Source of the DNA: Guillardia theta CCMP2712
Lineage: Eukaryota > Protista > Cryptophyta
DNA: 64,000 nucleotides
NCBI RefSeq assembly: GCF_000315625.1
Contig: NW_005434649.1
Span: 310,001-374,000 of the forward strand
Direction: 5' to 3'
The notes beneath the pieces were generated by a model. The model made no database searches, was not told the origin of the DNA, and saw only the letters and a list, made by a program, of their open reading frames with translations. Numbering within the stretch: the stretch's first letter is position 1; every line of letters begins with the position of its first letter. Made by a program: the position numbers and the translations under genes. This document shows, piece by piece, positions 1 through 64,000 of the stretch.

Positions 1-1836
1 CGTTGACGAGTCCGCGGTAGAAGGTGAAGGCCACGGCCTGAAGCGATGTCTCGTGTCAGTTGCACAGGCACCCGACGCTCAAGCGTCTCCCGCACCCCAG
101 TGTTGACGATCTTCTTCTTCTTAGCGTCATGGTCCTCGTTTCTCGGGAGGAAAGTATTGAAGAAGGTTCTGCAGGACGAGTGAGGGGGGAGGCGAAGACG
201 GCGAAGCATGCAAGTACTTGAAGTACAGAGAGTGTCCGTTCACGATGATGGTATTCTCCCCGCTCTTGGTGTGAGGGCTGTCGAAGCACCAGGAAGAGAA
301 CCTGCGACGGTTTCAAGCTCAATGGCAAATTCTCGCTGTCCGCATGAGGGAAGGGAAGCTGAAAGCCGAAGTTCCCACCTGATCACACGCTCTGCCGCCG
401 ACTCGAAGACAAGCTTCTGACCAGCGTTGCCCGACGTCTGCTCGCGCGTCAGTGGGCAGCACACGTGACAACCCACGTCATCGACCTCGAAGAGCTCTCC
501 AAAATTTGCGTTCGGGTCCTCCAGCAGCTGCTGGAGCCGATCGAGGGGCGGGACACCCATAGGGGGGGAGAGTGCCATAGTGTCGACGTTGCGAGAGATC
601 TCTTGGAGGTCAGAGAGGATATGAATCTTCTCCTTGGTCCTCTGAGCCATTGCAGGATGTGTTAGGCAACGGGCCCCTCCTCCTCCTCGACGCCATACCT
701 GCAGTCTCCCCCACAGTGCGACTGTGCCAGTCTCGACGCACCTTCGAAGATTGGAGGACACGATGATGGATTTCCCCTGCGCGCATGAGGTGTAAGAGGA
801 CGAGGCGCTGCGGGAGCCCTGGAGATCACTTGGTTTCCTGCCAGGATGTCGACAAGGCTGCGGCAAGAGTCAAGGGGTCAGCTTCACACCAGGGAGAAAG
901 GACCGGTCCTTGTTATTCTGCCCCTCGAAGAGAAACTTGAGCAGCAGCCTTGCCTGGTTAGCCCCATCGCTGAAGAGCGTTGCCTCACACACCAGAGCCA
1001 TCGCTCCTCTTCAAGGGTTGAACCTGTTCAGCGGCGAGTCTAGGAAGATGGAGTCGCCCTTCATCATGCAGAAGAACTGCCCAAGGAAGGTGAACGGGGC
1101 TGTCTGCGACTGCAGGGGTGCTACCTCGAGGAAGAGTGCCCGAATGAGGCGCAAAACAATCAGAAACACCTTCATGATCCCCTTGTCCTTGTTGAAGACT
1201 CCATTCCACTCACTCTCGCCGTGGCGAATGAAGATCATGTCGACCCTCTTCAGAGCAGCAAGTCATCGTCAGCTCATTAGCACGGCCCGACCCTCCTGCA
1301 CCTGCAGGTTTGAAGCGTTCTTGATCAGGTCTGGGTCTGGTAGACTCTTAAGGCGCCCCTTGAAGTTGCTCTCGGTCGTGAAGATCATGTGAGCGTACGC
1401 CCTTCACATCGATCAGAACAGGATGAGATGCTCCGGCTCACCTCAGATATTCCACCATCCTCTTGGTGACATTTGCAACTGAAGGACTGCAGCGATTGGT
1501 CACTCATACAACAAGCATGAGGGCCCTGGATGTATGAACCCCCTCCTCCATGGGCGACACCCACTCTTGCTCTCTCCTTCTCATCGCCTCTCCTGCTGAC
1601 AGCGACAACCACTGCATGTTCACAATCCTTTCAATCTTATATCCTCTCTAGTGCTGTCCTGACTTGACTTGTTTTGACCTGACCTGCGCTGAGCTGAGCT
1701 GAGCTGACCTGAGATAACCTGAGCGGAGCTGATCTAAGCTGTTCTGACTTGTAATCAACTCTCACCTGATCGTCGACATCACTCCCAGCATCGCCACCGG
1801 CGCCCCCACGAGAATCGGGATCGGAACACCAGCCAT
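1..1836 (-). CDS. Histidine phosphatase / phosphoglycerate mutase-like protein, multi-exon, 3' end beyond window start
   Basis: Catalytic motif IFIRHGESEWN near 1205-1238; downstream exons give SSNLRRCVETG, LQEISRNVD and IIVNGHSLYF, typical of PGM-family phosphatases. Putative start MAGVPIPILVGAPVAMLGVMST at 1836. GT-AG introns. Confidence 0.75.
1655..1755. repeat. Degenerate pentanucleotide repeat (GCTGA/CCTGA)n, probably intronic
   Basis: gctgagctgagctgagctgacctgag... visible directly. Confidence 0.7.
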
Positions 1837-2024
1837 GGTTGGGGAGAGGCTCTACCGAACAGCAGGGGTCCCTTTGACTTTGAATCCAGGGGTGAGACGC
1901 CACTTTGTGTTCTCCAGCGGTAAATTTACAGTAATTGGAGGGGGTAGGGGTGGGTACATGCTGAGGCGGACCTCATATCGCGGTCAGAGGGACTAAAATG
2001 GGCGTGTGAACACAGCAGTGAACC

Positions 2025-2055
2025 CTGCTCCTGCTCCTGCTCCTACTCCTGCTCT

Positions 2056-2141
<86 letters not shown>
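2025..2141. repeat. (CTCCTG)n hexanucleotide microsatellite, ~19 units
   Basis: Direct observation. Confidence 0.95.
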
Positions 2142-2142
<1 letters not shown>

Positions 2143-2437
2143 CTTGATCCTCCCACTCTGAGGCTCCTCCTGCCGCCCATGTCTTAGTATCCGATCCAGT
2201 AGTATGTTGGTGACCGGTGCTGTAATGAGTTTGGACTGAGTTCCGAGTCGAACATGCTTAGCTGCTCACTGAGTCAGCTTGTCTGCATCAGGTACAAAGG
2301 TGAGAAGGCGCCTGGCTCGTTGGACTACGCCAGACCGTCGTCTCTCGGAGGATCACTGACTCGCATTGAACTTCGTTGGGTCTTCGTGGCTCACTGTCTG
2401 CCTGCATTTATCGTTTCAGCTCAGCGGCTCCGGGAGG

Positions 2438-5400
2438 ATGGTTCTCCCAGGTGTGCAACAGCGAGCATCAGCCTCCTCCCGCGCATCTCAGTTGCTGACT
2501 GGACCCACTGGCATCGCAGAGGTCGTCGCGTCGCTGAGGAGGAGGCACACGCTGTCTGAGTCGCAGAACCACCTTGGCAGCAAGTCAACGGTCGGCATCG
2601 TCCTAGAGGGCGTCCAGGTCATCCTCATCAGTCTTCCTCGACTTCTTGCTCCTCTTAGCTCCTGCTACTCCCCTGTGCTCTCCCCCCCCCTTCCTCCTTA
2701 CCCGTACTGTTCGAACTGACAGTTTGGTAGGTCTCTATGGTGGTTCCAGGTGGCCCTGCGTTCAAGGCTGGCAAGGGAAGTAAGGGCAGGCGAGCTAGGC
2801 TGAGTTAGAGTCAGCTGATGTCATATTGGGCTGCAGGCAGCAAGATCGAAAAGTCTGACTCAGTGATCTCGATCGACGGGAAGACGACGACGACAGGGAA
2901 CGTGATTCAGCTGCTCCGAGGCTCAGACGAGATCGGCAGTCGGGTAAGGACGAGAGAGAGGGAGTGCGAGGAGGATGACGGGGAGACCAGGTGACGATAC
3001 AGGTCGAGAAACCTGACAAAGGCAAGTCAACGCTGACCTTGACCCGTGCGGACATGCGATCGGTTGATAAGGTTCTCATGCTTGAGGGCGTGCGGTGGAT
3101 CCTGACTTCGATGTAGGTGAAGGACCTCTACCTCCAGTTGGCGGAGCTGCTGGCCGAGGCCCGGGCTCCTCGCCCGGAGAAGGTGGACGGCCTTGCTCGA
3201 GCTATCGAGGTTGGAGGAGCCTGTCCTGTTGTCCTGTCCTGTCCTGTCCTGTCCTGCGTCTGACTGGCCGCACTGGCAGAAACAAGTCTCTATCGTGACC
3301 GACTGGAACCAGAGGGTGGAAGAGGCTCTGCGAGAGCATATAGCCGATCTTGAGGCTCTTTGCAGTGAGACGCTCGACGGCCTTCATTCGAGCGAAGCTA
3401 CCGCGAGGTCCAGGCTGGAAGAGAACACGCTGATCAGGAAGGAGCTGTTGGCGGCGCTGGAGGAGCGGGACCGTCTGTTTGAGTCTCTCAACTCTGCGAA
3501 GCAGGAGGGTCAACGGAGTGCGCATGAGCTCGAGGATGCGATGGCGAAGCTGAAGGAGTCGGAGAGGGTGCGGCAAGAAGAGGCGTCAGAGCTGAGAGAG
3601 AAAATGAAGAGAGTTGAGGAGAAGTCCTTAAGAGACTTGAATGGGCTCAGAGAGCAGATGCAGCGGCTGGAGCAGGAGCATGCTTCTGCGGTGAAGGAGT
3701 TGCAGGAGAGTATGTTGAGTGGGGAGGAGGAGCAGAAGCGGAAGCTTGCGAGCCGAGAGGAGACAATAACAAAGTTGCAGAGTGAGAGAGAAGAGCTCGT
3801 GCGGGCTCGTCAGGAGTTGAGTCATCAACTTCTAGCTATAAAAGGGGAGGTCGAATCCAAAGCTCAACAGATCTTAACCTTGAACGACAAGCTCCGCAGC
3901 CTTACGACAGACAAGGCAGGGCTGGAGAGGAGAGTGGCGGCGCTGACGGAGGCGGAAGAGACGAGGCGGAAGGAGGGGGAGAGGCTGAAGAGCGAGATCG
4001 ACGAGCTCGGGCGCAGCCTCCAGGCAAGCAAGGATGACGTCAGCAAGCTTGAGGACGCAAGGCATGAGCTCGAGCTGCGCTGCGAGGGGATGGAGCGGCT
4101 GGTGGTGGACAAGAACGCTCTGCTGGAGCAGAAGAGCAAGGAGATCGAGCAGATGATGGCAGACAGGAAGGAAAAGGCGCAGGAGCTAGCAAGCATGAGC
4201 GACAAGCTCCGCAGCCTTACGACAGACAAGGCAGGGCTGGAGAGGAGAGTGGCGGCGCTCACGGAGGCGGAAGAGACGAGGCGGAAGGAGGGGGAGAGGC
4301 TGAAGAGCGAGATCGACGAGCTCGGGCGCAGCCTCCAGGCAAGCAAGGATGACGTCAGCAAGCTTGAGGACGCAAGGCATGAGCTCGAGCTGCGCTGCGA
4401 GGGGATGGAGCGGCTGGTGGTAGATAAGAACGCTCTGCTGGAGCAGAAGAGCAAGGAGATCGAGCAGATGATGGCAGACAGGAAGGAAAAGGCGCAGGAG
4501 CTAGCAAGCATGAGCGACAAGCTCCGCGGCCTTACGACAGACAAGGCAGGGCTGGAGAGGAGAGTGGCGGCGCTCACGGAGGCGGAAGAGACGAGGCGGA
4601 AGGAGGGGGAGAGGCTGAAGAGCGAGATCGATCGGTTTATACAGGAGAAGGAGAAGCTGTGCAGTGACCTTGAAACATCACAGAGACTGCTGAGCGATGC
4701 TCGAGCCATGTATGAGAAAGAGAAATCAGAGCACGACCAGTACAAGGAGACGATGCTGAGGGAGCAGAAGCAGCATCTCGAAGTGGTGGAGAGGCTGGAG
4801 GAAGATGCGAGGAGACTACAGTCGTGCCTCGCTCAGGCTGAAAGTGACAAGCAGGCACTGGGAGAGCAGGTCAAAGCCTTGTCCACGAGGCTCTCGGAGG
4901 AGGAAAAGAGCAGGAAAGAGTTGGAGGTCAGTCTGAAGGGAGCTGATGAGCAGCTGGAGGAAGCTCGGAGGGAGAGCTCGGAAAGATTGCGAGAAGCGGA
5001 GGGGCAGCGTCAGGAGCTTGCGAGGCTCCAGCATGACCTGGAGGCGTCGCAGGTCAAGCTAGAGGAGCTGAGTAGTCAACTCGAGGACGGCATGAGAGCA
5101 AGGAGAGATGCGGAGGAGCGACTCGCAGGCGTGCAGGAGAGGCTGGAGGGAGAGGAGGCACGCGCGAGCTCCCTTGCTGAGCAACTGCTGCATGCCAACA
5201 AGCTGGCGGAGGACTTCGGGGATAAACTTCACGAGCTTGCTGACAAACGAGCCTGGTACGATCAGCTCGCCTTCTTGGTGAAGGACTTGAAGTACCGAGA
5301 GCTGGTGCTGGAGCTGCAGAAGGAAATCCGACGCCTGGAGAGCAGGAAGGACGACTATGCTGCAAGGCTGGACGCGCTGAACTTGGAGCACGGCAAGTTG

Positions 5401-6831
5401 AAGGAGGCGCATCAGAGGTTAGAGCACTGCTCCGAGCAGCAATTCGAGATGAAGTTTGAGAGCATGCGCGGCAAGATGCGGGAGATGGAGGAGAGGATCC
5501 TCTGTGAGAGGAAACAACTTCACGTCGACCTGGAGCGTGAGAAGGAGCTGAGGGCGGGGTTGGAGGAGCAGCTGAAAGATGCCAGCACTCGTGTCCTTGA
5601 GCTACAGCAGCTCCTTGATGAGAATGTGGAGAGAACCGACCAGGCTTTGCGGTACCTGCTCCTCCCTCCTCCCTCTCTTTTCCTACCCTCATTTCTCTCC
5701 TGTCCTCCTCCTCCTCCTCCTCCTCCTCCTCCTCCTCCTCCTCCTCCTCCTCCTCCCTCTCCTCCTGCGCCTCACTCCGCCCAATTCCTTCCCCCCCTCC
5801 CCTGCCGCTCTCTCCTTCTCGTCAAGACTTTAACTTGTGCGTTAGCTCGGCAAGGGAGCAGCTTGTGAGCGTCAAGGCAGACTACGAGCGAGAGAGAAGC
5901 AGCTGGACCCAAGCAGCGAGCAGAGCAGAGGAGGCGTACAAGGAGAAGCTCCTTGGGGTTCAGGGAGAGTGTCAGGAGCAGACAGACGAGGTCGGGAGGA
6001 AGGTGCTCGCCCTCAACACTGAGCGACTGGAGCTGTTGGCAAGTCTGCAGGAGACGCAGGAGCTCTACAGGATGGAGCTGACGAGGAGTAAGGCCCTCGA
6101 GAACGCGGTCAAGGAGCTGAACGCTCAGTCGCAAGAGATCGGCATTCAGCTGAGCAAGCAGCTGGACGAGAAGGAGCAGCTGCAGCGGCAGGTCGCAGCT
6201 CTGCAGGAGAAGGTCGAGAGTGTGCACGGGGTCGATCATGACAGGCAGAACGGCAAAGACAGGAGCAGTAATGCCCGCAATCAAAGTCTCCACAACTCCT
6301 CCCTTGTTCGACTTTCTTATTCTCGTTTCCTCCTCAGGCGTTGGAGCGGAGGCCCTGCAGGAGCAAGAGACGATCGACATGCCCCACGTGCTCAGCTCTG
6401 TCCGCCCGCTCTGGCTGCAGCCGCAGACTGTCGGTAAGGCTGACGTGCTCGAAACTCCTTGCAGACGAGCCTGACAAGGCTTGTAGTCCCGGACAACAGC
6501 ATCAAGACGCAGGTACTGCAGGACTTGAGGAAGGTGGAGGAGGAAGAGAACGTGGGGAAGGACAAGGATGTCGGCATGGACGGAGTTCCTTCGTCAGGTA
6601 CTCGCTTCCTCCTATCGCTGGGCTGATAAAGTGACAGAGCCTGCTTCCCTCCGCTGCGAATCCTGCGGGATCAGAGACGCTGCTCCCCTCGTCATGGGCT
6701 ACGGGCCGCAACATGGTGCGGGAGATAGAGGAAGAAGGCTCGCAATCACCTGCTCCTGCAGGTCGATGGTGCCCGAGGTTCTCCTGGAAGCGATGACAGG
6801 GAAGAAGATGGAGAAGATGAATGGAGGGTGA
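2438..6831 (+). CDS. PDZ-domain plus long coiled-coil protein, multi-exon, start approximate
   Basis: Spliced 5' exons read STVGIVLEGVQVSMVVPGGPAFKAG..KIEKSDSVISIDG..VIQLLRGSDEIGSRVTIQVEK (PDZ-like), followed by >900 aa of E/K/R/L-rich heptads (ORFs 3193-5868 and 5835-6437). Confidence 0.75.
3885..4631 (+). repeat. Near-identical 315-bp (105-aa) tandem repeat, ~2.4 copies, inside the coiled-coil exon
   Basis: gacaagctccgc starts at 3886, 4201 and 4516, with only a few substitutions between copies. Confidence 0.95.
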
Positions 6832-7227
6832 GAGAGAGAGCGGTAGGGACAAGGGGAGAGATAGCGAGAGCAGGAAGAGAGAGAGGAAGGGAACGGGGCA
6901 GCTGCACGAGGTGGGAGAAGAGGAGGGAAACATGGGAAATAGTATGTTAGGAAAGGGCAAAATTTTGATGATGAGGTTGAGATGTATAATTTCACAGCAA
7001 ACCCAAAGTACCGAATCTATCAATACAAACAAGACAATGTTTCTTTCAGCTTTTTCTTCCTTGGAGGATCCCGATGAGCAGCGTCCAGCATGAGTGGGCA
7101 GCAGAGCAGAGTACAATCAACGGAGGAAACAAAGAGGAGCATCCGGTGGAAAGAGTGGGAAGCAGACAACAAGTCGAGAAGACGAAATGAATAGGAGGAG
7201 GAGATATGAGATCGGGGAGACACAAGT

Positions 7228-7999
7228 TCACTCGTCAGGGTATCCGGAGTCAGGTGACAGACCCGAAAGGACATTCTTCTCGGGGATGGATTTGTCCGTC
7301 TTTCCCCACACGTAGGGCTTGTCGTCTGACACCTCGTCCAACACATTCTTCTCCGGCTTGTACTCCCTGCCACTCCCGTCACCGAGTCTCCTATTCTTTG
7401 TCCTCTCCCTGCCCCTGCTCCCCTCCCCTCCCCTCCTCTCTTGCTGCTCTCCTCCTACCTGAACGGTCTTCCCAGGCTGTGCTCTCCTATCTGGTAAGCC
7501 TCGTCCTCACTGCCAGTGTCGAGCACGTTGTGCTCCTTCAGCGCGTCCATGGGGCTGTCGCCGTCCCAGTGGTGCCACTCGTGCCCTCCTGCAACTTCAT
7601 TGAAAGGGTAATTGTCGGGCAGGCTGTCGAACGGGTTCTCATCCTTCTCCTCTGCAAGTGAGTGGTACTTGGGAGCATGGTAGCCCTTGTCAAAGTCCTC
7701 GAAGACGTTCTTCTCCGTCGGCTGCTTCTTGTAGGGCGGCTGCTTGTAGCCCTTGTCAAAGTCGTCGAAGACGTTCTTGTCCGGGAGGTTCTCGGCCCAG
7801 AGAGTTTGCATCCTCTGCCGAGATAGAAGATGCTTTTCATTCAATCGCAAGCACAATGGTAAGCACAGACCTGCTTCAATGCCGCGGCTCGGACATGACG
7901 GGGTATCATGACGCTCTCCTCTTTTCTGCCAGAAGTCGCGAACAACGCGACCGCAACGGTGCTGACGAAGAGAAGCAGAGCCGTCAGAAGGTGTTTCAT
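7228..7999 (-). CDS. Small secreted acidic protein with repeated (E/D)xN(V/P)(F/L)(D/E/S) motifs, 3 exons
   Basis: Signal peptide MKHLLTALLLFVSTVAVALFA; GT-AG introns at ~7815-7870 and ~7367-7457; spliced ORF ends SGYPDE-stop at 7228. Confidence 0.7.
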
Positions 8000-9266
8000 G
8001 ATGCCCTGCACCATGAACAGTCAAAACTGACATGACGTTCAGCAGCAATGCATCTATTGGCTCATTTTTTTCCTTCAAGCTAGAAAATTTCGACAAGCAA
8101 CATCTGTGGGCAAATCGGTTCCAACGGTCACCATCCTGCTCCGAGTGGGCCATAGATCTACCAACAGCTCACTGCTCGTGGTACTTGTCCTCTTATCTTG
8201 CCCTCGTCGTCCTCTCATCGCCATAAAACCTCCCTGATCCCTCCCTGCCCTCCTGCACTGCTAGCCATTGCATTTCGATGCCTGTTCACCTCACATCGGT
8301 TACCGAATGCATGGGCCGTTACAGATATGTGTGATTGCTAGCTTTGAGGCAGTGCGTTGCACGAGAATCGAATCACTTTTACAAAGCTATAACTTTTATA
8401 TTATTAAAAACATTTTCAATGTGGTACTGTTTCTACAAGACGTTGACCCTTCGACAGTACCAAATTGACAGATTTTGTACCCCCTTGCAAATTTTCGGAG
8501 ATACTTCACACCCTACCTCCCCATTGAATATGAAATGTACCCATGTGTTGGGTTCATTCGGGTTTGAGAACCCCACCCATGTGTTGACATCTGGTCCCCA
8601 AAAGTATTCTCTGAATTGTAACTGCCCTCTATAAATGTTATAGATGGTGAAATTTGTACTGTTCAAGCGTTTTTGGTATTATTATAAACTAACTGCTGAA
8701 GTAGAAGGTACAAAATATCTGTATATAATTTTTAAAGAAGGGTATGAATTTCAGTGTAACAATACCAATCATATAATGTTTTCGGATCTTAATTACTGCT
8801 TTTTAGTTTTTACAAGGAGAAGTTTTGACTGTGAAAGCAATGTCCTGTTGTGAATCCAAATTTATCTATGAAAATCAGAATTTTTGTCAGATAATTTGAG
8901 AAGCCAAATTTAAATTTCGTCAACTAGAAACCCCTATTCGGTAATCCCTGGGCCCCCATTAGTTACGTGACCAGATCGTCGTCCTCCTGTTTTCACACTG
9001 GGCCTGGAGCCGCGATCATATCTTTGTTGCCGCACTCCCTCCTCGTCTTCGTCTGCCTCGTTCTCATCATTGACCCATCAATTGTGTCTCCTCCTCCTCA
9101 TCTCGTGCTTGTGAGATACTCTCTTGATCAAGACACTGCATAGTCTTGCTTGTTGAGTCCTCTACAGCCTCGGATCTGAAGAGAGGGGACTGAAACTTAC
9201 CCACGTTCTCTGCCAAGGACCTATCTGTCTTCGATATCTTGGTTATTCTTCTTCAACCGTGATACA

Positions 9267-9746
9267 ATGCCGGAATCATATTCTACAGAAGTTTTATGCA
9301 CTCAAGCGGAGCTGAACTTGCACTTGTCCGAAACGCAGGAAGAGCAGGTCCACAAAGACATCATCGCCAGGATGATTTTTGACGCTAGCTCTGCGCCCAA
9401 ACACCGTCTGGCAGCGGATGGAGAAGGAAGCCCAGAGTCGTCAAGGGTCCAGGAGCCGTTCGTGCAGATAAATGCGGGATCGTCGAAGCAGCGCAATGCT
9501 TCAGACGAAAACAGAGGAGCACGCAGGAGCGTTGAGCTTGGGTGCAACAAGCGACAGGGTCCAAAGATTTATTCCGATCAAATCATTTACGGGCCAGTGC
9601 CAGGTTGGGAGAAGACCGGATGCGGAAAAGATCCGATGAACTGCTTTATTCCGTGGATTGATCTCTTGCTTCCTGCATCTTCTCAACATGGATCCAATAG
9701 AGAACAGCGGAACGAAGCTAAACCTCTGCGAGAGTGGAACTTTTGA
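9267..9746 (+). CDS. Intronless hypothetical protein, 159 aa
   Basis: ATG-initiated ORF followed by AT-rich 3' region with AATAAA; no recognised domain. Confidence 0.55.
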   Translation: MPESYSTEVLCTQAELNLHLSETQEEQVHKDIIARMIFDASSAPKHRLAADGEGSPESSRVQEPFVQINAGSSKQRNASDENRGARRSVELGCNKRQGPKIYSDQIIYGPVPGWEKTGCGKDPMNCFIPWIDLLLPASSQHGSNREQRNEAKPLREWNF

Positions 9747-9898
9747 AACAAGTTGTTTTTAGTTGCGACAGCACGTGATATCCTTAGATGTAGTTCACCG
9801 AAGAGAAGTTTGTGATTATGAAACACGATCAATTGTTGTACATGCGGAGTCTAATGTTAATAAAAAGAATAAATTGTTTACACTGTGCAAAGTCTTCC

Positions 9899-10975
9899 TC
9901 ATGGTGTCTCTGTTCTGCTTTGTATGTGCTTAATCATTGCATTCACAAAGCGCGATCTCCCTGAGGTTTTCCTTGTCAATCTTGATTGAGCATACATGAC
10001 ATTCGGATCAGCAGGTTGAACCCCTCCACTTCGGTCCTGTTGCTGCAGAGGGATTGGAGGAGCCAGCAATGGACGATAGTTCTGACAGGGGAAATGGGGG
10101 TTTGACCTGAGAGCTAGATCAATGCAGTACATGCAGGTGTGGATTTCGAAGTTGTTGAGGCTTACTTGCAGAGGTCGTACACGTCGAAGTTCGTGCTCAT
10201 GGAAAACCTTCCATCCTTGCAAAAGAGCAAGAGCCTAGTGCACAATAAATCAGCGAGTAAGATCTCGAAGGTCCCTCCTCTCGAACTCCATAACTTACCC
10301 TGCAAACAAAATTGCAAGTGGAATGATGATATACTTCCTGCATGGAAGTTTCAGGATGTCAAGTCAACGTGCCTGTAAGTAGCCGTACATCATAGACACT
10401 GGCCCCAGGCTTGCCTTAGCAAGTCGTTTTTCTGCTGAAGTCAGACCTCTTCCTGTAAAATTGCCTTGAACTGTTTCAACCATTCCGCCATCGTCCTCTT
10501 CACAAACGTCCCTCATTGCCATCTCCTCGCCTGGCAAGATTGAAGATCTCTCCATCAATGATCTGACATACACAGCACTATCATACGGGTAGTTACTGCT
10601 CTTGAGTGTTGTGGATATGCCTTTCCCCTGACTTTCCTCATGATTTCTCCTGCTGTTGTTGTGCGATTCGAATTTTTCCTCAACACCAAACTTGACGCTT
10701 GGAGATCGCTGGTTCACTTGATTTCCCTCTGTCACGCTCCTTGCATCCTCATCAATTTTTTGCCAGATCCATCGTCCTTTCACCTTCCTTTTCTCATGCC
10801 GTGGTGCTTCGAACTGCACTCGTTCCGACAAGCTCTCATTTCTCGGCATGGAAGAATCGACGTCAGAATCATTTTCGCCATCGTCCACTGCGTTCAGCAT
10901 TATCTTAGCCAACCTCGCTGCTGTCTCATGCTCCATCCTCACCCTCACTCGCTTTTCTGTGCCCGCCTTGCTCAT
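9899..10975 (-). CDS. Hypothetical single-pass membrane protein, multi-exon
   Basis: Charged N-terminal exon (ORF 10364-10975) can be spliced to KYIIIPLAILFAGLLLFC, a hydrophobic helix; GT-AG introns; 3' end approximate. Confidence 0.55.
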
Positions 10976-12200
10976 TTCCTGACTCTCCTACATACTAGCA
11001 GTTACAAACGGTTATGGTTATGTGGGCAGGGCCCGGGCCCGGCTTGGCAAGTTGAGCTGCCAAAGCCCGGCTCAGTGCCGGTCCTCCGGCCGCTCGCGAC
11101 GGGCACGATTTGTAGCCAACATACTGAAAGATCTATTGACTAGCAAGTTATACTTAATCGAGGTATTCGGTACAAATTTGACTTTTTTGTGTTGTGCATG
11201 TAGTGCTCGGAGCTCGTAGGGTTAAAGTTCTTTTTAGCGTTCTGCTGTGACGAAAATGACCCATGGTCATGCACAGCTGTACCCACCCCCACTGAAATAT
11301 ATCTATCACACCCCTTCTCGATGTATAGTACAGTTTTACTACACAGTGTCGAAGCACCCCTCGGATTAGTGCCGATACCCCCTCAGACATATTTCAGCCC
11401 GGTCTCAACAGGGGGTCGGTAGCTCATGATGAGTTTTGATGGTTTTATAATTGTTTATCAGAGCTTTTTAAAAGTATGACATCACCCACCTTTCGGACAA
11501 AGAGGTCGATATCACCCCTACCCCCTTCCTTCAGCTCAAGGCCACACCTGCAGCCGAACCTCCCAATTCAACCTCCAAGGTGGGTTCAATACCCCAGAAA
11601 AATCCTACAAATAGAGGGGTGAACATCAGTCAAGAGTACCCATCCACCCCTTCAGCTCAACTTGTGAGCACCCACCCATGGATTGTAACAACAACACCCA
11701 CCTGGCAACACAAACTACCACAAAGGCCTTTTCTTTCAGCAAAAACCTTTTGTTCAGCGGTGCGATCGTACACCACCCCCTTTTTTAGGGGAAATATACG
11801 GGTGGTCCTGTTTAGTCCTTGCCTTTCCGCCCCCTCAAAATCGAGCATCGCGAAAACTCTCAAATGTTCGCGTGTCTTCACTGAAATATTCAGAAACATC
11901 ATCCAGAATTTTCAAATATTTAAAAAGAACTTCAAAATTGAAACCCCAAATTGCCATTTATAAGAACCAAGTACGTCAGATTCGCTAGTACGTAAACGAG
12001 GGCAACTACACTCCAACAAGTGGCCAAGGAGAGCGTTGTGCAGAAAGAAAGAGAGGACAGCTCAAGCAAGCATAGAAATAAGAGAGAGCAAGAGCAGAAG
12101 CAAGAGCAGAAGCAAGAACAAATAGCCAAAAACAAGTTTGAAGACTCCGGAAGGACTGAACGCGAGCAAGCCGAGATTGGCTGAGGGCAAGTGAACCAAG

Positions 12201-12668
12201 ATGAAGCAGTCTTGCGATACCAACCTACTCAGTCCATGCTCATCACACAAGCTGTGTGTCGCAGAGCTGTTCTTCTTCGAGGAGCTCAGCAGGACTTGTG
12301 GAGTCGACGTGGCTTCTTCGTGGTTAAAATCCGTCTCGATTTCACCAACTCGATCGCAAACGTCTTCCGTTGAACCAGGCAGCTCACCAGTTTCGCCAAG
12401 GCAGAGACCAAGCTCGGTTGAGCTACAAAAGGCAGCAAAGGGGACCAGAAACAAGAAAGGCTTGTCCTTGAACTGCGTGCCGACAGCCATTAGCCTACCA
12501 ACCACACCTAAGTCGTTTTTTGATTCTATGGAGCCTACTGACTGTCTGCTTCAAGCGATACTCAAAAAGAAGGAAATGCAGAAGTTTCAGACCAAGCTCG
12601 GATCAAAAGCTGGATTACTTTACACGTCAGAGGCCAATTTGGTTCTGGACGATGCAATCGAATGTTGA
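12201..12668 (+). CDS. Two-motif orphan family member A, intronless, 155 aa
   Basis: Motifs VAELFFFEELSRTCGVDVASSW and GLLYTSEANLVLD, shared with three other ORFs in the window. Confidence 0.8.
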   Translation: MKQSCDTNLLSPCSSHKLCVAELFFFEELSRTCGVDVASSWLKSVSISPTRSQTSSVEPGSSPVSPRQRPSSVELQKAAKGTRNKKGLSLNCVPTAISLPTTPKSFFDSMEPTDCLLQAILKKKEMQKFQTKLGSKAGLLYTSEANLVLDDAIEC

Positions 12669-12979
12669 AAGAGTGTGCAAATTTCATAGTAGGAAACATG
12701 TATCATAGGCTGCAAGTCAATCGGGCATTGAATTTTTGTTCAAAGATAATGAATCCGTTCAAAAATCAATGAAATGCTTGATACGTATGACTATTTCATA
12801 ATCCGCATCGTCTGTTGGTTTTGCGCTTCCGAACTGGTATCATCAAGTATGTTATGTTCGTGTAATATGCACGGGTGGCAAGTTGCGAGGAGAAGACATG
12901 CCCAAGTTTAAGGCAAGTCAACAATCTTGTTACAATTTTTATTTATCGTAGTATGTGTCTTTATCAGCTCTAGTCCATC

Positions 12980-13507
12980 CTAGGTAATGCACTTATCGAG
13001 GACGTTGCACGCTTCCGATGTGAACAGTAACCCAAGGAAGCACTTGCTGTCGTCAGATTCCATAAGCTCACGGCTCGTAATCCCACTTTGAGAATTTGTG
13101 CACTTCTGTTCTATCAAAGACTTGTAAATGGATTTCAAGTCCATGACGGAATCTTCGGACCTTATTGACTGAGGGGAGGGCGGTTGAATCTGAAGATCCA
13201 CGCTAGTTGACCGCGTTCGGAGCCCACAATTTCTCATGTTGATGTGAGACACACTTGTGGCGTTCTCAAGGCACATCAACGATCTTCTCCTCTCCTTGTC
13301 TCGACATATTTGACCTGATGATGCCTTGCTAGATCGTATGTTTCGTAAGAGCCACTCGTTCGCCTTCGATTCCCCGCAACTCGCACGCAGCTCTTGGTAG
13401 AAATAGAGATGTGCTGTGCTCGAATCCGACGATGATCTTTGATCCCGTGAATGCTGTGCCCTAGGCTCAGCTGATAATGCAGTTTGGTCGGGATTGCCTC
13501 CGGCCAT
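12980..13507 (-). CDS. Two-motif orphan family member B, intronless, ~175 aa
   Basis: Motifs TAHLYFYQELRASCGESKANEW and LGLLFTSEACNVLD; ATG of MAGGNPDQ at 13507. Confidence 0.8.
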   Translation of the reverse strand: MAGGNPDQTALSAEPRAQHSRDQRSSSDSSTAHLYFYQELRASCGESKANEWLLRNIRSSKASSGQICRDKERRRSLMCLENATSVSHINMRNCGLRTRSTSVDLQIQPPSPQSIRSEDSVMDLKSIYKSLIEQKCTNSQSGITSRELMESDDSKCFLGLLFTSEACNVLDKCIT

Positions 13508-13920
13508 TTTCGCCTTTCTGTTCAAGACAAGAAAATTTCGTTTACGTATGAATAAAATCACAATGTGTAGTGTCGATCGATATCGAAAACTTTCTTCCTG
13601 CTTCAATTTTGAGTGCTGAATTGTAGTCTCTTCTGCTGGTTTCCTCCCTTTACACCCGACCCGTATTTATTGCCTCGCCCCCAAATCCTGCTAACTGCCT
13701 TCTCCTAAGCGATCGAACGGACATGACTCCTCTTTGATGACAAAATATCCGATCCCTAAACGCATCGATCCCGAAAGATCTCGTAGGTAACACTCCTTTT
13801 CGAGGACGACGCCCGGTTTAGATTGTCAGCACCTTCTTTTACTACACAATGCTGACCAGGTGAACTCATTTATCCCGTCTCCGGCGTCATCATTCTTGTT
13901 ACTACACTCCGTGCCACCTC

Positions 13921-14420
13921 GTGACAGATGTCAGTAGGCTGAAGCTGAGCCAGCCGACTCCGGAGTCCGGCGAGTACCGTCAGACCGTTCGATGGTCCGA
14001 GTCTGGCCCGGGCAGGGCCGCCGCGGCCCGGGGCATGGTAACCTTACTTAAGTTACCTTCAAGTTGGACCGCCCAGGCCGGCCCCGGGCCCCGGGCCGGG
14101 GCCCGCAGGCACTGGCACTGACTCCGACTCGGCGTGATCACTCAGGCTCAGGCTCCCGCGGCCCGGGCCCGGGCGGGGGGGGGCCCGGGTGGGGGGGGGC
14201 CGGGGGCGGCCGCCCACCCCCACCCCCCCGGTGACTGGCAGTCTCGCAGTCGCCGGCAAGCGGGGGCGGCCTCTCTACTCAGTGAGGCTCCGAGTCTCAG
14301 GCTGATCATCGGATCAAGTTGTCACCGTCACCTGCCAAGTTACTGATTTTCAAACTCCGTTTGAATCATGAACTTAAGTTTGCCACCGGAGTAAAGCCTG
14401 TACCGTGCGGCCCGCCGCTG
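13921..14420. repeat. GC-rich intergenic block of a probable dispersed repeat type
   Basis: Dense CCGGG/GGCCC palindromes with ACTCAG/TGAGT and AAGTT words; similar blocks at 11020-11105, 22255-22560, 29100-29470 and 48020-48470. Confidence 0.55.
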
Positions 14421-14964
14421 CATCATCATCGGCGAGTCAATCCACTGCCACGGATGATCTTTGCATTGAAGATCAGGCGGCAGTTGACTGTAGTACTGAA
14501 TTGGCTTCGGAAGTTCCGGCGAACTGGAAGGAACTTGAAACTGAAACTGGCGGCAACCATGATCCGAAGTCTCAGGATGCTAAGTCAGATACTAGAATCA
14601 GAGGCCGCTACATCAGAGCACTGATCAAGGATGAGATGATCTGCGGGTCAGCCGCCCGCTGGGATTGATGGGTTCGGATTTGAACATGATTGCTTTACTG
14701 CTACTATCACATAGACATTGCTTGTATTTTTTTTTTGATTTTCAAGTTGGGCAGTGAGGAAACTGAAATGCTGAGATGCGGCGCGGCGGAAAAACTTTGA
14801 ACCCCTGGCTAACAAGCCTTCAAGTTGAGTTGCACGTTGAAGCCTGACAAGGCCAGGAGGGAGAAAAATGAGAGGGAGAGAGAGACTGAAGAGTTGAGGA
14901 GGAGAAGTCTGAAAGGTAGGACCGAGACCCTGACTAGGCTGGCGTGCTCGGACCGAGACCCCGA

Positions 14965-17900
14965 CTAGCTCGCGTGCTCAGGATAGGGGCTCAGGGGAGA
15001 CTCTTCCTGATGATGATGCGACGCTGCCTGCATCGCGAACCTGCGAGCTTGAAAGTGCCACCTGCGGTAGATCCGGTTGAAGACCAGGACGCTCAGCTCC
15101 TTGGCGTTGGGCACCAGGTCGTGACTTTCCTTCTCTGTGTCTTCAGCATTTTCAAGCTGGTCCATCAGCACTCCGATGACGATGTTGAGCAAGATGAAGC
15201 CAGACATGGAGTAGAAGAGGTAGAAATAGATGGAGGAGATCGCCGGGGCTGCAGCGTTGTACGGGCCGCAGCTGGAGACGCAAGCCACGTAGCCCGAGGA
15301 GGAGGACTGCCCGGGGGTGGAGCAATTCATCAGTCCCATCTCCTCGAGGAAGCTTGCCTCCGAGTCCGTGAGGCACATAGGGAGCGCCAGCTGAGCAAGG
15401 TTCATCCAGTTCTCAGTGTCCTCCCCGTACAGGGTCATGGACTCGTTCCTCTTGAGAAGCGCGTTGGCGGCGATGTACATGGCGGCGTCTGAGGAGTGCT
15501 GCGAGAAATGCGTCAAGTTCGCGCTCGCGTGCAGCTTCCACCCTGCCGAGGGATCGTAACCGAACTTGGACACGTACAGGTCCCACACGTCCTGCGGCAC
15601 GGGCGTCCTTGCTGGGGCAGCGAGCCCGAAGATGGGCAGGAGCGCCCCCCAGTTGTCCCCACTGGCAGTCCTGAAGAGAGTCAGGAGGGCCATGCCGACC
15701 CCCTGGAAGTGCGCGTGCCTCTCCAGCAGGTAGTCGGGGTCGGTGAACATGCACCGGATCCCCAGGTTGTCCGGCTGCCCCTCGTCCCCTGAGACGCACA
15801 TGCTGCCGAAGAGGTTCACGCCGAGCACGCCGAAGATGAAGAAGAGGAGGCAGAGGCCTCCCACGAGGTTGCCGATGGCTGGCAGCGAGCTCCCTAGCGT
15901 CGCCACGATGGCCTGCAGGCCCTTGAGAGTCTTGAAGATGCGGAAGGCGCGGAGGATGCGGAAGATACGGAAGATCCTGAGAATTCTGAGGATGGTGGGG
16001 TTGAATCCGAGAGCCGCACCGGCGTTGTCAATCATGATGCCGATGAAGCTCGTCATCACGATGAAGAAGTCGAACTTGTTCCAGTTGCCCCTGAAGTATC
16101 TCTTGGGGTGGAACGCAAGTATCTTGAGCACGCACTCCCCGCCGAAGATGAACGTGAAGAAGAAATTGCAGACCTTCTGGAATCGGTTCTGCCAGTCGCT
16201 GGGCTTGAAGCTCTCGAACGACATGGTGAGCACGTTGGTGATGATGAAGAAGGCGATGAAGAGATCGAACTTGGAGTGGCTGATCACTCTGAACGCCTTC
16301 AGCCGGATCCCCGACGTAGGGTCGTCGAACACCTCGGGGAGCTTCAGGACAATCTTTGTCGGCTCCGCAGCGGTCTTGGTGTAGTCCTCCATGGAAGCGA
16401 AGTAGCAGTCTACAAACACGCCCACCACCATGTTTACTATCACAGCACCGGCCACCAGCAGGGAGACGATGTAGAAGATCGACGCCATGAAGAGCTGGTT
16501 GTTCTCCTCAGGCCCCGTGATCTTGCTCGTGGTGTCGGCGCCTGACCAGAAGTGGTTCGGCCAGTTGTCCTGGCTTGCCAGCATCAGCTGCGTCAGGATC
16601 GCGCTCCCCAGGTTGTCAAAGTTGAAGCTGTAGTGCGTCCACTGCCGCGCATTCCCATCCGAGTCCAACCCCACGCACTCCATCATCGTCCACACCGTCG
16701 GGTCGCTACACCAGACGATCTTCCCTTCCAGCAGCTGCATCCCCAAGATTCCAAACACGATGCAGAACGCCACGCAGAGGATCCCAGTGTTCATGAGCGG
16801 CTTCACGGCGCTCGCCATTGTCATCACCAGCACCCGCAGCCCCTTGGCTCGCGACAAGATGCGCAGGGGGCGAAGGGCTCGGAAGATCCTGAAGATTCTG
16901 AAGATCTTAAGGGCCCCAAGGTTGACGTTGAGCCCGCTGAGGATGACGGTGAAGAGGACATCGATGTCGCTGGTGACAACAAGAAAGAAGTCAAGCCGAT
17001 TCCATCCAGACTTGATGTAAGTTGGGAAGGAGAGCGCGACGATCTTGAAGATCATCTCCAGGGTGAAGGAGGCGTTTAGGATGTAGTTGGCGTTGTTGAG
17101 GAAGGCGGACATCACGCTCGTGTCAGAAATGTACGGGTTTTGAATCGCGAGGCAGATTGTGCTCATGAGGATACAGAGCAGGATGTACCTCTCGAAGTAC
17201 TTGTTCACCATCACCGCCTTGCAGCCCTTGCGCACAATCGAGTTGGGAGGAAAGCAGAAGCAGGATTTCTTCTCCACCACCTCCACGGGCACTGGCTGCT
17301 GATGAATCTTCCTCTGCGTCTCCCTGTGTTGCAGGTGCACCTTGTTGATGGTGGTCGACTGAATGGTGATGCGAGCCTTGGCGAGCAGCTCCACGATCAT
17401 GCTCACAAACTCATCGAAACTGATCCTGCCGGTCCCATCCGTGTCATACTTCTGCACCAGCTTCTTGAGGTCCCTCGGCTTGTTGCTGAAGTAGTTGATC
17501 CCCAGCATGACCAGCGCGTCGTTGAACTCGTACACGTCGATCTCCCCTGACCCATCCTTGTCGATCTCAGTGAACAGCTCTTCGATCCTCGATCCCAGCT
17601 CCCCCTCCTCCAGATGCCCCAGCTTCTCCATCAGCTGCTTCTGCATGAGCTCCTCATTCTGCTCTATCGCCTGCGCCTTCAGCTCTCCGAACTTCTGGAT
17701 CAGAATGGCTACAAACAGGTTGAACAGAATCCAGTTCCCGAAAACAATCAGGCTGTAGAACCAGAATCCGCTCGCTGCCCCCGCGTTTGCGACTGCTGTG
17801 TACATGTCATCGTTCCAGTTGGCGATGGTCATGACCTGGAACGAAGTCAAGAAGGCATGTCCTAGATCGTCGAAGTGGAATCGTGGCGAGGCAGAGACAA

Positions 17901-20806
17901 TTTTAGGCACATTCAGGACTGGATCACCATCCACGGCGCTCCATATCATGCCCCTGCTATCGAGGCGCCCTCCCAGGGAACGGTTGACCACAGGGTCGAT
18001 GTCGCCAAACTCAACGTAGACGTGCCATGGCGTCTGCGAGTGGTTGATGAAGTCGAACGCCTTGATAATCCCATGGCGTGGCTCCCCGCCATTCATGTCC
18101 CACGGGAACTGGACGTAGACCGCGGAGCCTCGCTGCAGGTCTACGTTGGACAGCAGGTCGATCATCTTCCCGCCCAGCACATTCATCCCCAGGATCGTGT
18201 AGATGAGGAGCATCATCAGGATCAGACCGATGAGCGCGCTGACGGACTTCATCACGGATCCGAGGATGCGAATCTGTTTCTGCAGGTCTGGCATGGCCCG
18301 TAGAAACTTAGTCAGACGCACCAGCCTGAAGGCCCTCAGCACGGATGTAGCCCCGTTCCCGTCGCAGTTGTAGTACTGCAGTGGGTTCATGCTGAGAACG
18401 CCCGTCAGGTTCAGGACCTTGGGGACGATCAGGGAACTTCGAATCTGTGGAGTGAGAGTGTCCGGCGAGACCTGCACCACGTCCGACAGGTCTACCTGCT
18501 GCCCCAGCATGCTCGGGGTCGGCTTCTCAGTGAAGCAGATGTACATGCTAATCACAGACGGCAGCTCGACAACGCTCGCCATAACAATCACAAAATCGAA
18601 GATGTTGAGGCCGGACTGGAAGTACTTGAGGAAGGGAAATCGAAAGGTGGTGCCCAGCCCTATCATCTTGATCAACATCTCCCCAACGAAACAAGCGGTG
18701 AAGATAAGATTCATGATTTGCAGAGAAGCGTGAAATCCTGGGCACCAATCTTGTTCGTACGTGCAGATCCCTCCAGTCGCCATGCACACGGTGTTGACTG
18801 TAATCACTCCAAGAATGAAGTTTGTCAACGCAGGAGACTTGGCAAGGAGTCTGAGCTTGAACTTCAACCAAGACAGCCCTGTCTTCTTGGGTGTTTTTTG
18901 GTTCAGGCTGAGATTCACTGACCCACCGTTCCGCATTCTTGCTTCAATGTCATCCCAAGACATACTCGTGAACCGTTCACGAGCGTTCAACGGGGAGTGT
19001 ACGGACGACTCTGGAGCAACCTTTGCAGATTTGCCTTCTGCAGGGTTCGCAATGAATTCCTCGACCACCTTCTCTACCTTCACTTCGCTGCTCTTGTTCT
19101 TGTACTCCTCCGTCAGCTGCGAATACCTCATCGCAATCACCACCAGGAAGAGCTGGACCGCAAAAAAAGGGCCGAGAGAAACCAGGAGAACAAAGTACAG
19201 GAAGTTCCAGAAGCCAACAGTGTCTTGGATCTGATAGCAGATGTCCGTCCACCCCTCCAAGGTCATCACCTGGAAGATAGTTGTGATCGCACCGCCGATC
19301 GAGTCGAAGTTGATGGCGCCTCGCCCCGGGTTCTCCCCCAGGAGCAAGCATTCTTGTCCAACGGAGCATTGAAACATCCCCCCGCTGTGACTGCCCGACG
19401 TTACGTCCATCCCTTTCGACGCCCAGAAATAAACCCACTCGTCGGTGTCACGAGGCCCCAGCCAGCAGCTCGACCCGTCCCCCGACACCACCCCCGTGTC
19501 GATGTCGAAACACACCCCTCGCATCAACCCTGTTGGTAGTCTCACGTCAGACGCGGACACAAAAGTTTCCTCCTCCCTCCGCAAGCAAGCTGAATTACCG
19601 CTGAACAGTTGAACTCCGAGGATGCCGAAAACAAAGAATATAAAAAGGCAGACGCCAATGACGTTCCCCAGGGCTGGCAGGCACTGCAACAGGGGTTACA
19701 ACGGCAACAAGAGCAGCCGAGCCTTCACCTGCAGCAGGAGCACCACCAAAAACTTGAGCTCAGGGAACTTGTTTACAGCTCGCAAGGGCCGCAGAACGCG
19801 CAGTGAACGCAGTGCACTTAGATTTCCTGAGCCCTGTCCTCCACTGGGAATAAAATCCAGAATACCTATTATTACAACCACAAAATCCAACCTTTGTGAG
19901 CAACCAGTAAGATATCTCATCACAGACATTGCAGCAGACGAGGCTCACTCACCAGTTCCAAAGCTCCGCCAGGTAGGTCTTTGACCCCCAGAACAGGCCC
20001 AGAGCTATGATCTTTGCAACGCACTCGAGAACAAAGAAGGCAGAGAAAAATTTTCCAATCAAGTCGAGGAAATCCCTTCCTGCAGGAGGCCAGGTCTTGC
20101 CCGTCCCCCACTTCCCACAATAACCATACGGCCTGACGGAGACGAGGAGCATGCCCTCATCGAGGGGACCTGTCAGCATGTCACCTTCCAGGTCCAGCAG
20201 CTCAACGAGAGTACGTCAAAAGGGTCAATCATGGCTAGCTGGACGGTGTTGAGAGCGATGACAAACAACACGATCCGATCCCACCACTTCCACTCTATCC
20301 CACGGATACACAGCTTCCTGAGTGGGTTTTGCAGGCTGAACAATCGTAATGATCTGGGAGATAAAATCATCTCAATAGAGGGTTCACCCACATTTGACTA
20401 CCTCGGGGAGTATTTGCGGGGATCTGGCCATGCTCTAGATGCCTCTTGCTTCCGTTTCATCTCTCGGCGCTCGGAAAGGGCGACAGAAGCTGATTTCCGA
20501 GAAGACGTTGTGAATCCAGATCTGAATCGTTTCAGTCAGCAACTCACAAACCTCCGCCGGGACATGTTCACCTGATACTTGTCCTTGAAGCTTGAGATGC
20601 ACTTCTCTGAAAATCTGCACTGAAATGCCCATTTGGCACTGCTTTTGAGTAACATGCAAACTGCTCTTCGGATTCCGTGGACAGGATGGTATCCTGCCTT
20701 GACGGAATGGACTCGCTGGGTGCTTCAAAGTCGTCAGGGTGTACTTGCCCCTCTGCATACTTGTCAGGTTGACTTCGACAAGGAGCGCAGAGATGTCACC
20801 TGACAT
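14965..20806 (-). CDS. Four-domain voltage-gated Ca2+/cation channel alpha subunit (Cav-like) with an EF-hand pair in the II-III linker
   Basis: Four S4 segments (LRSLRVLRPLRAV; LRAFRLVRLTKFLR; IFRIFRIFRALRPLRIL; LRILRIFRIFRILRAFRIFK); pore motifs TLEGW, TIANW, SQDNW, SGDNW; EF loops DKDGSGEIDVYE and DTDGTGRISFDE. 5' exons splice from ATG 20806; probable in-frame 69-nt intron at 19530-19598. Confidence 0.93.
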
Positions 20807-22193
20807 TTGTTATGGTTTCACGATGAATTGGGGTTCACACTTGAAAGACGTTGTGTATTGAGGTAAAATGCTGGCATCAGGGATTTCCAGCGTTGAAGTA
20901 CAGGATGTAGAATTCAGTAGGATAGCGCCTGTTTGTTCGAGGTAGAAGGCAAGGGAGGATGGCCTAAACCAGGAGGTGTATCAAACCCCACCAAAGTGAG
21001 AAGACCTTATCTCAAGGAGGAGGAATGGGGGAGATTGTTTCTGGTGAGATGCAGCGGAGAAGATGAGAGAAGATAAGGCGTGGCGAGCAGGATGAGGAGG
21101 AAGGAGAGAGAATGAGGAGAAGGAGGAGGAGGTCTCAGCGAGGCAGGAAGCAGAGATTAGAGACGGTGCATGCCGTCGGTTGGCATGGACATGGGTGGCG
21201 TCGGGTCAACTCTGAGGCGAGCTGCTCACTAAAATCTGGGTACATTGTAGGGTGGGTCATAGTGAGAGGGGGTAGTCGGTGGATAGGGTAGTCAATAGGT
21301 GGGAAGGGGTACAGGAAAGTCATATAGTGTGGAGGAGACGGGGTGACCCGTCTTGAGTCGTGAGGGAGTCGAGGGGAGGGGTGGTGAAAAGTTGAAGGAG
21401 GCACGGGAGTACCGAGAGAAACCTTGAGAAGGTGATGGCTGTTATTGGAAAGAGGGGTACTGTGACTAAGGGGTGGTGGTAGTCACTTAGCTAGGGTAGG
21501 ATAGGTAGTGGGCTAGAGGGGAAGGGGTGGTGTGGAGGAAGGATAATTAATGAAAATTGGCTCACTACTGGCTGAGGTCTACGGCCAGTGGGGATCAAAG
21601 GGGGTGGGTGGAGATAGTGGGTGGGGTTGGGTCGGTTGATCAAAATTGAGCTACTGCAGGGGGTAGGGTGACTTCCATTCCCCGAGAAGATTCCCCAACC
21701 ACCTCCCCTGGAAAAGATAGGAATATAGGGGTACAGGATAACTACAGCGGGGACGGTATCTTGGAGTAGGGTAGTACATACTTCAACATCTATCAGAGGG
21801 GTGGGTACTGTACTGAGCATTTCAAGTTTGAGGTGGGGTACTGTTTTTTATCAGTTTTTTTCCTTTCCGATGTGTTCTCTAGTCGGTCAGACCAGGCCTG
21901 TGCAGGAACACAGGTGGGTAGGGTGATATCTGAGGGGTACTTAAGACCACAATTGAAAGTGAAAACAGGGGTAGTCCAACGCAACAAATGACCACCGGAC
22001 TACCTCTGGTGGTGACGAAAAGGGCATCCACCACCGGCGTGTTTGCCTTCGAAAGGAGGGGTTCCTCTCCCTAGCGATGAGAAGCCTGGTTCCTATTTGA
22101 CCCGCGGGCTTCTCCGGGGGTTGGGTGGGGTCGGGAGGGGTGGTAGCACAAAATGTACTTGCCGCCTTGAGTGATACTTTGGAAGGTATAAGC

Positions 22194-22487
22194 TCTGATT
22201 TTTAACTTAACTTTGAGTAAAGTCAAGTTCCGCTACCCAGTCAACTGAAGGAGTAGGGCCCCGCCGGCCGGGGGTACCTGGGGGTGGCCCAGTGGCCGGA
22301 GTTTTTTGGTCAAGGCAGCGGCTCGAGGCCCTCAAACTTTCGCTCAATTCTCTGGTACGGTCTAACATAACTGAGCTTTTAGTTATCTGATTTTCTCAAT
22401 ACCTGATCTGACTTAACTTTGAGTAAATATACTTGCCGTAGTGACTCCCTCGTACCGTCTGATTTTTAACTTAACTTTGGGTAAAGT
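22194..22487. repeat. Three dispersed direct copies of a ~21-30 bp AT-rich motif TCTGA(TTTTTA)ACTTAACTTTG(A/G)GTAAA
   Basis: Copies at 22194-22223, 22407-22427 (shortened) and 22458-22487. Confidence 0.8.
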
Positions 22488-22609
22488 TCACACACCGGGC
22501 CCTTGGTTGACAGTGCCAGGCAACTCGGGCCGGCCCGGGCCTGCCCTGTACGGCAACGTGTACTGAAAGAAACCTGCCTCAGAGCGGAGGGGGCCACCGT
22601 CATGGTGGA

Positions 22610-25037
22610 ATGGAGATGAGGGGAGCGGTGGTGAGGACGAGAGGACAGAGCATGACGACCAGGTTGCTGGTCCTCCTGATCAGCGTTACCAACTGGCAAC
22701 ATGCTCTGCCTGACAGCCTCAACTGGCTCTATGAGGATGTCGGCCGATCAGAGGCATTTCGAGCAAAAGCAACTAGGTTGGGTACCTCTCCGTTCATCCT
22801 GGTCGAGAGGGACCCGGTACGCTACTCTAAGCCAGAAGAAGTGGAGAACAGGGTAGCTCAGATGATGGTAAAGAGGAACTTGCTCCGAGGGGGGTCAACA
22901 GCCGGCCCGATTATGCAAGGGCCACCCTGCAAGAGCAGCACCTACCGATCACCTCATTCGTCAGTTATGGGTGGGAAGCTCCAGCATCTCCGCGATCGAT
23001 GCTTCATCATGGAAATCGGGAGCCAGAAACAAGATTTGCTGAGTGGTGTGCTAGCTTCAGATGGGAGTCGCTGCGATGTGAAGCAAGTTTCTCACAGCTC
23101 CGAGCCATCGGGGTTGAGTTTCCCGGAATCAACCGTCTGCGACGATGCGATGAAGACCCATGGTCAACGGAGTCAAAAGAATGTCCTGTCAACTCCTGCT
23201 ACAAAGAAAATGACGAAGGGCTGCAAAGAGCAAGCGATCCCATCCTCAACAACGTGTAAGAAGGCAAAGATGGGCAAGAATGTTGTCACTTCGCAGATGT
23301 TAAAGTTGGTCAACTCTCAGCCTGATGGGAATGTGTTAAGCCAAAACAGGTACATACTTCTGATAACAGTACTATCTTTTAGCTGTGTTGTGCTCCTTGT
23401 TTCAACTTCGGTTTCCATCTTAAGACTTTTTGGGCAACAGGACAGAAATATTTGAAAGACCAGCCAAGAAGAGCAATTCAACCAGCAGAGACAGCGAGGT
23501 CTGCTGGTCCCGAGGATACTCCCACCTGCTGCTGCATCGACAGCATCATGGACATGTCCACGTGCAGAAGGGCTGCAGTCTTGGGTGCATGACTTGGAAG
23601 GTGTGTCATGGTGGTGGTGTCGAGAGGGGACTGCTGAGAAAGGCTCGTTTCGGCAGGAGGGGAATGCTATGTTCGAAGTTTCGAGATCAGGAAGCGGTAA
23701 ATTCTGCAGTGTGGACTATTTAAGGGCCTCAGTCAGTTTGTTCTTCATCCTTGCAGCCCATGTGTATGGCGTACATGTGTGCATGTATAACTTGGTACCT
23801 CATCAGAATCATCTCCTTCGGAAGGCAGCCCATCAGATTCTGTCTCTCGTCCCACAGAGAAGTCAAGCTGTATCTGCTCACAACTCAGAAACTGGTCGGC
23901 AAATCAGCGTGCGATGCAGAGACAGAAGAGGTATGGATGAGAAGCGCTCTTTCTGCATGTGCGATGATTTGCGGTTTGACGCAAGTGTCCAGGCTCTCAG
24001 AGCTGAAGATCCAAATGATGTGTGGAATAGGGTTTCAATGGAATACTCAGGTTGCAATCCCTGGTCTTGCTAACCCTTGACACTACTCCAATGCTAGACT
24101 TTTATTTGGGAAAAACAATATGAGGAGTTGCTCAAGTTCAAAGCGAGATTCGGGCATTGTAAGAGCATGGAGGAGAGGGGAGAGATCTAAACAACCTTTG
24201 CAAACAGGCAACGTGCCCTACAAGGGGAAGCTGCGGCGGTTAGGGTGTTGGGTGTTCAACCAGGTGAAAGCCTCTGCTGCCGACCTTCACTGCCTGACGC
24301 CTCACGAAGCGAATCTTGCAGCGGAAGGGACTCCTTTCCTCAAGCAGGTGATGAGTTGGGGATGGTAGGGAATTCGACGAGCACTTCTCAAACGACAACA
24401 GGAAACGGCGTCTGGATGAAGCGGATTTCATGTGGCAGGTTTTCTAACTTTCAATTGTTCCCTTGGGGTGTGAACTGGCGCTTCAATAACAGGTTCGGGG
24501 GGCGGACAAACTGTGGCAGAAAAGGAACAAAGAGTTCGAGTGGGAAGCTCGGTTCCGTGAACTTTGCCTGTACCGTATGCATCATGGTACGTGCGACGTG
24601 CCGAGGAAATATGAGGTTCGTATACCTCAAACCCTCCTGCCAAGCCTGACAGGACCATTTTCCCTTGTTTGTTTCTCTCTCTCCACCAGGGCAACATCGG
24701 ACGGCTCGGCTCGTGGGTGATTTCCTTGCGAGTGAAGCACAAGCAGAGGAGGCTGCAGCACACAAGAAAGCGACAGCTGGATGTTGTCTTGACAAGCCAT
24801 CAAGGCAAAGCTGACTTTTGTTCCTGTCAGGCGATCGGATTTCGATGGCAGATGCGGAAATCGTCACCATGCCGTCGAGAAGTACATGTGAGAGCTTTGC
24901 GTGCATTCTGTATCAATATATCTAACTCCCTTTGCTTGTGACTGCAGCTGAAGCCAACGGACGTTTGGCCAGAGGGCCCAGGCATCTTTGCCGAACACTA
25001 CTGCGGAAGTTCTAACGAGAAGGTTGATTTTACTTAA
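22610..25037 (+). CDS. Helicase-associated (HA) repeat protein with hydrophobic N-terminal leader, multi-exon
   Basis: Spliced segments QLRNWSANQRAMQRQKRLSELKIQMMCGIGFQW, WEKQYEELLKFKARFGHCNVPYKGKLRRLGCWVFNQ and WEARFRELCLYRMHHG..RLGSWVISLR match the HA (PF03457-type) consensus. Confidence 0.75.
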
Positions 25038-25076
25038 AAGGATTCTTGATGGATTAACGACAAGCACAATTATCAA

Positions 25077-25499
25077 CTAAGAGCTGCGTGCACTCGAGGC
25101 CGCTTCCGATGAGCTCTGCAGCCTGTCGAGCACCAAGTTTGCATCTGCGGTGAACAGCAGCCCAAGAAGGTGAGGATCTTCTGCCCCCTCCATTTGCATC
25201 CTCTGGATCTCCTTGGCGCTAAGAAGATCGTCCTCGTGTTGATCATCTCTCGGCATCTCTTCCAAGAGTAAAGACCTGTAGATGGCGTTGTCTTCCAATC
25301 GGGAGGAACGAGGGGAAGGAGGACAAACGTCAAGCTCAACCCTTCGGCATTGATCTCGTCTCTCATAGAGACTGACGCGTTCAGGGCTGTGGAGCCAGAG
25401 CTTCGCCGTCTGTTCACCACAAGCTAATCGAAGCTCTTCATAAAGGTATAGAGCAGCTACACTTGACTTGTCCTGCTTTGTGCGCGGTGTTCTCTCCAT
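25077..25499 (-). CDS. Two-motif orphan family member C, intronless, 140 aa
   Basis: Motifs SVAALYLYEELRLACGEQTAKLW and LGLLFTADANLVLD. Confidence 0.8.
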   Translation of the reverse strand: MERTPRTKQDKSSVAALYLYEELRLACGEQTAKLWLHSPERVSLYERRDQCRRVELDVCPPSPRSSRLEDNAIYRSLLLEEMPRDDQHEDDLLSAKEIQRMQMEGAEDPHLLGLLFTADANLVLDRLQSSSEAASSARSS

Positions 25500-26327
25500 C
25501 GTCTTTGTACGATGTTGTCCGTTGACAACAGACGTCGGTGCTTTGCACGCAATGAATGACGTACCACTTGCTCCGAGTTCTGAAGGTCAATCAAATCTCT
25601 CAAGCTCTGTCCAGACCTTCAGCTTGCTATCGTCGATTCAACCTCCAAGCCCTTCCTGCTTCCTCGCTGACTGCCTTACTGTTTCCCTCACCTTGTCTCT
25701 TTTACTACAGCTCCTGACTTCTTCATACATAATTTTAGCCAAAAGGTTTTTCGCAGCGACCCATTCGATACCGGTACAAGTAAGGTAAAAATACGGGTCC
25801 AGTGATTTTTGCAATGAGAAGGCAAAGTGCGTCTTTTCGGCTGCAATACCATATACAATGTTATTAGAGAATCGGCTAGAAAATACACGACCTTTCGTCA
25901 CCCCTCCCGCTACCCATGTTTTTTACTGCTCAGGGGTCACGAGCCCCTGGAGCACCTTGCTTGCCAGTTAAACAGAGAGTATGGTGGGGGTACTACTGTC
26001 ACCCCAACGTTTGTCTATCTAAATAGGGGTGAAAGGGCAAAAGGACCCCCACCTCAAGGATCATGATCAGCTTCGTGACTAGCTCAAGTCACGTGGGAGA
26101 CACAAGGTTTAAAGATGCGAGGGACAGGAGCAGGGGAGTACTGGATTCAAGGGCAAGCAAGAAGAGGCTGAAGGGTGCGCAAGGGAACTACTCTAGGACT
26201 GGTGGTGAACGCATGATGCCTTTCTGAAATGCGTCATGCGTTGTTTGTGATGTCGCTGATGCGATGACTTGTTGAGATTGTTCACCTTTGAAGACAATCT
26301 AATCCAAAAATAGTTGAAGTACGAGGC

Positions 26328-26870
26328 ATGATGTGTGGCTCAAAATTGGATTGCCAGTTAGATCACTTAGCCGCAAAGTGCAACAGAACTCCTTCGAAAG
26401 TAAGTGTTGCCGACCTATACCTGTTTGAGGAGCTCAAGTTGCAATGTGGTGACCAGAAGGCAAAAGAATGGTTTTACTCGTGCAGTGACAGGAGCATGGA
26501 TTTGAGCACAGACTATGCCTCAGTGAAGTCGATCACAAGGGAACAATCCGTACAATCTGTAGCAAAAGAGCAGGTGGAAATCAGCCTGGATATAAGCATT
26601 GCCGAAGACCATGAAATGAAGCCTGACGATGACATGTGTTTCGATTCTCACGAGGACTTGTTTGCGAAGTTGAAATCGCACAGCTATTCGACATTACCCA
26701 ACCTTACAAGCGATGATCAATACCATAGAAGCCGTTCGACTCCCAACCTCCGTCAGATCGGACGGCATGTAAACTACGATGACGTTGATTCAACTCAGTA
26801 TCTCGGGCTCCTATTCACGTCTGAGGCAAACCTTGTGTTGGACAGACTTGAGAGCATCCACAATATGTAA
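26328..26870 (+). CDS. Two-motif orphan family member D, intronless, 180 aa
   Basis: Motifs SVADLYLFEELKLQCGDQKAKEW and LGLLFTSEANLVLD. Confidence 0.8.
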   Translation: MMCGSKLDCQLDHLAAKCNRTPSKVSVADLYLFEELKLQCGDQKAKEWFYSCSDRSMDLSTDYASVKSITREQSVQSVAKEQVEISLDISIAEDHEMKPDDDMCFDSHEDLFAKLKSHSYSTLPNLTSDDQYHRSRSTPNLRQIGRHVNYDDVDSTQYLGLLFTSEANLVLDRLESIHNM

Positions 26871-27073
26871 AGGACAGAAGTACCACAGGAAATGGTTCTA
26901 TCTCTATCTGGACTGGAGGGAGGAAGCCAGAGGACATGATTCTGTCTCTATCGGGAGCGAGGAAGCCACTCTGATGGAGGGGGGTCGATGGCAACCATCT
27001 ACTCAAAACTTTATAGTGCAAGTGAAGGATATAGACAATGTGAATGGGCGGCTGCTGTTAAAGATTTATTACA

Positions 27074-28860
27074 TTAATATCTCTGTTGTAAATGGTTTGA
27101 ATACCTCAGAACCGTTGTCTCCTCTCTCACACGGGGCGAAGGGTGCAGGGTTGCGCTTCTGCTGCTCAGAAACAAGGAGTCTCTGCGAGAGAGCAGGGGA
27201 AGGGGGAGCGAGCGGCTCTGCGAACTTAGCACTCGCCCGTTCGTCTCCCTCCTCGTCATGTAGGGAGTCTTGAAGCCGTCTGCGTGTGGCTGCGAAGATC
27301 GGTTGCTACCGTACCAGCTGGTGGGTCTCAGGGAGCTGACGTCAGCTTTCTTGCGAGGCCTGTAGGTGTAGCGTCCTCTACGGCTGTAACCGATTTCGCG
27401 GCAAGCATTCTCAACGATCCCGTTGACGATCTCAGCAACGAGGAGCCTTGGGCTTAAGACCTCTGCCCGTGGATCATCCTGTAGCCTCGGGATGTCCTTC
27501 AACAAGAGAAGATGCGAGTACTTGTATTCGCCAAACTTGATCTCAGAAATGACGTGGTCGAAGAAGATCCGGCATCTGTCTCCTAGGATCTTGACAATGG
27601 TTCCCTGTCTGAATTCTTTCCTCATAATCTTCCCCTTGCTCTTGTTGAGCTTGTGACAAGGGTAGAACAAGTGCGGAGAGATTATGACCTTCTGACCGAT
27701 CGCCATGGACTCCTTCTTCAGGAGGATCGAGTCCAGCATGGCTCTCATCTTCATTCCCAACTCTTCGGCTTTCTGCCTTCCGAGAATCCCCCGAATCCGT
27801 TTCTGTATGAGAGTTGCTGCATTCTTCAGCATTCTAGTCTGCTCACCGACAAATTTTCGATTGATGCAACTGCGCAGGAAGAAGATCTCGAGTGTCATCA
27901 AAGATTCTCTGTAGCTTATCAGTTTCCGCCTGATCAATTGCATCCGACAGAAAGCCTTGATGAAATTTATCGCATCCAACTGTTCCTCCGTTTCATCCAC
28001 GTCCCAGGCCAACGCCCAGAAATCAGATTTTTGCGCTACGATGTTCTTCATTCTGACCAAGTGCTTCACCCAAAAGTCGTACCTTTCTATCAAGTCGTGT
28101 AGACTTGGCATTTCGCCGTACCCCACGGATTTCTTCATCATCGACTTCTTCTTCACATGAGATGCCTTCGAATATCTTGAGGAGATCAAAAGGTCGTCGG
28201 GAGACCACTTGCTATTCTGCGACCCAGACACGGCTCGGTCGTACCAGTTTCTCAACGTTTGACGTAAAACATTTGCAGACATGCGAAGAAACAAACTTTT
28301 GAACACAGCCTCTCTGCTCCTGACATCAAGGTGTTACGCATAGCACAGGAAGACGATGTCATTTTCAACTCAACACACCTGAAATGCAAGATGCGTATCC
28401 ACCTGAGCAACAACTTCTGCGCAAGGTAGACTTCTTTCTCTGTAAGCTTCACTCTCAAGCTCAATATCACACTGATGGTACTTTTTTTTCTCATTTCGTT
28501 CGTTCAGTCAAGTTAAATTTCAATTACATGGACAGTGGAGCCTTTCATCAAACTTCTTGCGTTGAGTGATACCGTCTTGTTGCACGGAAGGGGGGTTGGT
28601 GATCTTCATCCATTCCCACTACCTTTGAAACAGAAATCAATCGAGTGAAAACACGTCATGGCAATCCTACTCTTCCTCTACAGTTTTCCTTTTTGACGCT
28701 GTTCACCTTGTCTCCTCCAGGCTCCCTTAACCTTTCCCATACACCTTGAAATCCTGACCCTGTCCTTCGTTTGCTCCTTGTTCTGATTTGAAATGAATAC
28801 GTTTTGGGGTTCTGCCGACCGTCTCTTGTTCAACGTTCTGACCTTGATGTTCAGATCTCT
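27074..28860 (-). CDS. IQ calmodulin-binding motif protein, ends approximate
   Basis: 410-aa ORF with AATLIQKRIRGILGRQ (IQ consensus), followed by a possible SH3/KOW-like beta segment (IGQKVII..GTIVKILGDRCRIFFD). Confidence 0.6.
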
Positions 28861-29479
28861 ATCTTGCCCCACTCGTCGATCTCTCCTTCCTCTTCCTCCT
28901 CTCCTCTCACTCCCACCTTTCCGCTACCCACCCTCCTCCCATCGTCCAGCTTGCCGAACATCAAACTTGGTACCACCCCCACTCCAAGTCACATAGCCAA
29001 CCCCCCACCCTATATATCAGGACCAACAAGACTGTCAACTAGGGTACTTTATACTACCTGGGGTGCTCAAACGTTTGACAGCAAATCAACTTGACCTCAC
29101 TTCGTTGTTCCGACGAGCCTCCCCCAACTGACGGACGCGAACTTCCGAGAACTGAACTGACCGTGACTTGATCATCGGCGGCCTGGGCGGACTCGACGGC
29201 CCTGAGTCCGGGCCCCCGAACGTCCCCACCGTGACGGCTGAGGCTGACTCGGTCGGACTGCGGCCTCGATCGGACTGGCCGGCGCCCTTGCATCGCTGTA
29301 CTGTCCGACTCGGCGCGCGGCGTCAGATCCTTTACTCGTCGGATCATCTCGCGTCGAAGAACTCCGCGGCCCCGGGGCCCAAGTTCAAGTTGTTTTTAGT
29401 TCAATACTTCACACTGACATTCACTACGCCGACAGGTCATGGTAGGGGCTTGAAGGCGCCCCCGTGACGGTCACGCACT

Positions 29480-31258
29480 CTAGCGGCGCTCACAGCAGTT
29501 TGGCCTTGATGCATTCAGGATGAACGTAGTGAGCATCAACCACCTGCCAGTTGTCACTGTCGGCGTTTGCCATGCAACGGTCAAACGTTTCACACTCACG
29601 TTAAGCATGCGATCCTCTGGGTATCCGGCAGCAGCCTTGCACTCCTCAAAGAGCTTCGTGAGAGCTTCGATGTACCTGAGACAAGGAGAAGAGGTCAGCT
29701 GTCAAATGGTCAGAGCTCCTTGCACGTACTTCTTGTGGTACTCGTCGACCATCTTGTCGGTGATCTCCTGTCCGGGCGAAGGCTTTGGCACCTTTATGGG
29801 ATCTCCGATGGCGAGGCAGAGCGGCACGGGATGAGGAAGAGGCGTTCCCTGCACCAATGCTATCAGCCAAGAATGGAGGAGGAGGAGGAGGAGGAGGAGG
29901 AGGAGGAGGAGGAGGAGGAGGAGGAGAGGCATAAGGAAGAGAAGGGAACTTCACCCGCCATCCCCAGCAGACAGGGATCGAGCATTTGAAGTTCTTCTGC
30001 AGCCACTTGCGAAACCCTAGCAGGAGGAAGTCAGAAGCTAGAGCATTCACTGGTCCATCGTAACCTCGGAGGAGAGACGTGTTTATATGGAACACGTTGG
30101 TGTTGTGGAAGCAGTATGTGGGCAGCAAGTCCGCCCCGTTCTGCAGCGCAAGCTTGACAAACCCTGGAACCACTCTCAACACGCAGCTGCAGGCAAGAAA
30201 CAACGATACCTTTCCTCTCCTTGAGCACAACCGTGTCTTCATCGTTTCTGGCAAGGAGTACTTCGGCCTGGAGGACATTTCATCCCAGCTGCAAGATGCT
30301 CGCTGCGATTCGCACGCACCTCGCCCCCGACAACGATCCCCACGCTAGAGCCCTTGTTGAGGGTTCGCTTCAAGGCAGATCGAGAGACGTCGATGTGCCC
30401 AAAGATCATGAAAAGTTCTCTCACAAACGGAATGAAGTAGATGATTGAGGCTCCGGTAGAATGCACCTGCGGCCGCCTCCCTCAACAACCGATACGCATT
30501 CTGTCAGTTCAGATTCACCTTGTTGCGCAGGAAGGGAAAGCGGCGGTAAAGTGGATTCTTGTAGCTCGTGAACATCCAGGCAATCTGCCCAAGGGCGAAG
30601 ATACCGTGCGGGTGCTGCCCTATAACGTATCTGTACGAGCACCATCAGCTATGCCCTAGAGCGCAAGGAGCTGCGGTTATCACTTGGTGTCGTCCAGCTT
30701 CAGGTCATCGGGGATCAGGATCCTGTAGTTGTAGTATTCCATGCCGAAGATATGTACGTCCAGCCCTCGGAACCAGGTCCATTCCATACTGCCTGACGCG
30801 GGATAGATCAAACCTCCGTCCTCCTCAAGAGCGTCACGTGCATGATACCAGTGATACGTGCTCGGCTAAAGTACACGTGAAGGGCATACGCGCCCAGCAC
30901 AGGAACGCTGATCCATCGCGGGGTGACGTATGAGAAGACTCCAACCATGATCAGTCCCTGCCGCCATCGTCATTCAAAGCTCCGCCATGGCACAAGGAGG
31001 AAAGAATGACCTGCTGGAACATGATGAGGGATCCATACAACGCTACCACGACGTTCTTTGTCCATCTGAAGTGCTTCCAGATGTGTGTGCTGAACTACAA
31101 GGTCAGTTTGTGCCCAGTGGCAATGTTCAAGTGAGAATAGATGTCGGGGAACAACAGCTGTCGCACCTGTAGATTTTGGCTGCCCGGCCACTCCTCAGAG
31201 CCACCTTCTCTTCTACCAGCCACTCTCCTGTATCGCTATTTGATCCATCTGAGGACAT
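29480..31258 (-). CDS. DGAT2: DGAT2/MOGAT-family acyltransferase, multi-exon, ends approximate
   Basis: RYVIGQHPHGIFALG (HPHG motif), IYFIPFVRE, GSSVGIVVGG, GFVKLALQNGADLLPTYCF, LAIGDPIKVP and VDEYHKKY. Confidence 0.85.
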
Positions 31259-31850
31259 TCTGACGACGATAAATCCTGAGTGCATTGTTATGATTCACTT
31301 GTGTGGGAAAGGCAGGTCTTCTTGCTCTGGTTCCGCTCCTATCCTTTTGCACGTACTTGCCCACCTCAAGTGGTAGTTCTCTTCTACTGGCACTCGTTGA
31401 TATGTTTCATTCACTATCATTTATCCTCACTGGAAAACTTGACATTCCATTCCTCTGCTTCCTCCTCTTTCAAGAGCGCCCCTTGGTCAAGGAAGTCAAC
31501 CTTCGTTCACTCGTATTTTCATCCTCCTGCAACCCCTGTCCTCTCGTCTCCTTCCACTCTCACTACCTCCTCTTCACATGCCCTCCCTTCCTCTGCCTTC
31601 CCCTTCACCCCCTTCTCTCCTTCTCTTCCCATCGCCGTCCATCTTTCGTTCGCTTCTCCTGTGATCCTGCCCGATGCTTTTGTGTGATGGCGTCTCTCCG
31701 TCCAGGCGGAAGATCTCCTCAAATTTTATAGGATATTGGTTTCCAGAACATAACCAACTTACAATTCCATAAACTATTAAGTTAAATTTATTGGGAAATA
31801 TTTTTCAGTTAGACCTGTAATATATCTTTTCTTCCGATCTATTGATTTGG

Positions 31851-31950
31851 NNNNNNNNNNNNNNNNNNNNNNNNNNNNNNNNNNNNNNNNNNNNNNNNNN
31901 NNNNNNNNNNNNNNNNNNNNNNNNNNNNNNNNNNNNNNNNNNNNNNNNNN
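31851..31950. other. Assembly gap (100 N)
   Basis: Run of N. Confidence 1.
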
Positions 31951-32135
31951 GAGGAGGGAGGGAAGAGGGGAGGGACGTGAAGAAAGCAGGAGAAGGGAGA
32001 GGAGAGGAGTGGTGGGGGGGGGGCAGGATGCAGTAAGAGAGAAAATTGGTGTAGCAGTGATAATTCGCTGTCCGAATGCCCTGTATCTCAAGTAACACAT
32101 GTACCATCTCCTTGTCTGCGAATGGCTACACAACC

Positions 32136-35100
32136 ATGTCGGGAGAGGTCTTACCTTATCGTTTCATGCAGATGCGATATTCATTCGCCGTCTCTGTGAT
32201 GGCAGAGGATGGGGTCGATCTCTCCAGCCTGCGGGAGCTCATTGCTGGAGAATCGATCCGCGGCCTTTCCCTGCTCACGCGCGAGCAGGTTGAGATAGCA
32301 GACGATGACGCAGAAGCAGCAGCAAAGAGGGACGAGTGGAAGGAGAAGAAAGCCTCGGGCGAAATTGATGGAGAGGCGAGCATGCCACATGACATCTTCG
32401 GAGTTCTGCTGAGATCGATCCTAAAGCGCCCTGCTCCCGATCCCCCTCCTGACCCCCCTGAGAACGACGAGTCATCTGACATCCTGCTGCGCATCCCTCG
32501 GGGTCCAAGGAAGTTCGTCTTCAGCTTTGACATGCCGGCATCCGTGGAGGAAGCCAGAGAGCTCCCGTCTGACTGCGGGATCGACGCGATGATTCTTGTG
32601 AAGAAGGCCGACGCGCCAGCCGATGCAGGAGGAGGGGGGGGAGGGGAGAGGTTGTTTCATGAGCTGGAAAAGCTTGCAAGCGAGCAGAGACTGGACGGTC
32701 ACAATCCAACAGCAGATTGTGCGTTCGAGATGGTCCTGTTTGCTGAATCGGCGGAGCAGCTGGTACAGAACATAGCAAGGTGTCTCATCAATGTAGTTAA
32801 TGCTCGGATTGGGTACATGGACTGGATGGAGGACGTGAAAGTTGTGGAGATGCGGCCAGTGAAGGTGGACAGAGACTGTTACGAGAAGGTGCTCGCCCAC
32901 ATACCCCATGAAAGTCTTTCCGTCTCCATCATCCTGGATGCTGTTCTACAACAGGTTGCCTTCTCCTGCAACGATGGGGAGGGAGAGCAGGCGAAGGCGT
33001 TCAGGGTGAACGAGAAGAATCTTGGTCTGATCGCTGATGTGAACGACCTCCTGCAAGACATTCCTCATCGCAGCAAGGACGGGGAGCGCAGAGAAGAGGC
33101 AAAGGATGTTGTGCCTTGGAGGGACAGCCGGCTTGCTAGGGTAGAGAAGGGAAAGAAGAAACGAGTGTCGGCGGATGCCTTGCTGCAAGCTGAAGAGAAG
33201 GGGGGGCTCTTTCTCAAGGTTGCCGATCACTTCCACCTCCAAGAAGATCAGATCGCAGATCACCTCAGCCATGCTGTCCTCCCTCCCCACAAGACGAGCG
33301 AGGAGGCTCGTTTCCGCCTGCTCCTGCTCGAGTTCGAGGCCATGCTGGGGATTCAGGAGGAGGAGGAGAAGGAAAGCAGAAAGATACGCAAGTTTAGATT
33401 CGTGGAAGAGCTGAGCAAGGAGATGATGCAACAGCAGGTATTCAGATCTTCTTCCTTGTCCTGCTCCTGCTCCTCCTTTACTTCCTGTTCCTCCACCATC
33501 ACCGCCACCTCCTCCTCCTCCTCCTCCTTTCTTTGTTTCCCCTTCCTGTGTCTTCTTCCAGGGCCTGAATGCTCCTCGTGCTTCAGTTGGCAAACTCGCT
33601 GAGACAAGACGTCGAGCCTGATGTCCTCCTTCACCGCTATCCGCGCGAAGATCTCCTCCTCGTTGCCTTCACCTCCTCCTGCCCCGCCAGTCGAAGGTCG
33701 ACGCGATCATGGACGGCGAGCGCTGCTTGTCATCTCGGGTTCTGGCAGTGGATGCAGGTGAAGTTCATCCTATCATCCATCCATGTTCCTTCCTGCCCTT
33801 TCCTCATCCCCTTCCTCCCCCACGCACCCTTCCTCATTCTCCTCCTCCACTCTATCAAGGGTCTCTGTCGTCTCGTTGAACCTCTTCTCCATCTCCTTTC
33901 ATTGCACTCGCTCCTCTTTTCATTCGGGTTGTATCGTCACATCACAGCATGCTTGATATATTTACTCTCGCCTTGTTCACATCCATGATCGCTGCGCTTC
34001 TCACTTTCAGACAGGCACGCAATCGTCTTCAAGCTTCGCATCTCAGGTCTGTCGCAATTGCAAGTCGTCGAGGAAGAAGGAAGGAGGAGGAAGCGAGAGG
34101 AGAAGGGGAAGGGGAAGGAGAGGGAGGCGAGAAGGAAGACAACGAGGAGGTCAATGCAGCGATCGAGAGCCTTCCTCTACCTGACAAGCCAAGTGTGATC
34201 TACGAGCTAGACGCGTCTCGGTCCTTGTTGTTTGACAGGCAGGACATTGTTCACATGATGAACGGGAGAACTGCTGTCCGGGGAGAAAAGAAAGGTTGCA
34301 AATACCTCCGTACGACGGTCGGGGAGCACAACATCCACATTGAGAGGATGGAGGAGCAGGAGCAGGAGGAGCAGCGATGCCTTCCGTGCTCGCTCAAGAT
34401 TGTCTATGGTGATGACTGTTGCGTCTGGATCAGAAGGGAGGAGGAGGCGATGCTGGTGGACGTGAGTTTTCGTGACGGTTTGTTCATCTCGTTTGTCAAC
34501 GAGGAGAAGGTCGTTCAGTCCAGACCCCACACGTACCCTTCCACCGGCACCATGTCCTGGAAGGGTCAGCACAGTCACAGTAGCGCCCTTCTGCATAGCC
34601 TTGAAGTGCACAGAGCTGGTTTTGTTGTACTCAAGTCGTGCGATGGGACTGCGGAGGTTGTGATGGAGGACGGGGTGAAGGGAAGGTACGGGGACACGGA
34701 GTGGCGCTGGACGACGATGGATGGTGATGTGGTCAGGCATAGAGCCGACAAGTTCGACAAGTTGGAGCCTGTCAAGGTCGGAGTGACGACTGACGTTGAC
34801 AAGGGGCAGCGGGTGTGCTGGATGTCAGACGGGAGCTACGTGGTCTTATCTGAGACCTCGGCCGATGCTTGTCTGGTACATCACAGCAACGGTGTTGAGA
34901 TCGAGAAGAAAAACCAGAGGCTGCATGCCCGATACCCGGAGTTTGCTGCCGTCTGTCAGGACCAGCAAGGGAGGACGGCTGACAGCCCCGACGGTACTCG
35001 GATCCACGTCAGCAGCGAGTTGATCGAGATCATCCGCAACGATGCGACGCTGCTGCGAGTGGACAAGTTGAGCATGAAGGGGAAGTTTGTGAAGCTGACG

Positions 35101-38100
35101 AGGGGGGGAGGGGCGGAGCAGGAGAAAGTGCCGAACTCGGTTGAGTTTGACCTCTCCGCGGGCGCGATGAAGCAGGTGGACGAGTTTGGGGAGGAGTACG
35201 AGATCAGCATGGCGGGGGAGAGCAGGGAGGACGAGGATGACGATCGGACGAGGACTGTGCTCGATGTAGTCCGGCTGTTTGCGATGAGGAGGGACGGGTC
35301 GGGTTTCGAGCTGATGCACGAAGCGATAGCGCAACAGGATCTGCTGAACGCCAGGATGAGCAACCTGCTGGTGATCGAGGAGGAAGACTCCAAGGCAGGG
35401 TTCGGCAGCATCTGCACCATCATGCGGCCGAGAGGGAGGAAGGAGAGTGTGGGGGGACAGCAGTCGGAGATGAAGTTCTCCTGCATGTCCTCGCTCGATA
35501 TTGACCTGTACCAAGATGAGTTTGTCCTCTGGCGTCAGTTCCAGTGCAGGGAGGAGGTTGAGAGAGAAGATCTGAACAAGTGGAGGGAGGCGATGGAGGC
35601 TGCGAGCGAGGTTGTCTTCCTGCGGGAGGGGACGGGAGGGGAGGCGGCATCGTCGAGTGAGGAGATGAAGAACTTGCTGTCTGCAATAGCAGACCACAGG
35701 AAGTCGACATGTCAGTGCGAGCAGATAGAGCAATACGTGAGCCTCCTCCTCCTTGCCCTCCTACACTCCTCCTTCCCTCCTCCCCTCCTCCTCCCCTCCT
35801 ACTTCCCTCTTCTCTTCCTCCTTCTCTCTCCTCCTTGCCTTCCGCCTCCCTCCTGCTTTCCTCCTCCCGCCCTCCTTCTCTCTCCTCCTTCTCTCTCCTC
35901 CTTCTCTCTCCGCCCATGTCCCGATCATCATCTCGACCTCACCCTCCTCTCCTCGCTTCTCTCCTACTCCTTCTGTCCCCCTTCCCGCCCCTTCTCCTTT
36001 CTCCCATCTGTCCTCTTCTACAACCTGATCCGCTCCTTCCCCGCAGGTTCGCGAGAAGATGGCTCTCTTCGCTGAGCACAGGCACCTCCATGACCCGCTC
36101 TTCCCCGTCGTTACCGCTCCCCCTGCCGTCTTTCCCAAGTCAAGCTTCCGCGGTGTTATGAAGCCGTCGGATCCAAGTGAGGAATCAGGAAGACAGCAGG
36201 GGAGAAGGGGAGGAGGAGAGCTGGAAGGCTGAGAGGAGAGAGGAGAAGAAAGGAGAGCAGAGTGGAGAGGAGAGGAGAGGAGAGGAGAGGAGAGGAGAGG
36301 AGGGGAGAGGATCGAGAGTGTGCCAGGGATCTGGGAAAAGTTTGAATGGGAGGAAGAGGAGGCTGTGAAATGCTGTGAGGTTGGGAAGCAAAACGCTCAC
36401 GGAGAGGAGAGAGAAACTTTCAGGGTAGTCACTTTGTTCCTGCCAGGCATCCTTCGACCGAACTATTTCTCCTCGGAGGAGGGCAACAAGTTCCTGGACA
36501 GCCTCGGGCCAGCGGGAAGAAAGGTCAAGGACCCTGATTTCCTCTGACGTCAAACCATAATCGATCGCCTGCTGCTTTTGCTTCTGCCTTCTGTTTGCCT
36601 CGCTTTCGTCTTTGATCCATCGGAGCTCTGCCTCCTCCTGTCCTTGCTGCCCATCGTTCTTGCTACGTGTTGCTTTCCCCTGCTGTCCTGCTCCTTGCTC
36701 CTCTTCCTACTTCCCATGCCTTCCTGAACTCTCCTCCTCTCCTCCTCCTCTTTTGTCAACCCCCAACCTCACACTCGTCGACAGAAAATCGTCAAGGAGA
36801 AACGATCGTGGAGAAGGGAGAGGTAGGAACAAGAGAAAACCTGCGCGCCTTCACCCTCTGACCTCCGTTGCTTCTCCCAGCACGGAGGAGGAGATAGCTG
36901 AAGGGGACGAGGAGGGCGAGGAGAACAATCACTTCGAGGTTGTCCACGACGACGAGCAGCGATCAAACACTGCAGATTCCTTTCGCGTCAACCAGGTGAT
37001 TACACGCTCTTGTCCTCCCGATTCAAACCTCCTTCCTCTCCCGCTCCTCCTCCTCTTCCTCCTCCCCTCTCCCTTTCCTCCTCCCTTTCCTCTTCCCCTC
37101 CCTCCTCCCCTCTCCATTTCCTCTTCCCCTTCCTCCTCCCCTCCCTCCTCCCCTCCATCCCCTCCTCTTCCAAGCTCATAAAGCATCGCCTATTCCTCTG
37201 CCTCCTCTGCCTCCCCTGACTGGTTTGCAGCTTCCTACCTCAGGCATGCACTCCATGCCTGCGATTATGCAGCAGGAATCGAGCTCATTCAGCGAGCCTT
37301 TCAGCAGGAGGGTGAGAACAAGTGACAGTCCACCCTCTCCTCTCCTCTCCCCTCCCCTCCCCTCCCCTCCTCTCCTCTCCTCTCCTCTCCTCTCCTCTCC
37401 TCTCCTCTCCTCTCCTCTCCTTCCTCCTCCCCTCCTCACCAGCAACTTCTCAATCCTTCATGACTTGTTTCTGTTTGTTCGTCTTTCCTTCCCTCACGTC
37501 TCTCAAGGTGAAGACCAACTATCACCTCAAACATCTTCGTCCTGCTCACTACGACATCTTGAACCGCCCGCGCAAGCATCCCATCCCCGACATGACTCGG
37601 CACGAGGCGGACGCAACAGTGGTGCGGCTCCATGTGTGCTCGCATGCCGACGGGTCTGCTGACTGGAGACGAGCAGAACGAGCAGTACGCGGTCCACGAG
37701 CTGCCGGTGAAGCGACGAACCCACACGTCATCAGTGCTGCAGAAGGTTGGAAGCAGCAAGAGGGGGAGGGGAAGGGGCTGGAGGAGGTGGAGGTGGTGGC
37801 GGCGGTGCTGATGCTGGTGATGGTGATGGTGATGGTGATGGTGTTGACGAATGGACAAAGGCGATGTTGGATGCCGCGCGCGCGAGTCAAGACATCACGC
37901 TCGACGACATGATGACCGAGGCGTCGCTGACGAGGGTGTTTCGCCTCCGTCCTAGACGAGCAAACTTCGGCCAGCTTGAGATCGGGAAGGTGACGAGGAG
38001 GAGGAGGAGGAGGAGGAGGAGGAGGAGGAGGAGGTAATAACAGAGAGACAGGTCTACAGGTTCAAACTCGTTCTTTCAAACATCGGGGTAGAGCTGGCAA

Positions 38101-39083
38101 GATATCGAATCCGACAGGCAAGTGACGATCGTCTGTACGGCTGCTGACCTGACAAGTTGTCACCAACAGCAGACTGACAACCGGAACGTGAGAGTTGTCT
38201 TCAACCCTGGAGCCGTGGCTGCAGGCATGAGTGTCGTGCTGGAGATCGAGATCAACGCAGTGGAGGAGGGGAGAGTGATGGACGAAATTGTGATAGAGAC
38301 CGAGAAGGAGGTGAGAAGAAGACGGGAGCGAGACGCTCCTCTGACCTGTTCCATGTTGAAGCATGTTCTGAAGCATGCTCCAGGTGTTCAGCATCCCCGT
38401 GTCTGCCGTCATCATCTCCAGCAAGGAGTTCCAGGATTGGATAGAACGAGGAGGACAGCTCCCTTGCAACGTGGCTGCTGCAGACTCGAACTCGAAGCAC
38501 GTGCTGCGATCGAAACCTCCATCGCTGGCGACGCTGAAGAGAGAGGTTCGTCGACACGTGTTCTTGCTATGGACTTATGGATGCTGTGAAGGGAACCACG
38601 ACTTCCAAGTCGAAGATGTTCTCAGAGGTGTCTGAAAGCACTTGGTCTCTCGTCTTCTCACTCGTTGACAGAGTCTCCGAGATCTTCAAGATCCCGTCCC
38701 TGAGCCTCAGCTGAGCAAGTACACGACAGACAAGGACTGGGTGGTTGACCCGACACGATCGGTGATGAACTTGGAGAGAAGAGGAGAGGGGAGGGGAGAG
38801 GAGAGGAGGAGTGCTGAGAGGAGGAGAGGCAGGATGTTTGATAGCAGTGCAGAGGAAGAGACGGGAAGTAACGGTTCTGACATGCATAGCAGTTGGCTGA
38901 AATCAGAAATCTCAACCAAGAGCAAAGAATGCAACTGTTGACCATCCAGGTACCGGATCTTGCATGCTTGCCGCGCGTATTGATGGGACTGTGCAGGACA
39001 TGAAACGGAAAGGGAAGATCGTGACTGAAGAAGCGAGCAGGGAGGAGAAGGAAACGAAGTCAGAGGAAGCAAGTGCTGAATAG
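32136..39083 (+). CDS. SPAG17: SPAG17/PF6-like flagellar central-pair projection protein, multi-exon
   Basis: Recalled family-like blocks: SVSIILDAVLQQVA, YPREDLLLVAF, beta-rich DG-turn region (DGTAEVVMEDG, VTTDVDKG..SDGS..HHSNGVEI), RLFAMRRDGSGFEL, and a C-terminal Ig/PapD-like domain (NFGQLEIG..VRVVFNPGAVAAGMSVVLEIEI..FSIPVSAVII). Confidence 0.68.
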
Positions 39084-39557
39084 TCGAACTTCACTCCCTC
39101 ACTTTGTCAATGTTGATGAGAATCCTCGAAGCTCTACTCTTGTCTCCTGCTCTCCTACCATGCAGCTGATCGTATCGCCTCCTGGCTACGTGCCGATCCT
39201 CTTCCATCTGCCCTAGCAGGCAGTCTCACCGTCCACGAGTCTTCACTGCCCCCTCCCCCTCCTCCTCCCTCTCCCCCTCCCTCCGTCCTGCTCTGCTCCC
39301 ATCCTTGTGACTATCGGGCCAAATAGTCTCAACGGACCTAACGAAAGCGAAAAATGGAGGCAGAGCAGAAACAGGAAAAAGGACAGGGATGAGACAAGGA
39401 GGAGGGGGCGGAGGGGGCGGAGGAGGAGGATACAAGGAGGAGGAGGGGGCATGGAGAGGAGAGGAGAGGAGAGGAAAGGAGAGGAAAGGAGAGGAAAGGA
39501 GAGGAGCGGGGTCTGCTGCTGTCGTGACATGATGGTCGGAGCGACGTCAAGAAAGCG

Positions 39558-42500
39558 ATGGCAAGCAAGGACAAGGAGATCAACGTCAAGAGGCAGAGAC
39601 CGTCGAAGCTCGGCTTCAAGATCCTGATCGAGAGGCTGAGAGAGGAGGAGGATGAAGCAGAGAAGGGCACCTGGGCGATCTGGGGCCTGCTGTCTACCTG
39701 GAACCCGTTCTGGAGGAACAACCAGGTAGAGGAACGCGGGAGGATGAGGACAGGAGGAAGAGATTTTGATCAATGTCACGAGCAGTTGTCCATCCTTGAA
39801 CTGTCAAAGACGACTGAGACTCACTTTGTACGTGAGATCGCGAGGAACATGGCGAGGAGGAACTCGAAGCTGTGCCTCTACTCCATGGGAGCTCTTACTC
39901 AGTTCGCGTTCCTCAACGCAGGTGATGTGATCGTAACACAACATCTCGGTGAATGCTCACCAGACGCCAAACGTGAGATCGCTGCCGATACACGTGTCAT
40001 GGGAAAACTTCAAGAGCTCCTGTCGGTCGTGGGAATGGATATGACGTACGATGAGCACAGATTGCAGTACAGCGCCGGCGAGATTGTACTTGTACTGCAG
40101 TCATACCATGCTGACTTCAATCTCAGCGTGTCTTCTCAGCGCTCTCACTTCTGCCCCGACATCTGCAGGTGAGACTGCTGCTGGTGTTGACGGCTTGACC
40201 TGTCCTAGATGTCTGTCTGCGTGTCGCTACCAACGACGCCATCATGAACAATCTCAACAACCTCGCAAGGTATCCCTGCGGTGTTGAGAGCGTTCTCACT
40301 GGCTGATGCATACATGCTTCATAGAACTGGAAGTGAAGCTCTCAACCAGACGATTGTCGACATTGTCTTCGGCCTCTCGTTCCACCATGAGGTGATCAGC
40401 TCGCTGTCTGCTCTGGAAGTAAGTCCAGCAGGTCCAGCAGCATCTGGTGCGTCACAGGTACACCCAGCTGATGCTGAGGATGCTGGAGCAGAGCCAAGGG
40501 AGGTAAAGTGAACAAATGCTGACGATGTTCCTGTGAGATGCGTTAGTAGAACTTCAGCTTTCTTGAAGGTTGCCATCGCCATCGTCAACTTCACAGAGAG
40601 GAGTCACGTGCGAAGTTTTGTTGGGCAGCAGGCAAGCATCAGCTCCTTGTATGCGGGAACTAACAGTTGACGTCTGCCAGTGCGTTTCCATGTTGTTGTC
40701 TGCCCTTACAGTCATCGTAAGAGAGGAGGTGCTGGTGCTCGAGGACCAGAAGCTCTTGGGATGTTTCAGCACCACGAGCTTAGAAGACTCTCACGATGCT
40801 GCTTCCAAGATTTACTCACTGCATGTTCTTTATCCCCTCTCGATCTTGTCCAGCCATGAGGTGAATACCCTGTCGATCTGATCGAGCCTGAAATTTTGAA
40901 AGGAAATTCATGAAAGCTTGAGAGGGAAGCGTTTTCTTGCTAACCTGAAAGAGTTCGTCAACATGTATCATCGAAGAATCATCAGCAAACAAGTGCAAGA
41001 CACGCCAGAAGCAGCATCGATCATGCGAATCGTGCAGATTTTGTCAAATCTTCAAAGAACGCCTGGTTGACAACGATTTGGTATAAACGAGCTCTGACTG
41101 TCCCTACTCAGATGGGCAACAAGCCATCAAAACAAGTAACCTGCCAGGAGCTTTGGTCAAAATCTTCGAAGATCAGCATGTAGAAGTAAGAAACACTGAT
41201 CAACTGACAAGATGCGTGACGTATACCCGAAGATAAGAGGAGAAATGTGCAAGTTCGTTCACAGTTGCCCTTTGCTCTGGGAGGAGGAGAGAGACAAAGT
41301 CTTGCCTATCCTCTTCTCTCTCCTGGGGGACAAGTCAGCTGAAGTTCGTAGGGAAGCCATGCATGCCGTATCTGAGATCTTTCACGTGCGAGCTACAAGA
41401 GGCGAGCTAGGAGAGTCCCTGAGCTTCTGCTGCAGAGGCCCGACGATGCTTTCATGCTGCAGCTGGTGGACATGGTAGAGGGAAAGCCCAAGGCGAAGAG
41501 GAAGTCAGGAGTTGGAATCTTGAGCATTCTTGCGAAGCAGTACTTGTCACTGCAATGATGTCGACGACGATGACAACTTTTTACCAGGGAGAGCATCCGG
41601 CCAGCTGTGGTCAGGTTTCTTCTCGATCGGCAATGCCTGCAGGAGCATGCGAGTCAAGCAGCTGATGCTGTTGGCAGGGTCGTTATGTCGGCAGACTTGA
41701 CTCAAGTCCTGTGGGTCTGCGTGACCCTCGAAGCCGCTGCCATCGATGAGGAGACGTGTAACGCGCTAGCTGACAGCATCATCACCTCCGGCATGTTCGG
41801 CAGGCTCAACACTAGCAAGACGATCCTCCTCGACACGCTCAGCATGCTCCTCTACATTCTCGTGCACTGCAAGACCAGGACAAACTCAGTCGCCATGGCT
41901 GAGTTTCTCCTGAAGCTCCTGGTCGTCCTCCCTCGTCAGCACTCGCAGCTCACTCGACCTGCAGGAGACCGACGGGTATCAGAGTCTGGCCATGGCCGAC
42001 TGGGTCAACGAAGTTCCTCCCCAGTCAGACCAGCACCTGTCGGGTTACCACCAGCTTCAGGTCACCCCACACCTCCTCCTGCTCTCTCGCTCACCCTCCT
42101 CGCAGCTCTCATCGTACAACAACATCCCCGTAGCTCCCCTGGAGGCTGTGGTGCAGCTCTTCAGCTTTGCCCGGGCGGAGAGGATGTACGAGGAGGAGAG
42201 CTTCAAGAGGGTCCGGTTGGAAGTGACCAGACTGATGACGAGGAGGGTCAAGACGGATGTCATACAGCTGAGAAAGTCTTGTATCGACGTGCTGGGCTAC
42301 ATCGCTGAGCCCAGCGACCGAGAGGTCGTGTCCGCCATGATCGATGCCACCATGGACGAGGACAGAGACATCTCAGACAGCGCGCATGTGGCGCTGAGAA
42401 GAATGTGCATTGAGAGCGAAAGCAATGGAGCGATGCCATCTGTCTTCTCTCCCGTCAGGACTCCAGCTGAGAGCATCTCCAAGAGGACCGCAGAGGACAA

Positions 42501-44245
42501 CCAGGAGGAGGAGAAGGTAGTCGGCTACCTAGATGGGGAGAAGGTGAAGCTGCCGCAGGAAGCAACCACGGGCGGCCTGCGGGACAAGATCGCGCAGGTT
42601 CAGGTGTACTGGAGCATTTCGTTCCGGTGCAGAGCAGATGTACAAGAGAAGGCAAGAAGCATCAAGGATGCTGTGGTGGCGGTAATGCTGTATGATTGGT
42701 CTCGTCTTACCGGATGCCAGGCGTCAAGGGGTTTGAGTTGTCTCATGTACTCCGTTAGCTCGTTGCAGGCTGAGAAGGATGAATACGATGTGACGGAGTA
42801 CATGAACTTACAAGACAGGCTCGACAAGGAGATGGAGGTAAACAGGACCAACATGTCAGAAGAACTCCTCACGTACTCGGTTTGCAGGAGGAGATTTCAG
42901 ACCTCTATCAGAAGCTGATCATCAAGAAGAGCAAGCTTGTTTCTGACCTGAGAACTCGTCAAGAAGACGAAATCAACGTCCTGATCTCCAAGAAACCTAT
43001 GTATGCTCCCCCTATGCTCCAGCTTCTAGGCTGACTTCTTCTACACAGCTCCCCCCTCTTCGAAGACGCCAAAGAAGTGAAGAAACTTGTACACACTGCT
43101 CCTGCTGATGCTCCTGCCTGTGCCAGACGTCGTCTTCGGTTTTTACAGGAGAGGAAGAGAGAGAGTATCAAAAGAAGGACAGAGAGCTCAAATACGAGTA
43201 CTTGTCCTGGTCTGATGGGTGTCGACACACTGACAAAGTTACAGCAACTACATCAGGGAGCTGGCGATTTTTGACAAGTCGCTGAGAGATCTGAAAGAAA
43301 AACATGAAGAAGAGCTGAGAAAGCTCGGGAAGGAGCAGGACGAGTATACACATGTACCACGGAGGAGGAGGAGGAGGAGGATATGTTACTGATGAGAAAC
43401 GTTTCAGATGAGTATGGAGGATAGAGAGGAGAAGTTGAAGCAGAAACGTGTTAACAGGATGGCAGCCCTGAAGTTGGAGCAGGTCAGCATAGAGTCTTCG
43501 ATCAAACCTTCCCGTCCCTCCTCTTCCACTCTTCTCAATTTTTAGCCTCAGTCTCCCGACCTCTCTCCTCGCTTAGAGTTCTTGACTAGAGCTCGCAGGA
43601 GCAACGCAAGACCGGCCAGCTCGGGCAGGCCTCGGACGAGCTAACATGGTCCCTTATGAAAGACAAGATCAGCAAGGTCGAGCTGTAAACTTGTGATGTC
43701 GCGGTCTCATCGTCAGAGCAGTCAGATATCTTCGTCGCATGCCTCACGGCCGAGTTCCTCGACGATCCTCTAGCAAGCAAGCAGCTTGTTGAAGCCTTCC
43801 GCCGAGGTGTTCGGATTATCTCTATCATCATCGACGCGCTCCCGGGCATGTACGACAACCCGGTACCGCACGTCTCTTCTCAGCTGCACTCCTGTCCTAC
43901 ATGACCGTTCTACATCTCCTCTCCATCTCTACGTTTCCTCGCTGACAAAGGCGCATCAAGGGCGCTAAGCTCGGGCTGCCATTCAGCGGTGGGCTCAAAT
44001 GGTGGCCTCCTCGCCGCGACATGGCGAGGTATCTTACACAAACTCCCATCAACCTCGCTCAGGTGCTTGACTTGTCTTCCTTCTCCTACCCTATGATGAT
44101 GACGAACTTGAGGCAGGCCGGTGGAGCAATCCCTTCAGCATCTTCAAGTTTTTCGTTGCTTCTCGAAGCATTGCACCACGACATTGAGGCAATCATCACG
44201 AAGAATCCTCATCACAAAGCAAAGAATTCTGATGAAGTAGTTTAA
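39558..44245 (+). CDS. ARM/HEAT-repeat protein with coiled coil and probable C-terminal TIR-like domain, multi-exon
   Basis: HEAT-like segments (LPILFSLLGDKSAEVRREAMHAVSEI; VVSAMIDATMDEDRDISDSAHVALRRM); C-terminal spliced WSLMKDKISKSDIFVACLTAEFLDDPLASKQLVEAFRRGVRIISIIID. Confidence 0.65.
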
Positions 44246-44558
44246 TTGCGTCATGCAAGCATTCTGACATTCAATGCTCCTGATATTTCATCTCACATCA
44301 ACTTGGAGCTGCGCCAGCAAAAAAAGTCTGCTAGAGTTCTCCTATCGCTGATTTCTTTACAAGGGTGCCTTCAAGGTAGACCTGGCGGTACCCAACCGAT
44401 CTGTGCAACACCGATCTACATTTCGCCTCCAAAATCACAGATTTGGAAACATGCCATCCATGACAAGTTCCCCTCAAAGTCGCAGAACTGAGAATCTCAA
44501 AAATATTACATGACACTTGCCCTGTCTCAGAGTGGCTGATAGAGAACAGATTAAACTA

Positions 44559-47300
44559 TCATGGGCATTCGTGGGCAGCTACACCTAGAAAGTTGTAAGC
44601 GAGAAGTGGTCGACCACACTCAAACTTACCCAATTCAAATGATTCCCCATTGAAATGCTTCTTGCCATCTAAAATGACCATCGAGCAAGAAACGTTGTCG
44701 TCGCTAACCATCAAGACTGCCAAATAGCAAGCAGCCAATATCGTCTTGGCAGGACTTGTTCTAATATTGGGGACTGGCTTCTCGTTTGCAAACATTTGCA
44801 AGTATTCGTGGGCTGACTCGTATGCTGACGTCCAAGTATCATCCGAGAGCTTGTTGTAAACAACATTGAACACGGCATCAAACAGCTCGCTCATCGAAGT
44901 TTGACTTGGGTCGGGGAGACTATCGGCTTCATGAATCTTGATGAGCAAGGCTTCTAGACAGGTGCCGGTGAAGAAATCTGGCCGTTTGCAATATCCAACA
45001 GGGTCCGTGAGGAAATGCGTAACCATATCTGGGGTCCTGAAGGCCTCCTTGGAAAAAAATCCATCACATGACAAAAGCAAACACTGGCTGGCGCCATTTG
45101 CAATCTGAAAAACAATAAGCTACACAAACAAACATTCAACATTGGTCACCTTCCACTCGAAAACTTCTGGATGCTGCAGCGGATGTTCCTTCTTCATGCG
45201 ATGCCCGACCGCACGCGTCGGTTCTACCTCCAAAACCTGCACAACACACTATCATCCAACCAAAAATCACAGCAAAAGATTTCTCACCCTCCAACGCTCC
45301 TCTCCGGGCATGTTACTAATATTGAATGGTCTCCGCGAAGGTGCAAAATTGTGCTTTTTCCGTAGCAGCTCAAATTCTCTGAAACCAACTCCAGTCGGAT
45401 CGTTGTTCATGCCGCTAGGAGATCCATCCTTGGCAATCTTAAGGCACACGTGACAAGAGAAACTCTAACGTTGGTTTACCTTCAAGTCTCCAGTCAAACC
45501 GTGAGATTCTGTTTCATACCGCCCGCTTCTGGTAACGCCTTTGCCCTCTTTGAAAAATTGATCACAATATGAGGTGAAGCAAAAAAGTATCCATACTCAA
45601 AGTGCCTTGCTCCTCGTCCCAAACTCGCATTGAGCCTTCCATGATTGCTTTGGTACTTGTCAGAATACTTCCTCCAATCTAAGGCACCAACCTCCAGTTT
45701 TGTTATCGAAAACAAGGGCCTTAGAATCCCCAAGGCATGAAGCATACACCTGTTTGGAAGAGAGTCACAAGCATGAATTCTCCAGGAATAGGGATTACTT
45801 TGGTTGCTGGGCCGTTGGGGTCATTCGAATGAACCCAGCATGCAACAGCAGTTGATCCTGAAACGTTCCATTAGACACGCGATCCATCTCCACACACTTG
45901 ATAAGATACCTGATTGTGCAAGGGGATAATCCGTCGGCATCAGATCCTTGTATACAAATTCAACCTGTGGAAGCCCTTGTATCTCAAATTACCTGACACT
46001 TGATGTATGCTGCATCTAGTGCTTTCACAACCTGTTTGATGAAAATTTATGATTCAGGTATACAATAATTAATTAGACATACCGTAGGAGGGGATCCTTC
46101 ATCACAAATTTTGGTTAAATCAGTTGCGCCCAATTCGCTGTTTAAAAATCAATGTCCTGTCCTGAAGAATACAAGCAGCTCACTTATAAAAGCACTCCGC
46201 CAACTTTATCCTAAGTAGCGACGACGCATGCTTTCCTCCTAAAATAATGCAGTTAGATCCTTAAAGTGCTGCTCAAAGCTAATGTACCATGCCCATCAAA
46301 GACTCCAAAAAGCTTGCCATCTGCACAAAGGATTACTTTCACGCAGCTGCTCAGAGAACGACGAGACCAGCATACGACGTATCCTCATTATTGTGCCTGG
46401 CTCCTTTTACCGTAACCTGACACCGATATTGAGCAATGACAGTGATCAAACTTCGACACTAACCTCAATATATGAAAATCCTTTGGTTCCATCGCAGAAC
46501 ACCCAAGGCTTCAGCTCCTTTTCAACAAATTATGCGACAAAACCAACTAGAAACAATAAATACAGTTTTTTGCGAGTTATAGAATTTCTTCAGCCATCCC
46601 GATAACAGATTTTCACTGAAGGACGAACAAGTCAACATTGAAGTCGGGGGAGCAAAAGACCGAAATCATACCGCTCTGATGAATGGTGATCTGAGTCTTC
46701 AGAAAGAGTGAAACAAAGGTGTCAAGGACATAATTCAAATATCATCAAAGCACACTACCATTAGCCCCTGACTTAGCACCCGCAGACATCCTACAAAAAA
46801 TCAACCCTGCAGTTTTTGAGCAATTCGCAGGTACAACTTGAAGATCTCTTCAAGCCAGGAAATCTTGAGGGCAGATGAGGGAAGTCCTGACAATCAATAA
46901 GCTCAGAACGTTGCACATTGCAGTGGAAGATGTGTAGGTTGAGACGAGATATGGGATAGAAAACATTAGGTTCCATGAGGAGGTGCGGTACGCAGAGGCG
47001 AACAAGCATGGAAATATGATGCGAATCAATTCAGAGGAACCCAAAACGAATGAGCATTCGCCTCAAGAAATCGGCTATGGCTTGATTCTAAATCCTATAG
47101 GGGTTTCATCTTTCAGATCTCTAGCTCTGCGCTGTTCAACTCAGTCTAGCACGAGGGTCGTAACAGTGAGGCCTGGATAGGCTTGTCCAATCCACTTTGG
47201 ATCAGAGACAATATGAGGAATCAATCTTATACGACTAGAGAGGTCCTTTCACAACATCATCGCATGATGGATCTCTTCTCTTGCTCCCTGTCTTGTGCTA
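44559..47300 (-). CDS. PP2C (PPM) family protein phosphatase, multi-exon, 5' end uncertain
   Basis: FGVFDGHG-GKHAS across an intron near 46230-46310; LEVEPTRAVG; LLSCDGFF; VSDDNVSC. Confidence 0.8.
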
Positions 47301-48019
47301 CCATTGCTAGACTGCAGGATGGTAGCAGGGGCAGCATAGCAGCGTCGGCGGAAGGTCGTCTGTGTCGTTGCGCCACCCCGTAGTAAAAGTGGTAAATGTA
47401 TTATATATTGTACCACACATTATACATGTACTTTGTTTTTTGTTTAAACATGGTTAATTGTGGCTCTGAATCATGGATAGAGTGTTGTAAGTTGTATACA
47501 TAAGTTATTCAGTCAATTACAGAATTGATAGTCTTATTCTACAATTATAAAAATAGTAGGTAGACTTCTTTTAAACATAAAATGACAAGTATCAGCCCGC
47601 TATTTTTAAACTAATATTAAAAGTGGGGGGTCACCCACCCACTGGACGCTTCTTCTGCCACCCACCCATCAAGACTTACCTAGTTTGCAAGGTACCCAGC
47701 TAATGGATATAATACATAGAGATACTAGGGTTGCCCTACCTACCCACCCCTCCCAGTAGCCTCTTTTGATTTACTACCACGGAGGTCCCGAAAGCCTGAG
47801 GACCGTGAGAAGGCTCTGCTGACAATTTCATATATTTTTATCATGAATAATAGTAATAAATATCGAATTCCTATGTTTTCGCTGCTATTGAGGAAGCGAA
47901 TGAGAAAGAATCGATGCTCTTTCGCAACGTTCCGAGGTAATGCTGACCCATAAAAACGGGACCAGAGCAGAAATGACCATAGGATCCCGGATCCGACGAT
48001 TCTCTCAGCAAGTCTCAAG

Positions 48020-48470
48020 GCGCAGTCCGGGGGCGCAGCCCGGCCGGCCCGGCGCCGGCGGGGCCGGGCGCCGGCGCCGGCGGTAGTACCTCACGGCCCG
48101 ATGCACCGAGTCGGAGCCGCCGGTGAGCCTGAGACGGTCACGGTACATGCCGTGTAGGCCCGCCATTCCTCGAGTCCGATCACCGTGGCCGCATCATCAG
48201 TGGCACTGATTCCCTCGGTGTCTCACTGCCGGCGATCAATTCAGGCTCAGTAGTGGCCATTCCTATTTCACTGATCTCCCGAGCCCAGGCGCCCCGGCCC
48301 GCCCTGATGATGCTACTGAGCCGGCCCGCCGGCCTTGCGCCCGGCCGGGGCCGACCGGGCTCGCACACCGTGGCACGGCCCGCCGGCGGCGCGCCGGGCC
48401 GACACACTGGGCCACTCACTGTCTGAGTCAGTAGTACCGTCACCGAATGCGGTATTACGGGAGTCGAGAG
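48020..48470. repeat. GC-rich palindromic intergenic block, same type as 13921-14420
   Basis: gccggccggcccggcgccggcggggccgggcgccggcgccgg and similar runs, between divergent PP2C and ilvA genes. Confidence 0.55.
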
Positions 48471-49465
48471 CAGTTGAGCTGTAAAAGAAGCCTGCCGCAC
48501 GGTAGGGGGCATATGTCAGTAGGGGGTCCTTGCATCGAGGCAAATGGGGGGTGGAGGTACTCAGCTCACAAACTAATTTGCAAGCGAGTCTGTGACCGAC
48601 ATTTACAAACTGATCAATACAAAAATCTAATCATTCAATAAAACTTTGAAATCAAATTGCATATATCAAATAAAAATATGAATTTACATTGGTGAAGGCA
48701 CCCTTTTGAGAAATACACCCACTGATTTGTACTTGCCAATATTACTTGGCTAGTGAGATGACCTACCATAATATTGAGGTCAATCATCTACATTCTTGTA
48801 CCCTACATTTTACCTAAAAACACCCACCCTTTAGACTTAACATGCCTCCACCCATGCAACCAGCCACACCTTCCCGCTATCTGCAACCGCCAACTGAGTA
48901 TTTTGCCTTTAGCTCCAATTCATGCCTACCCCTTTTGCATCCCAGGATACTCACCACCCACCCAGATACATCACTACCCCCCTTTATGACCTGAATTTGT
49001 TTCAGATGTCTCTATGTATGGTTTTTCAGGACCACCCCTACCCCTGCACAGGCACCTTTACCGCACCTTGACGGCACCGTCCACCCTGGGGGAGAAAATT
49101 GGAAATCCTGACTAGACAGTAGATTCCATGCGACCTTTCCATTCCTGAAGCCTCCTGCTCCTGCTTCTCCCTCCCTCTCCTCTCTTCCCCGTTTGTTGAA
49201 CCTCTGTAGATCCTAGCTTGCCTAGACAGGCAAGTGCTCTAACCAACCTTCCTAAGCATTGAAGCTCTTCCGACTCCATCCCCTTGATGTTTCCTTGAGG
49301 GGAAATACGATCCGTGTACTGCGCACAATTGGATACTTTGACCTTATAAACCAAGGATCACGAGCATACGAATAGAAGCTTTAAATCTCACAACCTTGCT
49401 ATTTTTGATTGAAACACACGACCGTATGTTGTTGATCGAAAAATGGCTGACGGCTTCTTCAATAG

Positions 49466-52400
49466 ATGCGAACTACAGTGATCATGCTTGCGGCATGCGT
49501 AGCCCAAATCATACAATATGGCGATGCCTTCCATGGTGAAGATTGAATGTTTGCTCTCTCCCTTGAAGATCTAACTGGCATCGATAACAGCGCAAGGCCC
49601 AGCAAAGTTTGGGAGTTTTGCACGGCAACAGGCTATCAATCGTAAATGCAATGTAATTTGCAGTTGTCATTGACATTTGATGTCGTGTTGATGTGTATGA
49701 TTGCAGTCATTGCGCATGTCGATCTCAAACAAGAACGACTATCATCAGAATAACGGCGTGAAAGTGGGGAAGAATACTGAGGTGTGAAACAAAGATCTAT
49801 ATGGGCTCGTCGCTTTTTTGACTTCAATCAGATCCAAAAACCGACGGGCTTGACAAATCTGCAAGTCGGGCTGGATTTGGATCAAATAACCGAACATAAG
49901 TAGGCCCTCTGATGCTGATAGCTATCTGGACACTGACATAGCAAAATCGAAGAGGAGCAACCCCGAGTCCTGTGTTCCTTGGAAAGAAGAAGGATGACAT
50001 ACCGTACTGAAGACTACTGCATCTTGCTGTCTCTGACTCGTGGCCAAAAGTTTGGACCTTCCTCTCAAGTTCGAAGACATCTCAAAAGCTGCCTATAAGG
50101 TAACGTCAGCAGGTACATCAGATGTTTTCCTCATTGAAAAGCAGATTCGAGGACATGTGTATCACACTCCGACTACAAAGAATGACGCCTTGAGCGAGAT
50201 CACTGGGTATGAGCAGTTAGAAGCCCATGCGTGTATTGACTGCTGGAATGGACAGAACTGATCTCTGGCTCAAACATGAATACAAACAGTTCACAGGGAG
50301 TTTCAAGGAGAGAGGAGCAAGAAACGCTCTGGAAAAGCTCACAGGTCTTGCATATCTTACCATCTTCTCCTCCTTCGGGGTTATATGATCACAGCCTCAA
50401 TGACATTGCTGTTCTTCCAGATGAGCAGAAGCGAAAAGGAGTCATCGCAGCCAGTGCAGGTGTTTCAGGTCGGCAGCGGCATGAATTTATGTGAAAACTG
50501 GGTACAGGAAATCATGCTCTTGCCCTGTCCTATCATGGAGGATTGATGGTGAGGATAAGCAGCGACCCTTCCTTATGCTGAAAGTCACCTGCAGGGAATT
50601 CCTGTGACTGTCATCATGCCAACGATCGGTATATCGAGTTCTGTGGAGATGAATTTTTTCTCAATTCACGTGAAATCAGCTCCTCTCACGAAGATCGAGA
50701 GATGCAAGAAGCTGGTAGTCCATTTCTCTTCCTTGTCGTCATCCTGTTTGCATGTTGATGATGCTTTTCAAGGGTGCGCGAGTAGTTCTCCACGGCATGC
50801 ACATCGGCGAGGTCGGGAATGAAATGATTGACACTTTCCATGGTGCTGACTTTCTGTGCAGGCTAAGGACCACGCGCTGAACAGCGAGGAGTTCAGGGGA
50901 ATGCAGTACATCAATGGGTATTGCTCGTAGCTGAGACATTGTGCCCTTCCTAACTTGTACTTTAGCTTCGACGATCCTCCTATCTGTGCTGGGGCAGGAA
51001 CTATCGGGCTTGAGATCCTTGAACAGGTCGTCTAGCCTCCAGTTTTGTCGACTTAACTCACTGTTCCTCTTCCTCTTCCTCTCTCCTCCTCCAATGCAGG
51101 TTCCGGATGTAGATGTGATTGTTGTGCCTGTCGGGGGGGCGGGACTCATTGCCGGCATCGCCATGGCCGTCAAGACGTTGAGGCCAGAAGTTCAGGTGAT
51201 GGCACAAGTCAATGAGAAAGATGCTTTACCAATTACATTTTCCATGAACTCTTCTTGACATGTCATTATAACATGTATAACATCAACTGACTCGTGTGTG
51301 CTATGGCAGATCATCGGTGTCGAGCCAGAGAAGGCAGCTTCTTACACCAAAGCATTGGAAGGTGTGAAAGTGATGATGTGTCGCTAAAAGCTGCTCTGAT
51401 TGTAAGGGCTGCAGTTGGAGAGCCAACCCCTGTTACCATCACAAACACTCTCGCAGGTTCCGATACCTACTTCATCCCTTCAGTCTCGCTGAATTTTTTC
51501 CTCAGACGGTCTTGCTGTCCCTACTGTTGGGCCCCATTCTTTCGCTGTCGCCAGGTGCGCAAACGTTGCCGCTCGATCCCGAATTTTTTGACATTCATAC
51601 CAGGCACTTCGTCGACAAGACTGTCTTGGTACCTCATGAGATCAATGATCATGTCATGCGTGAACGCTGCGCTTTCAGATCAATGAGAAGCTGGTTGCCC
51701 TTGCTGTTTTGAGGCTCTTGGAGCATGAACGAGCTGTGGTTGAGGGAGGAGGAGCAGCAGGTCTGAAGAAGAGTCCTCATTTGTCTATCATGCTCTATCA
51801 TGAAGAGTTTCTCCTCCACACTTGTGTTTTCTAGTCTTCGTTCTGTCTGAATGCAAGATGCCAGGCCTTGCTGCTCTCCTTCCAGGAGGACCTCTGGACG
51901 TTCCCCAGATGAAAGGAAAGAAGGTGAAGTACATTGCGGTGGCAGGAAGCTTGTCTGACTGCTACTCAGGTTGTGGTTCCGCTCTGTGGTGGAAACATCG
52001 ACATCACCATGCTCGGGCGAGTTATTGGTGAGGGCAAGGGAGCCGAGAGGGGAGATGATGACGCCATACCAACGCAGAGCGAGGCCTCGCCGCTGATAGA
52101 AGACTTGTGCGCTTTGCGGTGAGATAATGAGCTATTCCTCTACTTCCTCATCATCATCATTGTCGTGTCACCATCATTATCACCGCTACTACCATCATGA
52201 TGATCTGGATGCTGCTGTATTTGTTCTCTAGCTACATCCCTTTCCTTGCTTCATCTCATCACTTGAACAGGCGACTGTCTCCGATCGCCCAGGGGGACTG
52301 GCCGCGCTCACTCAGATCATCTTCTCTGCCGGTCAGACCAGCCAGTGCCATCGCGACCGCATGCTCACTTTCCGCAGGCGCTTCCGTGTGGGATATTGCC

Positions 52401-53074
52401 CATGAGAGAGCATGGCTCCACACCTCTGTGGACCAGGTGGTTAACAAGGTACGTGAAGTTTCCTAATTCTTCACTCCCTCCTCCTCGTTTCCACCTTTAT
52501 GCATGTCCCTGCCGATTGCATCCTTGCTTTATGCCCTTCTCCCCCTCCCTCTCCGTCCTCTCATGCGAACATTTCTTCAGGTTGTTGTCGAAGTCTCCGG
52601 CCACGAGCATGAGATGAGGCTGAAGGCGACCCTGGAGAAGGCCGGGTAATCTAACTTTCCTGCTCCCTCCTGCCCCTCTCCTCCTGCCTCTATCCGTTCC
52701 CGCTGCTCTCCCACCTCCTCCCTCGATCCCTTCCAGCAGCTCTCTTCCCCCAATACCTGCATCCTCGTAAGAGCCTCTCCTGGTCCAGCTCACTGATATG
52801 TGTTGAAGGTACTCGCTTGATTGGGACCTTGGATCCGAGTATGCTTCCAATACGGTGAGTCTCAGAGCGTTGCTTTTCTCTCCACCGCCCTGGCTGAATC
52901 TCCCTTCTCCTCAACGTCCTCAACCTCGTTCGACTTCCTACGTTGGCTTTCTACCTCTTCATCCTCCTGTCTCAACTGTCATCATCCAACCACCTGCCCC
53001 CCTTCTCTTGTTCTGATGGCTTCCCACAGGCCCCAAACTTCCCGGGCTATCGCCCTGACATTGCAAAGAAGTGA
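49466..53074 (+). CDS. ilvA: Threonine ammonia-lyase (threonine dehydratase), predicted plastid-targeted, many short exons
   Basis: PLP-lysine motif KHEYKQFTGSFKERGA, ASAGNHA, VPVGGAGLIAG, VVEGGGAAG, LCGGNID and an ACT-like tail (SDRPGGLAAL..DIAHERAW). N-terminus MRTTVIMLAACVAQIIQYGDA-F...SLRMS resembles a bipartite signal+transit peptide. Confidence 0.9.
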
Positions 53075-53172
53075 AGGAAGTCATTTCCTCCACGTGCTAT
53101 GGCATCAATGACTTCACTGTACAAATAATCCCATGCGACATCTAGACTTTGTGAGGTGTAAACAAGAATCTT

Positions 53173-53814
53173 TCAGATCTCCTCTTTCTCTGCCTCTCTG
53201 CATGTCAATCATCATCAGGCGCTCGATCGCCTCCTCCTCCCTAACAAACCTCTCTGTGAAGATGTAGACGTCGTTGGACCACAACCCTCCCCGCCCATTG
53301 ACGCACTGCAAGAGCCAGTTGATCATGGAAATCGCTGGAGAAGGGAGGACGAAGCAGGTGGTTGCGTAGGAGGACGAGGCGAGGGAAAGTGGAAGGTGGG
53401 GGGGAGGAGGAGGTCTATACATCATAAGGCGGCGACATGTTCTCAGCCTCTCCGAACATGTTGTACCTGCGATATTGCAGACTTTACTCTCTCCTGCCAG
53501 CCCTCACAGTCTGCTTACCTTGTGAGCATGTTCTCAGACCCTCCGCACCATCCGCCATCCTGCCCGAAAGGTCGACGAGTCAGCGGGAAGGGATAGAGGA
53601 AGGCGACTGCTCTTGCACTTGCCTGCAGGACAAACCCAGGGAGTTTTCTGTCCCATGCCACTTGCGCGCAGCTGTTGATGGGGGCACGTCTGAAGCGATA
53701 GTTGTCGTTCAGCCTCGCGTCCGTGTGCTCCAGAGACGGGATCACCCGCTCTCCTCCTCCTGGTGCCGAGAGAGCAGGTGAAAGAGGAGTTACATCGAGG
53801 AGGAGAGGGGAACA

Positions 53815-53848
<34 letters not shown>

Positions 53849-54070
53849 AGACCACGAAGGAGGAGGAGCCATAGCAGGGCAAGAGCAACGAGAACAAGGG
53901 CAAGGATAGGACAAGGGCAAGGACAAGGACGATTTAGTTGTAACCCTCCTTATCCTCTTCGTTCACTCACCCATGTCCGCATCGCGATAGCATCCGACTC
54001 TCTTGTACCTCGGCGCCGCCATGGCAGTAGCAGCAATAGCAGCCAAGACCATGAACTTGAAGATGCTCAT
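53173..54070 (-). CDS. Small secreted Cys-containing protein with one WSC-related domain
   Basis: Spliced: MSIFKFMVLAAIAATAMAAPRYKRVGCYRDADMGGGERVIPSLEHTDARLNDNYRFRRAPINSCAQVAWDRKLPGFVLQDGGWCGGSENMLTRYNMFGEAENMSPPYDCVNGRGGLWSNDVYIFTEREAEKEEI; requires a GC-AG intron at 53560-53622. Confidence 0.75.
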
Positions 54071-54360
54071 GACGACGCCAAGATAGTCAGCAGAAGAGGG
54101 AGGAGGACGGAGGCAGAGGAGGAGGAAGAGGAGGAGAAGAGGAGGAGGAAGAGGATGCCAAACAATTTTTCATGGTGGAGAAGCGTTGTCGTGATTCGAT
54201 CAACCATCGAACGTTATTTCTACTTTATTGCCGATTTCATTAGAAGAGTTCTTGAATCCACAACAGTGAATCAATTAAACATTCCTCAAAAAAGCAAAGA
54301 TAAATTTAAAGAAATGGTATCAGTTTGAAGTGCACAAGTTGGCAACAGGGTTTCATGAAA

Positions 54361-54793
54361 AGTGATCACGTGACTTCATGTAAAGTGATCACATGACTTC
54401 ACATGAAGTCATGTGATCACTGTTTGGCTTTCTGATAGGAGCTGATTTCATAATTCGCATTGCGCATTGGCATATCATCATGTCGAGATTGATGCAGAGC
54501 TCCTACAAGGCTCTCCGTGCTCCGGTCAATACTTGCTGTCAGTGTCTGCATACTGAATTCTTGCAAAGAATTGCATCCGGAGCGATAGTCGTCTGCTTCT
54601 TGACAGATGTGGCCTGACATGTGTTAGCACTGTTGCCCACTGACGTATCTCAGTTCGGTCGGTGAAGGGCATGTTTTATAAGTTCTATTGGGTGAGTGGC
54701 TTGCTCATGAGATAGTTGTTTAGCAGCAGCAACAACATTGCTGCTGCTAAACAACTATTCTCGGCACGATGTCATATATTATGACATCGTGCC
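54361..54793. other. Cluster of three perfect inverted repeats (18, 21 and 14 bp stems)
   Basis: 54384-54421, 54712-54758 and 54763-54793 checked base by base. Confidence 0.9.
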
Positions 54794-55135
54794 ATGTTTC
54801 CTCACCATCTCCATACGGTTGAGAATTATTCCCAGAACCACCGGAAGTCTTGGACATCAGACAGCAACACCTCTGTTGTTTCTCGAGTCTGCTGCTTGTC
54901 AGGCTCAATCAGACCTGGCTGTGTGAGAGAATTTGACGCACATACAGCGTCGTTTCCCTGATCAGCCATTGCGTCGTCGTGCACGTTTCAAATCGAAAGG
55001 CTCCCCCCAATCTGGGTAGGTCCTTCATCTAAAATTGCTATTTCTTTCTCAGTGCACCATACATGCTTTTAAATTTTCGAAATCTATCCGTTTGGTGCGC
55101 CAAAAAAAAGATTAGGGACGCTTTGGGATGTAAAA

Positions 55136-55167
55136 TCACGTGCGGCTCACTGATTGGCGAGGGGACA
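55136..55167 (+). promoter_or_regulatory. Candidate promoter elements: E/G-box CACGTG next to a reverse CCAAT box
   Basis: tcacgtgcggctcactgattgg ~450 bp upstream of ATG 55612; motif match only. Confidence 0.3.
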
Positions 55168-55611
55168 TGACAATTTCGCTTGTATATCTATATAGATTTC
55201 AAATCGATTTAAAAGCGTTGGGCGACTGGTTAAAGGGGTGTCAAAAACTGACCCAATAATTTCACAAGGGCCGTTTCTGTTTTTGTAAAGCAATACTCCC
55301 CACGAAGACTCCCCATGAAGACATGTCAGTACTGTTCCTTTTTAAAATGGTCCTAGTTGAGCTGTGAAGTTTGTACCAACACCCCCTGTGACCCCCGAGT
55401 TTAGGGGGTGGTCATCATGTCAAATGTGCCCCCTACCACCTAGAAATACTGCAGCTTTGACTTGACCCCTCCTAGTACGAAATGGTCCACAAGGACCCGT
55501 ACCCCCTCAGTCACCGACATTTCTCATTTTGTACCATGACCCCGAGAAGAACCTACTTTCTCTCTGCCTCCTTCAGGGCCTCCTCCTCGCGCGTGCGCTG
55601 CGCTGGACGCC

Positions 55612-58600
55612 ATGCCCGCCCACATGCATGGGCTACAGGTGCTCCTGTTCTTCTGTTGTTGAGCTCGTATGCTGACCTTTCTTTAGGCGATCTTGCTGCT
55701 CATTCAGTTGATGAGCAACCCTTTGCATGCCGCTGTCTTCACGCAATCTGGGATGAAGTACACAGTCGCGGAAACGGCCCAGCTTCAGATGGAAGGAGGG
55801 ACCTCTGATTTGAAAGCTACTGATCTCAAGATTTACTGGGGATCGCTGGGAGCGTGGAGCAAAGGGAATGATATTCTTGCGTCCAACACAGTCATCGAGG
55901 TGTATCTCCCGCGATTCACGGGAGGATCGAACCTCTTCGGTGCATACAGGTCGGACAGCTCGGAGACCAACGTCATGTGGATGAAGCAAAGTCGAGTGAT
56001 TACAATATCCGAAAGCATTTCCAAGACATGGGGGACAGGTCTTCCTGTCTCCAGCCAATTTTCCTTTGAGAATGGTCCTGGGGTAGGAGGATGCTTTGGA
56101 ATAACACAGGATCTCTCATCGAATGCGTTTGATCTCAAGCAGCTCAATGCAAGCTCCTTCTCCATGTGTCACTGGGACTCGCAGAAAGAGACTCTTCGTT
56201 TGCTGATGTCCTCCTCAAAGCCCATCACAGGCGTGTACATCAGCAAGGTCTCAATGTACCAGAACTACGATGTCCATGGAAAGCAGAATGGTCTGGGCCC
56301 ATTGCCGCCCATCGGAGGTATTGATGAGCAGTGGTATCAGCTAGCAAATGTGGCTGTGTATCAGGCTTTGGGATCTTTGCAAGGCTGCGCGGTGGAGGCG
56401 ATCAGTGACTTCCCGTCGACGGCTTGCACCAGCGATCTCCTGGTATATCAAGTTCCTTTCGATCAGTATCGGTCAGTGAGGTTCGGGACAGACCATCCCC
56501 CCATCCCTACCAGAAAAGGAGCTGGAGGCGTGGGCACCGTAGCTCCTCCCGCTTTCGTGTATGCAGCAGCGTCAGGGAACAATGACGGGCCGAACCAACC
56601 TGTATGCATCACCGTCACTCTGATCAGCTCGACCACTCTCTACTCAGCTGCCGTCAACCCAACCACCATCACCTTGACAGGACTGATTGGATCCTCGAGT
56701 GCTAGTCAGCCCATTCAGCTCTTTCAAAACAAATGTCAATGCCAAGGCTCAAGCCCTGTGCAGGACTTGATGCCTGCGAGGTTTCGAACTTCAACCACCA
56801 TCAACCATGTCGGCTCAGCAGACTTCAAGGCCGACGGAACCCTGACCTTTCAACTCATACCCGGGTACTACATTCAAGCTGGAGAGGTCCTGACCTTCTC
56901 GTTTGGTCTGTTGACGGGTGGAAACACGCAGGTCTCACAAGAATTGAAGGTGTCATTGTCCGGGCAAGCGTGTCTAGCTAATGATTTCTGCACGTCATCA
57001 AAGTCAGTAGCAATCAAGATTCCACCAACTCCATTCCACTCGTCGTCGAGGATCTTAGAGGTGGTTGGCAAGAAGCTGAAGGTGTCGATGTTTCAAAGCT
57101 CAAGCGATCCTGGCTCATGGACCAACATCTTTGTGACGCTCCGGCCCAACTTCAACGTTGAGGTTGGGTCTGTCATCAGCATTCAGGGACTCTGCGGCAC
57201 GCAGAGCAAGTCAGCGTACGTGACTCTAGTCAGCAACAGAATCAACGGCGGTACTCCGTTGACCGACAAGTGCACTGGCAACCCTACCGAGGTTGACCTC
57301 GCAGACTACTGGCCGGGCTCAAGGATGGATTGGAACGGAGGACCCCTCAAGATCACTGTGGCGAGCAGCTTGAGCCTCGTTGCTCAAGGTACCTACGCTC
57401 TTTCATGGACTTGGAAGAACCTGAACCTGGCTCATTCGGCGTGCTCGATGACTGTCAGCATGCTGAAAGCAGGCGATGTCGTGAGCGCTGAGGCTGTGGA
57501 GAACATCGGCAACACAGTCGGCTATGTACAAGCTCCTGGGTTTATCAAGTACAAGATCGGTCAATCTACTACTCGCCCTGACGTTGTGAACTACATTTGT
57601 GTGACGCTGAGAAGCAATTTCCGAGTTTCGACACTGTCCAATAGTCAAGGACAAAACAACTTGGCTCAGATCACCATCTCAGGGCTGCAGGGATCTCAAA
57701 CAACAACAGCATTGTATTTGAAGGCTTGTCCGTCATATGACTGGAGCCTGATGCAGCTACAACCTGAGTCTGAGCCGCCAACAGCTCATTTCGTAGATAA
57801 GATAACTGGAGGAACACTTCATCGTACTTCAAGCTGGTCTTCTGGATCAGCCGTGTTGACCGTCAATCAGGATGACGTTGCAAATCAAGTCTATTATTCC
57901 ATTCCTCAGCAGCAGGACATCGTGTTTGCTCTGATGCTGAAGAACCCGAAGGTCTCCAACCCCTGTCAGTCAGTCACGATGAGCTTCTCTGGTGTCGGCC
58001 CTGGCGACCACCTGGTCACACAAACAGTGAGCATGGTGCAGAATCCTGTGGATAGGGCCCTCGAGGACGGCGAGACAGACGGGGACGTGTGTGTGCTCAA
58101 GACTTACGATTACAATTTTCCTACTCGAGTGATCGCTCAGTCGACTTCAGTTGTTCAGGAGAAGAACATCATTACAGTCACGTTGAGGTCCAACATGGAC
58201 CTATTGAGCTCGGTCTACAGTCCGCAGATCACCATCTCTGGTCTCACGGGAACTGACACCACCATAACATCATTGTCTGCTTCTGCCATCACAGACCAGT
58301 ATTTCCCCAACATTCAGAAGTCCAGCTGGGACCATGCACGAGGCGAGCTTGTAATTACCCTCGCTCCAGGGGCCTGTCAGCTACCTGTCAAAGGTCAGCC
58401 CTCTAATTGTATGTACGCTGGATGGACCTATGCGTGGAGTTACGTCTACAGGAATGGCATTACGGAGCAGGCCAGCCCTCCAGTGTCAATATCATGTCAG
58501 TTTGCTCAAAGCAAGCTGACAAGCCCACAGCCGATGGCTTCACCAATGCGCCAAGACTTGCATGTGCTCTACTTGACGAGGAAGCTGCTCAACAAGTATG

Positions 58601-61600
58601 ACATCGGGCAGCTGAACCCTTCTCCTGGTGCTGTCAACCCTGTTTGCATTACCTTGAGACCCAGCAAGTCTATCAGTGCCCCAACGACCTTCACTCTCAC
58701 GGGCTTGAACATGTTCTCTTCTGGTACCAAAGTTGCCTTGTACGATGAGTTTGGCGTATCGCCTCTTACCAGTGGGTTGTTTCAGTCAGTGGGTGAAAGC
58801 CCGCAAGACAACTATGTGACATATGACAAGTCGACCATACAGTTTCAGCTGGCTCCGTCACAATCGCTGCAGCAGGACATCAAGTACAAGTTTTGTTTCC
58901 AGCTCACTAACTCGAAGACAGGGCAGACGACTTGCCCTCAGGTCTCGTTGACAGTAGCTTCAACATCAGCTCCTGCCGTGTTCCAAGGAGCTCAATCGTA
59001 TCTCTGCTCGAATGACATGACCAGGAAGGTCAGCGGCTACACTTCTGAGCCGTCAGGGTGCGCGGGCTACATATCCGATCGCAAGTTCATCTCGTCCAAC
59101 ATCAGGTCGGGGTCGAACGTGACTGGCAGCACTGTCTGGTTGACGATGGAGCTACAGCCTAACTATCCACTTGCCTCGGGTCAGACTATCACCGTTGGCT
59201 CGTTCGTGAGCATGAAGAATGCTGGATCTTCGGACATTCCATGTACGATAGTTAGGAACGCGCAGGTTGTCAATGCCGTTACCAATCAGCGTTCTAAAGG
59301 AATTGTACCTCCCGCTGTGTTCAACAGCGTATGCAAGTACATTGACAACACGATTCAGATCTCCTGCACTGGGGCTTCAACGCAGTACTCATCTTCCATG
59401 TACGACCCGTTCTACAATCTGAATGCTCGACGATCCAAAGGTTTGTACAAGGTGGAGGTCACAGCGGGAGGGTCGGGGTATCAGTCTGCTAGTGTGATCA
59501 TATGTGATGTTACGCCTGGAGCCGAGTTCTGGACGATACCGGCATGCACAGCTGCTGGGGTAGTGTTTGCTGCGGGCACCTCTGCTTCAGCTACTGCCAA
59601 CGTGATCTCCGGTGCAGTGACTTCTATCAGCCTGACGGCACCTGGGTCAGGCTATACGCTCCCTCCTCAGGTTTTTATTGTCGATCCCTCGGGCTCAGGG
59701 AGCGGTGCTCAAGCCGAAGCCTTCATTTATGATCACTCTATTTACACAGTTCAGCTGCAGCTGGTGAACCAGAACACTGCTGCCAGCGCTCAAGCTTTGA
59801 CCGTTACGTCGGGGTCGTCGTTTGTGTCTGCAACTCTTGACAGTGGATACGAGGTGCAAGCCGAGGCTAGCTTGCGGATCTCAGAGCAGACCAGCTCAGA
59901 GGTTGTCTTCACAGTCACTCCCGAGCAAAACCTGTACGAGGGCGACATGCTGCTTGTCAACTTGCCCGCCTATGACGTTGTCACTGGTCCCATCTTTGGC
60001 GTCACCTCCTCTCCCAACCCTGCCTTCACCACCTTCGGAACGCAGCTGGAGTGGGAGCTCAACTACCACCAGGAGAATAGAGCTCGAGCATATGTCAGCA
60101 ACGGCTGGGTGGCAGACGGAAACAGACATCGGTCAGGGGACGGAGATGTCGACGGTCTGTTTGTGCTCTCGCCTGATGATGATGGCTACAACAAGAACAA
60201 GGACCTGTGCTGGAGCCGAGTGTCTTGCCCCTGGGGTCTACCAGACAGCAACGCCCTCTTCGGGACATCGACGACGCTGATGCTGACGAAGGTGACGAAC
60301 GGAGCCTCGTCGTCTCTGGGATACACGCAAGACATCTGCTACAGAAACAGCAGCATCAACCTGCTTCACCCTTCGGACTATGTCGGCATGCAGCTCAGGT
60401 GCCGTAACAATCAGCACACTGTGACGGCCGGCGGTCAAGTCACGAGCGTGCGAGTGCGACACGGAGGCCTAGCGGTCGTCAGCGGGAAATACTCGGAGAG
60501 CTCGGGTGTTTCAGGCGCTGCCCCTACATTCGTGGCATCTGGAGCAACAGACGCGGCGACGGGGACGCTGCTGTACCAGGTGGTGGGAGTACAGTTCATG
60601 TCGGGCAGCTTGTTGGCAGCTGGGGACAGCATTGTCTTCGATTCTACCTACCAAGTGCTGCCGGCAAACGCTACCGTCTCTTCTCTGTACAACAGCAGAC
60701 CAGCTGTGCATGTCACTGCCTCGGGCCTGTACTCTGGTTATCCGTTTGCAACTGTGTCAGGGAAGAACACCGAGTTGCGAGTGCTCGTGACTGTGGCGAG
60801 TGCGAGAATAACGTCTCAAGGCAGCGGGTATACTGCTATTCCCTCTATCTCCACCTCTCTCAAGCCAGGCGTCGCCTTGCCCGCCGCAGTCCAGCAGCTT
60901 GAGCTACCTCTGTTTGATGTTTCCCTTACCAACGTCACCGGTACGGTCATTACCCAGTCTATCCTCGACTACATCCCAGCACGACAATGCTTCGTGGTTG
61001 CAGAAGAGTTCCCGACGTCGTTTCTGAGCGACTGTCAGGTTGCGCCCAAGGAGCAAGTTGGTCGATACACCGGCATGACGGCAATGATCGGATCCAACGA
61101 GTACGTGATCAAGCAGGGAGCAGGTGGCGTCTACTGGGTGACGGACCTCAAGGGCAACAAGCCCAGAAGCATCGACCTGTCGAACAAGCCCTACACCATC
61201 TACACTCAGATGCAGCTGCAGGTGGCGAAGGGGAAGTGGATCAGGCAGGGCGAGAGCATTAGCATCAGCATTCCAAGCTACAGGTTCCGGTCGGTTCCAA
61301 GCGATACGAATGCGTTCATCACTCGCTCTACTGACGATGCCTCCAAGACGATCAAGGAGAGGACTAGATTTCAGTTTGCCTCTCCCATTAGCTTTCGAAA
61401 CGTGAGAGTATCGGGCTCAGCTGCTTCGCGGATGCTTCTGTTCGGCGGAGGCATGTCATCAGGCGACAGTTGTACCATCCAAGGAAGCGACATCGAGGGA
61501 CCGCAGGCCACGGACGGGCTGACGGTCAACAACGCTCAGACTATGACAACCGTCGGAGGGAGCGAACCTGTTTTTGCTCCTCCTTCTACTTGGGGCTCTG

Positions 61601-64000
61601 GATATCTCCGACCTGCGAGCTTTTCCGGCACTTGCACGTCCAGTAGGAGCTTGTTGGGTGTGTTCATGCTCGAGGGGCAAAGGACGGGCATCGAACGGAT
61701 CGAGATTGTTACACCTGGAACAAGTTGCAGCGCCAACGTCCAGGTAACCATCTCCAGTCCGGACAGGGACAGAGTAACGGATGGGCTGACCAACACTCCC
61801 GTGTGTCCGTCCGACAGCTCTCTATGTTCTCAGGCTACAGCAGTCGCAACTGTCAGCGGAGGGTCCATCACCAGCATCGTCCTCACCAACGCCGGCAGTG
61901 GGTACTTGCTTGCCCCTGTAGTGACTATGACCAACCCCAGCACCAACACTCCTTGCGACGCCTTCGCCATCGCACACTTGTCGCACAACTTCACCTCCCG
62001 TCTGCGGGTTACAGCAGACCCAAACTTGATGATGTATCAACCCGAGCGAGATCATTTTGACTCCCTCACTGGCCTCCACTCCTCCGTCTTTGCTGCCGTC
62101 TCTCTCTACAACCGATATGATGCAAGAAAGTCAAACGCCGAGGTCGGAACAGGATACGTGAGTGCGATAGTTGTGACGTCGCTACCCCCCTCCACCTGCA
62201 TAGGACCCATCACCATCGAGCCTCCGCCCTCAGGCAGGACAGCAAAGGCTCGGACAGCAGGCAACGGCGGCATCGCATCGATCGAGGTCATCGATGGAGG
62301 GTACGGGTACGAGTATCCTCCAGCTGTCAGCTTTCCATGTGGAGGAGGCAGTGCTCGGGCTATTCTAGGCTTCACAACTTCAGACGTCCACATGGCCGGG
62401 CCAAGAGCCTCCTCCTACACAGGGATGCAGTCGGCTCTGCTGACATCATCGTCCAAGGCTCCCGCCTTCCGTTTCTCGATGGACTCGCCAGTGGTAGTCG
62501 GCTTCAACAAGGCTTGCAGCACTGCAGTCACGCAAACGATGCTGAGGGCAGGCGCCTCGTGGAACAGCTCTCGAGTTACTGCAGTGACCATCCCTCAGCA
62601 GGGAGTCGCAGGGTTTGCGTTTGGGTTCACAAGCGTGAAGATAAGTCCGTCAGCCATCAACACCAACGGTCTGGTCGATGCTCATGCCGACGCCTTGGCG
62701 GTCCCCACCTGGTCCTTTCCTGCCTCGGGGTCGAGGCTTGTCAACGGGGAAACTGGGATAGTGCATTACAATGGACCAACGGCAGTGACTAATCTCTTCA
62801 GCTGCGATCAGTCGGTGCTGGTTTTCAGCCCTCCGCAACGAGGAGGAGGGCAGGTGTTGAAGATTAAAGTCTCTCAAGCTGCGGGAGCAAGCTTCCCGAG
62901 CTACGAGATCGTACAGCAAGGTCAAGGGTATGCAAACATCCCGATCGTTGTCGACATTGAGTTCAGCGTCGGAGGGTCAGTCAAGAGCTACAGACAAGAC
63001 TACGCTGATCTGAGCAGCAGCCAGTCAACACTCTGCAAGCCCTCCTTCTTCTCCTTGAACACGGCATACCAGGGAACCAACGTCTACTCGAGTTTTGTCA
63101 TACCCTCAGGCACAGGGGCACAGCAGACAGGTCTGACTCTCGACGGAGCTCTCATCACCCGTGAGGGGTACGGATACCAAAGCTCTGGCTCCATACCCAT
63201 CGCGACCTTCAGCTGCAGTGGATGTTCCAGCAGCGCATGTGCTGACAAGGACGCCAACTCCATCGCCAACGAGCTCTGCACTGCCTCAGACCTCAAGGTG
63301 GAGGCGACAGTGAGCAGCGAGTGCTCGGGCACCTGCCTGCATTCAGTAGCGACCAGCGCCTTCTTCTCCCCCAGCAATCGCGATGGGCTGCAGATCTGCT
63401 CGCCGGCAAATGGAGCTGGAGGAGACTACAGGACCCGCAAGACGCTGCAGATGCGCGTGTCGAGCGGGCCTTCGGCGTACTCCAACAGCAACGTCTACAC
63501 GGCTCGACGTAGCCAGGGCTTTCAAGGCCCACGAGGCTCCTTGATCTTCAAGATCACAGCCAACGAGACTTTCGCGTCGTCCTCCCGCTGTCAACCTCCG
63601 CGCGTCATCGTTGAGCCTCCCTCCTCAGGAGGAGTGCAGGCAGAGGTCGTGCTCGACTACATCGACACAAGCCAGGACCCCTATTCCAACGAGCCGTCTG
63701 CGAGCTCGACAGCAGCCAACAAGGGCTTCACAGCAGATGCTGCTCCCTACCAGTACGTGCTCAGAGTCATCAACGCAGGATCCGGGTACTTGACCACTCC
63801 GAGCATCAGGGTCGTCGATTCTCCCGTGTCGTTGCCCGCATGTCCAGCTCCCACTATCGGAGCATACCCAAGGAGCGGGATGGTCGCATCCAGGGTCGAG
63901 CTTGTCAGGAACATCTCCCTACCAGAGCTTAAACAGGGAGGCGCAAACGTTCAACCGACGTGCAGCAGCGGGGCGTATGTCGTCAAGACTCTTTGTCCGG
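55612..64000 (+). CDS. Giant secreted beta-rich repeat protein (>2770 aa), truncated by the window end
   Basis: Exon 1 55612-55638 (MPAHMHGLQ), 48-nt GT-AG intron, then a frame read as open from 55687 to 64000 (AILLLIQLMSNPLHAAVF...CSSGAYVVKTLCP). Signal peptide, ~6 IxQS..N.I.VTL..N..ITISGL repeats and ~9 GxGY repeats. Missing from the ORF track, probably because no stop lies within the window. Confidence 0.88.

Follow-up and report, generated by a model that had tools for sequence, protein, structure and literature searches.

Four small open reading frames (ORFs) in a 64,000-nucleotide stretch of Guillardia theta CCMP2712 (the window) are expressed, intronless protein-coding genes, with transcript contigs in hand for ORF3 and ORF4. 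By sequence they form one old subfamily, recognisable by T[SA][ED]A[NC].VLD in the C-terminal motif, within a much larger family whose named members all come from cryptophytes. What is new is the family itself, built around two conserved motifs; how its members work we infer. Cryptophytes are a major, poorly characterised algal lineage and much of the G. theta proteome lacks annotation; the known family members bear no label beyond "hypothetical" or "uncharacterised".

Each of the four ORFs was found where the first-pass annotation had placed it on the nuclear scaffold. ORF1 (12201..12668, plus strand) encodes 155 aa and belongs to the TSEAN subfamily, and ORF2 (12980..13507, minus strand) encodes 175 aa counted from the ATG at 13507, with an open frame that extends to a TTG at 13606. 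ORF3 (25077..25499, minus strand) and ORF4 (26328..26870, plus strand) encode 140 and 180 aa, respectively. From these coordinates it follows that ORF1 and ORF2 are convergent and ORF3 and ORF4 divergent, the arrangement originally described. The N motif lies at 12258..12326 in ORF1 (VAELFFFEELSRTCGVDVASSWL, by alignment and translation), 13349..13417 in ORF2, 25392..25460 in ORF3 (by translation) and 26406..26474 in ORF4 (VADLYLFEELKLQCGDQKAKEWF, by translation), and the C motif at 12612..12650 in ORF1 (GLLYTSEANLVLD, by alignment and translation), 12995..13033 in ORF2 (GLLFTSEACNVLD, by translation), 25125..25163 in ORF3 (GLLFTADANLVLD) and 26805..26843 in ORF4 (GLLFTSEANLVLD, by translation), in every case on the strand of its ORF. 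The alignment of the four ORFs has 20 invariant columns, mostly in two blocks: 23 residues near the N-terminus, [VT]A.L[YF][FL][FY][EQ]EL...CG...A..W[LF], and 13 residues near the C-terminus, GLL[FY]T[SA][ED]A[NC].VLD. Both shared motifs are thus confirmed by the alignment, with coordinates verified by translation. The likeness is far above chance, because in a genome search a profile made without ORF1 and ORF4 (A5) still recovered the former at E=5e-22 and the latter at E=1e-9.

RNA contigs cover both genes of the divergent pair. The ORF3 transcript is unspliced and runs on the minus strand over 25033..25659 (contigs from X4, 25033-25659, and X6, 25067-25656), with a 5'UTR of ~160 nt and a 3'UTR of ~44 nt; strand-specific 3' reads from X22 map to the minus strand here. 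The unspliced ORF4 transcript occupies 26140..27100 on the plus strand (X4 contig 26140-27100), with a 5'UTR of ~188 nt and a 3'UTR of ~230 nt, and the X22 3' reads (26796-27107) are on the plus strand. By these contigs ORF3 and ORF4 are separate, monocistronic, unspliced mRNAs. The spacer between them (25660..26139), presumed to be their shared promoter region, is untranscribed, with a depth of 0 in RNA runs X4 and X6 and of 5.2 in DNA run X15. For the convergent pair, the share of words from 12000-13700 found in RNA-like runs was 0.27-0.94, across six studies; for the ORF3/ORF4 pair it was 0-0.68. The share thus varied among RNA-like runs, and in DNA-like runs it was 0.63-1.0. All four genes had been called intronless; the unspliced contigs demonstrate this directly for ORF3 and ORF4, whereas for ORF1 and ORF2 we infer it from a frame that is unbroken from the N to the C motif. 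The neighbour at 24300-25002 has five GT..AG introns of 48-74 nt.

Every window gene has a one-to-one orthologue in Hanusia phi, at 48-76% identity: P0010 for ORF1 (76%), P0006 for ORF2 (51%), P0044 for ORF3 (48%) and P0017 for ORF4 (68%). With an orthologue for each, the four are true paralogues from old duplications, as had been supposed. Closer relatives come from environmental sequences. Contig L022 is 100% identical to the last 58 nt of ORF1, and the ORF2 orthologue P0004/L022 has the same ATG start, 84% aa identity and 90.3% nt identity, with 0 indels in the CDS, although its flanks contain 8 and 19 gap columns. Against a close environmental relative, dN/dS was 0.43 for ORF2, with 0.08-0.26 in its motif segments (0.23 for the N motif, 0.08 for residues 155-175), and 0.57 for a third member, which has 0 motif substitutions; ORF3 against its environmental orthologue L025 gave 0.19, with the motifs unchanged. 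Measured against environmental relatives, dN/dS is lowest in the motifs, in keeping with the proposal that selection is focused there.

The original "family of four" was an undercount. In G. theta the matching loci number no fewer than 24, of which some 16 are complete, and an exhaustive HMM search of public data returned 310 clusters at a cut-off of E<=1e-3, falling to 127 at E<=1e-10. Named members come solely from Guillardia, Hanusia phi, Rhodomonas sp. CCMP768 and Cryptomonas curvata, the remainder being metagenome contigs; orthologues thus occur in four cryptophyte genera, transcriptomes included. Judged on these named members, all from cryptophytes, the family is lineage-specific, as first thought; for the family as a whole a restriction to cryptophytes is at most probable, most relatives being metagenome sequences that carry no taxon. 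No relative was found among the IMG/VR viral contigs.

Across 154 collected sequences the typical length is 105-250 aa (median 168), and 87 of them fit strict patterns of both motifs. The family consensus of the N module spans ~25 residues, S-[IV]-A-D-x-Y-F-[FY]-E-E-L-x4-G-x3-A-x2-W-L. Within its core, [YF]F[FY]EEL-x4-G-x6-W, the E-L, G and W are invariant in 78 sequences and present in all four ORFs. The C module, near the C-terminus, reads G-L-[LIM]-[FY]-T-D-A-A-H-x-[VI]-L-D in most members; its G-L-[LIM]-[FY]-T-x-x-A part is found in all four ORFs, with G, T and A invariant across the family, and in the window subfamily [SA]-[ED]-x-[NC] stands at the mainstream D-A-x-H positions. GUITHDRAFT_161957, _116287 and _151056, Hanusia phi A0A7S0EJZ9 and Cryptomonas curvata A0A7S0MW19 share both motifs and the size of the window proteins but have the mainstream TDAAH C motif. 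GUITHDRAFT_151646, on C19, is a true family member with two motifs and the same size, and carries a T[SA][ED]A[NC/S] variant as in the window genes.

The earlier statement that these proteins contain no known domain stood up to Pfam, NCBIfam, PDB-sequence and fold searches. Pfam searches with the four ORFs, 10 relatives and the 84 members of alignment A6 gave no recurrent family: there were 0-2 sub-threshold matches per protein, each family in at most 1 of the 84 members at E<=10, and no match near the gathering score of any family, including VQ, TIFY, Jas, CDI, CP12 and SAP. Six proteins gave no NCBIfam match, and a profile run against PDB sequences gave 0 matches at E<=10. Fold searches with the full ORF3-orthologue model found chance-level helical matches only (best values: VIA-align Z 3.2; Foldseek against PDB E 4.4; ESM Atlas by shape TM<=0.34), and an ESM Atlas feature search with P0041 and ORF2 scored 0.81-0.90 to unrelated clusters, the chance range. 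A literature search by G. theta locus tags, motifs and cryptophyte-specific families found no relevant description.

Structures were modelled with AlphaFold2 for ORF2 and for P0012, an environmental orthologue 94% identical to ORF3 and standing in for it. For the N module the prediction is a high-confidence helix-turn-helix hairpin (pLDDT 90-97), formed by residues 31-60 of ORF2 (pLDDT 92-95) and by helices 14-27 and 29-37 of the ORF3 orthologue (pLDDT 90-97). The C module is predicted to be helical, with helices 109-116 and 120-138 in the latter model (pLDDT 85-88), and the Ser-rich linker between the modules is predicted to be disordered (pLDDT about 55). A weak central helix, suggested earlier, has a low-confidence counterpart at residues 124-137 of ORF2 but none at the IYRSL stretch of the ORF3-orthologue model. 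The top covarying pairs by APC-corrected mutual information fall inside the N motif, including one helix1-helix2 pair. Family members lack a signal peptide and any known domain.

The linker carries conserved [ST]P and P-x-[ST]-P sites that differ from member to member. In ORF2 the central PPSPQS (13166..13183, minus strand), a P-x-S-P site, lies within the Hanusia-conserved block VDLQIQPPSPQSIRSEDSVM; in ORF3 the P-x-S-P site PPSPRS (25305..25322, minus strand) is kept in Hanusia, and [ST]P blocks are conserved between the window genes and their Hanusia orthologues. Further candidate phosphorylation sites are SISPTRS, SPVSPRQ and TTPKS in ORF1 and STPNL in ORF4. Disordered regions that contain Ser and Pro are often rich in [ST]P, and the shuffles used for comparison were composition-controlled: against them there were 432 [ST]P sites where 272+-14 were expected (1.6-fold) and 66 P-x-[ST]-P sites where 13.7+-3.3 were expected (4.8-fold). 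This excess is consistent with the phosphorylatable linker that had been proposed.

The first-pass annotation had further supposed that the terminal motifs fold together, that is, that the N hairpin and C helices of one molecule pack as a single helical bundle around a variable, phosphorylatable loop. Both ends are indeed predicted to be helical with good confidence, and the two motifs are co-retained in most members (the strict patterns being those already given). Nevertheless, both models have a pTM of just 0.29-0.33, and fold searches align residues 10-52 and 80-140 apart. Relatives with N-N-C, N-C-C and N-C-N-C layouts occur, along with N-only variants, and this shuffling argues that the modules act independently. 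In GUITHDRAFT_116287 and its Hanusia orthologue a 19-residue hydrophobic stretch separates the motifs, and no clear N-C covariation was seen in a mutual-information analysis (APC-corrected) that is rough and confounded by phylogeny. Complex prediction of N against C module for the ORF3 orthologue, run without an alignment, scored 0.02, which weighs neither for nor against binding. Given the low pTM, the separately aligned modules, the shuffled layouts and the covariation result, the single bundle is unlikely. Still, a hairpin of 25 residues with four consecutive aromatic/hydrophobic positions might just as well serve homo-dimerisation, or pack against the C helices, as dock on a partner.

A quite different reading sees a motif for docking on a hub protein, Atg8 (LIR/AIM-type) or a similar one, in the N module's [FY]-[EQ]-E-L core and the acidic and Ser residues upstream of it. 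The family would then act as adaptors for selective cargo or for membranes, and some members would be anchored in a membrane. The core fits [WFY]-x-x-[LIV], with E and L invariant and the aromatic residue conserved; yeast Atg19 uses WEEL, and three environmental relatives have hydrophobic, tail-anchor-like C-termini. Yet the pattern is short and common, and here it is part of a longer conserved stretch in which a G and a W are invariant. AlphaFold2, moreover, confidently predicts an alpha-helix at this place, while a canonical LIR is an extended strand when bound; we consider this reading very improbable. Least credible of all is that the ORFs are non-functional, whether as chance ORFs, exons of bigger genes or mobile-element remnants. 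Small, low-complexity proteins with no known domain, whose fellow members are annotated merely as hypothetical, might invite that suspicion, but it is already contradicted by standalone unspliced transcripts, by orthologues in the four genera, by dN/dS below 1 and by a CDS free of indels; as for mobile elements, there are no terminal repeats, no DNA-level similarity among the copies, no transposase-like domain and no viral relatives.

From the anatomy of the proteins, we give about even credence to the family being adaptors or regulators that are themselves controlled by phosphorylation. The N and C modules would be independent segments, each folding as it binds, through which the protein attaches to one conserved partner protein or to two, and proline-directed (CDK/MAPK-type) phosphorylation of the linker would tune docking or protein stability. 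The gene pairs have stayed adjacent since Guillardia and Hanusia diverged and may be co-regulated. Two plant systems offer a likeness. VQ-motif proteins (Pfam VQ, PF05678) are likewise small, mostly intronless, lineage-restricted and multigene, with short motifs in disordered Ser/Pro-rich sequence, and several are MAPK substrates acting as co-regulators; they differ in taxon and in having one module where the cryptophyte family has two, and here FxxhVQxhTG is absent, with no VQ match at E<=10 in the 84 members. JAZ/TIFY proteins (TIFY, PF06200, plus Jas/CCT_2, PF09425) also have two short conserved modules and a variable linker, and each module binds a different partner. This two-partner design suggests the same adaptor logic for the cryptophyte family, although the latter has no Pfam match and the motifs are unrelated. 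A far more elaborate scheme, which we put forward as speculation that is probably wrong in this full form, is a cryptophyte-specific signalling layer of ~20 paralogous adaptors per genome, in which the near-invariant GLLFTDAAH-type C helix would dock on one conserved hub, N hairpins would bring in clients or form dimers with them, the P-x-[ST]-P sites of the linker would act as a switch when phosphorylated by CDK/MAPK-type kinases, and the retained head-to-head and tail-to-tail pairs would encode co-regulated partners.

Disordered protein families confined to one lineage are nothing unusual in protists. In the present case, four anonymous ORFs have become a defined, searchable family with two precise motifs, ~24 G. 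theta copies and hundreds of environmental relatives, which is a candidate for a new Pfam entry. To this the family adds evidence of expression and selection, and targets for mutation: in the N module E-L, G and W (E39, L40 and W52 are among them in ORF2), in the C module G, T and A (T163 and A166 among them in ORF2), and in the linker P-x-[ST]-P. Should the modules indeed dock on conserved partners, the family would open a way into lineage-specific regulation in an alga for which few genetic tools exist.

Regarding the origin of the copies, every complete member found, including all complete ones of G. theta, is a single ORF, and an intron-bearing parent gene was not seen among the members found. 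Around the two window pairs, searches for repeats, inverted repeats and shared flanks yielded short chance matches only. In G. theta members form local clusters (3 on C13, 2 on C16, 3-4 on C94 and 4 in the window), which fits local duplication. With the whole family intronless, members clustered locally and no flanking repeats, the suggested spread by retroposition is not upheld. In a k-mer scan of upstream sequence, GTCAGCA/TGCTGAC showed ~3-fold enrichment, occurring at 10 of 14 G. theta members; it was not counted as evidence, because it is absent upstream of 3 of the 4 window genes and common genome-wide. Beyond the window, an 8.5-kb environmental contig with a family member also encodes a 1088-aa gene that has no Pfam match and a G. 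theta homologue at 47% identity.

All four open reading frames lie exactly where the first-pass annotation had placed them, ORF1 (12201-12668, +, 155 aa) and ORF2 (12980-13507, -, 175 aa) as a convergent pair and ORF3 (25077-25499, -, 140 aa) and ORF4 (26328-26870, +, 180 aa) as a divergent one. The open frame of ORF2 extends upstream of the ATG at 13507, back to a TTG; a close environmental orthologue begins at this same ATG. In the four-way protein alignment 20 columns are invariant, and almost all of them fall within two blocks, whose coordinates were verified by translation of the window DNA: an N motif of 23 residues (ORF1, 12258-12326, +; ORF2, 13349-13417, -; ORF3, 25392-25460, -; ORF4, 26406-26474, +) and a C motif of 13 (ORF1, 12612-12650, +; ORF2, 12995-13033, -; ORF3, 25125-25163, -; ORF4, 26805-26843, +). 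A six-frame genome search with a profile containing neither ORF1 nor ORF4 recovered both (E=5e-22 and E=1e-9), so the resemblance is not due to chance and the shared two-motif layout is borne out. Between the two pairs sits an uninterrupted 1574-aa ORF (14965-19689, -) whose product is a voltage-gated cation channel of four domains, with a linker that contains EF-hand-like sequence.

The earlier count of four members was too low, while the family itself stands. In the G. theta CCMP2712 genome (87.1 Mb, 669 contigs), a search with the four-sequence profile turned up more single-ORF genes with both motifs, on contigs C16, C30, C19, C13, C14, C8, C51, C4 and C94, with three family genes inside 4 kb on C13. 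A wider profile gave 28 matches spread over about 24 loci; at about 16 of these a single open frame carries both motifs, and the others have just the N motif. When 1.84 billion representatives were searched exhaustively by HMM, 310 clusters passed E<=1e-3, of which 127 also passed E<=1e-10; the best 150 of the 310 are mostly 105-250 aa long, and nearly all run from N motif to C motif. The mainstream C motif, G-L-[LIM]-[FY]-T-D-A-A-H-x-[VI]-L-D, lies at or near the C-terminus in most members (the protein ends within three residues of it in 53 of 142 sequences; median distance, 8 residues), and the four window ORFs and the gene on C19 have a T[SA][ED]A[NC/S] variant. All members with an organism name are cryptophytes (G. 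theta, Hanusia phi, Rhodomonas sp. CCMP768 and Cryptomonas curvata), the others being ENA, JGI or Logan contigs without a name; no relatives were found in viral contigs. One member-bearing 8.5-kb lake-metagenome contig also encodes a Pfam-less 1088-aa protein, 47% identical to its best G. theta homologue (E=2e-176), which suggests that this contig too is of cryptophyte origin.

In Hanusia phi all four window genes have an orthologue by reciprocal best match (ORF1, P0010, 76% identity; ORF2, P0006, 51%; ORF3, P0044, 48%; ORF4, P0017, 68%), whereas the window paralogues are just 28-42% identical among themselves. The duplications are thus old, as had been proposed, and predate the Guillardia-Hanusia split. 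Judging from record names, which assign the orthologues of ORF1 and ORF2 to one Hanusia transcript contig (758788) and those of ORF3 and ORF4 to another (755962), both pairings are probably kept in Hanusia; the convergent layout is directly conserved in the environmental contig L022, which contains the orthologue of ORF2 together with the final 58 nt of that of ORF1. The first-pass annotation had suggested a possible spread by retroposition. Local family clusters on C13, C16 and C94, and the finding of no repeats or shared flanks, fit local duplication better; moreover, intronlessness is a property of the whole family and therefore does not mark recent retrocopies.

Reads were mapped to window 24300-27400 from two RNA-like runs (X4, X6), a stranded RNA run (X22) and one DNA run. 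ORF3 is covered by one unspliced contig in each RNA-like run (25033-25659 and 25067-25656), and ORF4 by a single unspliced contig in X4 (26140-27100) and two overlapping ones in X6 (26151-26762 and 26750-26945), while 25660-26139 has zero depth in both, against 5.2 in the DNA run. In the same runs the gene adjoining ORF3 (24344-24948) has five spliced GT..AG introns of 48-74 nt, which shows that the runs are RNA and confirms the contrast between the intronless ORF3 and ORF4 and an intron-dense neighbour. These introns (54, 54, 74, 48 and 60 nt, within 24300-25002) illustrate clearly how short the introns of this genome can be. Raw X22 reads accumulate at 3' ends, on each gene's own strand. Sampled words of the divergent pair are 0-68% present in RNA-like runs versus 63-98% in DNA-like runs, which points to variable expression; for the convergent pair, 27-94% are present in RNA-like runs from six studies. 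A 410-aa ORF convergent with ORF4 (27074-28306, -) shares about 30 nt at its 3' end with the 3' end of the ORF4 transcript (about 27100, +).

Purifying selection was measured by comparison with a close relative from an environmental metagenome (ENA PRJEB17505; dS 0.09-0.19), whose contigs L022, L025 and L026 are 87-91% identical to G. theta in nucleotides over their whole length and which would serve equally well to estimate dN/dS for other genes of G. theta. Selection is moderate overall, with dN/dS of 0.43 for ORF2, 0.19 for ORF3 and 0.57 for a C13 paralogue, and strong on the modules, the predicted helical ends: ORF2 gives 0.23 for the N motif, 0.26 for the central block and 0.08 for the C motif, against about 0.5 for the linkers, and neither motif of ORF3 or the C13 paralogue carries a substitution relative to this relative. 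The ORF2 CDS has no indels, versus 8 and 19 gap columns in its flanks. The selection on the motifs foreseen in the first-pass annotation is therefore present.

These results show a real, expressed, selected and multi-copy family, with named members all cryptophytes, for which no relative could be detected among the families described so far. PDB, Pfam and NCBIfam yielded no sequence match and fold searches no hit (best Z 3.2, Foldseek E 4.4, Atlas TM<=0.34), in agreement with the earlier failure to recognise a domain; by homology, nothing described appears to stand close, and the family is new. In design it resembles the plant VQ and JAZ proteins, small, intronless, motif-only regulator families; however, membership of either is excluded by Pfam search. 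The original observation is thus confirmed and enlarged, and its interpretation supported in part.

Less likely, and supported by nothing here, is a closed domain in which the two motifs fold together. AlphaFold2 predicts for ORF2 (17-sequence alignment) helices at 31-44 and 46-60 (pLDDT 92-95; rest low; pTM 0.29), and for P0012, an environmental orthologue 94% identical to ORF3 (84-sequence alignment), helices at 14-27 and 29-37 (pLDDT 90-97) and at 109-116 and 120-138 (pLDDT 85-88), with a linker pLDDT of about 55 and pTM 0.33. Module layouts N-N-C, N-C-C and N-C-N-C among relatives, N-only loci, a hydrophobic 19-mer between the motifs of GUITHDRAFT_116287 (L020:1381-2139) and its Hanusia orthologue P0007, and covariation restricted to the N motif in a rough scan suggest that the modules are independent. 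The [FY][EQ]EL core might be imagined as a hub-docking, LIR-like motif, but its confidently predicted helical form speaks against this. We infer instead an adaptor or regulator in which two independent helical modules would each fold on binding, joined by a disordered, phospho-regulated linker.

Across 154 family sequences Ser makes up 14.8% of residues. [ST]P is observed 432 times where shuffles of the same composition give 272±14; for P-x-[ST]-P, the optimal context for MAPK-type kinases, the figures are 66 observed and 13.7±3.3 in the shuffles. PPSPQS in ORF2 and PPSPRS in ORF3 lie within a block conserved with Hanusia, R[ST]P..S.P.[ST]PR is found in many relatives, and orthologue alignments also show conservation of linker blocks that surround [ST]P sites and are specific to each member.

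Ten of the 154 sequences (P0058, P0097, P0109, P0122, P0123, P0125, P0132, P0139, P0150 and P0151), none of them a window gene, run beyond the C motif to end in [RK][RK]x[KN]S[ST]xF-COOH, an ending that resembles a basophilic-kinase site placed at the very C-terminus and that we take to be 14-3-3 mode-III-like. Relatives P0028, P0034 and P0057 have a strongly hydrophobic, tail-anchor-like C-terminal tail; given such tails and the inter-motif 19-mer, part of the family may be membrane-associated. Finally, GTCAGCA/TGCTGAC, absent upstream of ORF1, ORF3 and ORF4, has 19 copies in the 900-bp upstream regions of 10 G. theta family members out of 14 (loci L006, with six, L007, L008, L010-L013, L015 and L018, and window 13831-13856), about 3-fold above the already high window density (31 copies per 64 kb), and may be a common promoter element.
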